A stretch of DNA of 64,000 nt from an uncultured Clostridium sp. (GCA_900553405.1 USDF01000001.1:2567-66566), one strand, 5' to 3'. Shown: positions 1-64,000, numbered from the stretch's first letter. Numbers and translations: made by a program. The notes: generated from the letters alone by a model not told the origin.

Positions 1-838
1 AGAAAGCATTATAATACCAAATCCCATAAGCATTATAATAAGTAAAGAAGAATAACCTTCTACATCTATTGCACCAGAAATTCTTCTGATTAATGTAACT
101 ATAAGTAAAATAAAAGCTGCAATAAAAGTTAAAACTCCTAAACCAGAAATAAATCTAATAGGGAAGTAAGAGAAACTTAAAATAGAATCTATTACTAATT
201 TTACTTTTTTAGAGAAGGTCCATCTAGATTTACCCGCTTCTCTTTTTAATCTAGTATATGGAACACTTGCTGTTTTAAAGCCACTCCATAAAATTTGACT
301 CATTAAAGATGTGTTTTTTTCAGCCATATTAACTAAAACGTCGATAACTTTTCTATCTATTAAGAAACTATCAAAACCACCTTTTGGATAATTTGGTAAA
401 GCAATTTTTCTCATCATATTTGCATATGTATTAGCTAAAAATGTTTGCATAAAAGATTCTTCTCTATCTGCTCTTGTTGCAATAACAACATCATTTCCTT
501 CATAGTATTTAGTAAGCATATCTATTATAAGTTCAGAAGGTTCTTGTAAATCTGCAGCTTTTCTAACAGCCATGTCTCCTGTACATCTAGAAAGACCTGC
601 TAATATAGCAGCATGTTCACCAAAATTTCTAGAAAGTCTCATTGTAACAATTTTATCGTCTAATTTTGCAATTTCTTGCATTACTTCATATGAATTGTCT
701 TTAGATCCATCATCTACAAAAATTAACTCATAATCAATTGAAAGCTTATTTAATACTTTTTCTCTTAAATCATTGTATAATGGAAGTAAACTTTCAGAGT
801 TATAGTATACTGGTACTATTATTGATAATTTTTTCATT
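1..838 (-). CDS. GT2 family glycosyltransferase (GtrB/ArnC-like polyprenyl-phosphate sugar transferase); C-terminus runs off window start
   Basis: Minus-strand translation starts MKKLSIIVPVYYNSESLLPLYNDLREKVL...FVDDGSKD, the typical DXD/GT-A N-terminus of bactoprenol glycosyltransferases. C-terminal TM helices present. Divergent from the downstream GT-C gene. Confidence 0.8.
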
Positions 839-969
839 TTAAAATCCCCTTTTATCAAAATGATATTATGCTCATTATTATATCACAAAAAAACAAAAAG
901 TAAACTAAAAAGACAAAAATATGCATAAAAATAGCACTTTTAAGGTTGTTGAAAAATGAAAAAAATTTA

Positions 970-998
970 TTGACTTTTTATATTTGCAAGTATATAAT
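970..998 (+). promoter_or_regulatory. sigma-A type promoter (TTGACT-17-TATAAT) upstream of GT-C/aminotransferase operon
   Basis: TTGACT at 970-975, 17-nt spacer, TATAAT at 993-998, about 40 nt upstream of the 1040 start. Confidence 0.45.
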
Positions 999-1039
999 AA
1001 AAATCACTATTATAAAGAGAAAAATAGGAAAATAAAAGG

Positions 1040-2383
1040 GTGAAAAAATTGAATAAAATACGTATTAAGGAAAAGTATATAAAAATAGCATTGATATTAC
1101 TTGTTTTTATGATGACACTTACTTGGGCAATTATACAACCAAATAATGAAGGACCAGATGAAGGCATGAAAATGGATATATGCCAATATATTGCGAACCA
1201 TGGAAAATTACCACATGGTGGAGAAGAAGAAATAAGAAATCCTATATGGGGAATATCTTATGGATTTACTCCAATATTATCTTATATAATAGGTGGATTG
1301 TTTGTAAAAATAGCAAGTAATTTTACTAGTGATATTCATATACTTTACATTGTTGCGAGATTAGTGAGTGTACTTTGCATTACAGCAATGAGTATAGTGA
1401 ATATAAAAATTGGAGAAAAACTATTTAAAAACAAATATTATAAATGGTTCTTTATAGTGCTTACAAGTGCATTGCCGCAAATAATATTTATAGGCTCTTA
1501 TATAAATAATGATTCATTAGCTTTGTTATCAATTTCAATTATCATATATGCTTGGTTGAATGGACTAGAAAACAAATGGAATATAAAGACTTGTATAATA
1601 TTTTCAATAGGATTAGCATTATGTGCCTTATCGTATTACAATGCATATGGTTATATATTAACAAGTGTAATTTTATTTATAGCATCATATTTTATAAATA
1701 AAAATGAAAATAACAAATTTGATTTTAAAAATATGTTTAAGAAAGGAATAATAATTGCTGGAATAACATTTTTATTATGTGGATGGTGGTTCATAAGAAA
1801 TGCAGTAATTTATAAAGGAGATTTCTTAGGACTAAGTACAGAGGAAGAATATTCTGAGCAATATGCTATGGAAGAATTTAAGCCAACTAATAGAAAAACT
1901 CCACAAAACACAAATATGGGATTATTTAATATGTTATTTAAAAAAGGTTGGGTAATTGTAACATTAAAGAGTTTTGTAGGAGTATTTGGAACAATGATAA
2001 TCACAATGGGAACAAAATTCTATTTACTTTACTTTGGAGTATTTGCTATTGGAATAATAGGATATATATCAAGATTTTATAAACTTAAACATATAAAAGA
2101 AGATAAAAATAAATCATTATTAGAAATAATATTTGGAATAAATATTGTGATACCAATTGGCTTAAGTATATATTATTCATATTGCAATGATTTTCAACCA
2201 CAAGGAAGATATATAATGCCAATGTTAATACCATTTATGTATTTTGTTGTATTAGGGTTAGAAAACATATTAGATAAATTTATAAAAAACAAAAAAGCAA
2301 AAAAAGTAGTACAAATTTTGATAATAATTATAGGAATATTATTGCCAATACATTGCCTAATAAGAATGATTCAAAAATATTAA
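1040..2383 (+). CDS. GT-C fold membrane glycosyltransferase (ArnT/PMT/GtrC-like, polyprenyl-phosphate-sugar dependent)
   Basis: 447 aa polytopic membrane protein. First periplasmic loop carries GPDEG (the DE motif of GT-C enzymes). Sits between the GT2 and aminotransferase genes. Confidence 0.6.
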   Translation: MKKLNKIRIKEKYIKIALILLVFMMTLTWAIIQPNNEGPDEGMKMDICQYIANHGKLPHGGEEEIRNPIWGISYGFTPILSYIIGGLFVKIASNFTSDIHILYIVARLVSVLCITAMSIVNIKIGEKLFKNKYYKWFFIVLTSALPQIIFIGSYINNDSLALLSISIIIYAWLNGLENKWNIKTCIIFSIGLALCALSYYNAYGYILTSVILFIASYFINKNENNKFDFKNMFKKGIIIAGITFLLCGWWFIRNAVIYKGDFLGLSTEEEYSEQYAMEEFKPTNRKTPQNTNMGLFNMLFKKGWVIVTLKSFVGVFGTMIITMGTKFYLLYFGVFAIGIIGYISRFYKLKHIKEDKNKSLLEIIFGINIVIPIGLSIYYSYCNDFQPQGRYIMPMLIPFMYFVVLGLENILDKFIKNKKAKKVVQILIIIIGILLPIHCLIRMIQKY

Positions 2384-2405
2384 TTATAGAAAGAGGAAAA
2401 ATAAA

Positions 2406-3545
2406 ATGATAGGATTTAATATACCACCAGTTATAGGAACTGAAGAAAAATATGTAAAACAAGCAATAGAAGCACATAAAATTTGCGGAGATGGAGAGTT
2501 TACAAAAAAGTGTAAAGAATGGATGGAAAATAGATTTAAAGCGGAAGAAGTTCTTCTTACAACTTCATGCTCTAGTGCTTTAGAAATGGCAGCACTTTTG
2601 GCAGATATAAAACCAGGAGACGAAGTTATTATGCCAGCATTCACATTTGTGTCTACTGCAAATGCATTTGTTTTAAGAGGGGCTAAAATAGTATTTGTTG
2701 ATATTAGACCAGATACTATGAATATAGATGAAAAATTAATAGAAGCGGCTATTACAGATAGAACTAAAGCGATAGTTCCTGTTCATTATGCAGGTGTAGC
2801 TTGTGAAATGGATAAAATATTAGAGATTGCTAAAAAACATAATTTATTAGTAATTGAAGATGCTGCACAAGGAGTTATGGCGAAATATAAAGATAAATAT
2901 TTAGGAACCATTGGAGATATAGGCTGTTATTCTTTCCATGAAACCAAAAATTATAGTTCTGGTGAAGGTGGAGCAGTAGTATTTAAAGATAATAGATATA
3001 CGGAAATGGCTGAAATTATAAGAGAAAAAGGAACTAATAGAAGTAAATTTTTTAGAGGTCAAGTAGACAAATATACATGGGTAGAATGTGGATCATCATA
3101 TTTGCCAAGTGATATAAATGCAGCATATTTATGGGCAGAATTAGAACAAGCAGATAGAATAAACGATAATAGACTTGATACATGGAATTATTATAATGAA
3201 AATTTAAAAATATTAGAAGATGAAGGATATATACAAAGACCTTACATTCCAGAAGAATGCAAACATAATGCACATATGTATTATATAAAAGCAAAAGATT
3301 TAGAGGAAAGAACAAATTTAATTAAATATTTAAAAGAAAATGGAGTACAAGCAGTATTTCATTATATTCCACTTCATACTGCACCAGCAGGAATTAAGTA
3401 TGGTAGATTTAATGGTGAAGATAAATATACAACAAAAGAAAGTGATAGATTATTAAGACTACCAATGTATTATAATCTACAAAAAGAAGACGCAGAAAAA
3501 GTGGTACAAACTATAAAAGATTTTTATACAAAGAATGTTAAATAA
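2406..3545 (+). CDS. DegT/DnrJ/EryC1 family PLP aminotransferase (WecE/ArnB-like, NDP-4-keto-sugar aminotransferase)
   Basis: N-terminus MIGFNIPPVIGTEEKYVKQAIEAHKICGDGEFTKKC matches the WecE/RffA start. Full-length 379 aa. Confidence 0.85.
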   Translation: MIGFNIPPVIGTEEKYVKQAIEAHKICGDGEFTKKCKEWMENRFKAEEVLLTTSCSSALEMAALLADIKPGDEVIMPAFTFVSTANAFVLRGAKIVFVDIRPDTMNIDEKLIEAAITDRTKAIVPVHYAGVACEMDKILEIAKKHNLLVIEDAAQGVMAKYKDKYLGTIGDIGCYSFHETKNYSSGEGGAVVFKDNRYTEMAEIIREKGTNRSKFFRGQVDKYTWVECGSSYLPSDINAAYLWAELEQADRINDNRLDTWNYYNENLKILEDEGYIQRPYIPEECKHNAHMYYIKAKDLEERTNLIKYLKENGVQAVFHYIPLHTAPAGIKYGRFNGEDKYTTKESDRLLRLPMYYNLQKEDAEKVVQTIKDFYTKNVK

Positions 3546-3569
3546 TTTTTGTAAAAGAGGAATTTAAAT

Positions 3570-4724
3570 ATGAAGAAAATAGCGATAATTGGAGCAAATG
3601 ATTTTCAAAATCCATTAATATTAAAAGCAAAAAGTTTAGGATACGAAACACATGTATTTGCATGGCAAGACGGATCTATTGGAGAAAAAACTGCAGATTA
3701 TTTTTATCCAATAAGTATAGTAGAAAAAGATGAAATTTTAAAAAAGTGTAAAGAAATAGGAATAGATGCAATTGCAACAATAGCATCAGATTTAGCAACA
3801 TTAACAGTTAACTATGTGGCTGAAAAATTAGGATTGCCAGGAAATTCTCTAGAATGCACTAAAAAGTCTACAAATAAATATGAAATGAGAAAGGCATTTA
3901 AAGAAACGGGAGTAGCAACTCCTGGATTTGAAATAGTATCTTCTCCTGAAGATATAGAAAAATTAAGTAATATGGAATATCCACTAATTGTAAAACCTAC
4001 AGACAGATCAGGAAGTAGAGCCATTACCAAAATTTATAAAAAAGAAGAGTTAGAAGAAGCAATTTCAAAAGCTATAGAAAATTCATTTGAGAAAAAAGCA
4101 ATAGTAGAAGAATATATTGAAGGAAATGAATTTAGTGCAGAAGGAATAACATACAATGGAGAACATAAATTTCTAACAATTACAAGAAAAGCAACTACTG
4201 GAGCACCTCATTTTATAGAAACAGGTCATATTGAGCCAGCAGGGCTTACTAAGAATATGGAAGAAAAAATTTATAATGAACTTACAAAAGCATTAACAGC
4301 ATTAAAAATAACTAATAGTGCAACACATTCAGAATTTAAAATTACACCTAACGGAGATATTAGAATAATTGAGATAGGTGCAAGAATGGGCGGAGATTGT
4401 ATAGGTTCAGATTTAGTACAAATTTCCACAGGATATGATTTTGTAAAAATGGTTATAGATGTAGCAATGGGAAATAAACCTTCATTTGAAAAGGTAACAG
4501 AGCCTAAAATAGCAGTTATAAGATTCATATTTAATAAAAAAGACCTAGAAGATTTTGAAAGAGTAAAAAAAGAAGCACCAGAATTAATCTATTTTGTAAG
4601 CAAAATAGAAGATATTTCCTCACACAAAGTTGTAGATAGTTCTTCAAGATTTGGATTTTATATACTTGCGTGTGAAAATAAAGAAAAGATTAGGTGGTTA
4701 TTGAACGAAGATGAACAATATTAA
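3570..4724 (+). CDS. ATP-grasp domain ligase
   Basis: 384 aa. N-terminal pre-ATP-grasp fold (KKIAIIGANDF), then the central ATP-grasp (EYPLIVKPTDRSGSRAI...EEYIEGNEFSAEG). Translationally coupled to the neighbouring genes. Confidence 0.75.
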   Translation: MKKIAIIGANDFQNPLILKAKSLGYETHVFAWQDGSIGEKTADYFYPISIVEKDEILKKCKEIGIDAIATIASDLATLTVNYVAEKLGLPGNSLECTKKSTNKYEMRKAFKETGVATPGFEIVSSPEDIEKLSNMEYPLIVKPTDRSGSRAITKIYKKEELEEAISKAIENSFEKKAIVEEYIEGNEFSAEGITYNGEHKFLTITRKATTGAPHFIETGHIEPAGLTKNMEEKIYNELTKALTALKITNSATHSEFKITPNGDIRIIEIGARMGGDCIGSDLVQISTGYDFVKMVIDVAMGNKPSFEKVTEPKIAVIRFIFNKKDLEDFERVKKEAPELIYFVSKIEDISSHKVVDSSSRFGFYILACENKEKIRWLLNEDEQY

Positions 4725-5142
4725 TAGTAATGGAAATTTCGAAAATATAGAAGAACAAAGAAGTTTAGAATTAAAAGATAAAAGTAATGCTAAAAAAGAT
4801 AAGAAAAAATTTATTAAAAACATTATAATACTCCAAGTAATAATTCTTATTTATACATTGTCAACAGTAACAGCAAAATTTGCATCAAATGAAGAATTCT
4901 TAAGCCTAAAATTTATATTGTTTTATGGTCTAGAAATATTTATACTAGGTGTTTATGCAATACTTTGGCAACAAATAATAAAGAAATTTGAAATATCAGT
5001 TGCGTATGCTAATAGAGCAATGTCTCTTTTATGGTCAATAGTATGGGCAATAGTATTTTTTGGAGAACAAATTACCTTAAAAAATGTAATAGGAGTAATA
5101 ATTGTAATAATAGGTACAATTATAGTGAATAGCGATGAATAG
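4711..5142 (+). CDS. small 4-TM DMT/SMR-like membrane protein (ArnE/EamA-like flippase subunit)
   Basis: 143 aa: hydrophilic N-terminus followed by 4 predicted TM helices. Overlaps the next small membrane gene by 8 nt. Confidence 0.55.
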   Translation: MNNINSNGNFENIEEQRSLELKDKSNAKKDKKKFIKNIIILQVIILIYTLSTVTAKFASNEEFLSLKFILFYGLEIFILGVYAILWQQIIKKFEISVAYANRAMSLLWSIVWAIVFFGEQITLKNVIGVIIVIIGTIIVNSDE

Positions 5143-5470
5143 TTATGTGTTTTTATTAATAGCCTCTGTTTTAATAGCGTCATGCTCACAAATAATATTA
5201 AAAAAGAGTGCATCAAAAGAGTATAGTTCAATTATTAGAGAATATTTAAATGTAAGAGTAATTGTAGGATATGGAATGATGTTTATATCTACAATACTTA
5301 CAATATTTGCATTTAAAGGTTTAGATTATAAAAATGGCCCAATAATTGAATCTTTAGGATACATATTTATAATGTTTTTAAGTAGAATTTTTCTAAAAGA
5401 AAAAATAACAAAGAAAAAAATAATAGGTAATTCGTTAATACTTTTAGGAATATTAGTATTTTATATTTAA
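5135..5470 (+). CDS. small 4-TM DMT/SMR-like membrane protein (ArnF-like flippase subunit)
   Basis: 111 aa, 4 hydrophobic helices. Paired with the preceding gene like the ArnE/ArnF heterodimer. Confidence 0.55.
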   Translation: MNSYVFLLIASVLIASCSQIILKKSASKEYSSIIREYLNVRVIVGYGMMFISTILTIFAFKGLDYKNGPIIESLGYIFIMFLSRIFLKEKITKKKIIGNSLILLGILVFYI

Positions 5471-5471
5471 A

Positions 5472-5514
5472 AAGGACATTTTGGGACTTACTCACTTTTG
5501 CTCTTTACATAAAA
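5472..5514 (+). repeat. copy A (degenerate) of a dispersed ~42-nt 3'-intergenic hairpin repeat
   Basis: aaggacattttgggacttactcacttttgctctttacataaaa. Related copies at 8083, 37892 and 50116. Confidence 0.6.
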
Positions 5515-5528
5515 CTACAAAGTATCAA

Positions 5529-5561
5529 TGTCAATAGGGATGCTCCTTATTGACATTTTTT
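5529..5561 (+). terminator. rho-independent terminator
   Basis: tgtcaatagggatgctccttattgaca, a 12-bp stem, followed by TTTTTT. Confidence 0.8.
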
Positions 5562-5608
5562 GTGTAGTAATATAATATTAATTTAAATAGAAAAGAAAGT
5601 AGGAAAAT

Positions 5609-6484
5609 ATGAAATATATATTTATAATAAATGCTATAGCAGGTAGAGGAAGATATAAAAAGATATTACCAAATATAGAAAAAATATGTAAAGAAAGAAA
5701 CATTGAATATGAAATAAGATATATTTCAGAAGAAAAAGATGGTTCACAAATAGCTTTAGAATACAAAGACGAAGAAAATGTAATATATGTAGTTGGTGGA
5801 GATGGAACAATAACAAGGACTTTGGCTGGTATAGTAGGAACAAAAAATAAATTAGGTGTTATTCCATCAGGTTCTGGAAATGATACGTATAGAACAATAA
5901 AAATGTTACCAGATAAAGAAACTAAAATAGATTTAGCTAAAATAAATGATACTTATTTTATAAATGTAGCATGTACAGGTGTAGATGCTGAAGTTGCAAA
6001 TAACATAGATAAATTAAGGAAAACAAAAATTCCGACAAGTCAACTTTATAATGCAAGTATTGTGTATACGTTTGTGAATTTTAAACATAAAAGAATGAAA
6101 CTTCATACAAGTATAAAAGATATTGATTCAAAATATACAATATTAAGTATATGTAATGGCGCGTATTATGGAGGAGGATTTAATATAGCTCCAAAAGCAG
6201 AATTAACAGATGGACTTTTAGATATTTATTATGCAGAAAAAATGTCTAAAATAAAGATGATACCGCTTCTACTAAAAATGAAAAGAGGAAAACATGAAGG
6301 AAAAAGAAAAATACATAAATTTAGGACAAATCACGTAGAAATAGATTTTGAAGAAGAAATTACATTTAATGTAGATGGAGAAAAAGTAACTAATAATCAT
6401 TTTACAATAGATATTTTACCGAAAATAATTACAGTATATAATGATGATGAATTTGTTGAAGAAGTAATAAAAGGAAAAAATTAA
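5609..6484 (+). CDS. diacylglycerol/lipid kinase family protein (DAGK_cat; YegS/DgkB-like)
   Basis: IFIINAIAGRGR ... VVGGDGT...GVIPSGSGND are the conserved DAGK catalytic-domain motifs. Confidence 0.8.
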   Translation: MKYIFIINAIAGRGRYKKILPNIEKICKERNIEYEIRYISEEKDGSQIALEYKDEENVIYVVGGDGTITRTLAGIVGTKNKLGVIPSGSGNDTYRTIKMLPDKETKIDLAKINDTYFINVACTGVDAEVANNIDKLRKTKIPTSQLYNASIVYTFVNFKHKRMKLHTSIKDIDSKYTILSICNGAYYGGGFNIAPKAELTDGLLDIYYAEKMSKIKMIPLLLKMKRGKHEGKRKIHKFRTNHVEIDFEEEITFNVDGEKVTNNHFTIDILPKIITVYNDDEFVEEVIKGKN

Positions 6485-6599
6485 TAATTTAGAAAAATAA
6501 ATTACCAAATTGGCACGGAAAAAATGGCAAAAATATAAATTATAATATACATTTATGATAAGATAATAAGCATAAAAATAAAATGAAAGAGGGAGAATA

Positions 6600-8012
6600 A
6601 TGAGAAAAATAAAAACTTTATCAATATTATTTATAGCATGCTTATTAGCTAGTTTAATATTTCCAATGTATGTAAATAAAGTATATGCTGGAATCAAAAA
6701 TGAAGTAACATTAAATTTTAAAGGTGGAACAATTCATGATGGCTATGTAGAATATAGCAAAAAAGCGAAATTACAATTATTCAAAGGAGATGAGTTAGTT
6801 ACTAATATTTCAAATAATATGGTAATTGATTTAAACGAAGCAGAGTACAAGTTTGTAATTGAAGAAATTGAAGATTCAAGTCTTTCTAGTGTTAATACCC
6901 ACATAAGATTAAATATTAATAATTGGTATTACCCAATGACAACAATAGTAGGTGAAGCTAAATCTACATTCAAATTAGAATCAAGTAAATTTAGTGGAAC
7001 ATTAGATGTTAAATTTGTAAGAACCAATATTGCTATTAACACAACAGTTAAAAATGTTTATAATGATATATCATCAAAAGGTGTAATAGATTTGACTAAT
7101 GGTAAAGAATATGTAATAGATTTTTCTAAAACTGATGAATTGACAGAAGGATTAAAATCATTTGCAGATTTAGACAAAACACTATATTATAAGAGAAGCA
7201 ATGATGGTCTATTAGCAACAGACAATGAAAGTGAAGCTGTTATAAAGATTGTTGGAAATAGGTCAGAGAATAAAGCAATATTAACTGCAGTAAATGTTGG
7301 AACTAAAAAAAATGAAGTTTTTAAAGGATTTCATACTCAATATACAGGTTCTAAATTGAGTTTTACTGGCTCAGATGGTGAAATTTTGAATGAAACAAGA
7401 TTTGATTATTATACTAGATGTACTTATGATTACACATTTAAATATGTAAAAGAAGAAGTTAAACCAAAAGAGTATAAAGTTATTGAAGGTGCAAACCAAA
7501 AATACACAATAGATGAATCAAAAAATGCAACATTTAGAATAAATGCAGAATATAATATATTTGAAAATGGTGGAAAAGTATATGTAGATAATACTTTAGT
7601 AGATAATAACAATTATACTTCTAAATCAGGTAGCACAATAATAACTTTAAAAGATGCTTATTTAAAAACATTGTCTGTTGGAGAACATACTTTGAAAGTA
7701 GCTTTTACAGATAGTGGAGAAGCAACAACTAAGTTTGAAATAGCTAAAAAAGTAGAAGAAAATAAAGACAATAACAGCAATAATAACAATAGTAATAAAA
7801 ATGATAATAACAATAATAATAATAATGACAACAGCGATAACAACGATAATATTGATAATACTACTTCAAACACAGAAAACGAAAATAAAGAAGAAATTAT
7901 CTCAAATCCAAAAACTGGAGATAATGTAATGCTATATGTAACAATAGCAAGTGTGTCAATATTAGTTTTAGGAGCAACAACAATGGTTTCTAGAAAGAGA
8001 AAAATGAATTAA
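6600..8012 (+). CDS. cell-wall anchored surface protein with NPKTG (sortase B-type) sorting signal
   Basis: N-terminal signal peptide (MRKIKTLSILFIACLLASLIFPMYVNKVYA). Asn/Asp-rich low-complexity linker. C-terminal NPKTG + hydrophobic stretch + RKRKMN tail. Confidence 0.7.
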   Translation: MRKIKTLSILFIACLLASLIFPMYVNKVYAGIKNEVTLNFKGGTIHDGYVEYSKKAKLQLFKGDELVTNISNNMVIDLNEAEYKFVIEEIEDSSLSSVNTHIRLNINNWYYPMTTIVGEAKSTFKLESSKFSGTLDVKFVRTNIAINTTVKNVYNDISSKGVIDLTNGKEYVIDFSKTDELTEGLKSFADLDKTLYYKRSNDGLLATDNESEAVIKIVGNRSENKAILTAVNVGTKKNEVFKGFHTQYTGSKLSFTGSDGEILNETRFDYYTRCTYDYTFKYVKEEVKPKEYKVIEGANQKYTIDESKNATFRINAEYNIFENGGKVYVDNTLVDNNNYTSKSGSTIITLKDAYLKTLSVGEHTLKVAFTDSGEATTKFEIAKKVEENKDNNSNNNNSNKNDNNNNNNNDNSDNNDNIDNTTSNTENENKEEIISNPKTGDNVMLYVTIASVSILVLGATTMVSRKRKMN

Positions 8013-8037
8013 AATAATAAAAAACATCAATATATAA

Positions 8038-8068
8038 AACAAGGTATATTAAATGCCTTGTTTTTTTA
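8038..8068 (+). terminator. rho-independent terminator
   Basis: acaaggtatattaaatgccttgt followed by a T-run. Confidence 0.7.
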
Positions 8069-8082
8069 TAATATAAATGATA

Positions 8083-8127
8083 TAAATAATGCAAAGGACA
8101 TTTGGGGACGGGTCACATTTGTCCTTT
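8083..8127 (+). repeat. copy B of dispersed 3'-intergenic hairpin repeat
   Basis: aaggacatttggggacgggtcacatttgtcctttgtaaattgaaa. Confidence 0.7.
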
Positions 8128-8346
8128 GTAAATTGAAATATAAAAAATGAAAAATTTTGTTTCATATTATAAAAATACCTTAAATCCTGTGTTATTTAGT
8201 GTTGTTTAGTATCGTTTGACCTTTTGAAAATGAACAAAATAGCATTAAATAATATTAAACATAACTAAACGAAAAAATTAAATTTGAGACTTTTATTCGT
8301 CTTAATTAGTCTCAATAAAAAATAACATATGAAAGGAGTAAAATAA

Positions 8347-9372
8347 ATGAGTAATATAACAATTGGAAATGAAAAAAATATTTTATTTTATAGTGATGAA
8401 AATGGACAAACCAAAGTAGAAGTAATTCTACAAGATGAAAATGTTTGGTTAAATGTAAATGCAATAGCTACTCTTTTTGATGTACAAAGACCTGCTATTG
8501 TAAAGCATATAAATAATATATACAATGATGAAGAATTAAGTAGGAAATCAACTTGTTCCATTTTGGAACAAGTTCAAGTGGAGGGAACTCGAAGTGTTAA
8601 AAGGCAAAAGGAATATTATAATCTAGATATGATTATTTCTATCGGGTTTAGAGTTAATTCTAAAAAAGCAATTAAATTTAGAACTTGGGCAAATAAGATA
8701 ATTAAAGATTATATGATACAAGGTTTTGCACTTGATGATAATAGATTTATGAAATCAAGAAAATCTGATCAAGAATATTTTAAAAGATTACTTGAAAGAA
8801 TAAAATTAATTCGTACTAGTGAGAGAATGTTTTATCAAAAAATTACAGATATCTTTGCTGAGTGTTCTATTGATTATGATAAAAATAGCGATATAGCAAA
8901 AGATTTTTATGCAACTATTCAAAATAAATTTCACTATGCTATTACTGGGAGTACTGCAGCAGAAATTATTTACAACAGAGTTGATAGTCAAAAAGTGAAT
9001 ATGGGATTAACAAATTGGGATAAATCTCCTGATGGAAAAATCTTAAAATCAGATGTTTCTGTTGCTAAAAATTATTTAGATGAAAAAGAAATAAAAAAAC
9101 TAAATAATTTGGTGAACTTATTTTTAGATATTGCAGAAAATAATGCAGAAAGAAATTTATCAATGAGTATGAATGAATGGAAGAATGAAGTAGAAACATC
9201 TTTAAAATTATTTCATTATGATGTATTGCAAGGCAAAGGAAAAATCTCTGCTGAAAAAGCAAAACAAAAAGCAGAAAATGAATATGAAAAATACAAAATT
9301 ATACAAGATAAAAAATTTGTTTCTGATTTTGATAAATTACTAATTGAAACAGAAAAGATAGAAAAGCATTAG
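8347..9372 (+). CDS. RhuM-family protein (virulence-associated / Fic-DOC-related DNA-binding family)
   Basis: 341 aa. N-terminus (ILFYSDENGQTKVEVILQDENVWLNVNAIATLF) recalled as typical of RhuM-family proteins. Confidence 0.55.
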   Translation: MSNITIGNEKNILFYSDENGQTKVEVILQDENVWLNVNAIATLFDVQRPAIVKHINNIYNDEELSRKSTCSILEQVQVEGTRSVKRQKEYYNLDMIISIGFRVNSKKAIKFRTWANKIIKDYMIQGFALDDNRFMKSRKSDQEYFKRLLERIKLIRTSERMFYQKITDIFAECSIDYDKNSDIAKDFYATIQNKFHYAITGSTAAEIIYNRVDSQKVNMGLTNWDKSPDGKILKSDVSVAKNYLDEKEIKKLNNLVNLFLDIAENNAERNLSMSMNEWKNEVETSLKLFHYDVLQGKGKISAEKAKQKAENEYEKYKIIQDKKFVSDFDKLLIETEKIEKH

Positions 9373-9409
9373 AAATAATTACAATATGAATTATAAGAGG
9401 TGAATAAAA

Positions 9410-11365
9410 ATGTTTAAATTACACTCAGAATATAAGCCAACAGGCGACCAACCACAAGCAATAGAATACTTATCAAAAGGAATAAAAGAAGGCAAGAAGT
9501 TTCAAACATTGCTAGGAGTAACAGGTTCTGGTAAAACTTTTACTATGGCAAATATAATTCAAAATGTACAAAAGCCTACACTTGTTTTAGCACATAATAA
9601 GACTTTAGCAGGACAACTTTATTCGGAGTTTAAAGAGTTCTTCCCAGAGAACAATGTAGAGTATTTTGTTTCATACTATGACTATTACCAACCAGAAGCG
9701 TATATTCCACAATCAGATACTTATATAGAAAAAGACTCCTCTGTAAATGATGAAATAGATAAACTTCGCCATAGTGCTACTGCCTCTCTTTTTGAAACAA
9801 GAGATACAATAATTGTAGCTTCTGTTTCTTGTATATATGGATTAGGAGATCCTATAGATTATGAAAATATGGCTATATCTTTAAGACCGGGTATGCAGAT
9901 AGAAAGAGATAAGGTACTAAAAAAATTAGTTAATATGCAATACACAAGAAATGAATTAGACTTTAAAAGAGGTACTTTTAGAGCTAAAGGTGATATTGTA
10001 GAAATTTATCCATCAGATGAAAGTGAAACAGCAATAAGAGTAGAATTCTGGGGAGATGAAATAGAAAAAATTTCAGAAATAAATCCACTTACAGGAAAAG
10101 TGCAAGCTACAAGAAATCATATTGTTATATTCCCAAATTCACACTATGTTACAACTTCAGATAAAATGGAAAGAGCATTAGATGCCATAGATAAAGAAAA
10201 AGAACAAAGGGTAGAATATTTTAAGTCTATTGGTAAATTAATAGAAGCACAAAGAATAGAAGAAAGAACAAATTTTGATATAGAAATGATGAAAGAAACA
10301 GGTTTTTGCCAAGGAATTGAAAACTATTCAAGACACATAAGTGGAAGAGAGGAAGGTAGTCCTCCATTTACATTATTTGATTATTTTCCCAAAGACTTTT
10401 TACTATTAATAGACGAATCACATGCAACAATACCACAAGTAAGAGCGATGTACAATGGAGATAGAGCAAGAAAAGAATCTTTAGTAAATTACGGTTTTAG
10501 ACTTCCATCAGCTTTTGATAATAGACCTTTAAAATTTGAAGAATTTGAACAACGAATTAATCAATGTATATTTGTTAGCGCAACGCCTGCAGATTACGAA
10601 AAAGAACATTCTAAAGATAATGTTGTAGAACAAATAATACGTCCTACAGGACTTTTAGATCCTAAAATAGAGGTAAAACCTGTAACAAATCAAGTAGATG
10701 ATTTAATAGAACAAATAAGACAAACTACAGAAGCGGGAGACAGAGTATTAGTTACGACTCTTACTAAAAAAATGGCAGAAGACTTATCTAGCTATTTAGC
10801 AGGTATAGGCATAAAAGTAAAATATATGCATTCAGATATAAAAGCATTAGAGAGAATGGAAATAATAAGAGATTTAAGACTTGGAGAGTTTGATGTTTTA
10901 GTTGGTATAAATCTTTTAAGAGAAGGTTTAGATATTCCAGAAGTTTCTTTAGTTGCTATACTAGATGCAGATAAAGAAGGATTTTTACGTTCAGAACGTT
11001 CTTTAATTCAAACTATAGGACGTGCCGCAAGAAATACCAATGGTATGGTAATAATGTATGCAGATGAACTTACAGAAAGTATGGAAAAAGCGATTTCTGA
11101 AACAAATAGAAGAAGAAAAATACAAGAGGAATACAACAAAGAACATGGGATTGTTCCTCAAACAATAAAGAAAAATATTAGAGATACTATTAAAGCTAGC
11201 ATAGTTGAAGAAGCACAGAAAGAATATAGTATAGATAAAGAAGCGGATATACAAGAAGTAATAGATAAATTAACAGATGAAATGCTAAAATATGCTTCAC
11301 AAATGGAATTTGAAAAAGCAGCAGAATTAAGAGATAAAATAAAAGAATTAACAGGTGAAGTTTAA
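9410..11365 (+). CDS. uvrB: excinuclease ABC subunit B
   Basis: 651 aa. Helicase motifs (GVTGSGKT), DExH (LIDESH), C-terminal UVR domain ([11 protein letters not shown]). Confidence 0.95.
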
Positions 11366-11485
11366 TTGGGTAAGAATAAGGATTTTTAATAAAGGCGTTA
11401 AAATAATTATTATAAAAATAGAAAGTTGGAAACAAATTAAAGTGACCAACTTTCTATTTTTTCATATTATAGATTAGGTGGTTTT

Positions 11486-12008
11486 ATGAGAGTTTTTAAA
11501 GAATTATATGAAGATGCAAAAAACATAATGAAGAAAGATCCTGCTTGCAAAAATATACTTGAAGTTATCATTTTATACCCGGGCTTTCACATATTAGTAT
11601 TCCATAGAATATCTAATTTCTTATACAGACATAAGCTAAAATTTTTAGCAAGATTAAATTCACAAATAGGAAGATTTTTTACAGGAATAGAAATTCATCC
11701 AGGAGCAAAAATAGGTAGAAGATTATTTATAGACCATGGAATGGGAATTGTAATTGGAGAAACTGCAACAATAGGTAATGATTGCACAATTTATCACAAT
11801 GCCACTTTAGGTGGAACAGGAAAAGATAAGTACAAAAGACATCCTGATTTAGGTAATAATGTAATGGTAGGTTGTGGTGCAAAAGTACTACGGACCGATA
11901 AAAATAGGTAACAATGTAAAAATAGGAGCAAATGCAGTAATTTTAAAAAATGTAGAAAGTAATGTAACAGTTGTTGGAATGCCGGGAAGAGTAGTAAAAA
12001 GAATATAA
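11486..12008 (+). pseudogene. cysE: serine O-acetyltransferase with a +1 frameshift (single-base insertion near 11890)
   Basis: N-terminal 141 aa are CysE-like with hexapeptide repeats. The ORF stops at 11911, but removing the C at 11890 (ctaCggacc) continues [39 protein letters not shown] to a stop at 12008. Confidence 0.7.
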
Positions 12009-12018
12009 AAATAAAAAA

Positions 12019-12042
12019 AGCCTATCAAAAAATGATAGGCTT
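12019..12042. terminator. hairpin terminator (GC-rich 10-bp stem, bidirectional context)
   Basis: aagcctatca-aaaaa-tgataggctt. Confidence 0.55.
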
Positions 12043-12065
12043 AAAACTACTTTCTCTTTTTTAAA

Positions 12066-12342
12066 AGAGAAATGTTATTTCTTGCGAACAACGCAAGCAA
12101 AACGTTTGTCATCTGAAGATGCCAAAGTTTTGGGTCCTCTCTGTACCACTAAGGAAGAATAATCCCGGGTGATTTTCTTTATTTCACTACCATATAAATC
12201 AATAGTGAAGAAAGGAGCAGAGGAACTAAGAAATTCTTCTACCTTTGAGTGGATGTACTGGCTTCTTGTAATGTACTGCATAAAAGAACCTCCTTTAAGT
12301 AGTTTTATAAAATTGTTATTTGAACATTATAACATAAAATTA
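12066..12342 (+). ncRNA. ffs: candidate signal recognition particle RNA (large Bacillus-type SRP RNA / scRNA)
   Basis: Non-coding ~275 nt. GUUUUGGGUCCUCUCUG and GAAGAAAGGAGCAGAGGAACUAAG ... GGAUGUACUGGC resemble, from memory, SRP RNA domain IV (GGAAGCAG ... GGAUGUAGCUGGC) and the B. subtilis scRNA GUUUGGGUCC motif. A ~17-bp long-range helix forms (GTACCACTAAGGAAGAA vs TTCTTCTACCTTTGAGTGGATGTAC). Small 5' hairpins (cttgcg-aacaa-cgcaag; catc-tgaa-gatg) fit an Alu domain. Confidence 0.4.
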
Positions 12343-12473
12343 AAGATATGTAAACTTTTTTAGAAAAAATGAACATAAAATAGTAATCAAGGATGTTTTT
12401 AACATAAAATAAAACAATAAAGAAGTATTAAACACTAAAATTTAATACTTCTTTTATTGCTTTATTAAAAAAA

Positions 12474-12761
12474 TTAAGCCCTTGAAGGTTGATTCTTCAT
12501 AGAGAGAATCCATAACTTTTGTGCAAAAGAATATTTTGAATCATTTTCATCTAAAGATTTCACATCTTCGCACTCTACTCTGACTTTTTTCCAAGAAATC
12601 CGGTGAGTTCTTGGAAAATAATTGAACTCTTTTAAATCTGTGACTTCAAGGCCATTTTGCCTAAGCTCAATAGCTTTAGTTTTACCAATTTTAAAATTGG
12701 CTACAAACAAACCAAATTCAGCTTCAGACTTCAATTTTTCTTCTACAGTTGCATTGATCAT
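12474..12761 (-). CDS. hypothetical small protein
   Basis: Start chosen at an internal Met with RBS (aaaggaggg-N5-ATG). A terminator hairpin lies downstream at 12425-12470. Confidence 0.4.
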   Translation of the reverse strand: MINATVEEKLKSEAEFGLFVANFKIGKTKAIELRQNGLEVTDLKEFNYFPRTHRISWKKVRVECEDVKSLDENDSKYSFAQKLWILSMKNQPSRA

Positions 12762-13005
12762 AAGTTGCCCTCCTTTTAGAATATAGCATAAATTAAACAA
12801 AGTTATACTAATTTCAACAAGTTTATGTATAAAGTATACCATAAAACAACAAATATGTAAACTAAAATTTTACTATTTTATACCAAACTCTTGTTTTTAT
12901 AAAATTAATATAGTATAATGAAAAAGATTTAAGACAAAATAATTTATAATATATAATTATGAAAGAGTAATGTTAAATTATATGTTTATTATATAGGGGG
13001 CAAAT

Positions 13006-15837
13006 ATGAACGATAAAATAATTATAAAAGGTGCGAAAGTACATAATTTAAAAAATATAAACTTAGAAATACCAAGAGATAAATTAGTTGTTATAACAGG
13101 TCTTTCAGGTTCAGGAAAATCATCTTTAGCATTTGATACTTTATATGCAGAAGGCCAAAGAAGATATGTAGAAAGTCTTTCTTCATATGCAAGACAATTC
13201 TTAGGAATGATGGAAAAACCAGAAGTGGAATCTATAGATGGACTTTCACCAGCAATTTCAATAGATCAAAAAACAACTTCAAAAAATCCACGTTCTACAG
13301 TAGGCACAGTTACTGAAATATATGATTATCTTCGTTTATTATATGCAAGAATAGGTGTACCATATTGCCCAAAATGTGGTAAGAAAATAGAAAAACAAAC
13401 AGTAGATCAAATAGTAGACTCTATTTTAGAAATGCCAGAAGGCACAAAAATACAAGTATTATCTCCAATAGTTAGAGGTAGAAAAGGTGAGTTCGTAAAA
13501 CAATTAGAAGGTTACCAAAAAGAAGGTTTCGTTCGTGCTAGAGTGGACGGAAATACAGTAGAGCTCTCAGATGATTTAGATTTAGACAGAAAGAAAAAAC
13601 ATAATATAGAATTAATTATAGATAGATTAGTTATAAAAGAAGATATTAGGAGTAGACTTACAGAAAGTGTTGAAATAGCATTAAAAAATGCTAATAATTT
13701 AGTCCTAATAGAAGATGCAACAAATAAACAAGAAAAATTATATAGTGGCAATTATGCATGTCCAGATTGCAATATTAGTTTTGATGAGTTATCACCAAGA
13801 ATGTTTTCGTTTAATAACCCATTCGGTGCATGCCCAAGCTGTACAGGTTTAGGTTTTTTAATGAAAATGGATGAAGACTTAATTATACCTGACAGAAATA
13901 AAACTTTATATGACGGAGTAAAAGCATTTGGTGCAAGTACTATGAAAAAAGGCGATACTATGGCAAAAATGTATTTTGAAAGTATCGGAAAACACTATGG
14001 TGTAAAAATAAAAGATGTTCCTATAAAAAAACTACCAAAAGAATTTTTAGATAAAATTTTATATGGGACAGGAACAGAAGAAATAGATTTTGAATATTCA
14101 TCACCATCAGGAGTTAGAAAATTTAAAGCTCCATTTGAGGGAGTAATACCAACATTAGAGAGAAGACACAATGAAACAAAATCACAAGGAATGCGCGATT
14201 TTTACGAAATGTATATGAGCGATAGTGATTGTCCAGAATGTCATGGTTCAAGACTTAATAAAAACAGCTTGGCAGTAAAAGTAGGTAGTAAAAATATACA
14301 AGAACTAACAGATATGCAAATTACAGGAATAAAAGATTATATAAATTCTTTAGAATTAAGTAAAAAAGACGAAATGATAGCAGGACAAATAATTAAAGAA
14401 TTAAACACAAGACTACAATTCTTAATAGATGTTGGTTTAGACTATTTAACTTTATCAAGAAGTGCTGGAACACTATCTGGTGGAGAAGCACAACGTATTC
14501 GTTTAGCAACTCAAATTGGTTCAGGCTTAACTGGTGTACTTTATATACTAGATGAACCAAGTATAGGACTTCATCAAAGAGACAATGATAGACTAATAGC
14601 AACTCTTAAAAAGTTACGTGATTTAGGAAATAGTGTTATAGTTGTAGAACATGATGAAGATACTATGTACGCAGCAGACCAAATAATAGATATAGGACCA
14701 GGTGCAGGTGTTCACGGAGGTAGAGTCTTAGCACAAGGAACAGCAGAAGAAATTAAAAAAGTAGAAGGTTCTATTACAGGAGATTATTTAAGTAAAAGGA
14801 AACAAATTCATGTACCTAAAAAAAGAAGAAAATCAAATGGAAGAACAATAGAAGTAAAAGGAGCAGTAGAAAACAACTTGAAAAATGTAAATGTTAAATT
14901 TCCACTTGGTGAATTTATATGTGTAACAGGTGTTTCAGGTTCTGGAAAGAGTACATTAGTAAACGAAATATTATACAAAACTATTGCTAAAGAATTAAAT
15001 GGCTCAAATATTAAACCAGGAAAATGCAAAGAAGTAAAAGGACTTGAAAATATAGATAAAATTATAAATATTGATCAATCACCAATTGGTAGAACACCAC
15101 GTTCTAATCCAGCAACATATACAGGAGTATTTGATTATATTAGAGATTTATTTGCAGGGACAAACGAAGCAAAAATGAGAGGATATGATAAAGGCAGATT
15201 TAGCTTTAACGTACCAGGTGGAAGATGTGAAGCATGTAGCGGAGATGGCGTTTTAAAAATAGAAATGCACTTTTTATCAGACATTTATGTGCCTTGTGAA
15301 GTATGTAAAGGAAAACGTTATAACAAAGAAACGTTAGAAGTAAAATATAAAGGAAAGACAATTTCAGACGTATTAGATATGACAGTAGAAGAAGCATTAG
15401 AGTTCTTTAAAAACTTACCTAAAATAAAAAATAAAATACAAACTTTATATGATGTAGGACTTGGATACATTAAGCTTGGACAACCATCTACAACATTATC
15501 TGGTGGAGAAGCACAACGTGTTAAATTAGCTACTGAGCTTTCTAAAAAGCCTACTGGAAAGACATTATATATTTTAGATGAGCCAACTACAGGACTTCAT
15601 ATTGCAGACGTTCATAGATTAGTTGATATTTTACAACGTTTAGTAGATACAGGAAATAGCATAATAGTAATTGAACATAATTTAGATTTAATAAAAACTT
15701 GTGACTACATTATAGATTTAGGACCAGAAGGAGGAGACAAGGGAGGAGAAGTAGTAGCAGTTGGAACTCCTGAACAAATAACTAAAAATGATAGAAGTTA
15801 TACAGGAAAATTCTTAAAGAAATATTTAGAAGAATAA
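13006..15837 (+). CDS. uvrA: excinuclease ABC subunit A
   Basis: 943 aa. Two ABC ATPase modules (GLSGSGKSS; GVSGSGKST) and zinc-finger Cys clusters. Confidence 0.95.
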
Positions 15838-15945
15838 TTGACAATAACAATAAAGCGAAAACTTCTAGCTATAAAAATCCTATTTAAAAGCTAATAACTT
15901 TTCATCGTCAAAAAGGACCACAGCAACTCTGTGGTCCTTACCATA

Positions 15946-16227
15946 TTATTTCATTTCCTTAATTTTAGAATTAAATTCACTCAAAGGAATACTATTAAAA
16001 TAAATTTTCTCTGGTGCAATATCTTCACCAGTACTCCATTTTAAAGTGATTCCAAAAACACTAACTCTTTTGAAATTTTCTTTTTCTCTTAAATTTTTAT
16101 AATAATCAAAATTTAACATTTCTTTCATATCATATATTTTTTCTTCACCATTTTGAAATTTAATATATAATAAAAAGTTTTCCAAAGCTTTTACCTCAAC
16201 AGGTAATTCTTCTATTAAATCTTCCAT
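15946..16227 (-). CDS. DUF2442 family protein
   Basis: 93 aa. Family assignment recalled from memory; these usually partner with DUF4160. Confidence 0.55.
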   Translation of the reverse strand: MEDLIEELPVEVKALENFLLYIKFQNGEEKIYDMKEMLNFDYYKNLREKENFKRVSVFGITLKWSTGEDIAPEKIYFNSIPLSEFNSKIKEMK

Positions 16228-16354
16228 AATATAAGCCCCCTAACTTAATACTATATTCAGCATATTGTACGTGAATATGTGGCATATGATGTTTGTCTGT
16301 ATCGTTGAAAAACATACTAACAATAATTCCATAAAATTGTGAAATAATAGGCAA
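16196..16354 (-). pseudogene. DUF4160-like N-terminal fragment (truncated partner of DUF2442)
   Basis: TTG start with RBS ggaggtg. Translation LPIISQFYGIIVSMFFNDTDKHHMPHIHVQYAEYS matches the DUF4160 N-terminal consensus, then runs out of frame into the DUF2442 start. The C-terminal half is missing. Confidence 0.4.
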
Positions 16355-16552
16355 TAATCTATCACCTCCTAAATTATAACAAGTTTAAGATATAATATCA
16401 ATATTTTTGGAAATTTTACTATAGAATTATAGTAAGAATTAAAAAAATGAAATAATAAATTATATATATCATATTATTTTACATAATGCAATGCTTTAAA
16501 TAAAAAATATTAAAAAAGCCATTACATTAAAATATGTAATGGCTTTTTAAAA

Positions 16553-16657
16553 CTATCTACAATTGTTATTGCTATTTTCATTATTATTGTTTCTGTTTTG
16601 ATTTTGGTTATTTTTCTTGCTATTATTTTTCTTATTTTCTTTATTTTTTTCTGACAT
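16553..16657 (-). CDS. 34-aa Asn/Lys-rich hydrophilic peptide (MSEKNKENKKNNSKKNNQNQNRNNNNENSNNNCR)
   Basis: Strong RBS (aaaggtaggtg, 8 nt upstream of ATG). A perfect bidirectional terminator hairpin lies at 16515-16548 (aaaagccattacat...atgtaatggctttt). Confidence 0.35.
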   Translation of the reverse strand: MSEKNKENKKNNSKKNNQNQNRNNNNENSNNNCR

Positions 16658-16832
16658 ATTAAAAGCACCTACCTTTCTTTTCAACAATAGTTTGACCTAA
16701 AAATTTAAAATCTATACATTGAATTACATATCGATATTTGTCACAAAAAAATTATCTTTTTTAAAAAATTTCATCTATATTTTACAAATAGAAAATATAT
16801 GTTATAATACATTTACAAATAAATAATAAGGA

Positions 16833-17549
16833 ATGATAAATGTGAATAATATAGTAATAGGAATAGAAGGCTTAGTTGGAAGTGGAAAAACATCAATGTG
16901 TAGAGAATTACTTAATGAAATTCCAAATAGTATCGTATTTCATGGAGGAAATTTATACAGAGGAATAATATATGCTGTAATGAATTCCAACAAAGAATTA
17001 GGAAGCAATATGCAAAACTTAAAACAAATGTTGCAAGATGTAGATATAAAAAAGATAATGGATATGTTAAAAGTAGAATTCAAAGTAGAAAATAGGGAAA
17101 CGGTTGTATATGTTAATGGTAAAAAAATAGAAGAAGAAAAATTGCAATCAAAACAAGCTTCAATGGCCGTATCTATTGCAGGAGGAAGTGCAGACAACAC
17201 AAAACTATTTTCGTTTTGTAAAAATATCATAAATGAATTTAAAGAAAAATATAATGTAATATTATCAGGAAGAGCATTAATGAGTATTTATCCAGAATTA
17301 GATTATCACTTTTTCATAACAGCTTCTTTAGATGAAAGGGTAAAAAGAAAAGCCTCTCAATATGGTAAAAATGTAAATTTAGAAGAGTTAAGAGAACATA
17401 TAATGTTAAGAGACGAACTTCAAAGAAAAGCTGGATTTTATGATTTAAATGAAAAAACAATAGAAATAGATGTAACAGAATGTAAAAATGTAAAAGAATC
17501 AACAGATAAATTATTGAAATACATAAATAGAGAAATTATATTAGCATAA
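16833..17549 (+). CDS. P-loop nucleotide kinase (cytidylate kinase family-like)
   Basis: Walker A (GIEGLVGSGKTS) and a CMK-like C-terminal pattern (FFITASLDERVKRKASQYG...HIMLRDELQRKAGFYDL). Confidence 0.55.
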   Translation: MINVNNIVIGIEGLVGSGKTSMCRELLNEIPNSIVFHGGNLYRGIIYAVMNSNKELGSNMQNLKQMLQDVDIKKIMDMLKVEFKVENRETVVYVNGKKIEEEKLQSKQASMAVSIAGGSADNTKLFSFCKNIINEFKEKYNVILSGRALMSIYPELDYHFFITASLDERVKRKASQYGKNVNLEELREHIMLRDELQRKAGFYDLNEKTIEIDVTECKNVKESTDKLLKYINREIILA

Positions 17550-17608
17550 TAAGAATTTAAGCTAATATAGGAACTATATAATATAAAATTGAGAAAGAAG
17601 GAAACGTT

Positions 17609-19015
17609 TTGGAATATAACAACGAGAAACTAGAAGAATTTAATAGATATATAAATGGAAAGAAAGTAGCAATAATAGGAATGGGAGTCAGTAATTTACC
17701 ATTATTAGACTACTTTTATGAAAAAGAAGCAAAAGTAACAGTTTTTGATAACAAAGAACAAGAAGAAATAGATAGCAATATCATAGCAAAATTAAACAGA
17801 TATGGATTTAACTATTTCTTTGGAAAAGACAATTTAGACAATTTGAAGGGATTTGACATTATATTTCGCTCACCAAGTTGTATGCCTTTTACAAAACAAT
17901 TAGCAGAGGAACAAGAAAGAGGAGCAATTATTACCACAGAAATAGAAATGGTATTAAAACTTGCACCATGTAAAACAATTGGTGTAACTGGTACAGAAGG
18001 AAAAACAACTACTACATCAATTATATATGAAATAGTAAAACAAGCAGGCTATAATTGCTTTTTAGGTGGAAACATAGGAAAACCAATATTTACAAAAATT
18101 AAAGATATGAAACCAGAAGATGTTGTTGTATTAGAAATGAGTAGTTTCCAATTAACAGATATGGACGTGAGCCCAGACATTTCTTTAGTTACAAATATTT
18201 ATCCAGATCACTTAAATGTTCATCGTTCATATGAAGAATACCAAGAAGCAAAGAAAAACATATTTAAACATCAAAATGAAAACGGAATATTAGTATTAAA
18301 TTATGATAATGAAATTACACGTTCATTTGCAAAAGAGGCAAACGGAAAAGTAATATTCTTTAGTAGTAAACAAAAACTTGAAGATGGCTATATTTACGAT
18401 AATACAGATGGAATGATAAAACAATGTGAGGACGGAATAAGAAGACATCTAATAAGCAAAAATGAAATAAAATTAAGAGGAATTCATAATTATGAAAATA
18501 TATGTGCAGCATTAGCTGTTACATCAAGTATAGCAGATATTACTTCGCAAATAAAAACAATAAAAGACTTTGCTGGTGTAGAGCATAGACTAGAATTTGT
18601 AAAAGAAATAAATGGAGTTAAATATTACAATGATTCAATAGGAACAAGTCCAGCAAGTACAATTGCAGGGTTAAATGCTTTTGATGAAAATATAATTCTT
18701 TTAGCAGGCGGTTCAGATAAAGGATTAGACTACAAAGAAGTAGGAGAGGCAATAGCAAAAAAAGTAGGAACTTTAATTTTATGTGGTCCTACAAGTGAAA
18801 AAATAGAAATGGCAACAAGAGAGGCACTAAAAGAAACAAATAAAAGTATAGAATTTTGCTATACAAATAATTTAGAAGAGTCTGTAAATGTAGCATATGC
18901 TAAAGCAAAAAAAGGAGATATAGTTTTACTTTCTCCTGCAAGTGCAAGCTTTGACACATTCAAGAACTTTGCAGAACGTGGAAACAAATTTAAAGAATTC
19001 GTAAACAAACTTTAA
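17609..19015 (+). CDS. murD: UDP-N-acetylmuramoyl-L-alanine--D-glutamate ligase
   Basis: 468 aa Mur ligase: GVTGTEGKTTTTS P-loop, Mur ligase C-terminal domain. TTG start with RBS. Confidence 0.85.
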   Translation: MEYNNEKLEEFNRYINGKKVAIIGMGVSNLPLLDYFYEKEAKVTVFDNKEQEEIDSNIIAKLNRYGFNYFFGKDNLDNLKGFDIIFRSPSCMPFTKQLAEEQERGAIITTEIEMVLKLAPCKTIGVTGTEGKTTTTSIIYEIVKQAGYNCFLGGNIGKPIFTKIKDMKPEDVVVLEMSSFQLTDMDVSPDISLVTNIYPDHLNVHRSYEEYQEAKKNIFKHQNENGILVLNYDNEITRSFAKEANGKVIFFSSKQKLEDGYIYDNTDGMIKQCEDGIRRHLISKNEIKLRGIHNYENICAALAVTSSIADITSQIKTIKDFAGVEHRLEFVKEINGVKYYNDSIGTSPASTIAGLNAFDENIILLAGGSDKGLDYKEVGEAIAKKVGTLILCGPTSEKIEMATREALKETNKSIEFCYTNNLEESVNVAYAKAKKGDIVLLSPASASFDTFKNFAERGNKFKEFVNKL

Positions 19016-19081
19016 TATTTTTTGTAACAAAAATTCTTAAGTTTGAATATGATAATACATAATTAAATAGGAGGTAAAACT

Positions 19082-19723
19082 ATGTATTATCAAAATTATG
19101 AAGATTATATGAGAACTGTTTTAGGCTATCCAGTAGAAAGAAGAGAAGAATATATTCCGTTAGAACAAAATTATAGTTTTGAAACAAGACTTGCAAATGC
19201 AAAAGAATTAGAAAATTGTTATCCGGAAATATATAGAGTAGTAAATCCAATTGTTTGCGAAGTATGTAATAAATATAATGGAAATTATACTAGAGAAAAT
19301 ATTGATGTAATGGTAGATGAAGTGTATAAAAGAGTTAATTTAAATAATGAAATTAATATAAAAATTAATCTAGATAATAGAATAGATAACAGAACTCAAG
19401 AAAAAGAGATAAACAGAAATAGTAATCTAAAAGCTAATACAAATACTAATTGCAATAGAGTTGTAGAAGACAACGCAAAAAGAAATGGTGAAAGCGAAAA
19501 TAATAGACAAATTAGACCTAATAATAACCCATTTTTAAATGATTTGATTAGAATATTAATATTAAATCAAATATTAGGTGGAGGAGGTTTCTTCCCAGGA
19601 ATACCACCACGCCCAAGACCACCTGTAAGGCCACCAATGCCACCAGTTAGACCGCCATTTCCAGGTGGACCAAGACAACTAATAACTGAAGAAAAAATGT
19701 ATAATGATTATTTTAAATTTTAA
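19082..19723 (+). CDS. hypothetical protein with Pro-rich C-terminus (PRPRPPVRPPMPPVRPPFPGGP)
   Basis: 213 aa ORF with RBS (aggaggtaaaact ATG). Low-complexity N/R-rich middle region. Confidence 0.5.
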   Translation: MYYQNYEDYMRTVLGYPVERREEYIPLEQNYSFETRLANAKELENCYPEIYRVVNPIVCEVCNKYNGNYTRENIDVMVDEVYKRVNLNNEINIKINLDNRIDNRTQEKEINRNSNLKANTNTNCNRVVEDNAKRNGESENNRQIRPNNNPFLNDLIRILILNQILGGGGFFPGIPPRPRPPVRPPMPPVRPPFPGGPRQLITEEKMYNDYFKF

Positions 19724-19805
19724 TGAAATTTATTAAAAGATGAACTTTGTAAGGTTAAAAACGTATTTAACTAATAGCAACAAAGAAAATAAATCTTGTA
19801 AAAAG

Positions 19806-19844
19806 GGAGAATCCCAAGTAGAATATCTACTTGGGATTCTTTTG
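19806..19844. terminator. bidirectional rho-independent terminator
   Basis: gggagaatcccaagtagaatatctacttgggattctttt; T-runs on both strands. Confidence 0.75.
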
Positions 19845-19885
19845 AGGGGGTGTAATGCAAAAAAGTACAGAGTACCTTTCGCAAA

Positions 19886-19998
19886 CGCGTGAAGAAGGAC
19901 TTGAACCTTCAACCTTCAGGAAAACAACTTGTGATACCTAGCTAGGATTTTTGAAATATACACAAGTACCTTACGCTCTACCAATTGAGCTACTCACG
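19886..19998 (-). other. aberrant tRNA-like gene (canonical acceptor, D and T arms; ~40-nt insertion in the anticodon region)
   Basis: Minus strand: GCGTGAG-TA-GCTCAATTGGTAGAGC-G-TAAGGT[ACTTGTGTATATTTCAAAAATCCTAGCTAGGTATCACAAGT]TGTTTTCCTGAAGGTTGAAGGTTCAAGTCCTTCTTCACGC. The insert has 7-bp terminal inverted repeats (ACTTGTG/CACAAGT) and an internal palindrome CCTAGCTAGG. Confidence 0.45.
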
Positions 19999-20236
19999 CA
20001 AACCCTTAAATAAAATTGAATTATTTTAATATGTTTATTATTCTAGCATGTTAAAACAAAAAAGTCAACATAATTTTTAAAAAAATTAAAAAATATGCCA
20101 AAAATAGAAAATTTAAATAAAATATTAAATTGAAAACAAAAAAATTAAATAAATCATTATAACTATATAGTAATGAATATAAAATAAAAAAATGAACAAA
20201 ATAGAAATATATAAAATAATGAAAGGTGGTATAAAA

Positions 20237-20677
20237 ATGAAAGTAAAAGATTGTATGTGCGATAGTGTAGCTTATATTAATCCAAACAGCACAATTTGCG
20301 ATTGTGCTAAATTAATGAGTGATAAACATGTTGGATGTGTTCCAGTATGCGATAAAGATGAAAGTGTGGTAGGTTTAGTTACAGACAGAGATGTTATATT
20401 AAGATGTGTTGCTTGTGGCAAAGATATAAATACAACACCTGTTAGTGAAATTATGACCTCAAAAGTTTGCTGTTGTAACGAAAATGATGAACTTAATAAT
20501 GCAGAAAAAATCATGAGCGAAAACCAAATTCGTCGTTTGCCAGTTGTAGATGACAACAACAAAATAATAGGAATATTAACAATAGGTGATTTGTGTAAAC
20601 ACGAAAATATTCAAACTCAAAACGTAGGACAAACAATAGAAAATATATGTAAATGTAATACTAAAAATGCTGAATAA
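20237..20677 (+). CDS. CBS-pair domain protein, unusually Cys-rich (16 Cys)
   Basis: Two CBS motifs (VGLVTDRDVILRC; IGILTIGDL). RBS aaaggtggt before ATG at 20237. Confidence 0.7.
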   Translation: MKVKDCMCDSVAYINPNSTICDCAKLMSDKHVGCVPVCDKDESVVGLVTDRDVILRCVACGKDINTTPVSEIMTSKVCCCNENDELNNAEKIMSENQIRRLPVVDDNNKIIGILTIGDLCKHENIQTQNVGQTIENICKCNTKNAE

Positions 20678-20719
20678 AACTTAGACAAGCATCATAAAAT
20701 AGAAAAAGGAGGAGAGAAA

Positions 20720-21820
20720 ATGGTAATTGATATGAATTATTGGTCAAAAGTATTAAAAAAAATAGTTATCCTTCTTTTTTCTATTTTAGGTGTTTATTTA
20801 GCATTCAAATTGGTCATTTTTTACATGCCTTTTTTAATAGCTTTTATTATTTCACTTCTTATTGAACCTATTATAAGGTTTAGTATGAAAAAATTAAAAT
20901 TAAAGAGAAAGACAAGCACAATACTTGTCTTTATAATAGTTTTATCAATATTAATAGGACTTTTAGCATGGGGAATATTTTCACTTATATCAGAATCCTC
21001 CAATTTACTTAATAGTTTGAACATTTATATGGAAAAAATATCAAACAAATTCCAAGAAATTGTATCTGGAATAGATTTAAGTAAAATTCATGTTCCAGAT
21101 GAAATAATAAATACATTAAAATCTTCTGGAGATGACATTTTGGGAGCTTTAGGAAACTGGATTAAAAATGTATTAACCAATCTATTAAATGTAATAACAT
21201 CATTACCTGCGATAGGTATTTATACTGTTATATGTATTATTGCGTTATATTTTATGTGCATAGATAAAATATATATGATAGATCAATTAGAACATCATTT
21301 TCCAGAGACTTGGGTAAGAAAATTTACCAAACATATAAAAAGTATAATAAAATCTTTAGGATGCTATTTAAAAGCAGAAGCAATATTAGTTCTTGTTTCA
21401 TTTGTAATATCACTAATAGGCTTATATATATTTAAATTGGTGGGGCTAAATGTTCCATTTCCTTTAATGGCAGCATTGGGAATAGGTTTTGTAGATGCTC
21501 TACCTATATTTGGTAGTGCCACTGTTATGATTCCATGGGCAATAATCTGTGCATGTGATGGTGATTTAACTTTAGGTATAAGTATAATAGTATTGCTTAT
21601 AATAATGAGTATAGTAAGACAATTTTTAGAACCAAGAGTTGTGTCTAAACAATTAGGAATACATCCAATTTTTACTTTAATTGCAATGTATACAGGTTTT
21701 AAATTTATAGGAGTAATAGGAATGCTTATAGGACCTATTGTTTTAATAATTTTGAAGAATATATTTAGTACAATGATAGACAAAGGAGTTGCAAAATCTA
21801 TTTTTGACCGAGAGATATAA
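20720..21820 (+). CDS. AI-2E family transporter (YtvI/PerM-like)
   Basis: 366 aa, ~8 TM, characteristic AI-2E family topology and length. Confidence 0.7.
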   Translation: MVIDMNYWSKVLKKIVILLFSILGVYLAFKLVIFYMPFLIAFIISLLIEPIIRFSMKKLKLKRKTSTILVFIIVLSILIGLLAWGIFSLISESSNLLNSLNIYMEKISNKFQEIVSGIDLSKIHVPDEIINTLKSSGDDILGALGNWIKNVLTNLLNVITSLPAIGIYTVICIIALYFMCIDKIYMIDQLEHHFPETWVRKFTKHIKSIIKSLGCYLKAEAILVLVSFVISLIGLYIFKLVGLNVPFPLMAALGIGFVDALPIFGSATVMIPWAIICACDGDLTLGISIIVLLIIMSIVRQFLEPRVVSKQLGIHPIFTLIAMYTGFKFIGVIGMLIGPIVLIILKNIFSTMIDKGVAKSIFDREI

Positions 21821-21944
21821 ATAGCAAAATTAAATTGTTGGTTATTAAGAAGTCTAAATAATATACAATACATGTCTTGATTTGAAAAAATTAATGTGTT
21901 ATAATAAATAAATCAACTATAAATACATCTAAGGAGGGTACTAA

Positions 21945-22139
21945 ATGAGTAAAATTAGCAGAGTAGAAGGAAATGAAGGATTATCACAGCAGGTTTTGAA
22001 ACTTGCAGAGCAAAAGATATTTGCTCTGCAGAAAATGGGTTATGGACCTATAGCTATTATGCATTATTTAGCGGAGGAAAATAACGTGGCGGTTTCTTTA
22101 ACCGGATATGAAGATGGATATGTAGCAACTATCTCTTAA
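21945..22139 (+). CDS. hypothetical small protein (64 aa)
   Basis: RBS ggaggg upstream. Followed by terminator aaaagcgaaactt...aagtttcgctttt at 22172-22215. Confidence 0.45.
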   Translation: MSKISRVEGNEGLSQQVLKLAEQKIFALQKMGYGPIAIMHYLAEENNVAVSLTGYEDGYVATIS

Positions 22140-22307
22140 TTCTTAGGTGTAAAAAAGATTTATTATCTAAAAAAGCGAAACTTTAGTATAAAATTATACT
22201 TGAAGTTTCGCTTTTAAAAATTTTTATTTTATTTTCAGTTCTTTAAAAAACTATTCCAAAAGCACCAAGTACTTTTGGAATAGTTCCTTAAAAGATAATC
22301 TAACTCT

Positions 22308-22850
22308 TTATAAAATAGTAGAAGTAGGAATATAATTATTATCTGGAGGATATACAAATTCATCATTAGGCTTTTCAATTTGTCTAACATTTGTTACTTC
22401 TAAAATTGGAATATCATTTCCGTGATATTTACCTTTTGTAATTTTACCCTCTAATTCTATCCAAGTGTTATCACAAAGCTTAATTGCATCTTTGTATTTA
22501 CAAAGAAAGCCTACAACAACACTTTGAAAATCAGAACTAATAATCATATTTCTTCCAAGAACAAACTCATCATTATTTAAATCATATACTCTGTATACGA
22601 AACCGGAAAACCTAAACTTTTGTCCAACATATGTATCTAAATTATCGTGTACAGATTGCAAAACATTCGTATAATTTTGAGTTGTAAGTTGAGTAATATC
22701 ACTATTTGAAATATCATCATTTAATTTAATACTTGCCTTATATATTTTATAACCTACAATTCCACACAAGATTATAACTACTAATATAATGATACCTAAT
22801 AGGATTTTATAAAAAAATGAACTATTTAATTTTAAATTATAAACAAACAT
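22308..22850 (-). CDS. membrane-anchored hypothetical protein (single N-terminal TM, extracytoplasmic domain)
   Basis: 180 aa ORF with an N-terminal TM helix. Confidence 0.5.
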   Translation of the reverse strand: MFVYNLKLNSSFFYKILLGIIILVVIILCGIVGYKIYKASIKLNDDISNSDITQLTTQNYTNVLQSVHDNLDTYVGQKFRFSGFVYRVYDLNNDEFVLGRNMIISSDFQSVVVGFLCKYKDAIKLCDNTWIELEGKITKGKYHGNDIPILEVTNVRQIEKPNDEFVYPPDNNYIPTSTIL

Positions 22851-23000
22851 AGAAAGAACCTACTTTCTTTTTAAAATAATTTTACTTAAATATATGCCTA
22901 AAATATATTAAATATACTTTAAATTTTTTCTTGCATTTTAAAGTAAATAATGATATAGTTAGACCTATAGAAAAATGATTTACGAAAGGAAGAAAAACAC

Positions 23001-25730
23001 ATGGGACTTTTTAAAACATATAGTGAGAAAGAAGTTAAAAGAATAAGACCAATAGTAGATAAAATTAATGGTTTAGAAGAAGAAATTTCAAAATTAACTG
23101 ACATAGAGTTAAAAGCAAAAACAGAGGAATTTAAAAATAGATATGCAAATGGTGAGTCTTTAGATGATTTATTACCAGAAGCATTTGCAGTTGTTAGAGA
23201 AGCATCAAAAAGAGTATTAGGAATGAGACATTTTGATGTTCAATTAATAGGTGGTGTTGTACTTCATCAAGGTAGAATTGCAGAAATGAAAACTGGTGAA
23301 GGTAAAACATTAGTTGCTACACTTCCAGTATATTTAAATGCACTTACAGGAGAAGGAGTTCATGTTATTACAGTAAACGATTACCTAGCAAAAAGAGATA
23401 GCGAATGGATGGGAAAAGTTTATAGATTTTTAGGATTAACAGTAGGTCTTGTAATATCAGGAATGAACCCAGCACAAAAACAACAAGCATATAATTGTGA
23501 TGTAACTTATGGAACAAATAATGAATTTGGATTTGATTATTTAAGAGACAACATGGTTATTTATAAAAATCAATTAGTTCAAAGAAAATTAAAATATGCA
23601 ATCGTAGACGAAATTGATAGTATTTTAATAGACGAGGCTCGTACACCTCTTATTATTTCAGGTAGAGCTAACAAATCTTCCGATTTATACAAAAAAGCAG
23701 ATAACTTTGTAAAAAGATTAAAAGCAAAAGTAATAGTTGAAGAAGATGTTAAAGATTTAGAACAAGCAGAAGATAACGAAAACTATGACTACATTGTAGA
23801 CTTAAAAGCAAAATCAGCTACACTTACAAGTAAAGGTATTAAAAAAGCTGAAGACGAATTCCATTTAGAGAACTTTAACGATATAGAAAACTCTGAGTTA
23901 GTTCACAATGTAAATCAAGCATTACGTGCTCATGGAATTATGAAAAAAGATATAGACTACATTGTAAAAGATGGCGAAGTTCTTATTGTAGACGAATTTA
24001 CAGGACGTATCATGTATGGAAGAAGATACAATAATGGATTACATCAAGCAATTGAAGCAAAAGAAGGAGTTAAAATTGCAGATGAATCAAAAACTTTAGC
24101 TACAATAACATTCCAAAATTACTTTAGAATGTACGAAAAATTATCTGGTATGACAGGTACAGCTATGACAGAAGAATCTGAATTCCAAGAAATTTATAAT
24201 TTAGACGTAATAGAAATACCAACAAATAAACCAATGATTCGTGATGATCACCATGATGTTATATATAAAAATGAAAATGCTAAATTTAGAGCAGTTATAA
24301 ATGATATAAAAGAAAGTCATGAAAAAGGCCAACCAGTGTTAGTTGGTACAGTATCAATTGAAAAATCTGAAAAATTAAGTAGCTTACTTAAAAAAGAAGG
24401 AATTAAACATGAAGTATTAAATGCTAAATTCCATGAAAAAGAAGCTGAAATTATAGCACAAGCTGGTAAGTTTGGAGCAGTTACAATTGCAACAAACATG
24501 GCAGGACGTGGTACAGATATTATGCTTGGTGGTAATAGTGAATATCTAGCAAAACAAGAAATGAGAAAGTTAGGTTATTCAAGTGAATTAATCGAACAAG
24601 CGACAGCATTTAACGAAACAGATGACAAAGAAATATTAGATGCTAGAAAGAAATTCAAAGAATTAGAAGAAAAACATAACAGTATTATAAAAGAAGAAAA
24701 AGAAAAAGTAATAGATGCAGGTGGACTAAAAATAATTGGTACAGAAAGACATGAATCTAGAAGAATTGACAACCAGTTACGTGGACGTTCTGGACGTCAA
24801 GGAGATAGAGGTGAATCTAGATTTTATATAGGTCTAGATGATGACTTAATGAAAATATTTGGTGGAGATAAAGTAACAGCTGTATACAATTTACTTGGTG
24901 CAGACGAAGATATGCCAATAGAATCAAGAATGATTACTAAATCTGTAGAATCTGCACAAAGAAGAGTAGAAGGTAGAAACTTTAGTATTCGTAAAAATGT
25001 ACTTGCTTATGACGATGTTATGAATGTTCAAAGAGAAATCATATATGCACAAAGAAGACAAGTTCTTGACGGAGAAGATTTAAAAGACAAAATTATAAAA
25101 ATGATGGATTCTGTTGCAGAAGATTTAATATCAGTTTATTTAACTGAAGAAAATGTTAATAAAGAAGCATTAATGGAAGATATTAAATCTACATTTGGAA
25201 TAGAAGAAGTTAAGTCAATAAATAGCAAAAAACTAAATATAAATGAGGTTATTACTGAAGTACAAGACAAAATCCACGAAATATATAGCAAAAAAGAAGA
25301 AGAATTTGGTAGTGAAGAATTAAGAGAATTAGAACGTATAGTAATGCTAAAAATAGTAGACCAAAGATGGATGGATCATATAGATAATATGGATGAACTA
25401 AAAAACGGAATTGGTCTTCAAGGATATGGTCAAAAGGATCCAGTTGTTCAATATAGAATACTTGGTGGAGAAATGTTTGACGAAATGACTGCAAATATTA
25501 AAGTTGATGTTGTAAGATTCTTATTAAATGCTAGAAAAAAAGAAGGCGGAGTATCAAAACGTGAAGAAACTTCTAAAATTACAAATGCTAGTTTAGAAGA
25601 TACAGCAATTAATTTAGTAGATGGTAGTTATAAAAAAGATGAGGGTGGAATGAACAAAACAGTTGTAAATGATGAACCAAAAGTTGGAAGAAATGACCCT
25701 TGTCCATGCCGGTTCAGGAAAAAAATATAA
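23001..25730 (+). CDS. secA: preprotein translocase ATPase SecA; C-terminal zinc-finger tail frameshifted (extra C at ~25710)
   Basis: 909 aa with canonical SecA motifs throughout. The annotated end ...[11 protein letters not shown] becomes the canonical [17 protein letters not shown] if the C at 25710 is removed. Confidence 0.95.
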
Positions 25731-25746
25731 AAACTGCTGTGGTAAA
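25711..25746 (+). repeat. attL core: 36-bp direct repeat (ggttcaggaaaaaaatataaaaactgctgtggtaaa), secA 3' end
   Basis: Identical 36-mer recurs at 32251-32286. Confidence 0.85.
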
Positions 25747-25998
25747 TAACCTCGCAAACCCTTATAAAATAAGGAATTGTTAAAAATAGAAAAAATGATA
25801 AATTTGTTCACAGATGACAATTTGTCCACGATTTGTCCACATAGCATAAATAATGTGGACAGAATCGAAGAAACCCCATAAAAATCAATAAAAAATCTAC
25901 ATGGACAATTATTGTGGACATAGTTATATAAAATGTCAGCATTTGAAATGCTGGCATTTTTCCGTTTCATTAAGTTTTATAATGAAGGAGAGATAACT

Positions 25999-26466
25999 AT
26001 GGTAAGCGTAAGAAAACGTGGAAAGGTATATGAATACCGATTTGAAATTGCAACAGTTGACGGAACAAGAAAATGGATAACAAAGTCAGGGTATCCAACA
26101 AAAGCAGAGGCTTTTAAAGAAGGAGCAAAAGCCTATAACGATTTTTACTACAATGGTCAAAAGACGCAGTTAAGAGAAAATATGTCGTATGCAGATTTTT
26201 TAGATTATTGGATAGATAATTATGCAAGTTTCAATTTGCATTACTCTACTACAATATCTTATATAAACATTATTAAAAATCACGTAAAACCAAGAGTAGG
26301 ATTTTATAAATTATGGCAATTAGATACACGTCTTTTACAGGAGTTTATCAATAAAATATATGTTGAGTATGGCTTTTCAAAAAACTATATGGCGAGTATT
26401 TTAAAAGTGGTTAAAGGTTCATTAAAATATGCGTGTTACACATTAAATTATATTACAAAATTGTAA
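25999..26466 (+). pseudogene. tyrosine recombinase/integrase N-terminal fragment (arm-binding + N-terminal SAM-like domain only)
   Basis: MVSVRKRGKVYEYRFEIATVDGTRKWITKSGYPTKAEAFKEGAKAYNDFY is a Tn916/phage-integrase-like N-terminus. Stops after 155 aa; no catalytic domain follows in any frame. Confidence 0.65.
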
Positions 26467-26467
26467 T

Positions 26468-26504
26468 ATTGAGTAATATTAGAATGACGACTTATATGAT
26501 AAAA
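26468..26504 (+). promoter_or_regulatory. candidate response-regulator box (tandem GTAATATT half-sites) upstream of transglycosylase gene
   Basis: tattacaaaattgtaatattgagtaatattagaatgacgactta; near-identical copy at 29050-29093. Confidence 0.45.
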
Positions 26505-26559
26505 AATGATAATATTACTGCAATAAATTACTTTTTAGTAAAGAAGGGATTAGCATTAT

Positions 26560-27249
26560 ATGAAATTAGTTAAAAAGATTGCAATAACAATTTTATTAAT
26601 ATTTATTTGTATAGGAAGTTATTTTATTTGTAGTGGTTATCAAATGTATAAGAATGCCATAAATAAAATGCCATTAAAGGATAAAATTACAACAATTAGG
26701 CAAAAAGAAGATTATACAAAAATTGATGATATGCCTCAAATATATTTAAAAGCAGTTGTATCAGTTGAAGATCATAGATTTTACAAACATTTTGGGATAG
26801 ATGTCATTTCTATTGGAAGAGCATTTGTAAATGATATAAAAAAAATGAAATTTGTAGAGGGAGGAAGCACAATTACCCAACAACTAGCCAAGAATATCTA
26901 TTTTACACAAGATAAGAAAATAGTAAGGAAAGTTGCAGAAATTTTTATGGCATTTAGCATAGAAAGTAACTACAATAAGGATGAAATATTAGAATTATAT
27001 TTGAATACTTCATATTTTGGCAATGGATTTTATTCTGTTAAGTCAGCAAGTTTAGGTTATTTTAATAAATTACCAAAAGATATGAACGATAGTGAATCAA
27101 TTATGCTAGCAGGAATCCCAAATGCTCCGTCTTTATATAATCCAATTCAAAATAAAAATTTAGCAATTGAAAGACAGAGGCAAGTTATAAATAAAATGAT
27201 TAAATATGGTAACCTAGATAAAGTTGAAGCAGAAAAAATTATAAAATAA
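26560..27249 (+). CDS. monofunctional biosynthetic peptidoglycan transglycosylase (GT51, MtgA-like)
   Basis: N-terminal TM anchor, then GT51 motifs EDHRFYKHFGID, GGSTITQQLAKN, RKVAE...MAF, YLNTSYFG. Confidence 0.85.
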   Translation: MKLVKKIAITILLIFICIGSYFICSGYQMYKNAINKMPLKDKITTIRQKEDYTKIDDMPQIYLKAVVSVEDHRFYKHFGIDVISIGRAFVNDIKKMKFVEGGSTITQQLAKNIYFTQDKKIVRKVAEIFMAFSIESNYNKDEILELYLNTSYFGNGFYSVKSASLGYFNKLPKDMNDSESIMLAGIPNAPSLYNPIQNKNLAIERQRQVINKMIKYGNLDKVEAEKIIK

Positions 27250-27341
27250 TTATATTTAATTTTCTGAATTATTATAATTTAGAAAATTAAAGTGATATAA
27301 TATGAATAATTATAAAAGCAAATTACGAAAGGAGATAAACT

Positions 27342-28004
27342 ATGAAAAAAATATTAATTATAGAAGATGAAAAAATCATAAGAAATGAGTTAAAATCTTT
27401 GTTAGAAAACTCAGGGTATGAAGTATTAATTATAGAAAAGTTTGATAATGTTAAAGAAAATATAAAAAATATGAAATTTGATTTAATTTTAATGGATATT
27501 AATTTACCTAATAAAAATGGTGAAATTTTATTAAAAGAAATTAGAAAAGAATCTAATGTTCCTATTATTATGGTTACGAGCAGAGTAGGAGAAGTAGATG
27601 AAGTTTTATCTATATCTTATGGTGCAGACGATTATATTACTAAGCCATACAATCCAACAATCTTACTATTGAGAATACAAAATATATTTAAACGAATGGA
27701 TAATAATATGGACGACTTATTTTATGATAATATTAGTGTTAATCCACAAAAAGGAATATTGAAACAAGGCGAAAAGGTATTAGAACTGACTAAAAATGAA
27801 ATGATTATCTTTACATATCTTTTAAGTAATCGTGGTAGAATAGTAACTCGTGATGATTTAATGACAGATTTATGGAATAATAATGAATTTATAAATGACA
27901 ACGCTCTAACAGTAAATATTAGTAGATTAAGAAATAAATTACAAAATTTTGGACTTGAAAATAGGATTGAAACAAGAAAAGGACAAGGGTATAAATTATT
28001 ATGA
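27342..28004 (+). CDS. OmpR-family response regulator (BceR-like)
   Basis: Receiver domain (ILIIEDE...LMDINLP) plus winged-helix C-terminus. Confidence 0.85.
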   Translation: MKKILIIEDEKIIRNELKSLLENSGYEVLIIEKFDNVKENIKNMKFDLILMDINLPNKNGEILLKEIRKESNVPIIMVTSRVGEVDEVLSISYGADDYITKPYNPTILLLRIQNIFKRMDNNMDDLFYDNISVNPQKGILKQGEKVLELTKNEMIIFTYLLSNRGRIVTRDDLMTDLWNNNEFINDNALTVNISRLRNKLQNFGLENRIETRKGQGYKLL

Positions 28005-29017
28005 GTTTTAAAAAATATTTATTAGATAAAACAGTACAGATAACTGTGTCAATTGTTGGATTCATAATTGCTATTCTTATGTTAAACGCATTTAAAGTGG
28101 AAAATGATTTAAAAATAGCATTGACAATATTATTTTTTTTAGTTGCAACATTTAATATTATTTTTGATTATTTCAGGAAATACAAATTTTACAAAAAAAT
28201 ATTAAATACGCTTGATAAGTTAGATAAAAAATATTTAATTTTAGAAATGTTAAAGAAGCCAAACTTTTATGATGGCGAAATTTTTTATCAAATTCTTTAT
28301 GATATAAACAAGTCAATGATTGAAAATGTAAAAGAATATAATTTAAGTATTACCGATTTCAAGGAATATGTAGAAATGTGGATTCATGAAGTAAAGATTC
28401 CAGTAGCAAGTTTAACTTTATTAATTCATAATAACAGAAATATGTTTGATAAAAGATATATAGAACAAATTAGAAAGTTAGATAACTATATAGATCAAAT
28501 TTTATATTTCGTTCGAAGCGAAAATGCCGAAAAAGATTATCTTATCAAAGAAAATGAATTGCAGAAGATTATTAAAGATGTTGCTTTAAAAAACAAAGAT
28601 GACTTATTAGAAAATAAAGTTAATCTTGAAGTTGATGTTCATAATGAAAAAGTTTTAACGGATTCAAAATGGTTAGAGTTCGTATTAAATCAGATTATAA
28701 ACAATAGTATTAAATATAAAAAAAATAATAACGATCCAATAATAAAAATTAGTGTAAAAGATGAAAAAGATAAAGTATATCTAACTATTTGGGATAATGG
28801 AATAGGAATACCTAAAAACGATATAAAAAGAGTATTTGATAAATCTTTCACTGGTGAAAACGGTAGAATAATGGCAAAATCAACAGGTATGGGACTTTAT
28901 ATTGTCAAGAAATTATGCGATAAATTAGGACATAAGATAATTATTGAATCTGAAATACATAAATATACAAAAATTACAATTATCTTTTATAAAAATGATT
29001 TTTATAAAATTGATTAA
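28001..29017 (+). CDS. intramembrane-sensing histidine kinase (BceS-like)
   Basis: Two N-terminal TM helices with a minimal loop, a HisKA region (HEVKIPVAS), and HATPase_c (GIGIP...GMGLYIVKKL). Overlaps the RR gene by 4 nt. Confidence 0.8.
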   Translation: MSFKKYLLDKTVQITVSIVGFIIAILMLNAFKVENDLKIALTILFFLVATFNIIFDYFRKYKFYKKILNTLDKLDKKYLILEMLKKPNFYDGEIFYQILYDINKSMIENVKEYNLSITDFKEYVEMWIHEVKIPVASLTLLIHNNRNMFDKRYIEQIRKLDNYIDQILYFVRSENAEKDYLIKENELQKIIKDVALKNKDDLLENKVNLEVDVHNEKVLTDSKWLEFVLNQIINNSIKYKKNNNDPIIKISVKDEKDKVYLTIWDNGIGIPKNDIKRVFDKSFTGENGRIMAKSTGMGLYIVKKLCDKLGHKIIIESEIHKYTKITIIFYKNDFYKID

Positions 29018-29049
29018 AGTTTATGCAGATTTAGATACTAAAAATAAAT

Positions 29050-29093
29050 ATTACAAAATTGTAATATTCTGTAATATTAGAATAACGACTAAT
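29050..29093 (+). promoter_or_regulatory. second copy of candidate response-regulator box upstream of ABC transporter genes
   Basis: tattacaaaattgtaatattctgtaatattagaataacgactaa, 40/44 identical to the 26461-26504 copy. Confidence 0.45.
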
Positions 29094-29135
29094 CCTATCT
29101 TTTATATTACAATGTAATCAGAAAGGAGAAAGATT

Positions 29136-29903
29136 ATGGAAAATATCTTAAAAATTGATAAAATTGAAAAATATTATGGCAATAAATCTAGTCTTACAAA
29201 AGCAATTGATAACCTATCATTTGATGTTGAAAAGGGAGAATTTGTTGCAATAATGGGAGCAAGTGGCTCTGGAAAGACTACTCTTTTAAATTGTATATCT
29301 ACAATTGATAAAGTTACATCTGGACATATTTATGTAGCAGGTAATGATATCACAAAATTAAGAGGAAATAGTCTAAATAAGTTTAGAAGGGAAGAGTTAG
29401 GCTTTATATTTCAAGATTTTAATTTGCTTGATACTTTAACTGCTTATGAAAATATTGCTTTGGCACTTTCTATTCAAAATGTGAATTCAAGAGAAATTGA
29501 TACAAGAATTAAAAAAATTGCAAAAGAACTGGATATTGTTAATGTACTTAATAAATATCCATATCAAATGAGTGGAGGTCAAAAGCAAAGAGTCGCTAGT
29601 GCAAGAGCAATAATTACTAATCCAAAGTTAATTCTTGCAGATGAACCAACAGGTGCATTGGATTCAAAGTCAGCTAAAATGCTTTTAGAAAAATTTGATT
29701 ATTTGAATAAAGAATTACAAGCAACAATTCTTATGGTGACACATGATGCGTTTACTGCAAGTTATTCTTCAAGAGTCATATTTATCAAAGATGGTAAAAT
29801 TTTTAATGAAATAATTAAAGGAACAAATTCTAGAAAAGAATTTTTTGATAAAATAATAGATGTTGTAACATTACTTGGTGGTGACTTAAACGATGCTCTT
29901 TAA
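29136..29903 (+). CDS. ABC transporter ATP-binding protein (BceA-like)
   Basis: Walker A (GASGSGKTT), ABC signature (MSGGQKQRVASARA), Walker B (ILADEPTGALD). Confidence 0.9.
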   Translation: MENILKIDKIEKYYGNKSSLTKAIDNLSFDVEKGEFVAIMGASGSGKTTLLNCISTIDKVTSGHIYVAGNDITKLRGNSLNKFRREELGFIFQDFNLLDTLTAYENIALALSIQNVNSREIDTRIKKIAKELDIVNVLNKYPYQMSGGQKQRVASARAIITNPKLILADEPTGALDSKSAKMLLEKFDYLNKELQATILMVTHDAFTASYSSRVIFIKDGKIFNEIIKGTNSRKEFFDKIIDVVTLLGGDLNDAL

Positions 29904-31938
29904 GTTATCATTAAAAAATATTAGTAAGAGTATAAAGGATTATGCCATCTATTTCTTTACTCTGATACTAGGTGTTGCAATTTTTTATGTGTTCAATGCA
30001 ATAGATGATCAGTCAGTTATGATGAAGGTATCATCAACAACAGCAGAAATAATAAAACTTATGACCAATGTTCTTTCTGGTGTTAGCGTGTTTGTATCTA
30101 TAATATTAGCGTTTTTAATTGTTTATGCAAGTAGATTCTTAATAAAAAGAAGAAATAAAGAATTTGGAGTTTATTTAACGCTTGGAATGAGCAAAAAGAA
30201 AATATCCTTAATATTATTTATTGAAACATTAATAATAGGTATAGTTTCATTGGTAGTTGGTTTAGGAATAGGTTTTTTATTATCACAATTGATGAGTATT
30301 TTGGTTGCTAATATGTTTGAAGCAGATTTAACTAGATTTCAATTCGTATTTTCACCAAATGCTTGTATTAAAACTTTGATTTATTTTAGTATTATGTATT
30401 TTGTAGTTATGATATTTAATACTATAAATATTAGTAAATGTAAATTGATAGATTTAATGCATTCTAACAAAAAATCTGAAAAAATAAAATTAAAAAATCC
30501 ATTGTTTTGTACAATAGTGTTTATTATTTCTTGTATAGCATTAGGATTTGCTTATTATCAGGTTACTGGTGGTATTGAGAAAATGACTTATGCAAATAGT
30601 ATTTTTGTTCCTATAGGAATAGGTGCTGTTTCAACTTTCTTTGTGTTTTGGTCTTTATCGGGATTGCTTTTAAAAATATTTATAAGTATGAAGAACACTT
30701 ATTATAAAGGGTTAAATAGTTTCACCCTTAGACAGTTTTCAAGTAAAATAAATACTATGACTTTTTCGATGACAATAATATGTTTGATGTTATTTATAAC
30801 GATTTGCGTGTTATCGAGTGCAATGTCTATGAAAATATCTATGACAAATAATTTGAAAAAACTGGCTCCAGCAGATGTTCAAATTGGTAAGTTTATAAAT
30901 GTAACTAATTATGAGTATTATTCTGAAAAACAAATAGAAGATTCAAAAATCTCAATATATGATACACTTGAAAATTTAGGCTATGATGTAGATAACAAAC
31001 TTAAAGATATAGTAAAACTTGATGTTTATAACTTTGATAATATTGACTTAAAAACCAGTATTGGCTCTTACTATGATATTGCAAAGGATGAATATCCTTT
31101 AATGCCATACAATAAGAAGGAAAGTATTGTAAAGATAAGTGATTACAACAAAATTGCAAAATTGTTTGGACTAAAAGAATATACATTAAATGATGATGAA
31201 TATTTTATTGTTGCTAATTATTCAGAATATGTAGAATTCAGGAATGAGGGACTTAAGGTAGATACAATACTTAATATAAATGAAAAGAAATTAAAACCAA
31301 AATATGATAGTTGTGTAGAAGGTTTTATTGCAATGAATTCAACATATTCAAATCTGGGAATTTTTGTTGTTCCTGATAATGCAGTAAATGATTCAATGAA
31401 AAAATATGAATATTTAACTGCTAATTATAATGTTACAGATATAAATGAGAAAAATCTTTCGGAAAAAGAGTTAAGTGAAATTTGCAAAGAAAATTCTAAT
31501 AATACTGTTATTGATTTTGATTCTAAAATGACAATTAAAGAAAATAGTATTGGACTAGGTGCAATGGTTACCTTTATAGGATTATACTTAGGTATTATAT
31601 TCTTAATTTCTTGTGCTGCAATTCTAGCACTTAAAGAATTATCGGAATCAAGTGATAATGTAGAAAAGTTTAATATGCTAAGAAAAATAGGCGTAGATGA
31701 AAAAATGATTAATAAAGCATTGTTTAGACAAATTGGTATATTTTTTATGTTTCCGTTATTAGTTGCAATTATACATTCTATATTTGGAATTAAATTTTGT
31801 AATTATTTGTTAAGTGCCTTTGGAGCCGCTAATTTAGTATCATCAATAATTGGTGTTGCAATATTTATTGTTGCGATTTATGGAGGATACTTCTTAGTAA
31901 CTTATATTTGCAGTAAAAATATAATTAAGGAAAAATAA
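29893..31938 (+). CDS. ABC transporter permease, FtsX family with large extracellular domain (BceB-like, 10 TM)
   Basis: 681 aa. Two FtsX-type 4-TM modules separated by a ~230-aa extracellular domain. Overlaps the ATPase gene. Confidence 0.85.
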   Translation: MLFKLSLKNISKSIKDYAIYFFTLILGVAIFYVFNAIDDQSVMMKVSSTTAEIIKLMTNVLSGVSVFVSIILAFLIVYASRFLIKRRNKEFGVYLTLGMSKKKISLILFIETLIIGIVSLVVGLGIGFLLSQLMSILVANMFEADLTRFQFVFSPNACIKTLIYFSIMYFVVMIFNTINISKCKLIDLMHSNKKSEKIKLKNPLFCTIVFIISCIALGFAYYQVTGGIEKMTYANSIFVPIGIGAVSTFFVFWSLSGLLLKIFISMKNTYYKGLNSFTLRQFSSKINTMTFSMTIICLMLFITICVLSSAMSMKISMTNNLKKLAPADVQIGKFINVTNYEYYSEKQIEDSKISIYDTLENLGYDVDNKLKDIVKLDVYNFDNIDLKTSIGSYYDIAKDEYPLMPYNKKESIVKISDYNKIAKLFGLKEYTLNDDEYFIVANYSEYVEFRNEGLKVDTILNINEKKLKPKYDSCVEGFIAMNSTYSNLGIFVVPDNAVNDSMKKYEYLTANYNVTDINEKNLSEKELSEICKENSNNTVIDFDSKMTIKENSIGLGAMVTFIGLYLGIIFLISCAAILALKELSESSDNVEKFNMLRKIGVDEKMINKALFRQIGIFFMFPLLVAIIHSIFGIKFCNYLLSAFGAANLVSSIIGVAIFIVAIYGGYFLVTYICSKNIIKEK

Positions 31939-32250
31939 TATATCTGATAAAACGATATCTCAGTAGTTTAACTAATCTTAATATATAGTATATAATTATG
32001 AACAGAAAAAAACACAAATGTATGATTTTCCAATTCGCACAATTTATTGAACTTTGAAATATGGTATAATGATGGCAGTGAACGGATGTGGACGGTGTCC
32101 ACAATTTGTCCACAGTAGAGAAATATTTATAATATAAATAGTACAGATAATACAAATAATATAGATGTTACCTAGTCTGGAAAAGCCTGAAATACAGGTA
32201 ATATTATAAATACAAATAATACAGATAATATGGGAGTACAAAGTTCTTGT

Positions 32251-32286
32251 GGTTCAGGAAAAAAATATAAAAACTGCTGTGGTAAA
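32251..32286 (+). repeat. attR core: second copy of the 36-bp secA 3'-end repeat; continues into native secA tail (...[16 protein letters not shown])
   Basis: Identical to 25711-25746. Downstream sequence encodes the native SecA CCGK terminus and stop at 32296. Confidence 0.85.
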
Positions 32287-32382
32287 AATCAGTAATATCA
32301 ACCTATCTTGTAACAAAAAAAGATACTTAAAGCAACAGAAAATAAAGATTAAGATAGTTAAATTTTATCTAAAAAGGAAGGA

Positions 32383-32411
32383 AACCAGAGATTGTTAATC
32401 TCTGGTTTTTT
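32383..32411 (+). terminator. rho-independent terminator (native secA terminator)
   Basis: aaccagagattgttaatctctggtt + TTTTT. Confidence 0.85.
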
Positions 32412-32460
32412 GCCCCTATGTTAGCTCTCTTTATTATTGTAGAAAAAGTGTCAAAAATGA

Positions 32461-32489
32461 TTGACAAATGTTACAAAACCCATTATAAT
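32461..32489 (+). promoter_or_regulatory. consensus sigma-A promoter TTGACA-17-TATAAT
   Basis: TTGACA 32461-66, TATAAT 32484-89. Confidence 0.6.
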
Positions 32490-32555
32490 ACTTATGTTAA
32501 CTGTAAAAAATGCCCATGAAAAATAATAGGCACCACAAACGAAAGGAGAATTTTA

Positions 32556-32931
32556 TGCCAGAAGATTTTAGACATGAGCAAATTAAAGAATTAATACAAA
32601 ATAGTAATTCTTACTGCTTTAGTAGATAACTTAGCGGAAGGAAAAGAACAGGCTTTAAAAGTAATAAAAGCTTGGAAACCATTTCCGGATATACTGTTTT
32701 ATTGCAAAATTGATGCAGTAACAGCATATGAAAGAAATAAGCTGAGAGCAAATCATGATGAATTTGAAGATTTAGAATCATTAAAGTATTATGAAGAAAA
32801 ATACGAAGAAGCAGTTAAATTTTTGAGAGAAAACACTAACCTGAGAATTGTTGAACTGGATACTTCAGATTCGATGCAGGAAAGTGTAAACAAAGTAAAG
32901 GAGACAGTAGAACATGAAGGACTTAATTAAA
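32556..32931 (+). pseudogene. nucleoside/nucleotide kinase-like gene remnant (no P-loop; two frames)
   Basis: A 24-aa ORF, then in the +1 frame ...LAEGKEQALKVIKAWKPFPDILFYCKIDAVTAYERNKLRANHDEF..., which resembles the C-terminal lid region of dNK/dTMP-kinase-like P-loop kinases. No Walker A anywhere. Confidence 0.45.
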
Positions 32932-33729
32932 AAATATCAGTATTTAAAGGAAATTGACTTCTCAAAATTAGAAGTCATTGCAGATGGAAAATCTAAAACA
33001 ATATATGCTTTGGATGATGAAACTGCAATTATGTTTTACAAGCCACATCTTAGAAGTGTAACCAATAAACGTGAAGGTGTTATCGAAGGCACAGATGTGT
33101 ACCGGATGTATGCAACAATGTTTTTCTTAAATCTTATGGAGGAAAATAATATTCCAACAGAAAGAGTTGTAGACAGAATCTTCAACATCAATGGAAAATT
33201 GGCAATTTTAATAAAACGTTGCCAACCAATTCCACTTGAATGGACTAGAAGATATTATGCGGCAGGCTCAATTGTGAGACTTTTCCCGATTTTCGTTAAA
33301 GATGGACAGAAATTTGATCCACCACTTAATAAGTATGACGCAAAAATTGATGTCAGCTTAACAGGTGGAATTGATGATCCGACAATGAACGAAAGCTATA
33401 TTACAGGACTTCATCTTATGACTAAGGAACAATTTGATGAAGCAGACAAGATGCTTTCAAAAATCGGAGATATTTTAAGAACTGTCTACGAAGATGCCGG
33501 AATCAAGCTGGTTGACTTGAAAATGGAGTTTGGAATTCTGAATGAGAGAATCATATTAATAGACGAACTCAGTCAGGACTGTATGAGAGCAAATGATATG
33601 GTAACGGGAGAAACTCTTACTAAAGATGCTTACAGGCAGTGGAAAACTCCAGAAGAAGTATTATCAACTTATGAAACATTCTTAAAAAGAATGTGCCCAA
33701 AATACAAAGATTTAGTGGTAACCTTATAA
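32914..33729 (+). CDS. SAICAR synthetase family paralog (PurC-like, divergent)
   Basis: DPTMNESYITGLHLMTKEQFDEA...AGIKLVDLKMEFGILNERIILIDELSQDCMRAND aligns with E. coli PurC (DPMVNESY...GLILVDFKLEFGL...LGDEFSPDGSRLWD). The region has higher GC than its surroundings. Confidence 0.75.
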   Translation: MKDLIKKYQYLKEIDFSKLEVIADGKSKTIYALDDETAIMFYKPHLRSVTNKREGVIEGTDVYRMYATMFFLNLMEENNIPTERVVDRIFNINGKLAILIKRCQPIPLEWTRRYYAAGSIVRLFPIFVKDGQKFDPPLNKYDAKIDVSLTGGIDDPTMNESYITGLHLMTKEQFDEADKMLSKIGDILRTVYEDAGIKLVDLKMEFGILNERIILIDELSQDCMRANDMVTGETLTKDAYRQWKTPEEVLSTYETFLKRMCPKYKDLVVTL

Positions 33730-33775
33730 CGAAATATTTTAATAAAAATCAAAGTTTCATAGAAAGGACAAAATC

Positions 33776-35071
33776 ATGAAAGTAGACGTTATTGTAGGTG
33801 GTTTATATGGAGATGAAGAAAAGGGCAAGATTGTGAGCTACTTGGGAAATGAAAACAATTATGATTATGTTTTCCGGGTTAATGCTTCAACGAATGCAAG
33901 TCATTGTGTGCAGTTAGAAGGAAGTGATGACATCATTGTTACAAAGCAGCTTCCATCAGTTTTCTTTAATGATGATGTGAAGTTTGTTGTAGGACCGGGC
34001 GCAGTTCTAAACTTGAAAGCCTTAAAGGAAGAAGTTTATTCAAGGCCGGATGATTTAATGAATAAGGTAAGCATTGCATCAACAATTTGCTTATTAATTG
34101 AGCCGTATATCGAAAAAACGGTAGGTTCTACAATTTCAAAATCGTTAGGAAGCACCAATCAGGGAACTGGAGTTGCAGTAGTTGCGCGGACAAGAAGACA
34201 TTGTCTGAGGTTGTATGATGTTGCAAATTGCGTAAATGGAAAATTAACAGTTGAAGAATTAGTAGAAAAGATTATTTTTACTTCTAATGAAACTGATTTT
34301 GTATATTTTTCAAAGAAAGAAAAAGCCTATTTTTCTAAAATTGCTGAGGATTTAATTAATGAATACAAGGCAATTGTTGAGAAAATTGGAGAATTTTCTC
34401 TTGAATACACGCAGTTCTTAAACGCTATTCCGGAAGACAGCAAAATCTTGATTGAAGGCTGTAATGGGATTATGTTAGACAATCTTCATGGATTAAATCC
34501 ATACACAACAAGCGCATCAACAGCAGTAAATGCATTAATGAATGGAGCAAACATTTCTCCATACCATTTGAATGATACATATATCATTTGTACAGGTTAC
34601 TTTTGCTGCCTCAATAAAAGACCATTTTTAACAGAGATGGAAGAGGAAGATGCAGAGAAAATCTATATTAACAATGATGAAGTAGATAATGCAGAAGGTA
34701 TGAAGAGAAGAATTGGGTGGTTTGATTTACCAACATTAAAAAAAGCACTTACAGGGCATGAAGGTGCAAAGCTGGTCATCAACAAGCTTGATATTATGAA
34801 AGACTTGGAAAAAGTAAAGATTTGCACAGAATACCGCCTTTCAGATGGAAGAACGGTAGAATATATGCCGGACAACTTAATGGAATTACAAGGAGCAGTA
34901 CCAGTCTACCGTGAATTTGATGGCTGGGGAGATATCTCTCAAGCAACTTGCAAGGACGAATTACCAGAAGCCTTATTGGAATTTTTATCATATGTGGAAA
35001 AAGAAACACATTTTAAAATTGCTTTTGTAGGAAATGGTAGAGGACAGAATTCACTCATAAAGATGTTATAA
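33776..35071 (+). CDS. adenylosuccinate synthetase family paralog (PurA-like, divergent active-site motifs)
   Basis: GDEEKGKIV (PurA GDEGKGKIV); KLDIMKDLEKVKICTEYRLSDGRTVEY (PurA [25 protein letters not shown]); MKRRIGWFD (PurA TGRRRRTGWLD). The GGHNAGH and GTTGRGIGP motifs are replaced by NASTNASH and GSTNQGTGV. Confidence 0.75.
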   Translation: MKVDVIVGGLYGDEEKGKIVSYLGNENNYDYVFRVNASTNASHCVQLEGSDDIIVTKQLPSVFFNDDVKFVVGPGAVLNLKALKEEVYSRPDDLMNKVSIASTICLLIEPYIEKTVGSTISKSLGSTNQGTGVAVVARTRRHCLRLYDVANCVNGKLTVEELVEKIIFTSNETDFVYFSKKEKAYFSKIAEDLINEYKAIVEKIGEFSLEYTQFLNAIPEDSKILIEGCNGIMLDNLHGLNPYTTSASTAVNALMNGANISPYHLNDTYIICTGYFCCLNKRPFLTEMEEEDAEKIYINNDEVDNAEGMKRRIGWFDLPTLKKALTGHEGAKLVINKLDIMKDLEKVKICTEYRLSDGRTVEYMPDNLMELQGAVPVYREFDGWGDISQATCKDELPEALLEFLSYVEKETHFKIAFVGNGRGQNSLIKML

Positions 35072-35082
35072 TAACTATAAAA

Positions 35083-35122
35083 AACAAACAGACTCAAATT
35101 GGGTCTGTTTGTTTTTGTTTTG
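35083..35122 (+). terminator. rho-independent terminator
   Basis: aaacaaacagactcaaattgggtctgtttgttttt. Confidence 0.8.
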
Positions 35123-35193
35123 AAAATTAAGATTGTCTATTTTTTCATATTTCTTCTTTATAAAAATTTCTAAATAATTTTTTATAAAATCAC

Positions 35194-35260
35194 TTGACAA
35201 TTGAATATACATTCAACTATAATAAATTTACAGTTGAGTATCAATTCAATTATTGTTGAA
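35194..35260 (+). promoter_or_regulatory. cad operon promoter with ArsR/CadC-type palindromic operators
   Basis: TTGACA (35194-99), spacer containing the palindrome TTGAATATACATTCAA, then TATAAT (35218-23). A second inverted repeat attcaa-ttattg-ttgaat lies downstream. Confidence 0.6.
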
Positions 35261-35297
35261 TATAATATAAAAAATACAAAAGAAAGAAGGGAAAAAC

Positions 35298-35657
35298 ATG
35301 TCAAAAAATGAGTTCATATGTGATTGTAATGTTATTCATCAAGATGTAGTTGCAAGCACAAAAGAAAAGATGACAGATGAATATTTATTTAGTAAACTTG
35401 CAGAATTTTTTAAAATACTAGGAGATATAACAAGAGCTAAAATATTATTTGCATTAGATCAAAATGAAATGTGTGTATGTGATATAGCAAACGTGCTTGG
35501 AATGACCAAATCATCAATATCACATCAGCTTGGAACATTAAGAAGATCTGGAATAGTAAAATGTAGAAAACAAGGAAAAGAAGTATATTATATGTTAGAT
35601 GATGAACATGTAAGTAGATTATTCGAGTTAGGAATAGAGCATATAGAACATAAATAA
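35298..35657 (+). CDS. cadC: ArsR/SmtB family metal-sensing repressor (CadC-like)
   Basis: HTH region plus metal-binding Cys (CDC N-terminal; MCVCDIA alpha-3 site). Confidence 0.8.
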   Translation: MSKNEFICDCNVIHQDVVASTKEKMTDEYLFSKLAEFFKILGDITRAKILFALDQNEMCVCDIANVLGMTKSSISHQLGTLRRSGIVKCRKQGKEVYYMLDDEHVSRLFELGIEHIEHK

Positions 35658-35723
35658 AAGCTATTTATGAGTTAAAAAGTAGTCAGTAAGTTTAAAAGTA
35701 AAAAATGAAAGGAAGGATTTATT

Positions 35724-35945
35724 ATGAAAAAAGTATTAAAATTAGAAGGATTAGATTGCGCAAATTGTGCAGCAGAATTAGAAAATAGAATAAACAAAGT
35801 AGAAGGAGTAGAAAACGTATCTGTTAGTTTCATGACACAAAGATTAACTTTTGAATGTAATGAAGAAATATTAGAAGAAAAATTAAAAGAAATTAAGAAA
35901 ATAATAAAGAAAGAAGAACCAGACGTTGAAGTTGAAGAAATCTAA
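35724..35945 (+). CDS. heavy-metal-associated (HMA) domain metallochaperone
   Basis: GLDCANCAAELE = MxCxxC-type HMA motif. 73 aa. Confidence 0.75.
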   Translation: MKKVLKLEGLDCANCAAELENRINKVEGVENVSVSFMTQRLTFECNEEILEEKLKEIKKIIKKEEPDVEVEEI

Positions 35946-36052
35946 CTGAAATAAATGTTATTAGATATTTGTTTAACAAATGATTAAAATTCAAAAAGAA
36001 AGAGTGTGTATTTTTAATTTATATAATACACATTAAATGAGGAATTTATAGA

Positions 36053-37891
36053 ATGAAAAAAAGAGCAAGAAAAATTATAATAGCATTAGTTTTGTTTGCA
36101 ATTGCATTATTAATACCATTTTCATATGAATGGATAAATAATGTGATATTTATTGCAAGTTATTTAATAGTTGGTTTAGAAATAGTATTAAAAGCAATAA
36201 GAAATATAACAAGAGGAAAAGTATTTGATGAAAATTTTCTTATGGCAATAGCAACTATAGGAGCATTTGCAGTAGGCGAATTTCCAGAAGCAGCAACAGT
36301 TATGATACTTTATCAAATAGGCGAATTGTTCCAAAGTTATGCAGTAGATAAATCAAGAAAATCTATATCAAGTTTAATGGATATTAGACCAGATTATACA
36401 AATGTAAAAAGAGAAAATGAAGTTTTAAAAGTTTCACCAGAAGAAGTAAAAATAGGAGAACTAATCGTAGTAAAACCAGGAGAAAAAATTCCATTAGATG
36501 GAGTTATCGAAGAAGGAAAATCTATGTTAGATACTTCAAGTTTAACAGGGGAATCTATGCCACAAGACGTAAATATAGGAGACAACGTTTTAAGTGGATG
36601 TATAAATAAAAGTGGATTATTAACAATAAAAGTAACAAAAGAATTTGGAGAGTCTACAGTAAGCAAAATACTAGATTTAGTAGAAAATGCAAGTAGTAAA
36701 AAATCAAAATCTGAAAACTTTATTACTAAATTCGCTAAATATTATACTCCAGCTGTAGTAATAATAGCAGTAATTTTAGCTGTTGTACCACCAATTATTA
36801 TAAAAGATGCCGTATTTACAGATTGGTTATATAGAGCTTTAACATTTTTAGTAGTATCATGCCCATGTGCACTTGTAATATCAATACCACTAGGATTCTT
36901 TGGAGGAATAGGTGGAGCTTCTAAAAAAGGAATATTAGTAAAAGGAAGTAATTACCTAGAAGCTTTAGCACAAACAGAAATAGTTGTATTTGATAAAACA
37001 GGTACACTAACAGAGGGAATTTTTGAAGTACAAAAAATAGAAACAGTAGATATAAAAAAAGAAGAACTTTTAGAATTAGCAGCATATGCAGAAAATCATT
37101 CAAACCATCCAATATCTTTATCTGTAAAAAATGCATATAAAAATAAAATAGATATGAAAAAAATTACAGAAACAGAGGAAATAGCAGGACTAGGAGTTAA
37201 AGCAATAATAGACGGAAAACAAGTGCTAGTTGGAAACGATAAATTAATGGAACAAGCAAAAATTAGTTATGAAAAATCAACAGATATAGGAACTATATTA
37301 TATGTTGCAATAGATAACAAATTTGCAGGATATATCGTAATTGCAGATAAAATAAAGAATGATTCTAAAAAAACAATAGAAATTTTAAAAGGAAATAACA
37401 TTAAAAAAACAGTTATGCTTACAGGAGACAAAAAACAAGTAGGCGAGCATGTAGCTGATATTTTAGGATTAGACGAAGTTTATACAGAACTACTACCAGA
37501 CGGAAAAGTAAAAAAAGTAGAAGAATTATTAAAACAAAAAAGCGAAAAAGGAAAACTTGTATTTGTTGGTGATGGAATAAATGATGCACCAGTATTAGCT
37601 CTAGCAGATATAGGAATTGCAATGGGGGGACTTGGTTCAGATGCTGCAATAGAGGCTGCAGATGTTGTAATAATGACAGACGAACCATCTAAAATAGGAA
37701 ATGCAATACAAATTTCTAAAAAAACAATGAGAATAGTTCGTGAAAATATAATTTTTTCATTAGTAGTTAAAATAGCCGTATTAATTTTAAGTGCATGTGG
37801 ATTATCTACAATGTGGGAAGCAGTATTCGCAGATGTAGGAGTATCTATTATAGCAATATTAAATTCATTAAGAGTATTAAGAAATAAATAA
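36053..37891 (+). CDS. cadA: P1B-type heavy-metal (Cd/Zn) translocating ATPase
   Basis: CPC motif (VSCPCALVIS), DKTGTLT phosphorylation site, GDGINDAP hinge. Confidence 0.9.
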   Translation: MKKRARKIIIALVLFAIALLIPFSYEWINNVIFIASYLIVGLEIVLKAIRNITRGKVFDENFLMAIATIGAFAVGEFPEAATVMILYQIGELFQSYAVDKSRKSISSLMDIRPDYTNVKRENEVLKVSPEEVKIGELIVVKPGEKIPLDGVIEEGKSMLDTSSLTGESMPQDVNIGDNVLSGCINKSGLLTIKVTKEFGESTVSKILDLVENASSKKSKSENFITKFAKYYTPAVVIIAVILAVVPPIIIKDAVFTDWLYRALTFLVVSCPCALVISIPLGFFGGIGGASKKGILVKGSNYLEALAQTEIVVFDKTGTLTEGIFEVQKIETVDIKKEELLELAAYAENHSNHPISLSVKNAYKNKIDMKKITETEEIAGLGVKAIIDGKQVLVGNDKLMEQAKISYEKSTDIGTILYVAIDNKFAGYIVIADKIKNDSKKTIEILKGNNIKKTVMLTGDKKQVGEHVADILGLDEVYTELLPDGKVKKVEELLKQKSEKGKLVFVGDGINDAPVLALADIGIAMGGLGSDAAIEAADVVIMTDEPSKIGNAIQISKKTMRIVRENIIFSLVVKIAVLILSACGLSTMWEAVFADVGVSIIAILNSLRVLRNK

Positions 37892-37932
37892 AGGACATTT
37901 GGGAACGGGTCACTTTTGTCCTATACATAAAA
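37892..37932 (+). repeat. copy C of dispersed 3'-intergenic hairpin repeat
   Basis: aggacatttgggaacgggtcacttttgtcctatacataaaa, immediately after the cadA stop. Confidence 0.7.
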
Positions 37933-38052
37933 TAGACGAATATAACTTCGCCTATTTTAGTGTTTATTGTAAACTATTAGAGATGGACCATTTTAGTTTA
38001 GTAAATTTATTATATTTTGCCCTCAAAACTAAAACGCCCCGTCACTAATAGT

Positions 38053-38658
38053 TTAGTTTAATAAATTTGCAATTAAGTCAATTACTGTGTTAGTCATTAC
38101 CGTATAGTCTAGTTCACTGTGTTTATGATATACAATTTCATGGCATAAGTCATCAATCAAATTAATTGCAATGTGAACTTTTTCATACAAGTTAGCTGTA
38201 TCAAATCCACTATTTGCTAGTATATTATAAAGTGTTTTTGTCATATACATTTCATGTTCTTGAAAGAAACTAGCTATTTCTTTATCTGAATGAACCATAG
38301 CTGTAATTTCTTCGTGAGCTGATTGTGAAAGTTTATGATTTTCTACAAATTTATCTATCATTTCTTTTAATATTTCTTTTATATTAGCTTTAGAAACAGT
38401 TTTGCCCTCAGTTATAGTAAGCATAGGGTAGAAAATATCACCTGCGTATCTTTTAATTCCTTCAAGTAATATATCATGTTTATCATTAAAATATTGATAC
38501 ACAATACCAGTAGAAACACCAGCAGCTTTTGCTATTTGTGCTGTGTTTGTATTGTAGTATCCTTTATTACATATAAGCTCAAAACCAGCTTCTATAATTT
38601 TTTCTTTTTTCTCAATAGAACGTTTTTGTATAGGTTCTCTAATATCGTTAGATGTCAT
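38053..38658 (-). CDS. TetR/AcrR family transcriptional regulator
   Basis: N-terminal HTH (YYNTNTAQIAKAAGVSTGIVYQYF). Divergent from the ABC transporter genes. Confidence 0.85.
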   Translation of the reverse strand: MTSNDIREPIQKRSIEKKEKIIEAGFELICNKGYYNTNTAQIAKAAGVSTGIVYQYFNDKHDILLEGIKRYAGDIFYPMLTITEGKTVSKANIKEILKEMIDKFVENHKLSQSAHEEITAMVHSDKEIASFFQEHEMYMTKTLYNILANSGFDTANLYEKVHIAINLIDDLCHEIVYHKHSELDYTVMTNTVIDLIANLLN

Positions 38659-38908
38659 GTTATCAGTCCCTTCTTTAAAAATGATATAGCTAAATTATAA
38701 GTATTAAGCAATATCAGTATATTTAATATACATTAAAAAAGTATGTATAAAACTAAGTTCTCTAAAATTAAATTAACTATATTATAAAGGCAACAAAATA
38801 AAAAGTCAAGAAATATGAAAAATATTTCATATTCTATTGACTTTTGAAATAATAATATTTATAATGTCTAACAGAATATGAAATAAATTTCAAGTTAAGG
38901 AGGAGACT

Positions 38909-39619
38909 ATGGAGAAAATAGTTGAAATAAAAAATGTAAGTAAAATTTACAAAACAGGAGAAAAAGAATTTAAAGCACTAGATAACATTGATTTATCTAT
39001 AAACAAAGGAGAATTTGTTGTAATACTTGGACCATCAGGAGCAGGAAAATCAACATTATTAAATTTAATAGGTGGAATGGATACACCAACAAATGGAAGC
39101 ATAAAAATTGATGGAGAAGATATCTCAAAATATAATGAGAACAAATTGAGCGAGTATAGAGCAGAGAATATCGGATTTATCTTTCAATTTTACAACATAT
39201 TGCCAACACTTACTGTATTGGAAAATGTTGAATTAATTAAAGATGTTGTAAAAAACGGAAACGATAGCAAAGAAGCTATAAAAGCTGTTGGATTAGAAAA
39301 TCACATGAATAAATTTCCAAACCAATTATCTGGAGGTGAACAACAAAGAGTTTCTATAGCAAGAGCTATAGCTAAAAATCCAAAATTACTATTATGCGAT
39401 GAACCAACAGGTGCACTAGATTCAAAAACAGGTGTCGAGGTTTTAAAACTATTACGCAAACAATGTGATGGAAACAATGGAGCAAATACAGTAATTATAG
39501 TAACTCACAATAGCTTATTTGCAGATATTGCAGACACAGTAATAAGAGTAAAAAACGGAAAAATAGAAAGTGTAACTGCAAATGAAAATCCTAAAAAGAT
39601 TGACGAGGTGAAATGGTAA
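38909..39619 (+). CDS. ABC transporter ATP-binding protein (MacB/YknY-like)
   Basis: Walker A GPSGAGKST, signature LSGGEQQRVSIARA, Walker B LLLCDEPTGALD. Confidence 0.9.
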   Translation: MEKIVEIKNVSKIYKTGEKEFKALDNIDLSINKGEFVVILGPSGAGKSTLLNLIGGMDTPTNGSIKIDGEDISKYNENKLSEYRAENIGFIFQFYNILPTLTVLENVELIKDVVKNGNDSKEAIKAVGLENHMNKFPNQLSGGEQQRVSIARAIAKNPKLLLCDEPTGALDSKTGVEVLKLLRKQCDGNNGANTVIIVTHNSLFADIADTVIRVKNGKIESVTANENPKKIDEVKW

Positions 39620-42036
39620 TGGCTAAATTAAACAAAAAAATATTAAGAGATATAAAACAAAACAAAATGCAATTTTTTAATGTTTTTATTATGATATTTT
39701 TAGGAGTATTTGTTTTTGCAGGAGTACATTCATATATGGATGGTATGCAAATAAGTGGCGATAATTACTATGAATCAAACAATTTACAAGACTTATGGCT
39801 AACAGGTGAAAACTTTAATAAAGAAGATTTAGACAAAGTAAAAAATATCGAAAATGTTAAAAACGCAGAAAGATTATTAAGCATAAGAACAGACTTAGAA
39901 AATGAAAAAGAAAAAGACGTACAACTAGAAACAATCTTTATTGAATCAAATGAAATATCAAAAATGTACATTGCAGATGGAGAAGAATTTTCTAAAGAAA
40001 AAGATGGTGTATGGTTTGATAGCTATTTAGCAAAATATTTAGACCTAAAAGTTGGAGATGAAATTACTTTTAAATATAAAGACTACACAATGACAGAAAA
40101 AATAAGAGGTCTAGTAAACACACCAGACCATGTGTATTTTGTAAAAGATGAAACAGCAATTTTCCCAACACATAAGGATTATGGTTACATATATCTTTCT
40201 ATAAATGAATTTCCAAAACAATATATTTATGATGAGATAAAAAATAAAATTGTGGCAGAAAATACTATAATGGAAAACATGAAAGATAGCATAACAAATG
40301 AAACAATAGAAAAAATGATTCCAGACTTTAACATAGAAGACTATTATATATTTAATCAAGTAATTGTAGATGTAGATGATACAAGCAAAATAGAAGAAAC
40401 AAAAAGAAATATAGAAAATGATATTAAAGCTGCAATAGCAGTTACAGATAGAGAAGCAAGCGCATCTTGCGAAACATATAATTCAGAAATAGAAGAGGGA
40501 GCAACATATTCAGAAGTATTTACATTTTTATTCTTATTTATAGCAATATTATCTGTTGTAACAACAATGAACAGATTTGTAAAAAAACAAAGAACACAAA
40601 TAGGAACATTAAAAGCATTAGGATTTAAAAATAGCAAAATAATAAGACACTATGTAGGCTATGGATTTTATATAAGTATAGCAGCTTCAATACTTGCACT
40701 ATTAGTTGGAAACTTTGGATTAGGCAAATTCTTCATGAACATGGAAATGTCATATTTTGAAGTTCCAGTTTATAGTACAATATTATTACCTACAGTATAT
40801 ATACTTGCAGTATTTGTAGTAATAATAGTAACTATTGCAACATATTTCTCTTGCAGAAAAATCTTAAAAGAACCAGCAGTAGAAGCATTAAGAATAGAAA
40901 TACCAAAAGTAAAGAAAACAAATTTTGACTTAACAACAAAAGGAATATTCAAAAAAGCCTCAATTTCTACAAGATGGAATTTAAGAGATATAGGAAGAAA
41001 TAAAGGAAGAAGCATAATGGGTATAGTAGGAATAATAGGCTGTACAATGCTTTTAGTATGTGCATTTGGCTTACTAGACACAATGAATTCTTACTTAGAC
41101 TGGCAATTTGACAAAATAAATAATTTCGAATACAAACTAGGATTATCAAGTAATTATACTGATGAAGAGCTAGAAGATGCAAAAAACAAATACGGAAATG
41201 CTACAAGTCAAACTCTAGCAATAGAAGTAAAAAATGGAGATAAAAAAGAAACAAATACTTTAACAATAAATGACGCAAAAGATTATTTAAAATATACAGA
41301 CCATAACAAAAACTATATAGACTTAAAAGATGATGGAATATATATTACAGAAAAATTATCAGAAAAATACGACTTAAAAGTTGGAGACGAAATATCTTGG
41401 CATGCATTTGGAAACAATAATTGGTATACATGTAAAATAGTAGGAATAAATCGTGACCCACAAAATCAAAATTTAAATATGACTAGAAAATATTATGAGT
41501 CTTTAGGACTTGAATATAAAGCAGATTCGTTATATACTAATTATGACTTAAGTGACACAAAAACAATCGCAGGAGTAGAAACAATACAAAGCATTTCAAA
41601 CCTAAGAGAAGGTATAGAAAGCATGTTAGAAACTACAAAAACAATGGTTGTAATATTAATAGTAGTGTCAGTAATTTTAGCATATGTAATTATTTACAAT
41701 TTAGGAATACTATCATTTGCAGAAAAACAATATCAATTTGCAACATTAAAAGTATTAGGATTTAAAGATAAGCAAATAAAGAAAATATTTGTAAAACAAA
41801 ATATATGGCTTTCTATAGTAGGTATTCTAGCAGGATTACCACTAGGATATACAATGATAGACTATATATTTAAAGCAGCACTTGGAGAAAACTATGACTT
41901 TCCAGCAATGATAAGTGTACCTTCATATTTGTATGCAGCAATAGGAAGCTTTGTAGTAGCACTACTTGTAAATAAAACACTATCTAGAAAAGTTAAAACA
42001 ATTGATATGGTAAGTAGTTTAAAAGGAAACGAATAA
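39619..42036 (+). CDS. ABC transporter permease, FtsX/MacB-type with two 4-TM modules and large extracellular domains
   Basis: ~805 aa, duplicated FtsX architecture. The ORF-track start at 39613 overlaps the upstream stop, so ATG 39619 is also possible. Confidence 0.8.
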   Translation: MAKLNKKILRDIKQNKMQFFNVFIMIFLGVFVFAGVHSYMDGMQISGDNYYESNNLQDLWLTGENFNKEDLDKVKNIENVKNAERLLSIRTDLENEKEKDVQLETIFIESNEISKMYIADGEEFSKEKDGVWFDSYLAKYLDLKVGDEITFKYKDYTMTEKIRGLVNTPDHVYFVKDETAIFPTHKDYGYIYLSINEFPKQYIYDEIKNKIVAENTIMENMKDSITNETIEKMIPDFNIEDYYIFNQVIVDVDDTSKIEETKRNIENDIKAAIAVTDREASASCETYNSEIEEGATYSEVFTFLFLFIAILSVVTTMNRFVKKQRTQIGTLKALGFKNSKIIRHYVGYGFYISIAASILALLVGNFGLGKFFMNMEMSYFEVPVYSTILLPTVYILAVFVVIIVTIATYFSCRKILKEPAVEALRIEIPKVKKTNFDLTTKGIFKKASISTRWNLRDIGRNKGRSIMGIVGIIGCTMLLVCAFGLLDTMNSYLDWQFDKINNFEYKLGLSSNYTDEELEDAKNKYGNATSQTLAIEVKNGDKKETNTLTINDAKDYLKYTDHNKNYIDLKDDGIYITEKLSEKYDLKVGDEISWHAFGNNNWYTCKIVGINRDPQNQNLNMTRKYYESLGLEYKADSLYTNYDLSDTKTIAGVETIQSISNLREGIESMLETTKTMVVILIVVSVILAYVIIYNLGILSFAEKQYQFATLKVLGFKDKQIKKIFVKQNIWLSIVGILAGLPLGYTMIDYIFKAALGENYDFPAMISVPSYLYAAIGSFVVALLVNKTLSRKVKTIDMVSSLKGNE

Positions 42037-42043
42037 CGTGGCA

Positions 42044-42060
42044 AAAGGGACGCCCTTTTT
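42044..42060 (+). terminator. rho-independent terminator
   Basis: aaagggacgccctttttt. Confidence 0.7.
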
Positions 42061-42148
42061 TACCACAAAAATTACTAAAAGAGACGTCCTTTTGATGACA
42101 AAAAAATTGATACGAGTTATAATGCTTTAAAAAGAGGAAAAAGAAAAA

Positions 42149-43954
42149 ATGGGAAATATAGTTTTATTAGATGATCTAACAATTAACAAAATAGCTGCAG
42201 GTGAAGTTATAGAAAGACCTGCAAACGTAGTAAAGGAACTTGTAGAGAACTCACTAGATGCAGGGGCAACACATATAATAGTAGAAATAAAAAATGGTGG
42301 TAAAACTTTAATAAAAGTAACCGACAATGGAAAAGGCATATCTAAAGATGATATGCCTATTTCCATTGAAAGACATGCAACTAGCAAAATAAGAAAAGTA
42401 GAAGATTTAGAAAACACATATACAATGGGATTTAGAGGTGAAGCATTAGCAAGTATTTCTGCAATATCAGAAATGACAATGATATCTAAAACTCTAGAGG
42501 AAACAACAGGATATAAAATTCAAACAACAGCAGGAAATGTAATAGATATAGAAGAATGCGGAGCACAAACTGGTACAACTATAATAGTAGAAAAATTATT
42601 TTTTAATACACCTGTAAGATATAAATTTTTAAAACAAGATGCTACTGAAAATAAATATATAAAAGAATGGGTTCATAAAGTAGCACTTGCAAATCCACAA
42701 GTGTCTTTCAAATTAGTAAGTGATGGAAAACAAATATTTTTTTCTAATGGAAATGGAAAAATAGAAGATATTATTTATTTATTATATGGAAAAGAAATAA
42801 AAGAAAATTTGGTAAAAGTAGACTACGAAGAAAATAATATAAAAATCACTGGAGTAGTAGGAAACACAATGGTAGCAAGAGATACAAGAAAGGACCAAAT
42901 AATATTTTTGAATAAAAGGCATATACAAAATGTAGCTTTAATGAGCAGTGCAGACCAAGCTTTTAAAGGTGCTACAGGAATTGGAAAATATGGATTTTAT
43001 ATATTAAATTTAGAAATGTCAGCAAATTATTATGATGTAAATGTGCATCCTACAAAGATAGAAGTAAGATTTAATGAAGAACATGAAATAACTAGAATTT
43101 TGTATCATGCAATAAAAAATTCAATATTAAATTCAGAGTTTTTAGGGAATAATCAAAATGAAAATAAAGAGAAATATATTGAAAATGAGTTTGAATTTTT
43201 GACAACAAATAAAATAGAAAGCAATGGAGAATTCAATATAACTAGTAAAATTGATTTGCCTAAAACAGATGTGACATCTTTAAAAATAGAAGAAAATACA
43301 GAAAAAAACATAGAAAACAGCGATTTACCAAAAATAGAAAATCAAAATATTGAACTTAGAAAAAGAGAAGAAAAGAGAAAAGTAGAATATAAGTATATAG
43401 GAATTTTGTTTAGAACATACATAATAGTAGAAATAGCAGATGAAATATACTTAATAGATCAACATGCAGCACATGAAAGAGTTTTATATGAACAAATAAA
43501 AGAAAATTATAAGAATCATATAGAACAAAATAGTCAATTAACATTAATACCAGAAGTAGTAAACTTGACACATAAAGAAATGGAATTCGTAAAAGAAAAT
43601 ATGAAACTATTTAGAGATATAGGGTTTGACATAGAAGAATTTGGAGAAAATACATTAAAGATAAATGGAATACCAGATTTAGAATATAGAGCAAAAACAA
43701 ACAATATATTTTTAGATATATTAGATGAAATGTTAAGTAATGAAAGAACATCTGTAAAAGACGTAGAAGAAAGATTTATAGCAACAGTAGCATGTAAGGC
43801 AGCAGTAAAGGCAAATATGGATTTAAAAGAAAAAGAGGTAGATGATTTAATACAAAGTTTACTATCATTAAATAATCCATACACATGTCCACACGGAAGA
43901 CCAACGACAATAAAAATTTCTAAAGAATATCTTGAAGAGCATTTAGGAAAATAG
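42149..43954 (+). CDS. mutL: DNA mismatch repair protein MutL
   Basis: GHKL ATPase N-terminus (AAGEVIERPANVVKELVENSLDAGAT), C-terminal dimerisation domain. No mutS in this window. Confidence 0.9.
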   Translation: MGNIVLLDDLTINKIAAGEVIERPANVVKELVENSLDAGATHIIVEIKNGGKTLIKVTDNGKGISKDDMPISIERHATSKIRKVEDLENTYTMGFRGEALASISAISEMTMISKTLEETTGYKIQTTAGNVIDIEECGAQTGTTIIVEKLFFNTPVRYKFLKQDATENKYIKEWVHKVALANPQVSFKLVSDGKQIFFSNGNGKIEDIIYLLYGKEIKENLVKVDYEENNIKITGVVGNTMVARDTRKDQIIFLNKRHIQNVALMSSADQAFKGATGIGKYGFYILNLEMSANYYDVNVHPTKIEVRFNEEHEITRILYHAIKNSILNSEFLGNNQNENKEKYIENEFEFLTTNKIESNGEFNITSKIDLPKTDVTSLKIEENTEKNIENSDLPKIENQNIELRKREEKRKVEYKYIGILFRTYIIVEIADEIYLIDQHAAHERVLYEQIKENYKNHIEQNSQLTLIPEVVNLTHKEMEFVKENMKLFRDIGFDIEEFGENTLKINGIPDLEYRAKTNNIFLDILDEMLSNERTSVKDVEERFIATVACKAAVKANMDLKEKEVDDLIQSLLSLNNPYTCPHGRPTTIKISKEYLEEHLGK

Positions 43955-44027
43955 ATTATAAATGCAAGATAACTTATTTAATAAAGATTAAGGACTATTC
44001 AAGAGAATAGTCCTATAGAGATTTTCT

Positions 44028-44234
44028 TTAAAATTTTAGTTTCATAAGTTTTTCAATTATAAAACATATTATAAAAACTAATAAAACAGTTCCTAAAGAA
44101 ATTGATATGTTCCAAATATGGATACCGAATATAGCTGCTAATACGCCAAATAGGATAAAACCTATACCAAGTGATATAAAACTATTAAGTAGTACTAAAA
44201 TCTTACCTATATCATTTTTGGTCATGTTGCTCAT
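44028..44234 (-). CDS. small 2-TM membrane protein
   Basis: 68 aa hydrophobic ORF. Confidence 0.4.
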   Translation of the reverse strand: MSNMTKNDIGKILVLLNSFISLGIGFILFGVLAAIFGIHIWNISISLGTVLLVFIICFIIEKLMKLKF

Positions 44235-44412
44235 ATCTTTTGCCTCTCTTTCATAATGTTGAATTTTATGCTTAAGCGATTATAACACATTTGACATAAA
44301 AAGTAAATATCAAGAATTGTTTTTCCATAGAAGAAAATAAAAGATATATATATTAGAAAAATAAATTATAAAAATTAGAGCCTAAAATATAGGCTCTAAA
44401 TAATTAAAAATA

Positions 44413-44592
44413 TTAAGGCATTTTCTTATTAAAGATTTTTCTTTTCCTCTTTTCAAAATCTTTAGTACAACTAATTCTACTACCATCTATTAACATTATA
44501 TGGTTAGGTTCATACCGAAGAGGGCAGTTTTTTTCTTTGCAAAATGCACATTCAATATTATCTTTTATTACTGAAAATAAATTTTTTTTCAT
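44413..44592 (-). CDS. small Cys-containing protein (59 aa, CxxC...C)
   Basis: Internal Met with RBS gaaaggtgg. The longer ORF-track version lacks an RBS. Confidence 0.4.
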   Translation of the reverse strand: MKKNLFSVIKDNIECAFCKEKNCPLRYEPNHIMLIDGSRISCTKDFEKRKRKIFNKKMP

Positions 44593-44723
44593 ATTACTAT
44601 ACCACCTTTCAAAAATTATTGATAAGATTAAATAAAACACATTAGTTGCAATCAATATAATAACATGAAAGATATAAAAAAACAAGAAAAAGATATTAAA
44701 TAATAAAATAAGGAGGAGAAAAC

Positions 44724-45500
44724 ATGGATTTAGTTATAGGACTTGCAATTCCATTTTTAGGAACAACATTGGGATCAGCAATGGTATTCCTGATGAAAAA
44801 CAAAATAGACAATAAAATAGAAAAACTTTTATTAGGATTTGCTTCAGGAGTAATGATAGCAGCATCAATTTGGTCATTGCTAATACCTGCAATAGAAATG
44901 TCAGAGTCACAAGGAAAAATAGCATGGGTGCCAGCTGCAATAGGATTTTTACTGGGAATAACATTTTTACTTGTGCTAGATAGCTTAATTCCACACTTAC
45001 ACTTAAAGAGTGACAAACCAGAAGGAATAAAAAGTAAACTAAAAAAGACAACAATGATGGTATTTGCAGTAACTCTTCATAATATTCCAGAAGGAATGGC
45101 AGTAGGGGTAACATTTGCTGGAGCACTTACACAAAATGCAGGAATAACAATGGCAGGGGCATTTGCATTAGCAATAGGTATAGCAATTCAAAACTTCCCA
45201 GAAGGCGCAATTATTTCAATGCCGTTAAAAAGTGAAGGAATGTCAAAAAGTAAAGCATTTTTATATGGAACATTATCCGGAATAGTAGAGCCAATAGGAG
45301 CAATAATTACAATATTATTAACGAGTGCTGTAGTACCAATCCTTCCATATTTGCTAGCTTTTGCAGCAGGAGCTATGATATATGTTGTAGTAGAAGAACT
45401 TATACCAGAGTCACAAGCAGGGGAACACTCAAACATAGGAACAATAGGAGTAGCAATAGGTTTTGTAGTTATGATGATTTTAGACGTTGCATTAGGGTAA
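44724..45500 (+). CDS. ZIP family metal (zinc) transporter ZupT-like
   Basis: 8 TM; HNIPEGMAVG and NFPEGA motifs. Confidence 0.85.
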   Translation: MDLVIGLAIPFLGTTLGSAMVFLMKNKIDNKIEKLLLGFASGVMIAASIWSLLIPAIEMSESQGKIAWVPAAIGFLLGITFLLVLDSLIPHLHLKSDKPEGIKSKLKKTTMMVFAVTLHNIPEGMAVGVTFAGALTQNAGITMAGAFALAIGIAIQNFPEGAIISMPLKSEGMSKSKAFLYGTLSGIVEPIGAIITILLTSAVVPILPYLLAFAAGAMIYVVVEELIPESQAGEHSNIGTIGVAIGFVVMMILDVALG

Positions 45501-45641
45501 AATTAATAAGCAATCTTTGGATTGCTTTTAATTTGTTTTAAGCAAAAATCAGTCAAAAAAAATATGAAATTTAGATAAAAAAATTGATAATTGAAAACAA
45601 GTATGATAGTATATAAAAAACTAAAGAATTGGAAGTGTAAA

Positions 45642-47045
45642 ATGAACCAGAAAAAACAATTATTAATAAATACAATAATAATAGCAATAGGAAAGTTAAG
45701 TACACAAGTAATTTCATTCCTATTATTACCATTATATACATCAAAATTAAGTCCAGAAGAATATGGAACATATGACTTTTTTGTAACACTATCTGTATTT
45801 TTATTACCAATAATAACATTACTTATGGAAGAATCTATGTTTAGATTCTTAATTGATGCAGAAGATGAAAAATCTAAAAAAAGAGTTATAACAGCAACCA
45901 TAGCATATACCATATTTGGAAGTGTATTATTCACAATAATTGTAGCTTTAATAATGAGTTTTATGCATTATGAATATACATTAGTATTTATAATGTTTAT
46001 GATATCAAACATATTGATAGGGCTAAGTAATGCTTTATCAAGAGGCATGGGCAGAATAAAGTTATATTCATTATCAAACTTTATTTTAGGTGTATCAACA
46101 ATTATATTAAATATAATATTTATAGTAAACTTTAAACTTGGTGTAAATGGTCTTTTATGGTCAAATGTAATAGCAAATTCAGTTACTGCAATATTCATAT
46201 TAGCAAAACTTCATCTAATGAGATATGTAAGTAAAGAGGACCTTAGCAGAAAAACGCTATCAAAAATGATTAGATATTCAGTTCCATTGGTACCCAATAA
46301 TTTATCTTGGGTCATAATAAGTTTATCAGATAGACTTATGCTAACTCAGATGGCTGGAACTGCACAAAATGGTATATATTCAATTGCTAATAAATTTCCT
46401 AATATAGTATATACATGTTATGGATTTTTCTCTACAGCATGGAAAGAATCAGCTGCTAAGATTTTAAAAGAAGATAACAAAGAAAAATATTACAATAGCA
46501 TATATAAAGATGTAAAAAACTTTTTAAAGGCAATAGTAATAGGATTAATTGCAATAATGCCATTTGCATTTCCTATATTAGTAGATTCTAGTTACAATGA
46601 AGCATATATATATATTCCTATTTTGGTAATTTCAATATATTATACAAATATGTCAAATTTCTTTGGGGGAATTTTTGGAGCATATAAAGATACAAAGATA
46701 ATGGGAAGTACAACAATTGTAGCAGCAATTATAAATATAGTAATAAATTTTATATTTATACCTAAGTTTGGAATATATGCAGCTGTATTTTCAACATTAA
46801 TCTCTAATATAATTATATATTGGTATAGAAGGCAAAAATTGAAAATGTATATAAATTTAAAAGGAAAATTCAATTATATATTTTGGATATTGCTAGCATT
46901 AACATTATTTACGTATTATAAAAACAATATGATAATTAATATATTAATGTTTGTATTAGTATTAGCATATTGCATATTTACTAATAAGAATTTTATAGGT
47001 CGAATTTTAAGACCAATAGTAAATAGATTTAAGAAGAATAATTAA
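45642..47045 (+). CDS. polysaccharide biosynthesis/oligosaccharide flippase family protein (MOP superfamily, Wzx/SpoVB-like)
   Basis: ~467 aa, 12-14 TM, N-terminal pattern typical of PST-family transporters. Confidence 0.7.
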   Translation: MNQKKQLLINTIIIAIGKLSTQVISFLLLPLYTSKLSPEEYGTYDFFVTLSVFLLPIITLLMEESMFRFLIDAEDEKSKKRVITATIAYTIFGSVLFTIIVALIMSFMHYEYTLVFIMFMISNILIGLSNALSRGMGRIKLYSLSNFILGVSTIILNIIFIVNFKLGVNGLLWSNVIANSVTAIFILAKLHLMRYVSKEDLSRKTLSKMIRYSVPLVPNNLSWVIISLSDRLMLTQMAGTAQNGIYSIANKFPNIVYTCYGFFSTAWKESAAKILKEDNKEKYYNSIYKDVKNFLKAIVIGLIAIMPFAFPILVDSSYNEAYIYIPILVISIYYTNMSNFFGGIFGAYKDTKIMGSTTIVAAIINIVINFIFIPKFGIYAAVFSTLISNIIIYWYRRQKLKMYINLKGKFNYIFWILLALTLFTYYKNNMIINILMFVLVLAYCIFTNKNFIGRILRPIVNRFKKNN

Positions 47046-47217
47046 AACTTACATTTAGGTGTAAGTTTTTTTCTAGCTGTTTTTACTCCATTCCTAAAAA
47101 CAGCTGAATTAATCAAAAATAATTGGACAAAATATACAAAAAATGCAATGTTAGCCTTGACAAACAATTTAAAAAATATTATAATGTTAACCAAGACTAA
47201 CAAAAAGGAGAAATATT

Positions 47218-47667
47218 ATGATATCAAAGTCTTTAGAGGAATATCTAAAAACAATATACATATTAAAAAAACAGAATGAAAATGTACGTGTTACAGATAT
47301 TGCTAATAAAATGAATTGCACCAAGCCAAGTGTAAATAAAGCAATAAAAAATTTGAAAGAAAATGAAATGGTAAATTATCAATCATATGGTACTATAGAA
47401 CTTACTGAAAAAGGAGAAGAACTAGCTAAAAAAATATTAGAAGCTTATGATATAGTTTATTTATTTTTGAAAGACGTTTTAAATTTAGAAGATGGACAAG
47501 CACAAGAAGAAGCAGAAAACATCAAATCTGTAATATCAGATGATACAACAAATAAACTTGCAAAATATATTCATAAAGTTTTAGGTTTAACAAATCTAGA
47601 TTGTGACTATGATATAAATAAAGAAAAGTGCAGATGCTGCGCAAGAAGAAAGATAGAAAGGAAATAG
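47218..47667 (+). CDS. DtxR/MntR family metal-dependent transcriptional regulator
   Basis: N-terminal HTH (EEYLKTIYIL...VRVTDIANKMNCTKPSVNKAIKNL). C-terminal Cys cluster. Confidence 0.75.
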   Translation: MISKSLEEYLKTIYILKKQNENVRVTDIANKMNCTKPSVNKAIKNLKENEMVNYQSYGTIELTEKGEELAKKILEAYDIVYLFLKDVLNLEDGQAQEEAENIKSVISDDTTNKLAKYIHKVLGLTNLDCDYDINKEKCRCCARRKIERK

Positions 47668-47670
47668 AAA

Positions 47671-48408
47671 ATGAGTAACGAATTATTAGAAATAAAAGAT
47701 TTACATGTAAATGCAGGAGAAAAAGAAATTTTAAAAGGAATAGATTTAAATATAAGAAAAGGAGAAATACATGTAATAATGGGACCAAATGGTTCTGGAA
47801 AAACTACAACTGCAAATGCAATATTAAATAATCCAGAATACACAAAAACAAATGGAACAATTAATTTTGAAGGAGAAGATATAACAAATTTAAAAACAGA
47901 CGAAATAGCAAGAAAAGGTATTTTTATGTCTTTCCAATTACCAGAAGAGATACCAGGAGTTTCTGTTACAAACTTTTTGAAATATGCTAAAAATAAAATT
48001 ACTGGACAACCTGTAAAAATATTTCAATTCAAAGATGAACTTGCAAAATATATGGAAGAACTAAATATGAATCCAAAGAATATGGAAAGAAGCTTAAATG
48101 TAGGTTTCTCTGGCGGAGAAAAAAAGAAAAACGAAATATTACAAATGCTTGTATTAAATCCAACGCTTGCAATTTTAGATGAAACAGATTCAGGACTAGA
48201 TGTAGATGCAATAAAGACTGTTTCAAAAGGAATAGAAATGTTTAAAAATGAGAATAATGCAGTTTTAATTATTACTCATAATACTAAAATTTTACACAGC
48301 TTAAAAGTTGATTATGTACATGTTTTAGTAAATGGAAAAATTGTAAAAACAGGTGGACAAGAATTGGCGTCAGAAATTGAAGAGAACGGATACCAAATGT
48401 ACAAATAA
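47671..48408 (+). CDS. sufC: Fe-S cluster assembly ATPase SufC
   Basis: Walker A GPNGSGKTT, SufC-type signature, 245 aa. Confidence 0.9.
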   Translation: MSNELLEIKDLHVNAGEKEILKGIDLNIRKGEIHVIMGPNGSGKTTTANAILNNPEYTKTNGTINFEGEDITNLKTDEIARKGIFMSFQLPEEIPGVSVTNFLKYAKNKITGQPVKIFQFKDELAKYMEELNMNPKNMERSLNVGFSGGEKKKNEILQMLVLNPTLAILDETDSGLDVDAIKTVSKGIEMFKNENNAVLIITHNTKILHSLKVDYVHVLVNGKIVKTGGQELASEIEENGYQMYK

Positions 48409-48453
48409 AAAGTAGCTGTATATTATACAGCTACTAGCCAGTGAGGACTTTAA

Positions 48454-48624
48454 TTACACAGCTTCAAGTAGAAACATGCAAACAGGAAATATAACACAAA
48501 ATACCCCAACAGATATAATGATGTCCCATATATTAATGGGACATCCTGCCCAAAGTATACCAAATACCAAAAGTGATATACCAATGGAAATTAACAGAAA
48601 TAAAAAGAAAAATTTTTTCTTCAT
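48454..48624 (-). CDS. 56-aa hydrophobic small protein (not in ORF track)
   Basis: Strong RBS (ataggaggac-N6-ATG). The sequence contains a perfect 24-bp palindrome ATGTCCCATATATTAATGGGACAT. Confidence 0.35.
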   Translation of the reverse strand: MKKKFFFLFLLISIGISLLVFGILWAGCPINIWDIIISVGVFCVIFPVCMFLLEAV

Positions 48625-48714
48625 ATAAATGTCCTCCTATAAATTTAAAATTTAATTACAAAATTTATTATAACATAAGTAATATGAAAACACAAGTAAT
48701 GAAAGGAAAAAAAC

Positions 48715-50115
48715 ATGGCAAAGACTCAAGTTGAAGAGATAAATAGAAATATTTATGATATAAAAAATAAAGACGAATATGACTTTAAAATAAAAAAAGG
48801 TTTAACACCAGAAATTATAGAAGAAATATCAAAACAAAAAAATGATCCAGACTGGATGAGAGAATTTAGACTAAAAGCATTAGAAGTATATAACAAATTA
48901 GAAATGCCAACATGGGGACCAGATATTTCAGAATTAAATATGGATGAAATTGCAACATATGTACGTCCAAAAACAAAATTAAATAGTTCATGGGAAGATG
49001 TACCAGAAGATATAAAAAATACTTTTGATAAATTAGGAATTCCAGAAGCAGAAAAGACATCTTTAGCAGGCGTTGGAGCTCAATATGATTCAGAGGTAGT
49101 TTACCATAGCATGAAAGAAGACCTTATAAAACAAGGTGTAATTTATACAGATATGGAAACAGCAGTAAGAGAATATCCGGATTTAGTAAAAGAACATTTT
49201 ATGAAATGTGTACCAGTTACAGACCACAAATTTGTAGCACTTCATGGAGCAGTATGGTCAGGAGGGTCTTTTGTATATGTTCCAAAGGGAGTAAAAGTAG
49301 ACATACCACTTCAATCATATTTTAGACTAAACTCACCAGAATCAGGACAATTCGAACACACTTTAATAATAGTAGATGAAGGAGCAAGTCTACACTTTAT
49401 AGAAGGATGTAGCGCACCAAAATACAACAAGGTAAATCTACATGCTGGATGTGTTGAGTTATATGTAAAAGATAATGCTTATTTAAGATATTCTACAATA
49501 GAAAACTGGTCAAAAAATATGCTTAACTTAAATACAAAAAAAGCAATTGTAGGAAAAAATGCACAAGTAGACTGGGTAACAGGTTCATTTGGTTCAAAAA
49601 TATCAATGCTTTATCCAATGAGTATATTAAATGGAGAAAACGCTAAAACAGAATACACAGGAATTTCATTTGCAGGAGGCGGACAAAACCTAGACAATGG
49701 ATTTAAAGTAGTTCACAACGCGCCAAATACATCAAGTGTAGTAAATGCAAAATCAATATCAAAAAATGGTGGAAAGTGCACATATAGGAGTTTAGTAAGA
49801 ATAAACGAAAACGCAGTAAACTCTAAATCTTCTGTATCGTGTGAATCACTTATGTTAGATGATATATCAATATCAGACACAATACCAGTAAATGATATAA
49901 GAACAGATGAAGTAGAATTTTCACACGAAGCAAAAATAGGAAAAATAAGTGATAAAACAATATTCTACCTAATGAGTAGAGGATTATCAGAAGAAGACGC
50001 AAAAGCAATGATAGTAAGAGGATTTGCATATCCAATATCAAAAGAATTACCAGTTGAATATGCAGTAGAAATGAACAATTTAATTAACTTAGAATTAGAA
50101 GGAGCAATTGGATAA
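48715..50115 (+). CDS. sufB: Fe-S cluster assembly protein SufB
   Basis: 466 aa, canonical SufB C-terminal beta-helix region. Confidence 0.9.
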   Translation: MAKTQVEEINRNIYDIKNKDEYDFKIKKGLTPEIIEEISKQKNDPDWMREFRLKALEVYNKLEMPTWGPDISELNMDEIATYVRPKTKLNSSWEDVPEDIKNTFDKLGIPEAEKTSLAGVGAQYDSEVVYHSMKEDLIKQGVIYTDMETAVREYPDLVKEHFMKCVPVTDHKFVALHGAVWSGGSFVYVPKGVKVDIPLQSYFRLNSPESGQFEHTLIIVDEGASLHFIEGCSAPKYNKVNLHAGCVELYVKDNAYLRYSTIENWSKNMLNLNTKKAIVGKNAQVDWVTGSFGSKISMLYPMSILNGENAKTEYTGISFAGGGQNLDNGFKVVHNAPNTSSVVNAKSISKNGGKCTYRSLVRINENAVNSKSSVSCESLMLDDISISDTIPVNDIRTDEVEFSHEAKIGKISDKTIFYLMSRGLSEEDAKAMIVRGFAYPISKELPVEYAVEMNNLINLELEGAIG

Positions 50116-50157
50116 CGGACATTTGGGGACGGGTCACTTTTGTCCTTTACATAAAAA
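50116..50157 (+). repeat. copy D of dispersed 3'-intergenic hairpin repeat (closest to consensus)
   Basis: cggacatttggggacgggtcacttttgtcctttacataaaaa, directly after the sufB stop. Confidence 0.7.
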
Positions 50158-50329
50158 TATAGAAACTTTTGATAAAAAAGCTTAAGATTGTTAAAATATT
50201 AAAAGAATATGATATTTCAAAAATGGGGGCTAAAAAGGACAGCCAATATGAGAAAATTAAAAAAAAGGGGTGTCCCTAATTGAAAAAATTTTCGAAAAAG
50301 GGGCGTCCCTAATAGGAAAGGAAAAGAAA

Positions 50330-51385
50330 ATGATATTAAACGAAACACCTGTAAGAACTTCAAGAAATTTTAATATAAATAATATTAAGTTAGAAAATAT
50401 TGAAGTACCGGAAATAGTACATGAATTTAATAATGTGCAAATAATTAACAATAGTTCTAATTTAAATATAAATGAAAATGTAAGCAATTTTAATCTTGTA
50501 TACGGATTACATGACGACTTAACAAATTTAGTTAAAAATAAGGCAAATAAAAAGATTAAATTACAAGTCAACGAAAATGAAGAAAGCGAAGTTCAAGTAA
50601 AATTTAAATTTGATAAAGATAATATAGAATTAGTTGAAAATATTCAAATTAAAGCAGAAACAAATTCAAAAATGAGTATTATTATAAAATACGAGTCTGA
50701 AGAAGATATAAAAGCATTTCATAATGGAATAATTAATGTAGTAGCAAAAGAAAATGCTACAGTAAATATAGTAATAGTAAATCTTATGAATAAAGTTTCA
50801 AACAATTTTATGAGCATACAAAACAATTTTGAAGAAAATGCTAAGGTTAACTATACTATAGTAGATTTTGGTGGAAAGAATAGTATAACAAATTATTATT
50901 CTAATTTGTTAGGTGATTTTTCAGACAACACTTTAAATACTATCTATTTAGGAAAAGAAGACCAACTATTTGACTTAAATTATATTGCAGAATTACGTGG
51001 CAAAAAAACGAATATAGATATTGAAGTTCAAGGTGCTTTAAAAGATAAAGCTAAAAAGCATTTTAAAGGGACAATAGATTTCAAAAAAGGTTGTAAAAAA
51101 GCTACTGGAAATGAAAATGAAGCATGTATGCTTTTATCTGATACAGCAAAATCTTTAGCTTTGCCAATGCTTCTTTGCTCAGAAGAAGAGGTAGAAGGAA
51201 ATCATTCAAGTTCAGCAGGAAAAATAGGGGAGAAAGAGCTATTTTATATAATGAGTAGAGGTTTTGAACTTAAAGAAGCTATGAAACTAATGGTTAGAGC
51301 AAGATTTAACGAAATATTAGAAAGAATAGAAAATGAAGAATTAAAAAATCAAATTATAGATGAAATTGAGAAAAGGCTAGACTAA
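50330..51385 (+). CDS. sufD: Fe-S cluster assembly protein SufD-like
   Basis: ~351 aa, SufB/D family C-terminal region. Start chosen at the Met with RBS aggaaaggaaaag. Confidence 0.8.
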   Translation: MILNETPVRTSRNFNINNIKLENIEVPEIVHEFNNVQIINNSSNLNINENVSNFNLVYGLHDDLTNLVKNKANKKIKLQVNENEESEVQVKFKFDKDNIELVENIQIKAETNSKMSIIIKYESEEDIKAFHNGIINVVAKENATVNIVIVNLMNKVSNNFMSIQNNFEENAKVNYTIVDFGGKNSITNYYSNLLGDFSDNTLNTIYLGKEDQLFDLNYIAELRGKKTNIDIEVQGALKDKAKKHFKGTIDFKKGCKKATGNENEACMLLSDTAKSLALPMLLCSEEEVEGNHSSSAGKIGEKELFYIMSRGFELKEAMKLMVRARFNEILERIENEELKNQIIDEIEKRLD

Positions 51386-51413
51386 TAAAAATAAGTTGAA
51401 AGGGAAAAGAATA

Positions 51414-51611
51414 ATGAAAAGTTCAAAAGAGTTTATGGACAATTTTATGGAAAACTGGAAAAATATGATTAAGTACCAAGATGTAAAATTGAATCCGATT
51501 GAGCCAAATTATGATGAGTTTGAAAGAGCGTTTAATGAAGAAAAGAAAATAGTAAGTACTCAAGAATGTAGAAAATCTAGAAAAATGATAGAAATAGATG
51601 ATGAAAGATAG
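51414..51611 (+). CDS. small hypothetical protein within suf operon
   Basis: 65-71 aa (alternative start 51396). Confidence 0.4.
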   Translation: MKSSKEFMDNFMENWKNMIKYQDVKLNPIEPNYDEFERAFNEEKKIVSTQECRKSRKMIEIDDER

Positions 51612-51619
51612 AAGGAAGG

Positions 51620-52847
<1,228 letters not shown>

Positions 52848-52886
52848 TTACAATTTTTGAATTGTAAAAGGAGAATAAAATTATAG

Positions 52887-53756
52887 ATGAATATTGATAA
52901 AGAAGAACTAGATCAAGCTTTGAAATTTTATGAAATAGATGATGTAGCATATGCTGATAAGTGCTATAGATGTTTAGAATTTTTAAACAACAATAAAGAA
53001 TTTAAAAACGAAGCAGATAAAGTATATTCTATTTTATATGAAGACACTGAAAATAAAATAGAGGACTTATGGAACTTTCAAGACATTAAAGAATTATTTG
53101 GCGAAGAAAATAATCCTTATATTACTAATATATTAGTACTTAGCGGATATAAAACGCACTTAAATAATATGAAAAAATTCAATTTAGATAGTGAGCAATG
53201 TAAAATTCATAAAATAAGAGTAAAAGAAACACTTACTAATGATATATATCAACGAAAATATGATGGAATACGAATATCTCAAATGATATGGGGAGCATAT
53301 TTTATTAATTTGAAATTAATAGAAGTAGGAAGATTACAATATGAAAAATCTATATTAAACCCCATAACAAAACAAAAAGAAAATTGTATAAAAATACATA
53401 TACCAAGAGGCAATAGTTTAGATGATCAACCGGTTAAAAAATCAATAAAACAATCTAAAACACTAATTGAAAAATATTTTAAACTAAAAGATTATAAATA
53501 TTATTGTAATAGTTGGTTACTAAGTAAACAAATACAAGAATTGTTAGATGAAAATTCGAATATAGCAAAATTTTATAAAATGTTTGATGTAATAGAAGGA
53601 GAAGAATGTACAGCTGATATTTTAAATTTTGTATACAATATCAAAAAATGCGATAATTACAATAACCTAGAAGAAAGCACATCACTACAAAGAAATGTAA
53701 AAAAATTATTAAAAGATGAAATAATGATAAAGACAGGTATAGGAATTTTAAAATAA
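52887..53756 (+). CDS. hypothetical protein inserted between sufS and sufU
   Basis: 289 aa, no confident family assignment. Cys pairs (CYRC) near the N-terminus. Confidence 0.45.
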   Translation: MNIDKEELDQALKFYEIDDVAYADKCYRCLEFLNNNKEFKNEADKVYSILYEDTENKIEDLWNFQDIKELFGEENNPYITNILVLSGYKTHLNNMKKFNLDSEQCKIHKIRVKETLTNDIYQRKYDGIRISQMIWGAYFINLKLIEVGRLQYEKSILNPITKQKENCIKIHIPRGNSLDDQPVKKSIKQSKTLIEKYFKLKDYKYYCNSWLLSKQIQELLDENSNIAKFYKMFDVIEGEECTADILNFVYNIKKCDNYNNLEESTSLQRNVKKLLKDEIMIKTGIGILK

Positions 53757-53786
53757 CAAATAATTAAATAGGGAAAGGAAATAAAA

Positions 53787-54224
53787 ATGGAAGACTTAAC
53801 AGATGTTTATAACGAGCTAATAATGGAACATAGTATGAATTCATATAACAAAAAAGAACTTAAAGATGCAGACTACTGTGAGGTTGGTCATAATCCAAAT
53901 TGTGGAGATGAAATAACACTTGAATTAAAACTAAATGGAGATATAATTGAAGATATGGCTTTTACGGGTCACGGTTGTGCAATTTCTCAAGCATCAACAT
54001 CTATAATGATAGATACACTAAAAGGAAAAACTATAGAAGAAGCAAAAGAGATTGTAAAGACTTTTATAGAAATGATAAAAAGAGAAATAACCGATGAAAA
54101 AGAATTAGAAAAATTAGAAGATGCTATAGCTTTTAGAAATGTAGCTAATATGCCTGCCAGAGTAAAATGTGCACTTTTAGCATGGCATACGATTGAAGAT
54201 ATATTAAATAAAGATTGTCAATAG
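53787..54224 (+). CDS. sufU: SufU/NifU-like Fe-S (zinc-dependent sulfurtransferase) scaffold
   Basis: HNPNCGDE ... GHGCAISQAS ... C-terminal Cys motifs. Confidence 0.85.
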   Translation: MEDLTDVYNELIMEHSMNSYNKKELKDADYCEVGHNPNCGDEITLELKLNGDIIEDMAFTGHGCAISQASTSIMIDTLKGKTIEEAKEIVKTFIEMIKREITDEKELEKLEDAIAFRNVANMPARVKCALLAWHTIEDILNKDCQ

Positions 54225-54250
54225 GAACGCTCTTATTGACAATCTTTATT
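54215..54250 (+). terminator. rho-independent terminator (near-identical hairpin to 5529-5561)
   Basis: ttgtcaatagga-acgc-tcttattgacaa + TCTTTATTT. Confidence 0.75.
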
Positions 54251-54477
54251 TAGTTAAAAAACAATTTTTACATTAATTAAAAGTATAAAGTGTTTTTTTA
54301 TGTTACACTTTGAATAAATATATAAACCAAAGGCATTGTAAAAATTATGTAAATATGATACAATTGTATTGTAATTTTTTGCAAGGAAAATTATGGTAGG
54401 TTGCTAACACCTATAGTATATAATTTTCAAAGCAAACTACAAAACACTATTTATTATTTAATAATGGAGGATATTTT

Positions 54478-55845
54478 ATGAATCTAAGAGAAAAAATTTA
54501 CCATCGGACTCATTTAAGAGAAGTAAAACATACAACTCTTAATCCTTATGGACCTGGTGTGGTACGTATACATTTAGTACCGCCGAGACCACAAAATGAA
54601 TTGGCACCTAGTGTAGCTATTTTAAACGGAAAGGATATCTTGCCAATTAATTCTTCTTGGGCTATTCTTCTTTCTGAATTTATTGACCAACTCAATAAAT
54701 TCAATGGTCATGAAATTACAAAAGAAGATTTAAGAATTGTTCGGGACAGAACTTTAATTGAAGTACGCAAGATTTATCCAAAAGTGAAAAAAGAAAGGTT
54801 GCAAAAAGACCTTTCCATAATTATCGAGACTCTGTGTAGTATTGCATATGGTGAGACTCCTAAAGTGGATATTCCATATATGACTATTGGTGAATATGCT
54901 CAATACATGAATGCACCTCACAGAATGGATTTAATGATTAGTAGCATGTCAAAAAATGGAGTATGGCATTGCAACCAAAAGTGTGTAAATTGCTATGCAG
55001 CAGGACAGCACAATGCTATCGTTTCCGAAATTTCAACTGAAGAATGGAAAACTATTATTGACAAATGTAGGAAAGTTTATATTCCTCAGCTTACATTTAC
55101 AGGAGGAGAGCCTACCATGAGAAATGATTTAGTAGAACTAATAGACTATTCTCGTTGGTTTGTTACTCGGCTTAATACTAATGGTCAATTGCTTTCTAAA
55201 GAATTGTGTAAGCAGCTTTATGAAGCAAGTTTAGATAGTATTCAAATAACTCTTTATTCTTCAAAAGAAGATGAACATGAGCAATTAATCGGAAATTGTC
55301 ATGGTGCTTTTGAAAAAACTGTGCAAGGGATAAAAAATGCTTTAGCAGCAGGTCTGAATGTAAGCGTAAATACGCCATTGTGCAAGGTAAACCCTAATTA
55401 TGTAGAAACTCTTAAGTTTTTACATGAACTTGGCGTAAAATACGTGTCTTGCTCTGGTATTATCTTTACTGGAAATGCAAGAAATCCATCTGCTAAAATG
55501 CAACAAATGTCGGAAGATGATCTTTATTCTGTACTGAAAGCAGCTACAAAGTATTGTAAAGAAACTCATATGGAAATTGCATTTACATCTCCTGGATTGG
55601 TTTCTGAAGAAAGATTACGCAAACTTGGCATTGAAGTTCCAACGTGTGGAGCTAGTATGAGCAATATGGCAATTGCCCCTAATGGGGACGTAGTGCCTTG
55701 CCAAAGTTGGCTTAATGAAAATTCTTCACTTGGTAACATGTTAACAGATTCTTGGAAAAAGATTTGGAATGCACCTCTTTGTTTGAGTACAAGAGAATTT
55801 GCAGCTAAACTTGAGTACAAATGTCCATTAAGACAAGGATTTTAA
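54478..55845 (+). CDS. radical SAM enzyme with C-terminal SPASM/twitch domain and ~150-aa N-terminal extension
   Basis: CNQKCVNC (CX3CX2C) at residues ~163-170. GGEPTM glycine-rich motif. C-terminal CGASMSNMAIAPNGDVVPC and further Cys residues typical of SPASM auxiliary clusters. Confidence 0.75.
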   Translation: MNLREKIYHRTHLREVKHTTLNPYGPGVVRIHLVPPRPQNELAPSVAILNGKDILPINSSWAILLSEFIDQLNKFNGHEITKEDLRIVRDRTLIEVRKIYPKVKKERLQKDLSIIIETLCSIAYGETPKVDIPYMTIGEYAQYMNAPHRMDLMISSMSKNGVWHCNQKCVNCYAAGQHNAIVSEISTEEWKTIIDKCRKVYIPQLTFTGGEPTMRNDLVELIDYSRWFVTRLNTNGQLLSKELCKQLYEASLDSIQITLYSSKEDEHEQLIGNCHGAFEKTVQGIKNALAAGLNVSVNTPLCKVNPNYVETLKFLHELGVKYVSCSGIIFTGNARNPSAKMQQMSEDDLYSVLKAATKYCKETHMEIAFTSPGLVSEERLRKLGIEVPTCGASMSNMAIAPNGDVVPCQSWLNENSSLGNMLTDSWKKIWNAPLCLSTREFAAKLEYKCPLRQGF

Positions 55846-55859
55846 GAAAGGAAATAGCT

Positions 55860-56813
55860 ATGAGAAAATTTAAGAGATTTTTTGCATTTTTATTTTTAAT
55901 AGCAATTTGTATTCTTGCTATACCTAATAAAGTGTTTGCCAAAGAGCCACTGGATGAAATTCAAGATTATGAGTTGATCGTTGACATGCGGAATGATGGA
56001 ACAATGGATATCAAGTATCATATTGAGTGGAAGGTTTTAGACGATTCGTCTGAAGGACCACTTTCTTGGGTAAAAATTGGAATTCCGAATAAGCACGTTG
56101 ATGAGATACAGGCGAGTAGCAGTAATATAAACGAAATCAAGTATATGGCTGAGTCAGGCAAAACATATATAAAGGTTCATTTTGATCGTGAATATTATGC
56201 TAATGAAATTATAAGTTTTGATTTTTCAATTCATCAATCACATATGTATGTAATAGATGAAGAAGATCATTTGCTTAGATATTCATTTACACCTGGTTGG
56301 TTTGATGAAATTGAAGTTAAAAATATTGTAATAAGATGGAATGACTTTAATGTCATTAAAAGCAATTCTAAACAATCAGAGAACGGATATCTAGTATGGA
56401 ACTCTTCATTATCATATGGAGAAAAGATAAATGCTTCCGTTTCATATAATTTAGATGCTTTTAACACCAATAAAGCGGAGCAATACAAGGAAAATGAAAG
56501 CACTGTAAATGAAACGACAGTTATTTTAGTCGTTGGTGTAATTTTTTTAGTGATTGTTGTTATTGCATTACTTATATATTTGTCAAGAGATGATTATGAT
56601 AATCATAGCGGTTTTGGAGGTGGTGGAACAGTTTATCACAGCACATATATACACCATTCTTCATGTGCAAGTCGTAGTTCTTGTGTAAGCCATTGTGCAT
56701 GTGCATGCGCTTGTGCTGGTGGTGGAAGAGCGGGTTGCTCTAAAAAAGATTTTTATGCTACAAAATTGAACTCCAATATGATTCAGGAGGTCCTTAAAGA
56801 AGATTTAAAATAA
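55860..56813 (+). CDS. membrane protein: signal peptide, ~190-aa extracytoplasmic domain, one TM, Gly/Cys/His-rich cytoplasmic tail (…HHSSCASRSSCVSHCACACACAGGGRAGCS…)
   Basis: Start at the Met with RBS aaggaaatag. Cleavable signal peptide MRKFKRFFAFLFLIAICILAIPNKVFA. TM helix VILVVGVIFLVIVVIALLIYL. The tail is encoded by unusually GC-rich tgtgcatgtgcatgcgcttgtgct. Architecture reminiscent of DUF2207-type proteins (uncertain). Confidence 0.6.
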   Translation: MRKFKRFFAFLFLIAICILAIPNKVFAKEPLDEIQDYELIVDMRNDGTMDIKYHIEWKVLDDSSEGPLSWVKIGIPNKHVDEIQASSSNINEIKYMAESGKTYIKVHFDREYYANEIISFDFSIHQSHMYVIDEEDHLLRYSFTPGWFDEIEVKNIVIRWNDFNVIKSNSKQSENGYLVWNSSLSYGEKINASVSYNLDAFNTNKAEQYKENESTVNETTVILVVGVIFLVIVVIALLIYLSRDDYDNHSGFGGGGTVYHSTYIHHSSCASRSSCVSHCACACACAGGGRAGCSKKDFYATKLNSNMIQEVLKEDLK

Positions 56814-56825
56814 AAAGTGTTTCGT

Positions 56826-56866
56826 ATTAAAAATAGCACTCGTTTAATAACGAGTGCTATTTTCAT
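56826..56866. terminator. bidirectional terminator hairpin
   Basis: aaatagcactcgtt-aata-acgagtgctattt. Confidence 0.75.
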
Positions 56867-56929
56867 ATTTAATTTTTTAATCATAAAACATTTTAGAATA
56901 AATTTTATGATTTCAATCATTAACAGCAA

Positions 56930-57502
56930 TTATTTATTATTGCTGTATTCTGCTAAAGTAGGCCACTTTGTATCTTTATCTGAAAAAATAAGTTTTTTGA
57001 ATCCACCCACTTCTTCAATAGGCCAGTTAATTTCAAGTGCAGGATCATTCCAAATAAGTCCGCCTTCATCTCCAGGTTGATAAAACTTGTTAACTTTGTA
57101 TGCAAAAATAGCTTCATCAGATGTTACTAAAAAGCCATGTGCAAAGTTTTCAGGAATGAAAAACTGACGATTGTTGTCTCCTGTAAGTAATACTCCGTAA
57201 GCCTTTCCATAAGTAGGTGAATCTTTTCTTAAATCAACAGCTACATCATAAACAGCTCCTTTAACAACTCTAACAAGCTTTGCCTGAGAAAATTCACCAT
57301 TTTGGAAGTGTAACCCTCTTATTACTCCTTTTTTAGAACAAGATTGGTTATCCTGTATAAAAGTACAATTAATTCCGATTTCTTCGAAATCTCTCTGAGA
57401 GTATGTTTCCATGAAGTAACCCCTGCTGTCACCATGTCTTGTAGTTTCAACAACTTTTAATCCTTCAATACCTGTTTCTTCAACAATTTTTACCTGTCCC
57501 AT
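56930..57502 (-). CDS. rfbC: dTDP-4-dehydrorhamnose 3,5-epimerase
   Basis: 190 aa cupin. Matches the RmlC family (HGDSRGYFMETY, GLHFQ, FIPENFAHGF). Confidence 0.85.
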   Translation of the reverse strand: MGQVKIVEETGIEGLKVVETTRHGDSRGYFMETYSQRDFEEIGINCTFIQDNQSCSKKGVIRGLHFQNGEFSQAKLVRVVKGAVYDVAVDLRKDSPTYGKAYGVLLTGDNNRQFFIPENFAHGFLVTSDEAIFAYKVNKFYQPGDEGGLIWNDPALEINWPIEEVGGFKKLIFSDKDTKWPTLAEYSNNK

Positions 57503-57723
57503 TTATCGGTCCTCCTTTAATTTTTTCTTTACAAAACAATTGTAAAGTATATTTAATTAAGTAACATAAATATTATATCATATATTTCATATATTGCAAT
57601 AGTAGAATTTGTAGAAAAATATGTAAAAATAACAATATAATAAATTCACTTATTTTTTAGTGGCTTGTATTTTTTTATTTTTTTTAGTATTATATATAGA
57701 GAGATACAAAGGAGTGTGAAGTT

Positions 57724-58843
57724 ATGTTAGATTTTGATGAAAACAAAAGAATTTTAAATCAATTAAACGGAAAATTAAAAGAATTGGGTGAATCTCTTTG
57801 AAATATCTAACTTAGAAATTAGATTAAAAGATTTAGAAAGTAAAACAAATGATGCCTCTTTTTGGGAAGATTCACAAAATTCAACAAAAATATTAAAAGA
57901 AATAAATGAAATAAAGGCTAAAATACATACGTACAATAATATAAAAAATAATTTACAAAACGTAATTCAAATGAACGATTTAATACAAGAAGAAAAAGAA
58001 GAAAGCTTGGAAGAAGAACTAAAAGATTCTATAAAAAATTTGCAAAAGGAAATTGACAAACTAGAAATAAATACATTATTATCTGGAAAATATGATAAAA
58101 ACAATGCAATTTTGACTATTCATCCTGGAGCAGGAGGAACAGAAAGTTGTGATTGGGCTCAAATGTTATATAGAATGTATACAAGATGGGCTTTAGACAA
58201 TGGATATGAAGTAAAAGAATTAGATTATTTAGATGGTGAAGAAGCAGGTTTGAAAAGTGTTACATTTTTAGTTAAAGGTTTATATGCATATGGATATTTA
58301 AAAGGAGAAATGGGTGTACATAGGTTAGTAAGGATATCACCATTTGATAGTGGAGGAAGAAGACATACTTCTTTTGCTTCATTAGAAGTTTTACCAGAAA
58401 TCTCTGAAGATATTGAAATAAATATAAATCCAGATGACCTAAGAGTTGACACTTATAGAGCTTCAGGAGCAGGAGGGCAACACGTTAACAAAACATCATC
58501 TGCGGTTCGTATTACACATATTCCAACAAACATAGTAGTATCTTGTCAATCTGAACGTTCACAAATTCAAAATAGAGATACAGCTATGAAAATGTTGAAA
58601 TCAAAGCTTTTGAATTTAAAAGAAAAAGAACATAAAGATAAAATAGAAGATTTAAAGGGAAATCAAATGGATATAGCATGGGGAAGTCAAATACGTTCAT
58701 ATGTATTTTGCCCATACACAATGGTAAAAGACCACAGAACTAATTATGAGGTAGGAAATATACAAGGCGTGATGGATGGAGACTTAAATGATTTTATGGA
58801 TGCATATTTAAAAATGGAAAGTAAATCACAAAATAAAGAATAG
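57724..58843 (+). CDS. prfB: peptide chain release factor 2, with programmed +1 ribosomal frameshift at CTT TGA (~57794-57800)
   Basis: Frame 0 from ATG 57724 reads MLDFDENKRILNQLNGKLKELGESL then in-frame TGA. The +1 frame continues ...EISNLEIRLKDLES... through the SPF and GGQ motif (RASGAGGQHVNKT). An SD-like GGGUGA sits upstream of the shift site. Confidence 0.9.
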
Positions 58844-58931
58844 TTTTTATTCTTTATTTTTTTGTTCTAAAATAGACAAGACCTGAATATATATATTTAT
58901 ATAACAAAAACAAGAGAAGGGAAGAGGTACT

Positions 58932-59234
58932 ATGGCATTGGAAGATAGAAAAATGCAATCAAATAATATGAATGTAATTCAAAATTTAGTATTAGAAAAT
59001 AGAGAAAAACTTAGCATTTCTGGAGTTTTAGATGTGCTTAGTTTCGACGATCAAGTAGTAATAGTTGAAACAGAATTAGGACTTCTTACGATAAAGGGAG
59101 AAAATTTAAGAATTAATAAATTAAGTATAGATACTTCAGAAGTTATAGTTGAAGGCGAAATATATAATTTAGCATATAGTGAAAATGATATGGATAAAAA
59201 ATCAGGAGGAATATTTAATAAAATATTTAAATAA
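58932..59234 (+). CDS. yabP: sporulation protein YabP
   Basis: 100 aa. Family assignment recalled from memory; yabP-yabQ-divIC synteny. Confidence 0.75.
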   Translation: MALEDRKMQSNNMNVIQNLVLENREKLSISGVLDVLSFDDQVVIVETELGLLTIKGENLRINKLSIDTSEVIVEGEIYNLAYSENDMDKKSGGIFNKIFK

Positions 59235-59258
59235 AACTTAAAATTAGAAGGTGATAAT

Positions 59259-59750
59259 TTGGAAAATGGAATATTAATGCAATTATACTCTATGTTAGTT
59301 TTTATTATTAGCGGTATATTTATAGGTATATTTTTCGACATATTTCGTATACTTAGAAAATCTTTTCATACTCCAGATATTATTACATATATAGAGGATG
59401 CTCTATTTTGGCTTATTACAGGTTTATTTTTAATATTTGTTATATTTAATTTTACTAATGGAGAAATACGAATTTATAATATCATTGGATTAATTTTAGG
59501 TAGTCTTTTATACATGATTTTAATAAGTAAAATCTTTATAAAAATTAATGTTAAAATTGTTTTATTCATAAAAAAAATCGTAACAAGTATAGTAAAAATA
59601 TTAATAATACCAATACAATTTCTTGCTAAAATTCTACAAAAAATATTTAAGCCTTTTACATTTTTCGTCATTAATACAAAGAATATATTATTAAATTTCA
59701 AAAAAAGTAAAAATAATAAGAAAAAACATCTAGAAAAAGAAGGATTTTAG
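59259..59750 (+). CDS. yabQ: spore cortex biosynthesis membrane protein YabQ
   Basis: 163 aa multi-TM protein directly after yabP. Confidence 0.65.
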   Translation: MENGILMQLYSMLVFIISGIFIGIFFDIFRILRKSFHTPDIITYIEDALFWLITGLFLIFVIFNFTNGEIRIYNIIGLILGSLLYMILISKIFIKINVKIVLFIKKIVTSIVKILIIPIQFLAKILQKIFKPFTFFVINTKNILLNFKKSKNNKKKHLEKEGF

Positions 59751-59822
59751 AAATAAATGTAGAAAAATATAAATAGAGCATATTTTGTAGACAAAAGAAA
59801 ACATTAGAGAGAGAGTAAACTT

Positions 59823-60098
59823 ATGAAAATAATAAAAAATATAATAAAAAAAATATTATTAATTGCTGTTGGCATATATATAATTAGTATATTTATTTCT
59901 CAACAACAACTTTTAAATACATACCAAAAAGAAATAGGAAAGTACGAAACTCAAAAACAAGAAGCTGAAGAAACAAAAGAATCTTTAGTTGCTATGAAAG
60001 ACAACGTAAATTCACCAGAATATATTGAAGAAATTGCTAGAGAAAAATTAGGAATGTACTTACCTAATGAAAGAGTTTATATTGATATTGGAAAATAG
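59823..60098 (+). CDS. divIC: septum formation initiator DivIC/FtsB family
   Basis: 91 aa: N-terminal TM, then a coiled coil (QQQLLNTYQKEIGKYETQKQEAEETKE) and the C-terminal EKLGMYLPNERVY motif. Confidence 0.75.
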   Translation: MKIIKNIIKKILLIAVGIYIISIFISQQQLLNTYQKEIGKYETQKQEAEETKESLVAMKDNVNSPEYIEEIAREKLGMYLPNERVYIDIGK

Positions 60099-60256
60099 TG
60101 GAAAAAAAGAGGAATATTTTACCTCTTTTTTCTTTACTTATTCGTAATTTTATAGTATAATATATACATATTCTATCAGAATAATTTATTTTTTCTTTTT
60201 AAATACCAAAAAATAAAAATGAAATTAAAATTAAATAAAAAAGGGGGCTAAAATTT

Positions 60257-61633
60257 ATGAATTTAGAAGATGCTACTTTAGTAGAATTGCGTCAACTAGC
60301 CAAAGAAAGGGATATTAAAAATGTATCCAAATTAAAAAAGGAAGAATTAATTGAAATTCTTGAAAATAAAACAAATAAATCAAATGAAATAGATGAGAAT
60401 ACAGAGAAAAATAATACTCCAAGAAGATTTTATCCTTTAGTAAACGAGGAAATCACTCCTGAAGGTCCAGAGTTAGAAGCAGGGGAAGGATATAAATTAA
60501 CAAGTGAAGATGATAGAATCGTTCAAGGTGTATTAGAAATCTTACCTGATGGTTATGGATTTTTAAGAGGAGAAAATTACTTATCTACACCTAAAGATAT
60601 TTATGTTTCACCTATACAAATTAGAAGATTTAAATTAGATAAAGGAGACAAAATAAAAGGAATTGCCAGACTTCCAAAAGAAGGAGAAAAATTTCCTGCA
60701 TTAATATTTGTTGGTGAAGTTAATGGTGAAGCACCTGAAAAGGCCTATAGACGTATAAAATTTGATGACTTAACACCAATATATCCTGAGGAAAAATTAC
60801 GTTTAGAAACAACTCCAAACGAATACGCAATGAGAATGATAGATTTAATTTCTCCAATTGGTAAGGGCCAAAGAGGGCAAATAGTTGCTCCTCCAAAAGT
60901 AGGAAAGACTACATTACTTAAAAAAATAGCAAATAGTATAAGTACTAATAATCCTGAAGTTGAACTTATTGTTCTTCTTATAGATGAAAGACCAGAAGAA
61001 GTTACAGATATGAAACGATCAATAAAAGGTGAAGTTATATATTCTACATTTGATGAAGTACCTGAAAATCATGTAAAAGTTGCTGAAATGGTATTAGAAA
61101 GAGCAAAAAGACTTGTTGAACACAAAAAAGATGTTGTTATTTTATTAGATAGTATAACAAGACTTGCAAGAGCTTACAACCTAGTTGTTCCTTCATCTGG
61201 AAGAACATTATCTGGAGGTCTTGATCCTGCATCACTACATAAACCAAAAAAATTCTTTGGTGCAGCAAGAAATATAGAAAATGGGGGAAGCCTTACAATA
61301 TTAGCTACTTCATTAATTGAAACAGGCAGTAGAATGGACGATGTAATCTTCGAAGAATTTAAGGGAACAGGTAATATGGAAGTACATTTAAATAGAGCAC
61401 TTTCAGAAAAGAGAATTTTCCCAGCAATAGATATAAATAAATCTGGAACAAGAAAAGAAGAAAAATTATTAACTAAAAAAGAACTAGAAACAGTATTTGC
61501 ATTAAGAAAAGCATTATCTAAAATGCCTACAGAAGATGTTACAGAAACAATAATAAATCAAATGATTACAACTAAAAATAATAGAGAATTTATAGATAAA
61601 ATAGATAGTTTCTTATATAAATTTAAAGATTAA
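60257..61633 (+). CDS. rho: transcription termination factor Rho
   Basis: N-terminal Rho_N ([28 protein letters not shown]), CSD-like RNA-binding domain, RecA-like ATPase ([12 protein letters not shown]). Confidence 0.95.
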
Positions 61634-62728
61634 TTAAATTTGATAATATTTAATAATTTAGATAAAACATTGAATATTAAAAATTTTGAAAAAAAGTTAG
61701 GTAGAGGGTAAGATGTTAGAACTTTCTACCTAATATTTTTGCTTTTATCATTGCACAAAATGAAACTTTTGTGCAAAAAGAGATAGGAGTAAAATATAAA
61801 ACCATACATATATGGTCTTACCCGCAAAATCTTGCAATTCCTTGCTATTACTAGTATTTAAGCTGTTTATTCTAACAACAAACTATATTACTTCCTTATA
61901 AAACTCTCTTAAATTTGATTCTGAAGCCTCATTATTTTTAATTATTCTTGGTTGGATTTTTTTTCATTATTGTAACCACATATTTTAAAAAAATTTATAT
62001 AACTTTAGATTATTTTATCAAAATTTCACAAATCCCAATATTTCAGTATTTCCCTTAATTATTCAAACAACAAGTTATATGTCTGAAAAATAAAAACGCC
62101 TTAAAATCGACTCTCATGCGTCGCTTTTTTTAGCCTTTTTCAAGCATTTTTAATAAATGCCTAAAAATCAGCATTTCTACTAAAAATTATATAATAAACA
62201 CTAGATTTATAAATTAGCATATCTAATCATAAACATATAACTTGTTTGATTAAATATAAAAATGTCTTAAAATCGATTTTGATGCGTTCAAAATATAAAA
62301 TTATATTATGAATTAATAATCTAAATTTATATAATTATTATACACAATGATTTTATAAATTTATAATAAAAAGTTTATTTAAAAACATTTTAGACAAATG
62401 TTCGTTTGAAAAATTTATATTCAAAATTAACTTTGCACAAAATTTTTGACTTGAATTTATATAAATCAAAATTTTAAATTTCTGATTATTTTAAATTCTA
62501 TTTTAATTTTTAGTTTTATTTTTATATTTCAAATTTTTATAATGATTTTTTTATTTTGTAAATACTTCTTTTTTTAGATTTTATAATTATTAAAATTTGA
62601 TATTTTTGAAATAGCCTATTTCCCTATTCCCTACTAATAAGTAGTTTTTTAATAAATGAAAAAAGTCTATTTTTATAATTTTTAATCATAAAATAAATTA
62701 GAGACCATAATCTATGACCTCCAATCTA

Positions 62729-63127
62729 TTACTGTCTTTTTTGCTGTTCTTCAATTAAAAACTTTGCATATTTTGAATCTTTTCCATAGTATTTTTCGAC
62801 TAATTGTATATGCTTGCTTTCAGAAACAGGTATTATAATTTTATTAGTTACAAATACTGTTGACCCTAAAATCAGTAAAATAATTGGTCCTATTAATAGA
62901 GAATTAAAAGCCAAGCAAATTACTAGGGCAACCAGTGGGACAAAATAAATAACTCCAATTAATGCTACCACATGCAAAGTCCGTATTGACGATATGTATG
63001 TATTTCTACAATCCAGCTTCGTTTTATTGGTAACTTTGTTTACTAATCTAATAGCTACAAAACATACAACTATCTCAATGAGATAAACAAATAAAATTGC
63101 AATAATTCCAATTAGAATATTAGACAT
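62729..63127 (-). CDS. hypothetical 3-4 TM membrane protein
   Basis: 132 aa ORF with RBS aggagg. Confidence 0.5.
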   Translation of the reverse strand: MSNILIGIIAILFVYLIEIVVCFVAIRLVNKVTNKTKLDCRNTYISSIRTLHVVALIGVIYFVPLVALVICLAFNSLLIGPIILLILGSTVFVTNKIIIPVSESKHIQLVEKYYGKDSKYAKFLIEEQQKRQ

Positions 63128-63323
63128 AAAAATTTTCCTCCTATATACATTTGTTTTATAGAATGTTTATACGTTACACTTTGTGTTGATATTATACTAT
63201 ATTTTTATGTAAAATACAAGCATTTTCCTATTCTTTACTTTTTATTGAATTTTTAATTAATATATGTTATAATTTTTATGTAACTTATAATTTCATATAT
63301 TAGAGAAAGGATATCTATTTGCT

Positions 63324-63548
63324 ATGAAAGAATCAAAAACACCACTAAGTAATACTAAAGTATATCCAATTGAAGGAAAGGTTTATCGGGCTATAATACC
63401 ATTTGATGATGGCTCCTCTTTAAATATTCTTTTTAAAGTAGAAAGTATGGGAGTTATTGAACCATGTACTTCAACAGATAAATTTATTTATTCTTCACTT
63501 TCAAAAGATATACAGCGTAGAATATATACGTTGTATTCAATTTTGTAA
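63324..63548 (+). CDS. hypothetical small protein
   Basis: 74 aa. Followed by terminator aatccttatagttt...aactataaggattt (63570-63612). Confidence 0.4.
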   Translation: MKESKTPLSNTKVYPIEGKVYRAIIPFDDGSSLNILFKVESMGVIEPCTSTDKFIYSSLSKDIQRRIYTLYSIL

Positions 63549-63631
63549 AAAGATTTATCTGTAATAAAAATCCTTATAGTTTAAATGATTATTAAAACTA
63601 TAAGGATTTTATTATTTATTTAAAATCTGTC

Positions 63632-64000
63632 TTATTTCAAAAGCCAATTGGCGATATCACAGATTTGAATTCCTTCATATTGATAATCCTCATGTTTTGT
63701 TCTAGCAATTATCATCTTAGGATATGCATCTTTAATCTGTAGTAATGGCTCTACTTCTCTTTTTAGGGTATCTTCATAGTCTATATTATCTGAAACTTGA
63801 ATATAAATTTTTTCGTTTCTTTTTAATGCTATAAAGTCTACTTCTTTATTATATAATATTCCCGTATATACTTCATATCCTCTTCTTAGTAATTCAATTG
63901 CAACAATGTTTTCATATACTCTACCATAATCTAAAGATTTTGTACCTAAACGAGCATATCTAAATGCATGATCAGATAAATAATATTTTTCGTCACTATT
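63632..64000 (-). CDS. ATPase with C-terminal DUF4143 domain (AAA-family ATP-binding protein), 5' end beyond window
   Basis: C-terminal translation ...[45 protein letters not shown]... matches the DUF4143 region of AAA_14-family ATPases. Confidence 0.6.

What the first reader, a model, noticed from the sequence alone, without database searches (positions are those of the whole stretch)
54478..56813. Radical-SAM/SPASM enzyme with a long N-terminal extension, next to a membrane protein with a Cys-rich cytoplasmic tail
The rSAM protein has its CX3CX2C motif at residue ~163, after a 150-aa N-terminal domain (possibly a recognition domain). It also has a C-terminal SPASM-like motif (CGASMSNMAIAPNGDVVPC) typical of peptide/protein-modifying maturases (anSME, sactisynthases, ranthipeptide synthases). 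The adjacent gene encodes a signal-peptide + extracytoplasmic domain + single TM + cytoplasmic tail HHSSCASRSSCVSHCACACACAGGGRAGCS, with 9 Cys in 30 residues, encoded by atypically GC-rich DNA. The tail contains SCASR, which fits the (C/S)-X-(P/A)-X-R core modified by anSME-type enzymes. No small precursor-peptide ORF is present, so the Cys-rich tail itself is a candidate rSAM substrate (thioether or formylglycine-type modification), or a metal-binding module. The pair has higher GC than its surroundings and a divergent rfbC next to it. This enzyme-substrate architecture is not a described RiPP class.
Basis: partly seen in the sequence, partly recalled or inferred. Interest (0 to 1): 0.68.

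Follow-up and report, generated by a model that had tools for sequence, protein, structure and literature searches.

The report
Radical-SAM enzyme paired with Cys-tailed membrane protein
A radical-SAM enzyme built like a peptide-modifying maturase is almost always encoded next to a single-pass membrane protein whose cytoplasmic tail carries a nearly invariant Cys-Ala repeat motif (CACACACAGGGRAGC), in gut Clostridia and several other anaerobic phyla; this looks like an undescribed enzyme-substrate pair that modifies a whole membrane protein rather than a small peptide.

Summary
A 455-aa radical-SAM protein (54478-55845) is followed 14 nt later by a 317-aa membrane protein (true start 55860, end 56813) consisting of a signal peptide, a beta-sandwich ectodomain, one TM helix and a disordered Cys-rich tail.

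New evidence:
- The pair is a conserved two-gene cassette. 47 of 48 genomic loci seeded with the tail protein have the enzyme adjacent. 71 of 71 metagenomic loci seeded with the enzyme have the tail protein adjacent. No third gene is conserved.
- The core CACACACAGGGRAGC is present in 117 of 120 close homologues and, with small variants, in Dehalococcoidia, Aminicenantes, Krumholzibacteriia and others. Synonymous sites vary freely, so selection acts on the peptide.
- The enzyme's N-domain is predicted as a beta-sheet plus three helices. The whole model best matches the RiPP maturases SkfB, SuiB and CteB.
- Its SPASM domain is degenerate in Firmicutes and complete in other phyla.

- The SCASR/anSME idea fails: the motif occurs in 1 of 120 tails.
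- The quoted stretch has 7 Cys, not 9.
- rmlC is convergent, and neither it nor the SUF genes are conserved neighbours.
- The GC excess follows from codon composition.

No Pfam or NCBIfam model or paper covers the pair. Most likely the enzyme modifies the tail in situ, probably by thioether cross-links. The chemistry and the function are unproven.

The parts
54336..54364 (+). Promoter-like site (TTGTAA-17-TACAAT with TG) in the 253-nt spacer after sufU. An inverted repeat plus T-run at about 54215-54252 separates the pair from the suf genes.
   Evidence: Consensus scan and sequence read. These are pattern matches only. The number of promoter-like sites in the region is no higher than in shuffled sequence.
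54466..54470 (+). Ribosome-binding site GGAGG, 7 nt before the ATG of the radical-SAM gene.
   Evidence: Sequence read.
54478..55845 (+). Radical-SAM / degenerate-SPASM enzyme, 455 aa.
   Evidence: ORF. Pfam Radical_SAM, SPASM and Fer4_12 above threshold. More than 6,700 homologues found; the top 120 are 59-93% identical over the full length.
54517..54852 (+). N-terminal domain, residues about 14-125. Predicted four-stranded sheet followed by three helices, which is RRE / winged-helix-like. It is the proposed tail-recognition domain.
   Evidence: AF2 model: E17-21, E29-34, E45-49, E53-57, H59-73, H82-97, H105-123. Whole-chain Foldseek alignments to the RRE-bearing SkfB, SuiB and CteB span 420-454 columns, against about 330 for anSME, which has no N-terminal RRE according to my own knowledge of that structure. 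No sequence-level PqqD/RRE hit.
54970..54993 (+). CX3CX2C (C165, C169, C172), the radical-SAM [4Fe-4S] cluster motif.
   Evidence: Invariant in all aligned homologues.
55645..55833 (+). SPASM remnant: C390-x17-C408 (CX12GX4C) and C449. The CX2CX5CX3C block is missing through a 14-residue deletion. Residue 393 is Ser where 114 of 120 relatives have Cys.
   Evidence: All 8 non-Firmicute orthologues keep the full CX2CX5CX3C. None of the Firmicute ones do.
55860..56813 (+). Partner membrane protein, 317 aa. The mechanical ORF starts at 55821. An RBS-like AAGGAAA lies upstream of 55860.
   Evidence: Gene calls of 317 aa on four independent contigs.
55860..55940 (+). Signal peptide (MRKFKRF..., hydrophobic core, VFA|KE).
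   Evidence: Sequence, hydropathy, AF2 helix 2-20.
55941..56504 (+). Extracytoplasmic all-beta domain, distantly DUF2207-N-like with an OST1/ribophorin-I-like fold.
   Evidence: AF2 pLDDT about 90. Foldseek best matches include subunits of eukaryotic OST complexes and the M1 aminopeptidases; that the matched parts are OST1/ribophorin I and the aminopeptidase N-terminal beta-domain is my reading, since the output names only complexes and chains. 27 of 28 members give sub-threshold DUF2207 hits, best E 7.6e-5.
56511..56585 (+). Single transmembrane helix, residues about 218-242.
   Evidence: AF2 helix 218-242. Hydropathy peak 221-239.
56586..56810 (+). Cytoplasmic tail, residues 243-317. It runs: an acidic DDY segment, a Gly-rich segment, the beta-prone TVYHSTYIHH, the Cys region, KKDFY, and a short amphipathic helix.
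   Evidence: Disordered in AF2 (pLDDT <50 for 244-304), with helix 305-316.
56694..56738 (+). Invariant core CACACACAGGGRAGC, the proposed modification site.
   Evidence: Present in 117 of 120 close homologues. Variants GGGGAGC, GGGAAGC and GGGRVGC occur in other phyla. 73 DNA versions encode one peptide. A tail-only profile finds 273 clusters at 50% identity, and every match listed (the best 150) lies at or near the protein's C-terminus.
56830..56863 (.). Terminator-like hairpin of 15 pairs between the convergent membrane-protein gene and rmlC. It probably ends both transcripts.

Best explanation
The two genes form a self-contained cassette of a dedicated protein-modifying radical-SAM maturase and its substrate.

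The substrate is a single-pass membrane protein. It has a signal peptide, a DUF2207-like beta-sandwich outside the cell, one TM helix, and a disordered tail of about 75 residues in the cytoplasm.

The cytoplasmic enzyme uses its N-terminal RRE-like domain to dock on a segment of the tail. Candidates are the beta-prone TVYHSTYIHH-type stretch upstream of the core, or the helix downstream of it. Docking places the invariant CACACACAGGGRAGC core at the SAM/[4Fe-4S] site. There, 5'-deoxyadenosyl-radical H-abstraction starts a covalent modification.

By analogy with the nearest structural relatives and the Cys-rich substrate, the most likely product is one or more intramolecular Cys-S-to-carbon thioether bridges (sactionine or ranthionine type). 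These would fold the core across its GGG turn. The remaining auxiliary cluster would bind a substrate thiolate.

The modified tail stays attached to the membrane protein, because no protease or exporter is conserved.

Shown computationally: the gene pair, the domain architectures, near-obligate co-occurrence, peptide-level selection on the core, and the maturase-like fold.
Inferred: physical recognition, that the core is the site of modification, the thioether chemistry, and any downstream function.

The confidence of 0.6 is for the claim that the enzyme covalently modifies the tail in situ. That the product is specifically a thioether I put at about 0.35.
For: Adjacency, seeded from the tail protein: the enzyme is next door in 47 of 48 genome loci. 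The exception has no upstream DNA. The loci span Lachnospiraceae, Oscillospiraceae, Dehalococcoidia, Aminicenantes, Krumholzibacteriia, Chitinivibrionia and Anaerolineaceae.

Adjacency, seeded from the enzyme: the partner is present in 71 of 71 loci with at least 300 bp downstream and in 49 of 49 with at least 1600 bp. The tail motif is found in 46 of those 49.

No third conserved gene. The SUF and rmlC flanks are not conserved.

The core is invariant while the ectodomain drops to about 20% identity. Synonymous sites are free.

All 91 full-length proteins that carry the tail also carry the ectodomain.

For the enzyme model, the best PDB matches are SkfB, SuiB and CteB over the whole chain including the N-domain. 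The N-domain secondary structure is a sheet plus three helices.

The tail is predicted disordered, as maturase substrates are.

Precedents for rSAM thioether formation: alpha by AlbA, GggB and QmpB; beta by NxxcB and PapB; gamma by CteB (PMC9389541).

The pair looks like its own operon.
Against: - There is no direct evidence of binding or modification.
- The RRE assignment rests on a predicted fold only. Pfam and PDB sequence searches with the N-domain find no PqqD/RRE relative.
- Sequence similarity to curated sacti- and ranthipeptide synthases is weak: StsB 66, PapB 55 and AlbA 52 bits against cut-offs of 340-850. It is no better than similarity to tetrapyrrole-modifying NirJ/AhbD (104-110 bits).
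- In Firmicutes the second auxiliary-cluster motif is deleted, and the window protein also lacks Cys393. The domain therefore differs from the characterised SPASM thioether synthases; SkfB, which to my knowledge has a single-cluster Twitch domain, is the closer model.
- Three of 49 loci keep an intact enzyme but a partner without the Cys core (L120, L125, L128).
- Charge flanking the TM helix does not settle the topology by itself.
Confidence: 0.6

Rival explanations
1. The enzyme does modify the tail, but the chemistry is not thioether formation. Options include epimerisation of the alternating Ala or Cys residues (YydG/PoyD-like), C-C or C-N cross-links, or oxidation or desulfurisation of Cys.
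For: The core alternates Cys with an invariant small residue and then has an invariant GGG. All of these are good H-abstraction sites. rSAM/SPASM RiPP enzymes catalyse many different reactions (PMC9389541). No curated thioether-synthase model is approached.
Against: Cys-rich substrates of RRE-rSAM-SPASM/Twitch enzymes have so far mostly been thioether substrates. The best structural matches include SkfB and CteB, both thioether-forming.
Confidence: 0.17
2. The tail is a metal- or Fe-S-binding module, a metallothionein-like CxCxCxC run. The radical-SAM protein is then a functional partner rather than a modifier of the tail. It might receive or donate a cluster or electrons, or act on a membrane lipid or small molecule with the membrane protein as its anchor.
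For: There are seven or more conserved Cys in about 25 residues, with C-x-C spacing. The carriers found are gut, rumen, sediment and groundwater lineages that are, to my knowledge, anaerobes. The best PDB sequence hit of the rSAM core is the lipid-modifying GDGT-MAS, though it is weak and confined to the core.
Against: A maturase-like N-terminal recognition domain is conserved even in the most distant orthologues. Invariance extends to non-ligand residues (Ala, GGG, R-A-G). That is not expected for a simple thiolate cluster site but is expected for an enzyme-recognised core.
Confidence: 0.15
3. This is a classical RiPP. The tail is cut off after modification and released as a small bioactive peptide, with the membrane protein acting as a giant leader.
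For: The core sits at the C-terminus, preceded by conserved sequence, as in leader-core precursors.
Against: No protease or transporter is conserved next to the pair in 128 loci. The ectodomain is itself strongly conserved and always co-inherited with the tail. The tail is on the cytoplasmic side.
Confidence: 0.05
4. An anSME-type enzyme makes formylglycine at the SCASR motif.
For: SCASR in the window protein literally fits (C/S)-x-(P/A)-x-R. anSME is among the structural matches for the rSAM and SPASM part.
Against: The motif occurs in 1 of 120 homologous tails. There is no sulfatase domain. anSME aligns over only about 330 columns, against 420-454 for the RRE-bearing maturases; it has no N-domain as far as I know. 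No anSME equivalog is among the 25 best NCBIfam hits, and all hits are far below cut-off.
Confidence: 0.02
5. The adjacency has no functional link, or the tail is low-complexity sequence without function.
For: None beyond the absence of experiments.
Against: Two-way co-occurrence across phyla and peptide-level purifying selection.
Confidence: 0.01

Closest known systems
CteB / SCIFF (ranthipeptide maturase and its six-Cys peptide) and the sactisynthases AlbA and SkfB
   Same: They share the architecture of an N-terminal recognition domain, a radical-SAM core and a C-terminal auxiliary-cluster domain. They have a Cys-rich substrate encoded next door. They are the best whole-chain structural matches. 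The enzymes and substrates are Clostridial or Firmicute.
   Different: - The substrate here is the tail of a 317-aa membrane protein, not a 40-60-aa soluble peptide.
- No protease or exporter is present.
- Sequence scores against the StsB, PapB and AlbA models are 52-66 bits against cut-offs of 340-850.
- The core motif CACACACAGGGRAGC resembles no described precursor.
- The Firmicute enzymes have lost the CX2CX5C part of SPASM.
anSME (anaerobic sulfatase-maturing enzyme)
   Same: It is a radical-SAM/SPASM enzyme that modifies a full-size protein rather than a peptide. It is structurally similar over the core and SPASM part.
   Different: To my knowledge anSME has no N-terminal recognition domain; it aligns over only about 330 columns. 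Its substrate motif C/S-x-P/A-x-R is not conserved here. There is no sulfatase partner.
QhpD / QhpC (own knowledge, not tested here)
   Same: A radical-SAM/SPASM enzyme installs several Cys thioether cross-links in a protein subunit that stays part of a functional protein and is not released as a natural product.
   Different: QhpC is a small soluble periplasmic subunit of an amine dehydrogenase with Cys-to-Asp/Glu links. It has a different gene context, and no membrane protein or CACACA motif.
GggB / streptosactin and QmpB (type 2 sactipeptides)
   Same: The precursor family is named for a conserved GGG motif (PMC9389541); that this motif lies close to the cross-linked Cys is my own recollection. 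The enzymes install short sactionine rings (PMC9389541). This is a possible model for Cys-to-Gly/Ala alpha-thioethers across the GGG turn.
   Different: Those are small secreted peptides from streptococci. Specific similarity of the enzymes was not examined here.
DUF2207 family membrane proteins (Pfam PF09972)
   Same: The ectodomain gives consistent weak hits to the DUF2207 N-terminal domain (27 of 28 members). Many members also have Gly-rich stretches in their C-terminal regions, as DUF2207 proteins do by my own recollection.
   Different: The hits are below Pfam's threshold. This family has a single TM helix, the invariant Cys core and an obligate rSAM partner. DUF2207 function is itself unknown; a Streptococcus mutans mutant shows stress and biofilm phenotypes (PMC10457818).

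Membership tests
Radical SAM superfamily | CX3CX2C cluster motif and the Radical_SAM domain | tested here: met
   CNQKCVNC at residues 165-172. PF04055 scores 65.5 bits against a cut-off of 29.5. The motif is invariant in homologues.
SPASM subfamily | Pfam/TIGR SPASM domain hit | tested here: met
   PF13186 scores 36.1 bits against a cut-off of 21.5, residues 390-439.
SPASM subfamily | Full seven-Cys motif CX9-15GX4C ... CX2CX5CX3C ... C, giving two auxiliary clusters | tested here: not met
   CX12GX4C is present (C390-C408). CX2CX5CX3C is absent from the window protein and from 120 of 120 close homologues, but present in all 8 non-Firmicute orthologues. The window enzyme is better described as a Twitch-like derivative of a SPASM ancestor.
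RRE-dependent RiPP maturases (sacti- and ranthipeptide synthases, SuiB-like) | N-terminal PqqD-like RiPP recognition element | tested here: inconclusive
   The predicted sheet-plus-three-helix fold and whole-chain Foldseek alignments to SkfB, SuiB and CteB support it. Sequence searches find no PqqD/RRE hit. HHpred and RRE-Finder were not available.
RRE-dependent RiPP maturases (sacti- and ranthipeptide synthases, SuiB-like) | A short, separately encoded precursor peptide with leader and core | tested here: not met
   No small ORF is present. The only conserved neighbour is the 300-600-aa membrane protein.
RRE-dependent RiPP maturases (sacti- and ranthipeptide synthases, SuiB-like) | Leader protease and/or exporter in the cluster | tested here: not met
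   No third gene is conserved across 128 loci.
RRE-dependent RiPP maturases (sacti- and ranthipeptide synthases, SuiB-like) | Cys-S-to-carbon thioether product | not testable with these tools
   This needs MS or NMR of co-expressed protein.
Curated rSAM equivalogs (NirJ, AhbC/D, PqqE, MftC, StsB, PapB, AlbA, WgkB, HxsC and others) | Score at or above the NCBIfam trusted cut-off | tested here: not met
   The best is NirJ2 at 110 bits against 500. All 25 listed models are far below their cut-offs.
anSME | Conserved C/S-x-P/A-x-R target motif in the substrate | tested here: not met
   Present in 1 of 120 tails.
anSME | Sulfatase substrate | tested here: not met
   The partner has no sulfatase domain. 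No other gene is conserved nearby.
DUF2207 (PF09972) | N-terminal domain hit above the gathering threshold | tested here: inconclusive
   The window protein gives E 0.011-0.045 and 14-16 bits against a cut-off of 24.4. 27 of 28 relatives hit, best E 7.6e-5, and all hits seen were sub-threshold.

The most novel reading that the evidence does not exclude
The invariant CACACACAGGGRAGC tail is matured by the radical-SAM partner into a defined, membrane-tethered, protein-derived prosthetic group. This could be a thioether-caged poly-thiolate site or a redox or metal-binding cofactor. It would let a DUF2207-like surface protein couple an extracellular event to cytoplasmic redox or metal chemistry in anaerobes. 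That would be a new class of radical-SAM-dependent maturation of a membrane protein, not a natural-product pathway. It would also be a first functional handle on the DUF2207-like ectodomain.
Probability: 0.25. Interest if true: 0.85.

Novelty: new variant of a known kind. Interest (0 to 1): 0.7.

Why it matters
Radical-SAM/SPASM maturases are known mainly from small ribosomal peptides, plus a few soluble proteins such as sulfatases and QhpC. Here the same enzyme architecture is tied to the cytoplasmic tail of a membrane protein. It has no export or cleavage genes.

The family is large:
- More than 2,200 clusters at 90% identity for the partner protein.
- 273 clusters at 50% identity for the tail alone.

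It is common in human-gut and rumen Clostridia and reaches at least six other lineages.

The 15-residue core is conserved about as strictly as cofactor-forming peptides are. This implies a specific chemical product that nobody has yet looked at.

The hypothesis can be tested directly with two genes and mass spectrometry. A positive result would:
- add a new substrate class for RiPP-type enzymes;
- define a new post-translational modification of bacterial membrane proteins;
- give a foothold on the function of DUF2207-like proteins.

Tried and rejected
- anSME / formylglycine at SCASR: rejected, because the motif is not conserved.
- Horizontal-transfer or GC-island reading: rejected. The enzyme gene's GC is within the window's range, and the tail's GC follows from codon composition. 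There is no plasmid hit. The single 'phage' hit is an unverified faecal contig that is plainly bacterial chromosome.
- Functional link to the SUF operon, rmlC or the sporulation genes next door: rejected, because these neighbours are not conserved in other loci.
- A third conserved gene: none. The 28- and 24-locus clusters appear to be shadow ORFs lying over the two genes on other frames or strands.
- Riboswitch or leader RNA upstream: none. The only hits are hairpin noise.
- Sequence-level RRE detection: negative with Pfam on the N-domain alone, Pfam on 15 N-domains, and a PDB profile search.
- Selection on DNA or RNA rather than on the peptide: rejected.
- Tail as a module fused to other protein types: not seen. 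All 91 full-length hits carry the same ectodomain. The short hits look like fragments or chimeric gene calls.
- Weak Pfam 'YxzE-like putative bacteriocin' hits (17-19 bits against a cut-off of 40) cover the TM helix and Gly/Cys-rich stretch. I judged them to be compositional.
- Literature searches found nothing. They covered the motif, DUF2207 with radical SAM, and Cys-rich membrane substrates.
Full report
**What is in the window**

ORF 54478..55845(+) encodes a 455-aa protein. Its CX3CX2C motif (CNQKCVNC) sits at residues 165-172. It scores above threshold for Pfam Radical_SAM (residues 165-314), Fer4_12 and SPASM (residues 390-439).

The next ORF runs 55821..56813(+). Homologues are 305-326 aa and cover 96% of it. 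Gene calls on four independent gut-metagenome contigs give 317 aa. The real start is therefore M14 at 55860, 14 nt after the enzyme's stop codon and behind an AAGGAAA site.

The quoted tail HHSSCASRSSCVSHCACACACAGGGRAGCS is present exactly, but it has 7 Cys, not 9. Its DNA is 51% GC against 27% for the window. That follows from Cys, Ala, Gly and Arg codons. The ectodomain part of the gene is 30% GC. The enzyme gene, at 35%, is matched by three other ORFs in the window.

rmlC (56930..57502, minus strand) is convergent, not divergent, and a 15-pair hairpin lies between the two genes. Upstream there is a 253-nt spacer after sufU. It holds an inverted repeat with a T-run, a promoter-like site and a GGAGG ribosome-binding site. 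It contains no riboswitch and no credible small ORF. The pair looks like a bicistronic unit of its own.

**The partner protein**

Of 120 homologues, 116 have exactly two hydrophobic segments: an N-terminal signal sequence with a K/R-rich start, and one TM helix. The AF2 model (pLDDT 75) gives three parts:
- a confident all-beta ectodomain, residues about 30-200;
- a helix, residues 218-242;
- a disordered tail, residues 244-304, ending in a short helix.

The ectodomain resembles subunits of the eukaryotic oligosaccharyltransferase complex and M1 aminopeptidases. I take the matched parts to be the OST1/ribophorin-I N-domain and the aminopeptidase N-terminal beta-domain, although the output names only complexes and chains. 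27 of 28 family members give sub-threshold hits to the DUF2207 N-terminal domain. The function of that family is unknown (PMC10457818).

The charges flanking the TM helix are negative on both sides. The cytoplasmic placement of the tail therefore rests on the signal peptide. In Lachnospiraceae relatives a CxxC...CxxC zinc-ribbon-like insert lies between the helix and the tail.

**The tail is the conserved element**

In the 120 best homologues the core is CACACACAGGGRAGC 117 times. The other three are CACACACASSGRAGC (twice) and CACACACAGGSRAGC (once).

In 48 genome loci the partner protein varies from 317 to about 610 aa, and its ectodomain falls to about 20% identity. The C-terminus still reads (CA)n-GGG-[RGA]-[AV]-G-C. 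This holds in Aminicenantes, Dehalococcoidia, Chitinivibrionia, Krumholzibacteriia and Anaerolineaceae MAGs. Two apparent exceptions, L003 and L029, have the tail in a shifted frame.

87 copies of the identical 13-residue peptide are encoded by 73 different DNA sequences. The major-allele frequency is 0.59 at third codon positions and 0.97-1.0 at first and second positions. Arg uses both AGR and CGN codons. Selection is therefore on the peptide.

A profile of the tail alone, searched against 1.84 billion representative proteins, finds 273 clusters with E <= 0.001. In all 150 listed hits the match lies at or near the C-terminus. All 91 full-length hits also carry the ectodomain. The short hits look like fragments or chimeric gene calls.

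**Co-occurrence**

Seeded with the tail protein, 47 of 48 genome loci have a homologue of the enzyme directly adjacent. It is usually upstream on the same strand, occasionally divergent or downstream. The one exception begins at the contig edge.

Seeded with the enzyme, 80 metagenome loci (49-67% identity) were recovered:
- The partner is present in 71 of 71 loci with at least 300 bp downstream.
- It is present in 49 of 49 loci with at least 1600 bp downstream.
- The Cys core is found in 46 of those 49.

The three exceptions (L120, L125, L128) have partners that end in a Gly-rich or truncated tail.

Nothing else is conserved. Window ORFs from the SUF operon, rmlC, prfB and yabP/Q have no counterparts in those loci. 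All-against-all clustering of locus ORFs finds only the two genes and what appear to be their shadow ORFs.

The enzyme has no plasmid relatives. The one 'phage' record with a hit is an unverified faecal contig carrying the same pair among bacterial housekeeping genes.

**The enzyme**

No curated NCBIfam equivalog is approached. The best is NirJ2 at 110 bits against a cut-off of 500. StsB, PapB and AlbA score 52-66 bits against cut-offs of 340-850. PDB sequence hits are weak and confined to the core.

The AF2 model (pLDDT 79.5, pTM 0.81) shows an N-terminal domain of four strands followed by three helices (residues 17-123) ahead of the radical-SAM barrel. Foldseek ranks the RiPP maturases first: SkfB, SuiB and CteB, with alignments of 420-454 columns that include the N-terminal domain. 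anSME aligns over only about 330 columns; from my own knowledge of that structure it has no such N-terminal domain.

This fits a RiPP-recognition-element-like domain, but sequence searches do not confirm it. I rate that feature as inconclusive.

The C-terminal domain keeps CX12GX4C (C390-C408) and C449 but lacks CX2CX5CX3C. An alignment with distant orthologues shows a 14-residue deletion in every Firmicute member. All eight non-Firmicute orthologues keep the complete SPASM motif. Most Firmicute enzymes have gained Cys393 (CGAC, 114 of 120). The window protein has Ser there. The window enzyme is thus a Twitch-like derivative of a true SPASM ancestor, probably with one auxiliary cluster.

**Interpretation**

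The most economical reading has four parts:
- The enzyme is a dedicated maturase for the tail of its neighbour.
- It recognises the tail through its N-domain.
- It modifies the invariant core.
- The product remains part of the membrane protein, because no protease or exporter travels with the pair.

By analogy with SkfB, CteB, AlbA and the GGG-motif sactisynthase GggB (PMC9389541), Cys-to-carbon thioether bridges across the GGG turn are the most likely chemistry. This is inference. Epimerisation or another kind of cross-link cannot be excluded. A metallothionein-like metal-binding role for the CxCxCxC run also remains possible.

[CS]x[PA]xR occurs in only 1 of 120 tails.

**Novelty**

Neither protein has a Pfam or NCBIfam family. 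Public records that hold them give either no name or only the generic 'radical SAM protein'. Nine full-text searches and two targeted readings found no description.

Radical-SAM modification of proteins is known from anSME and QhpD. The latter is from my own knowledge and was not tested here. I therefore classify this as a new variant of a known kind: a RiPP-type maturase whose substrate is the cytoplasmic tail of a membrane protein.

It is widespread, sharply defined, and testable with two genes.

Noticed in passing
window 52680-52704 (sufS, 51620..52750, and ORF 52683..52847): sufS carries a +1 frameshift just before its catalytic-Cys loop. Deleting any single base in 52680-52704 restores a 408-aa SufS with the usual ...[26 protein letters not shown]... 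C-terminus. The identical sequence is present in four independent gut-metagenome contigs (L129-L132), so it is not a one-off sequencing error. It could be a pseudogene or a programmed frameshift.
   Followed up: partly
window 52887..53756 and 51396..51611: A GNAT_C-domain protein (289 aa) sits between sufS and sufU, and a small 65-71-aa ORF sits between sufD and sufS. Both are also present in L129-L132. This is an unusual make-up for a SUF operon.
   Followed up: no
L120 2320-3309, L125 2889-3800, L128: Three enzyme-seeded loci keep an intact radical-SAM gene, but the partner ends in a Gly-rich or truncated tail without the Cys core. This is either natural loss of the substrate motif or collapse of the GC-rich repeat during assembly.
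   Followed up: partly
L038-L042, L044, L046, L048 versus all Firmicute loci: The tail changes along with the SPASM change. Non-Firmicute partners read GGG[GA]AGC followed by an extra Cys pair (HTCPxC) or a single extra Cys (SLHEC), and their enzymes have the full CX2CX5CX3C and 'CSAA'. Firmicute partners read GGGRAGC[ST]xKDFY, and their enzymes have the deletion and mostly 'CGAC'. This may be co-evolution of enzyme and substrate.
   Followed up: partly
L004, L005, L009, L019, L022 and other Lachnospiraceae loci: Longer partner proteins (370-490 aa) carry a CxxC...CxxC zinc-ribbon-like insert and a conserved PNTYxRVHV segment between the TM helix and the Cys tail.
   Followed up: no
P0269, P0363: These short gene calls join the first residues of the radical-SAM protein (MNLREKIY...EVKHTT / EVLHTTLNPEGPG) directly to the Cys tail. 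They are probably assembly chimeras or deletions spanning both genes.
   Followed up: no
L133 (MT837216.1): This record is deposited as 'UNVERIFIED: Bacteriophage sp.'. It carries the same pair flanked by what look like prfC, a YitT-like membrane protein and an AAA ATPase (my reading of the translations). It looks like a bacterial chromosomal fragment, not a phage.
   Followed up: partly
window 55860-56813 relatives: Eight of 28 partner proteins give weak hits (17-19 bits, cut-off 40) to Pfam PF25184 'YxzE-like putative bacteriocin' over the TM helix plus the Gly/Cys-rich stretch. This is probably compositional.
   Followed up: partly
window 58932..60098: yabP, yabQ and a divIC-like gene follow prfB, so the organism is a spore-forming Firmicute. 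The window is near-identical in gene content to contigs from Hadza and other human gut metagenomes.
   Followed up: no
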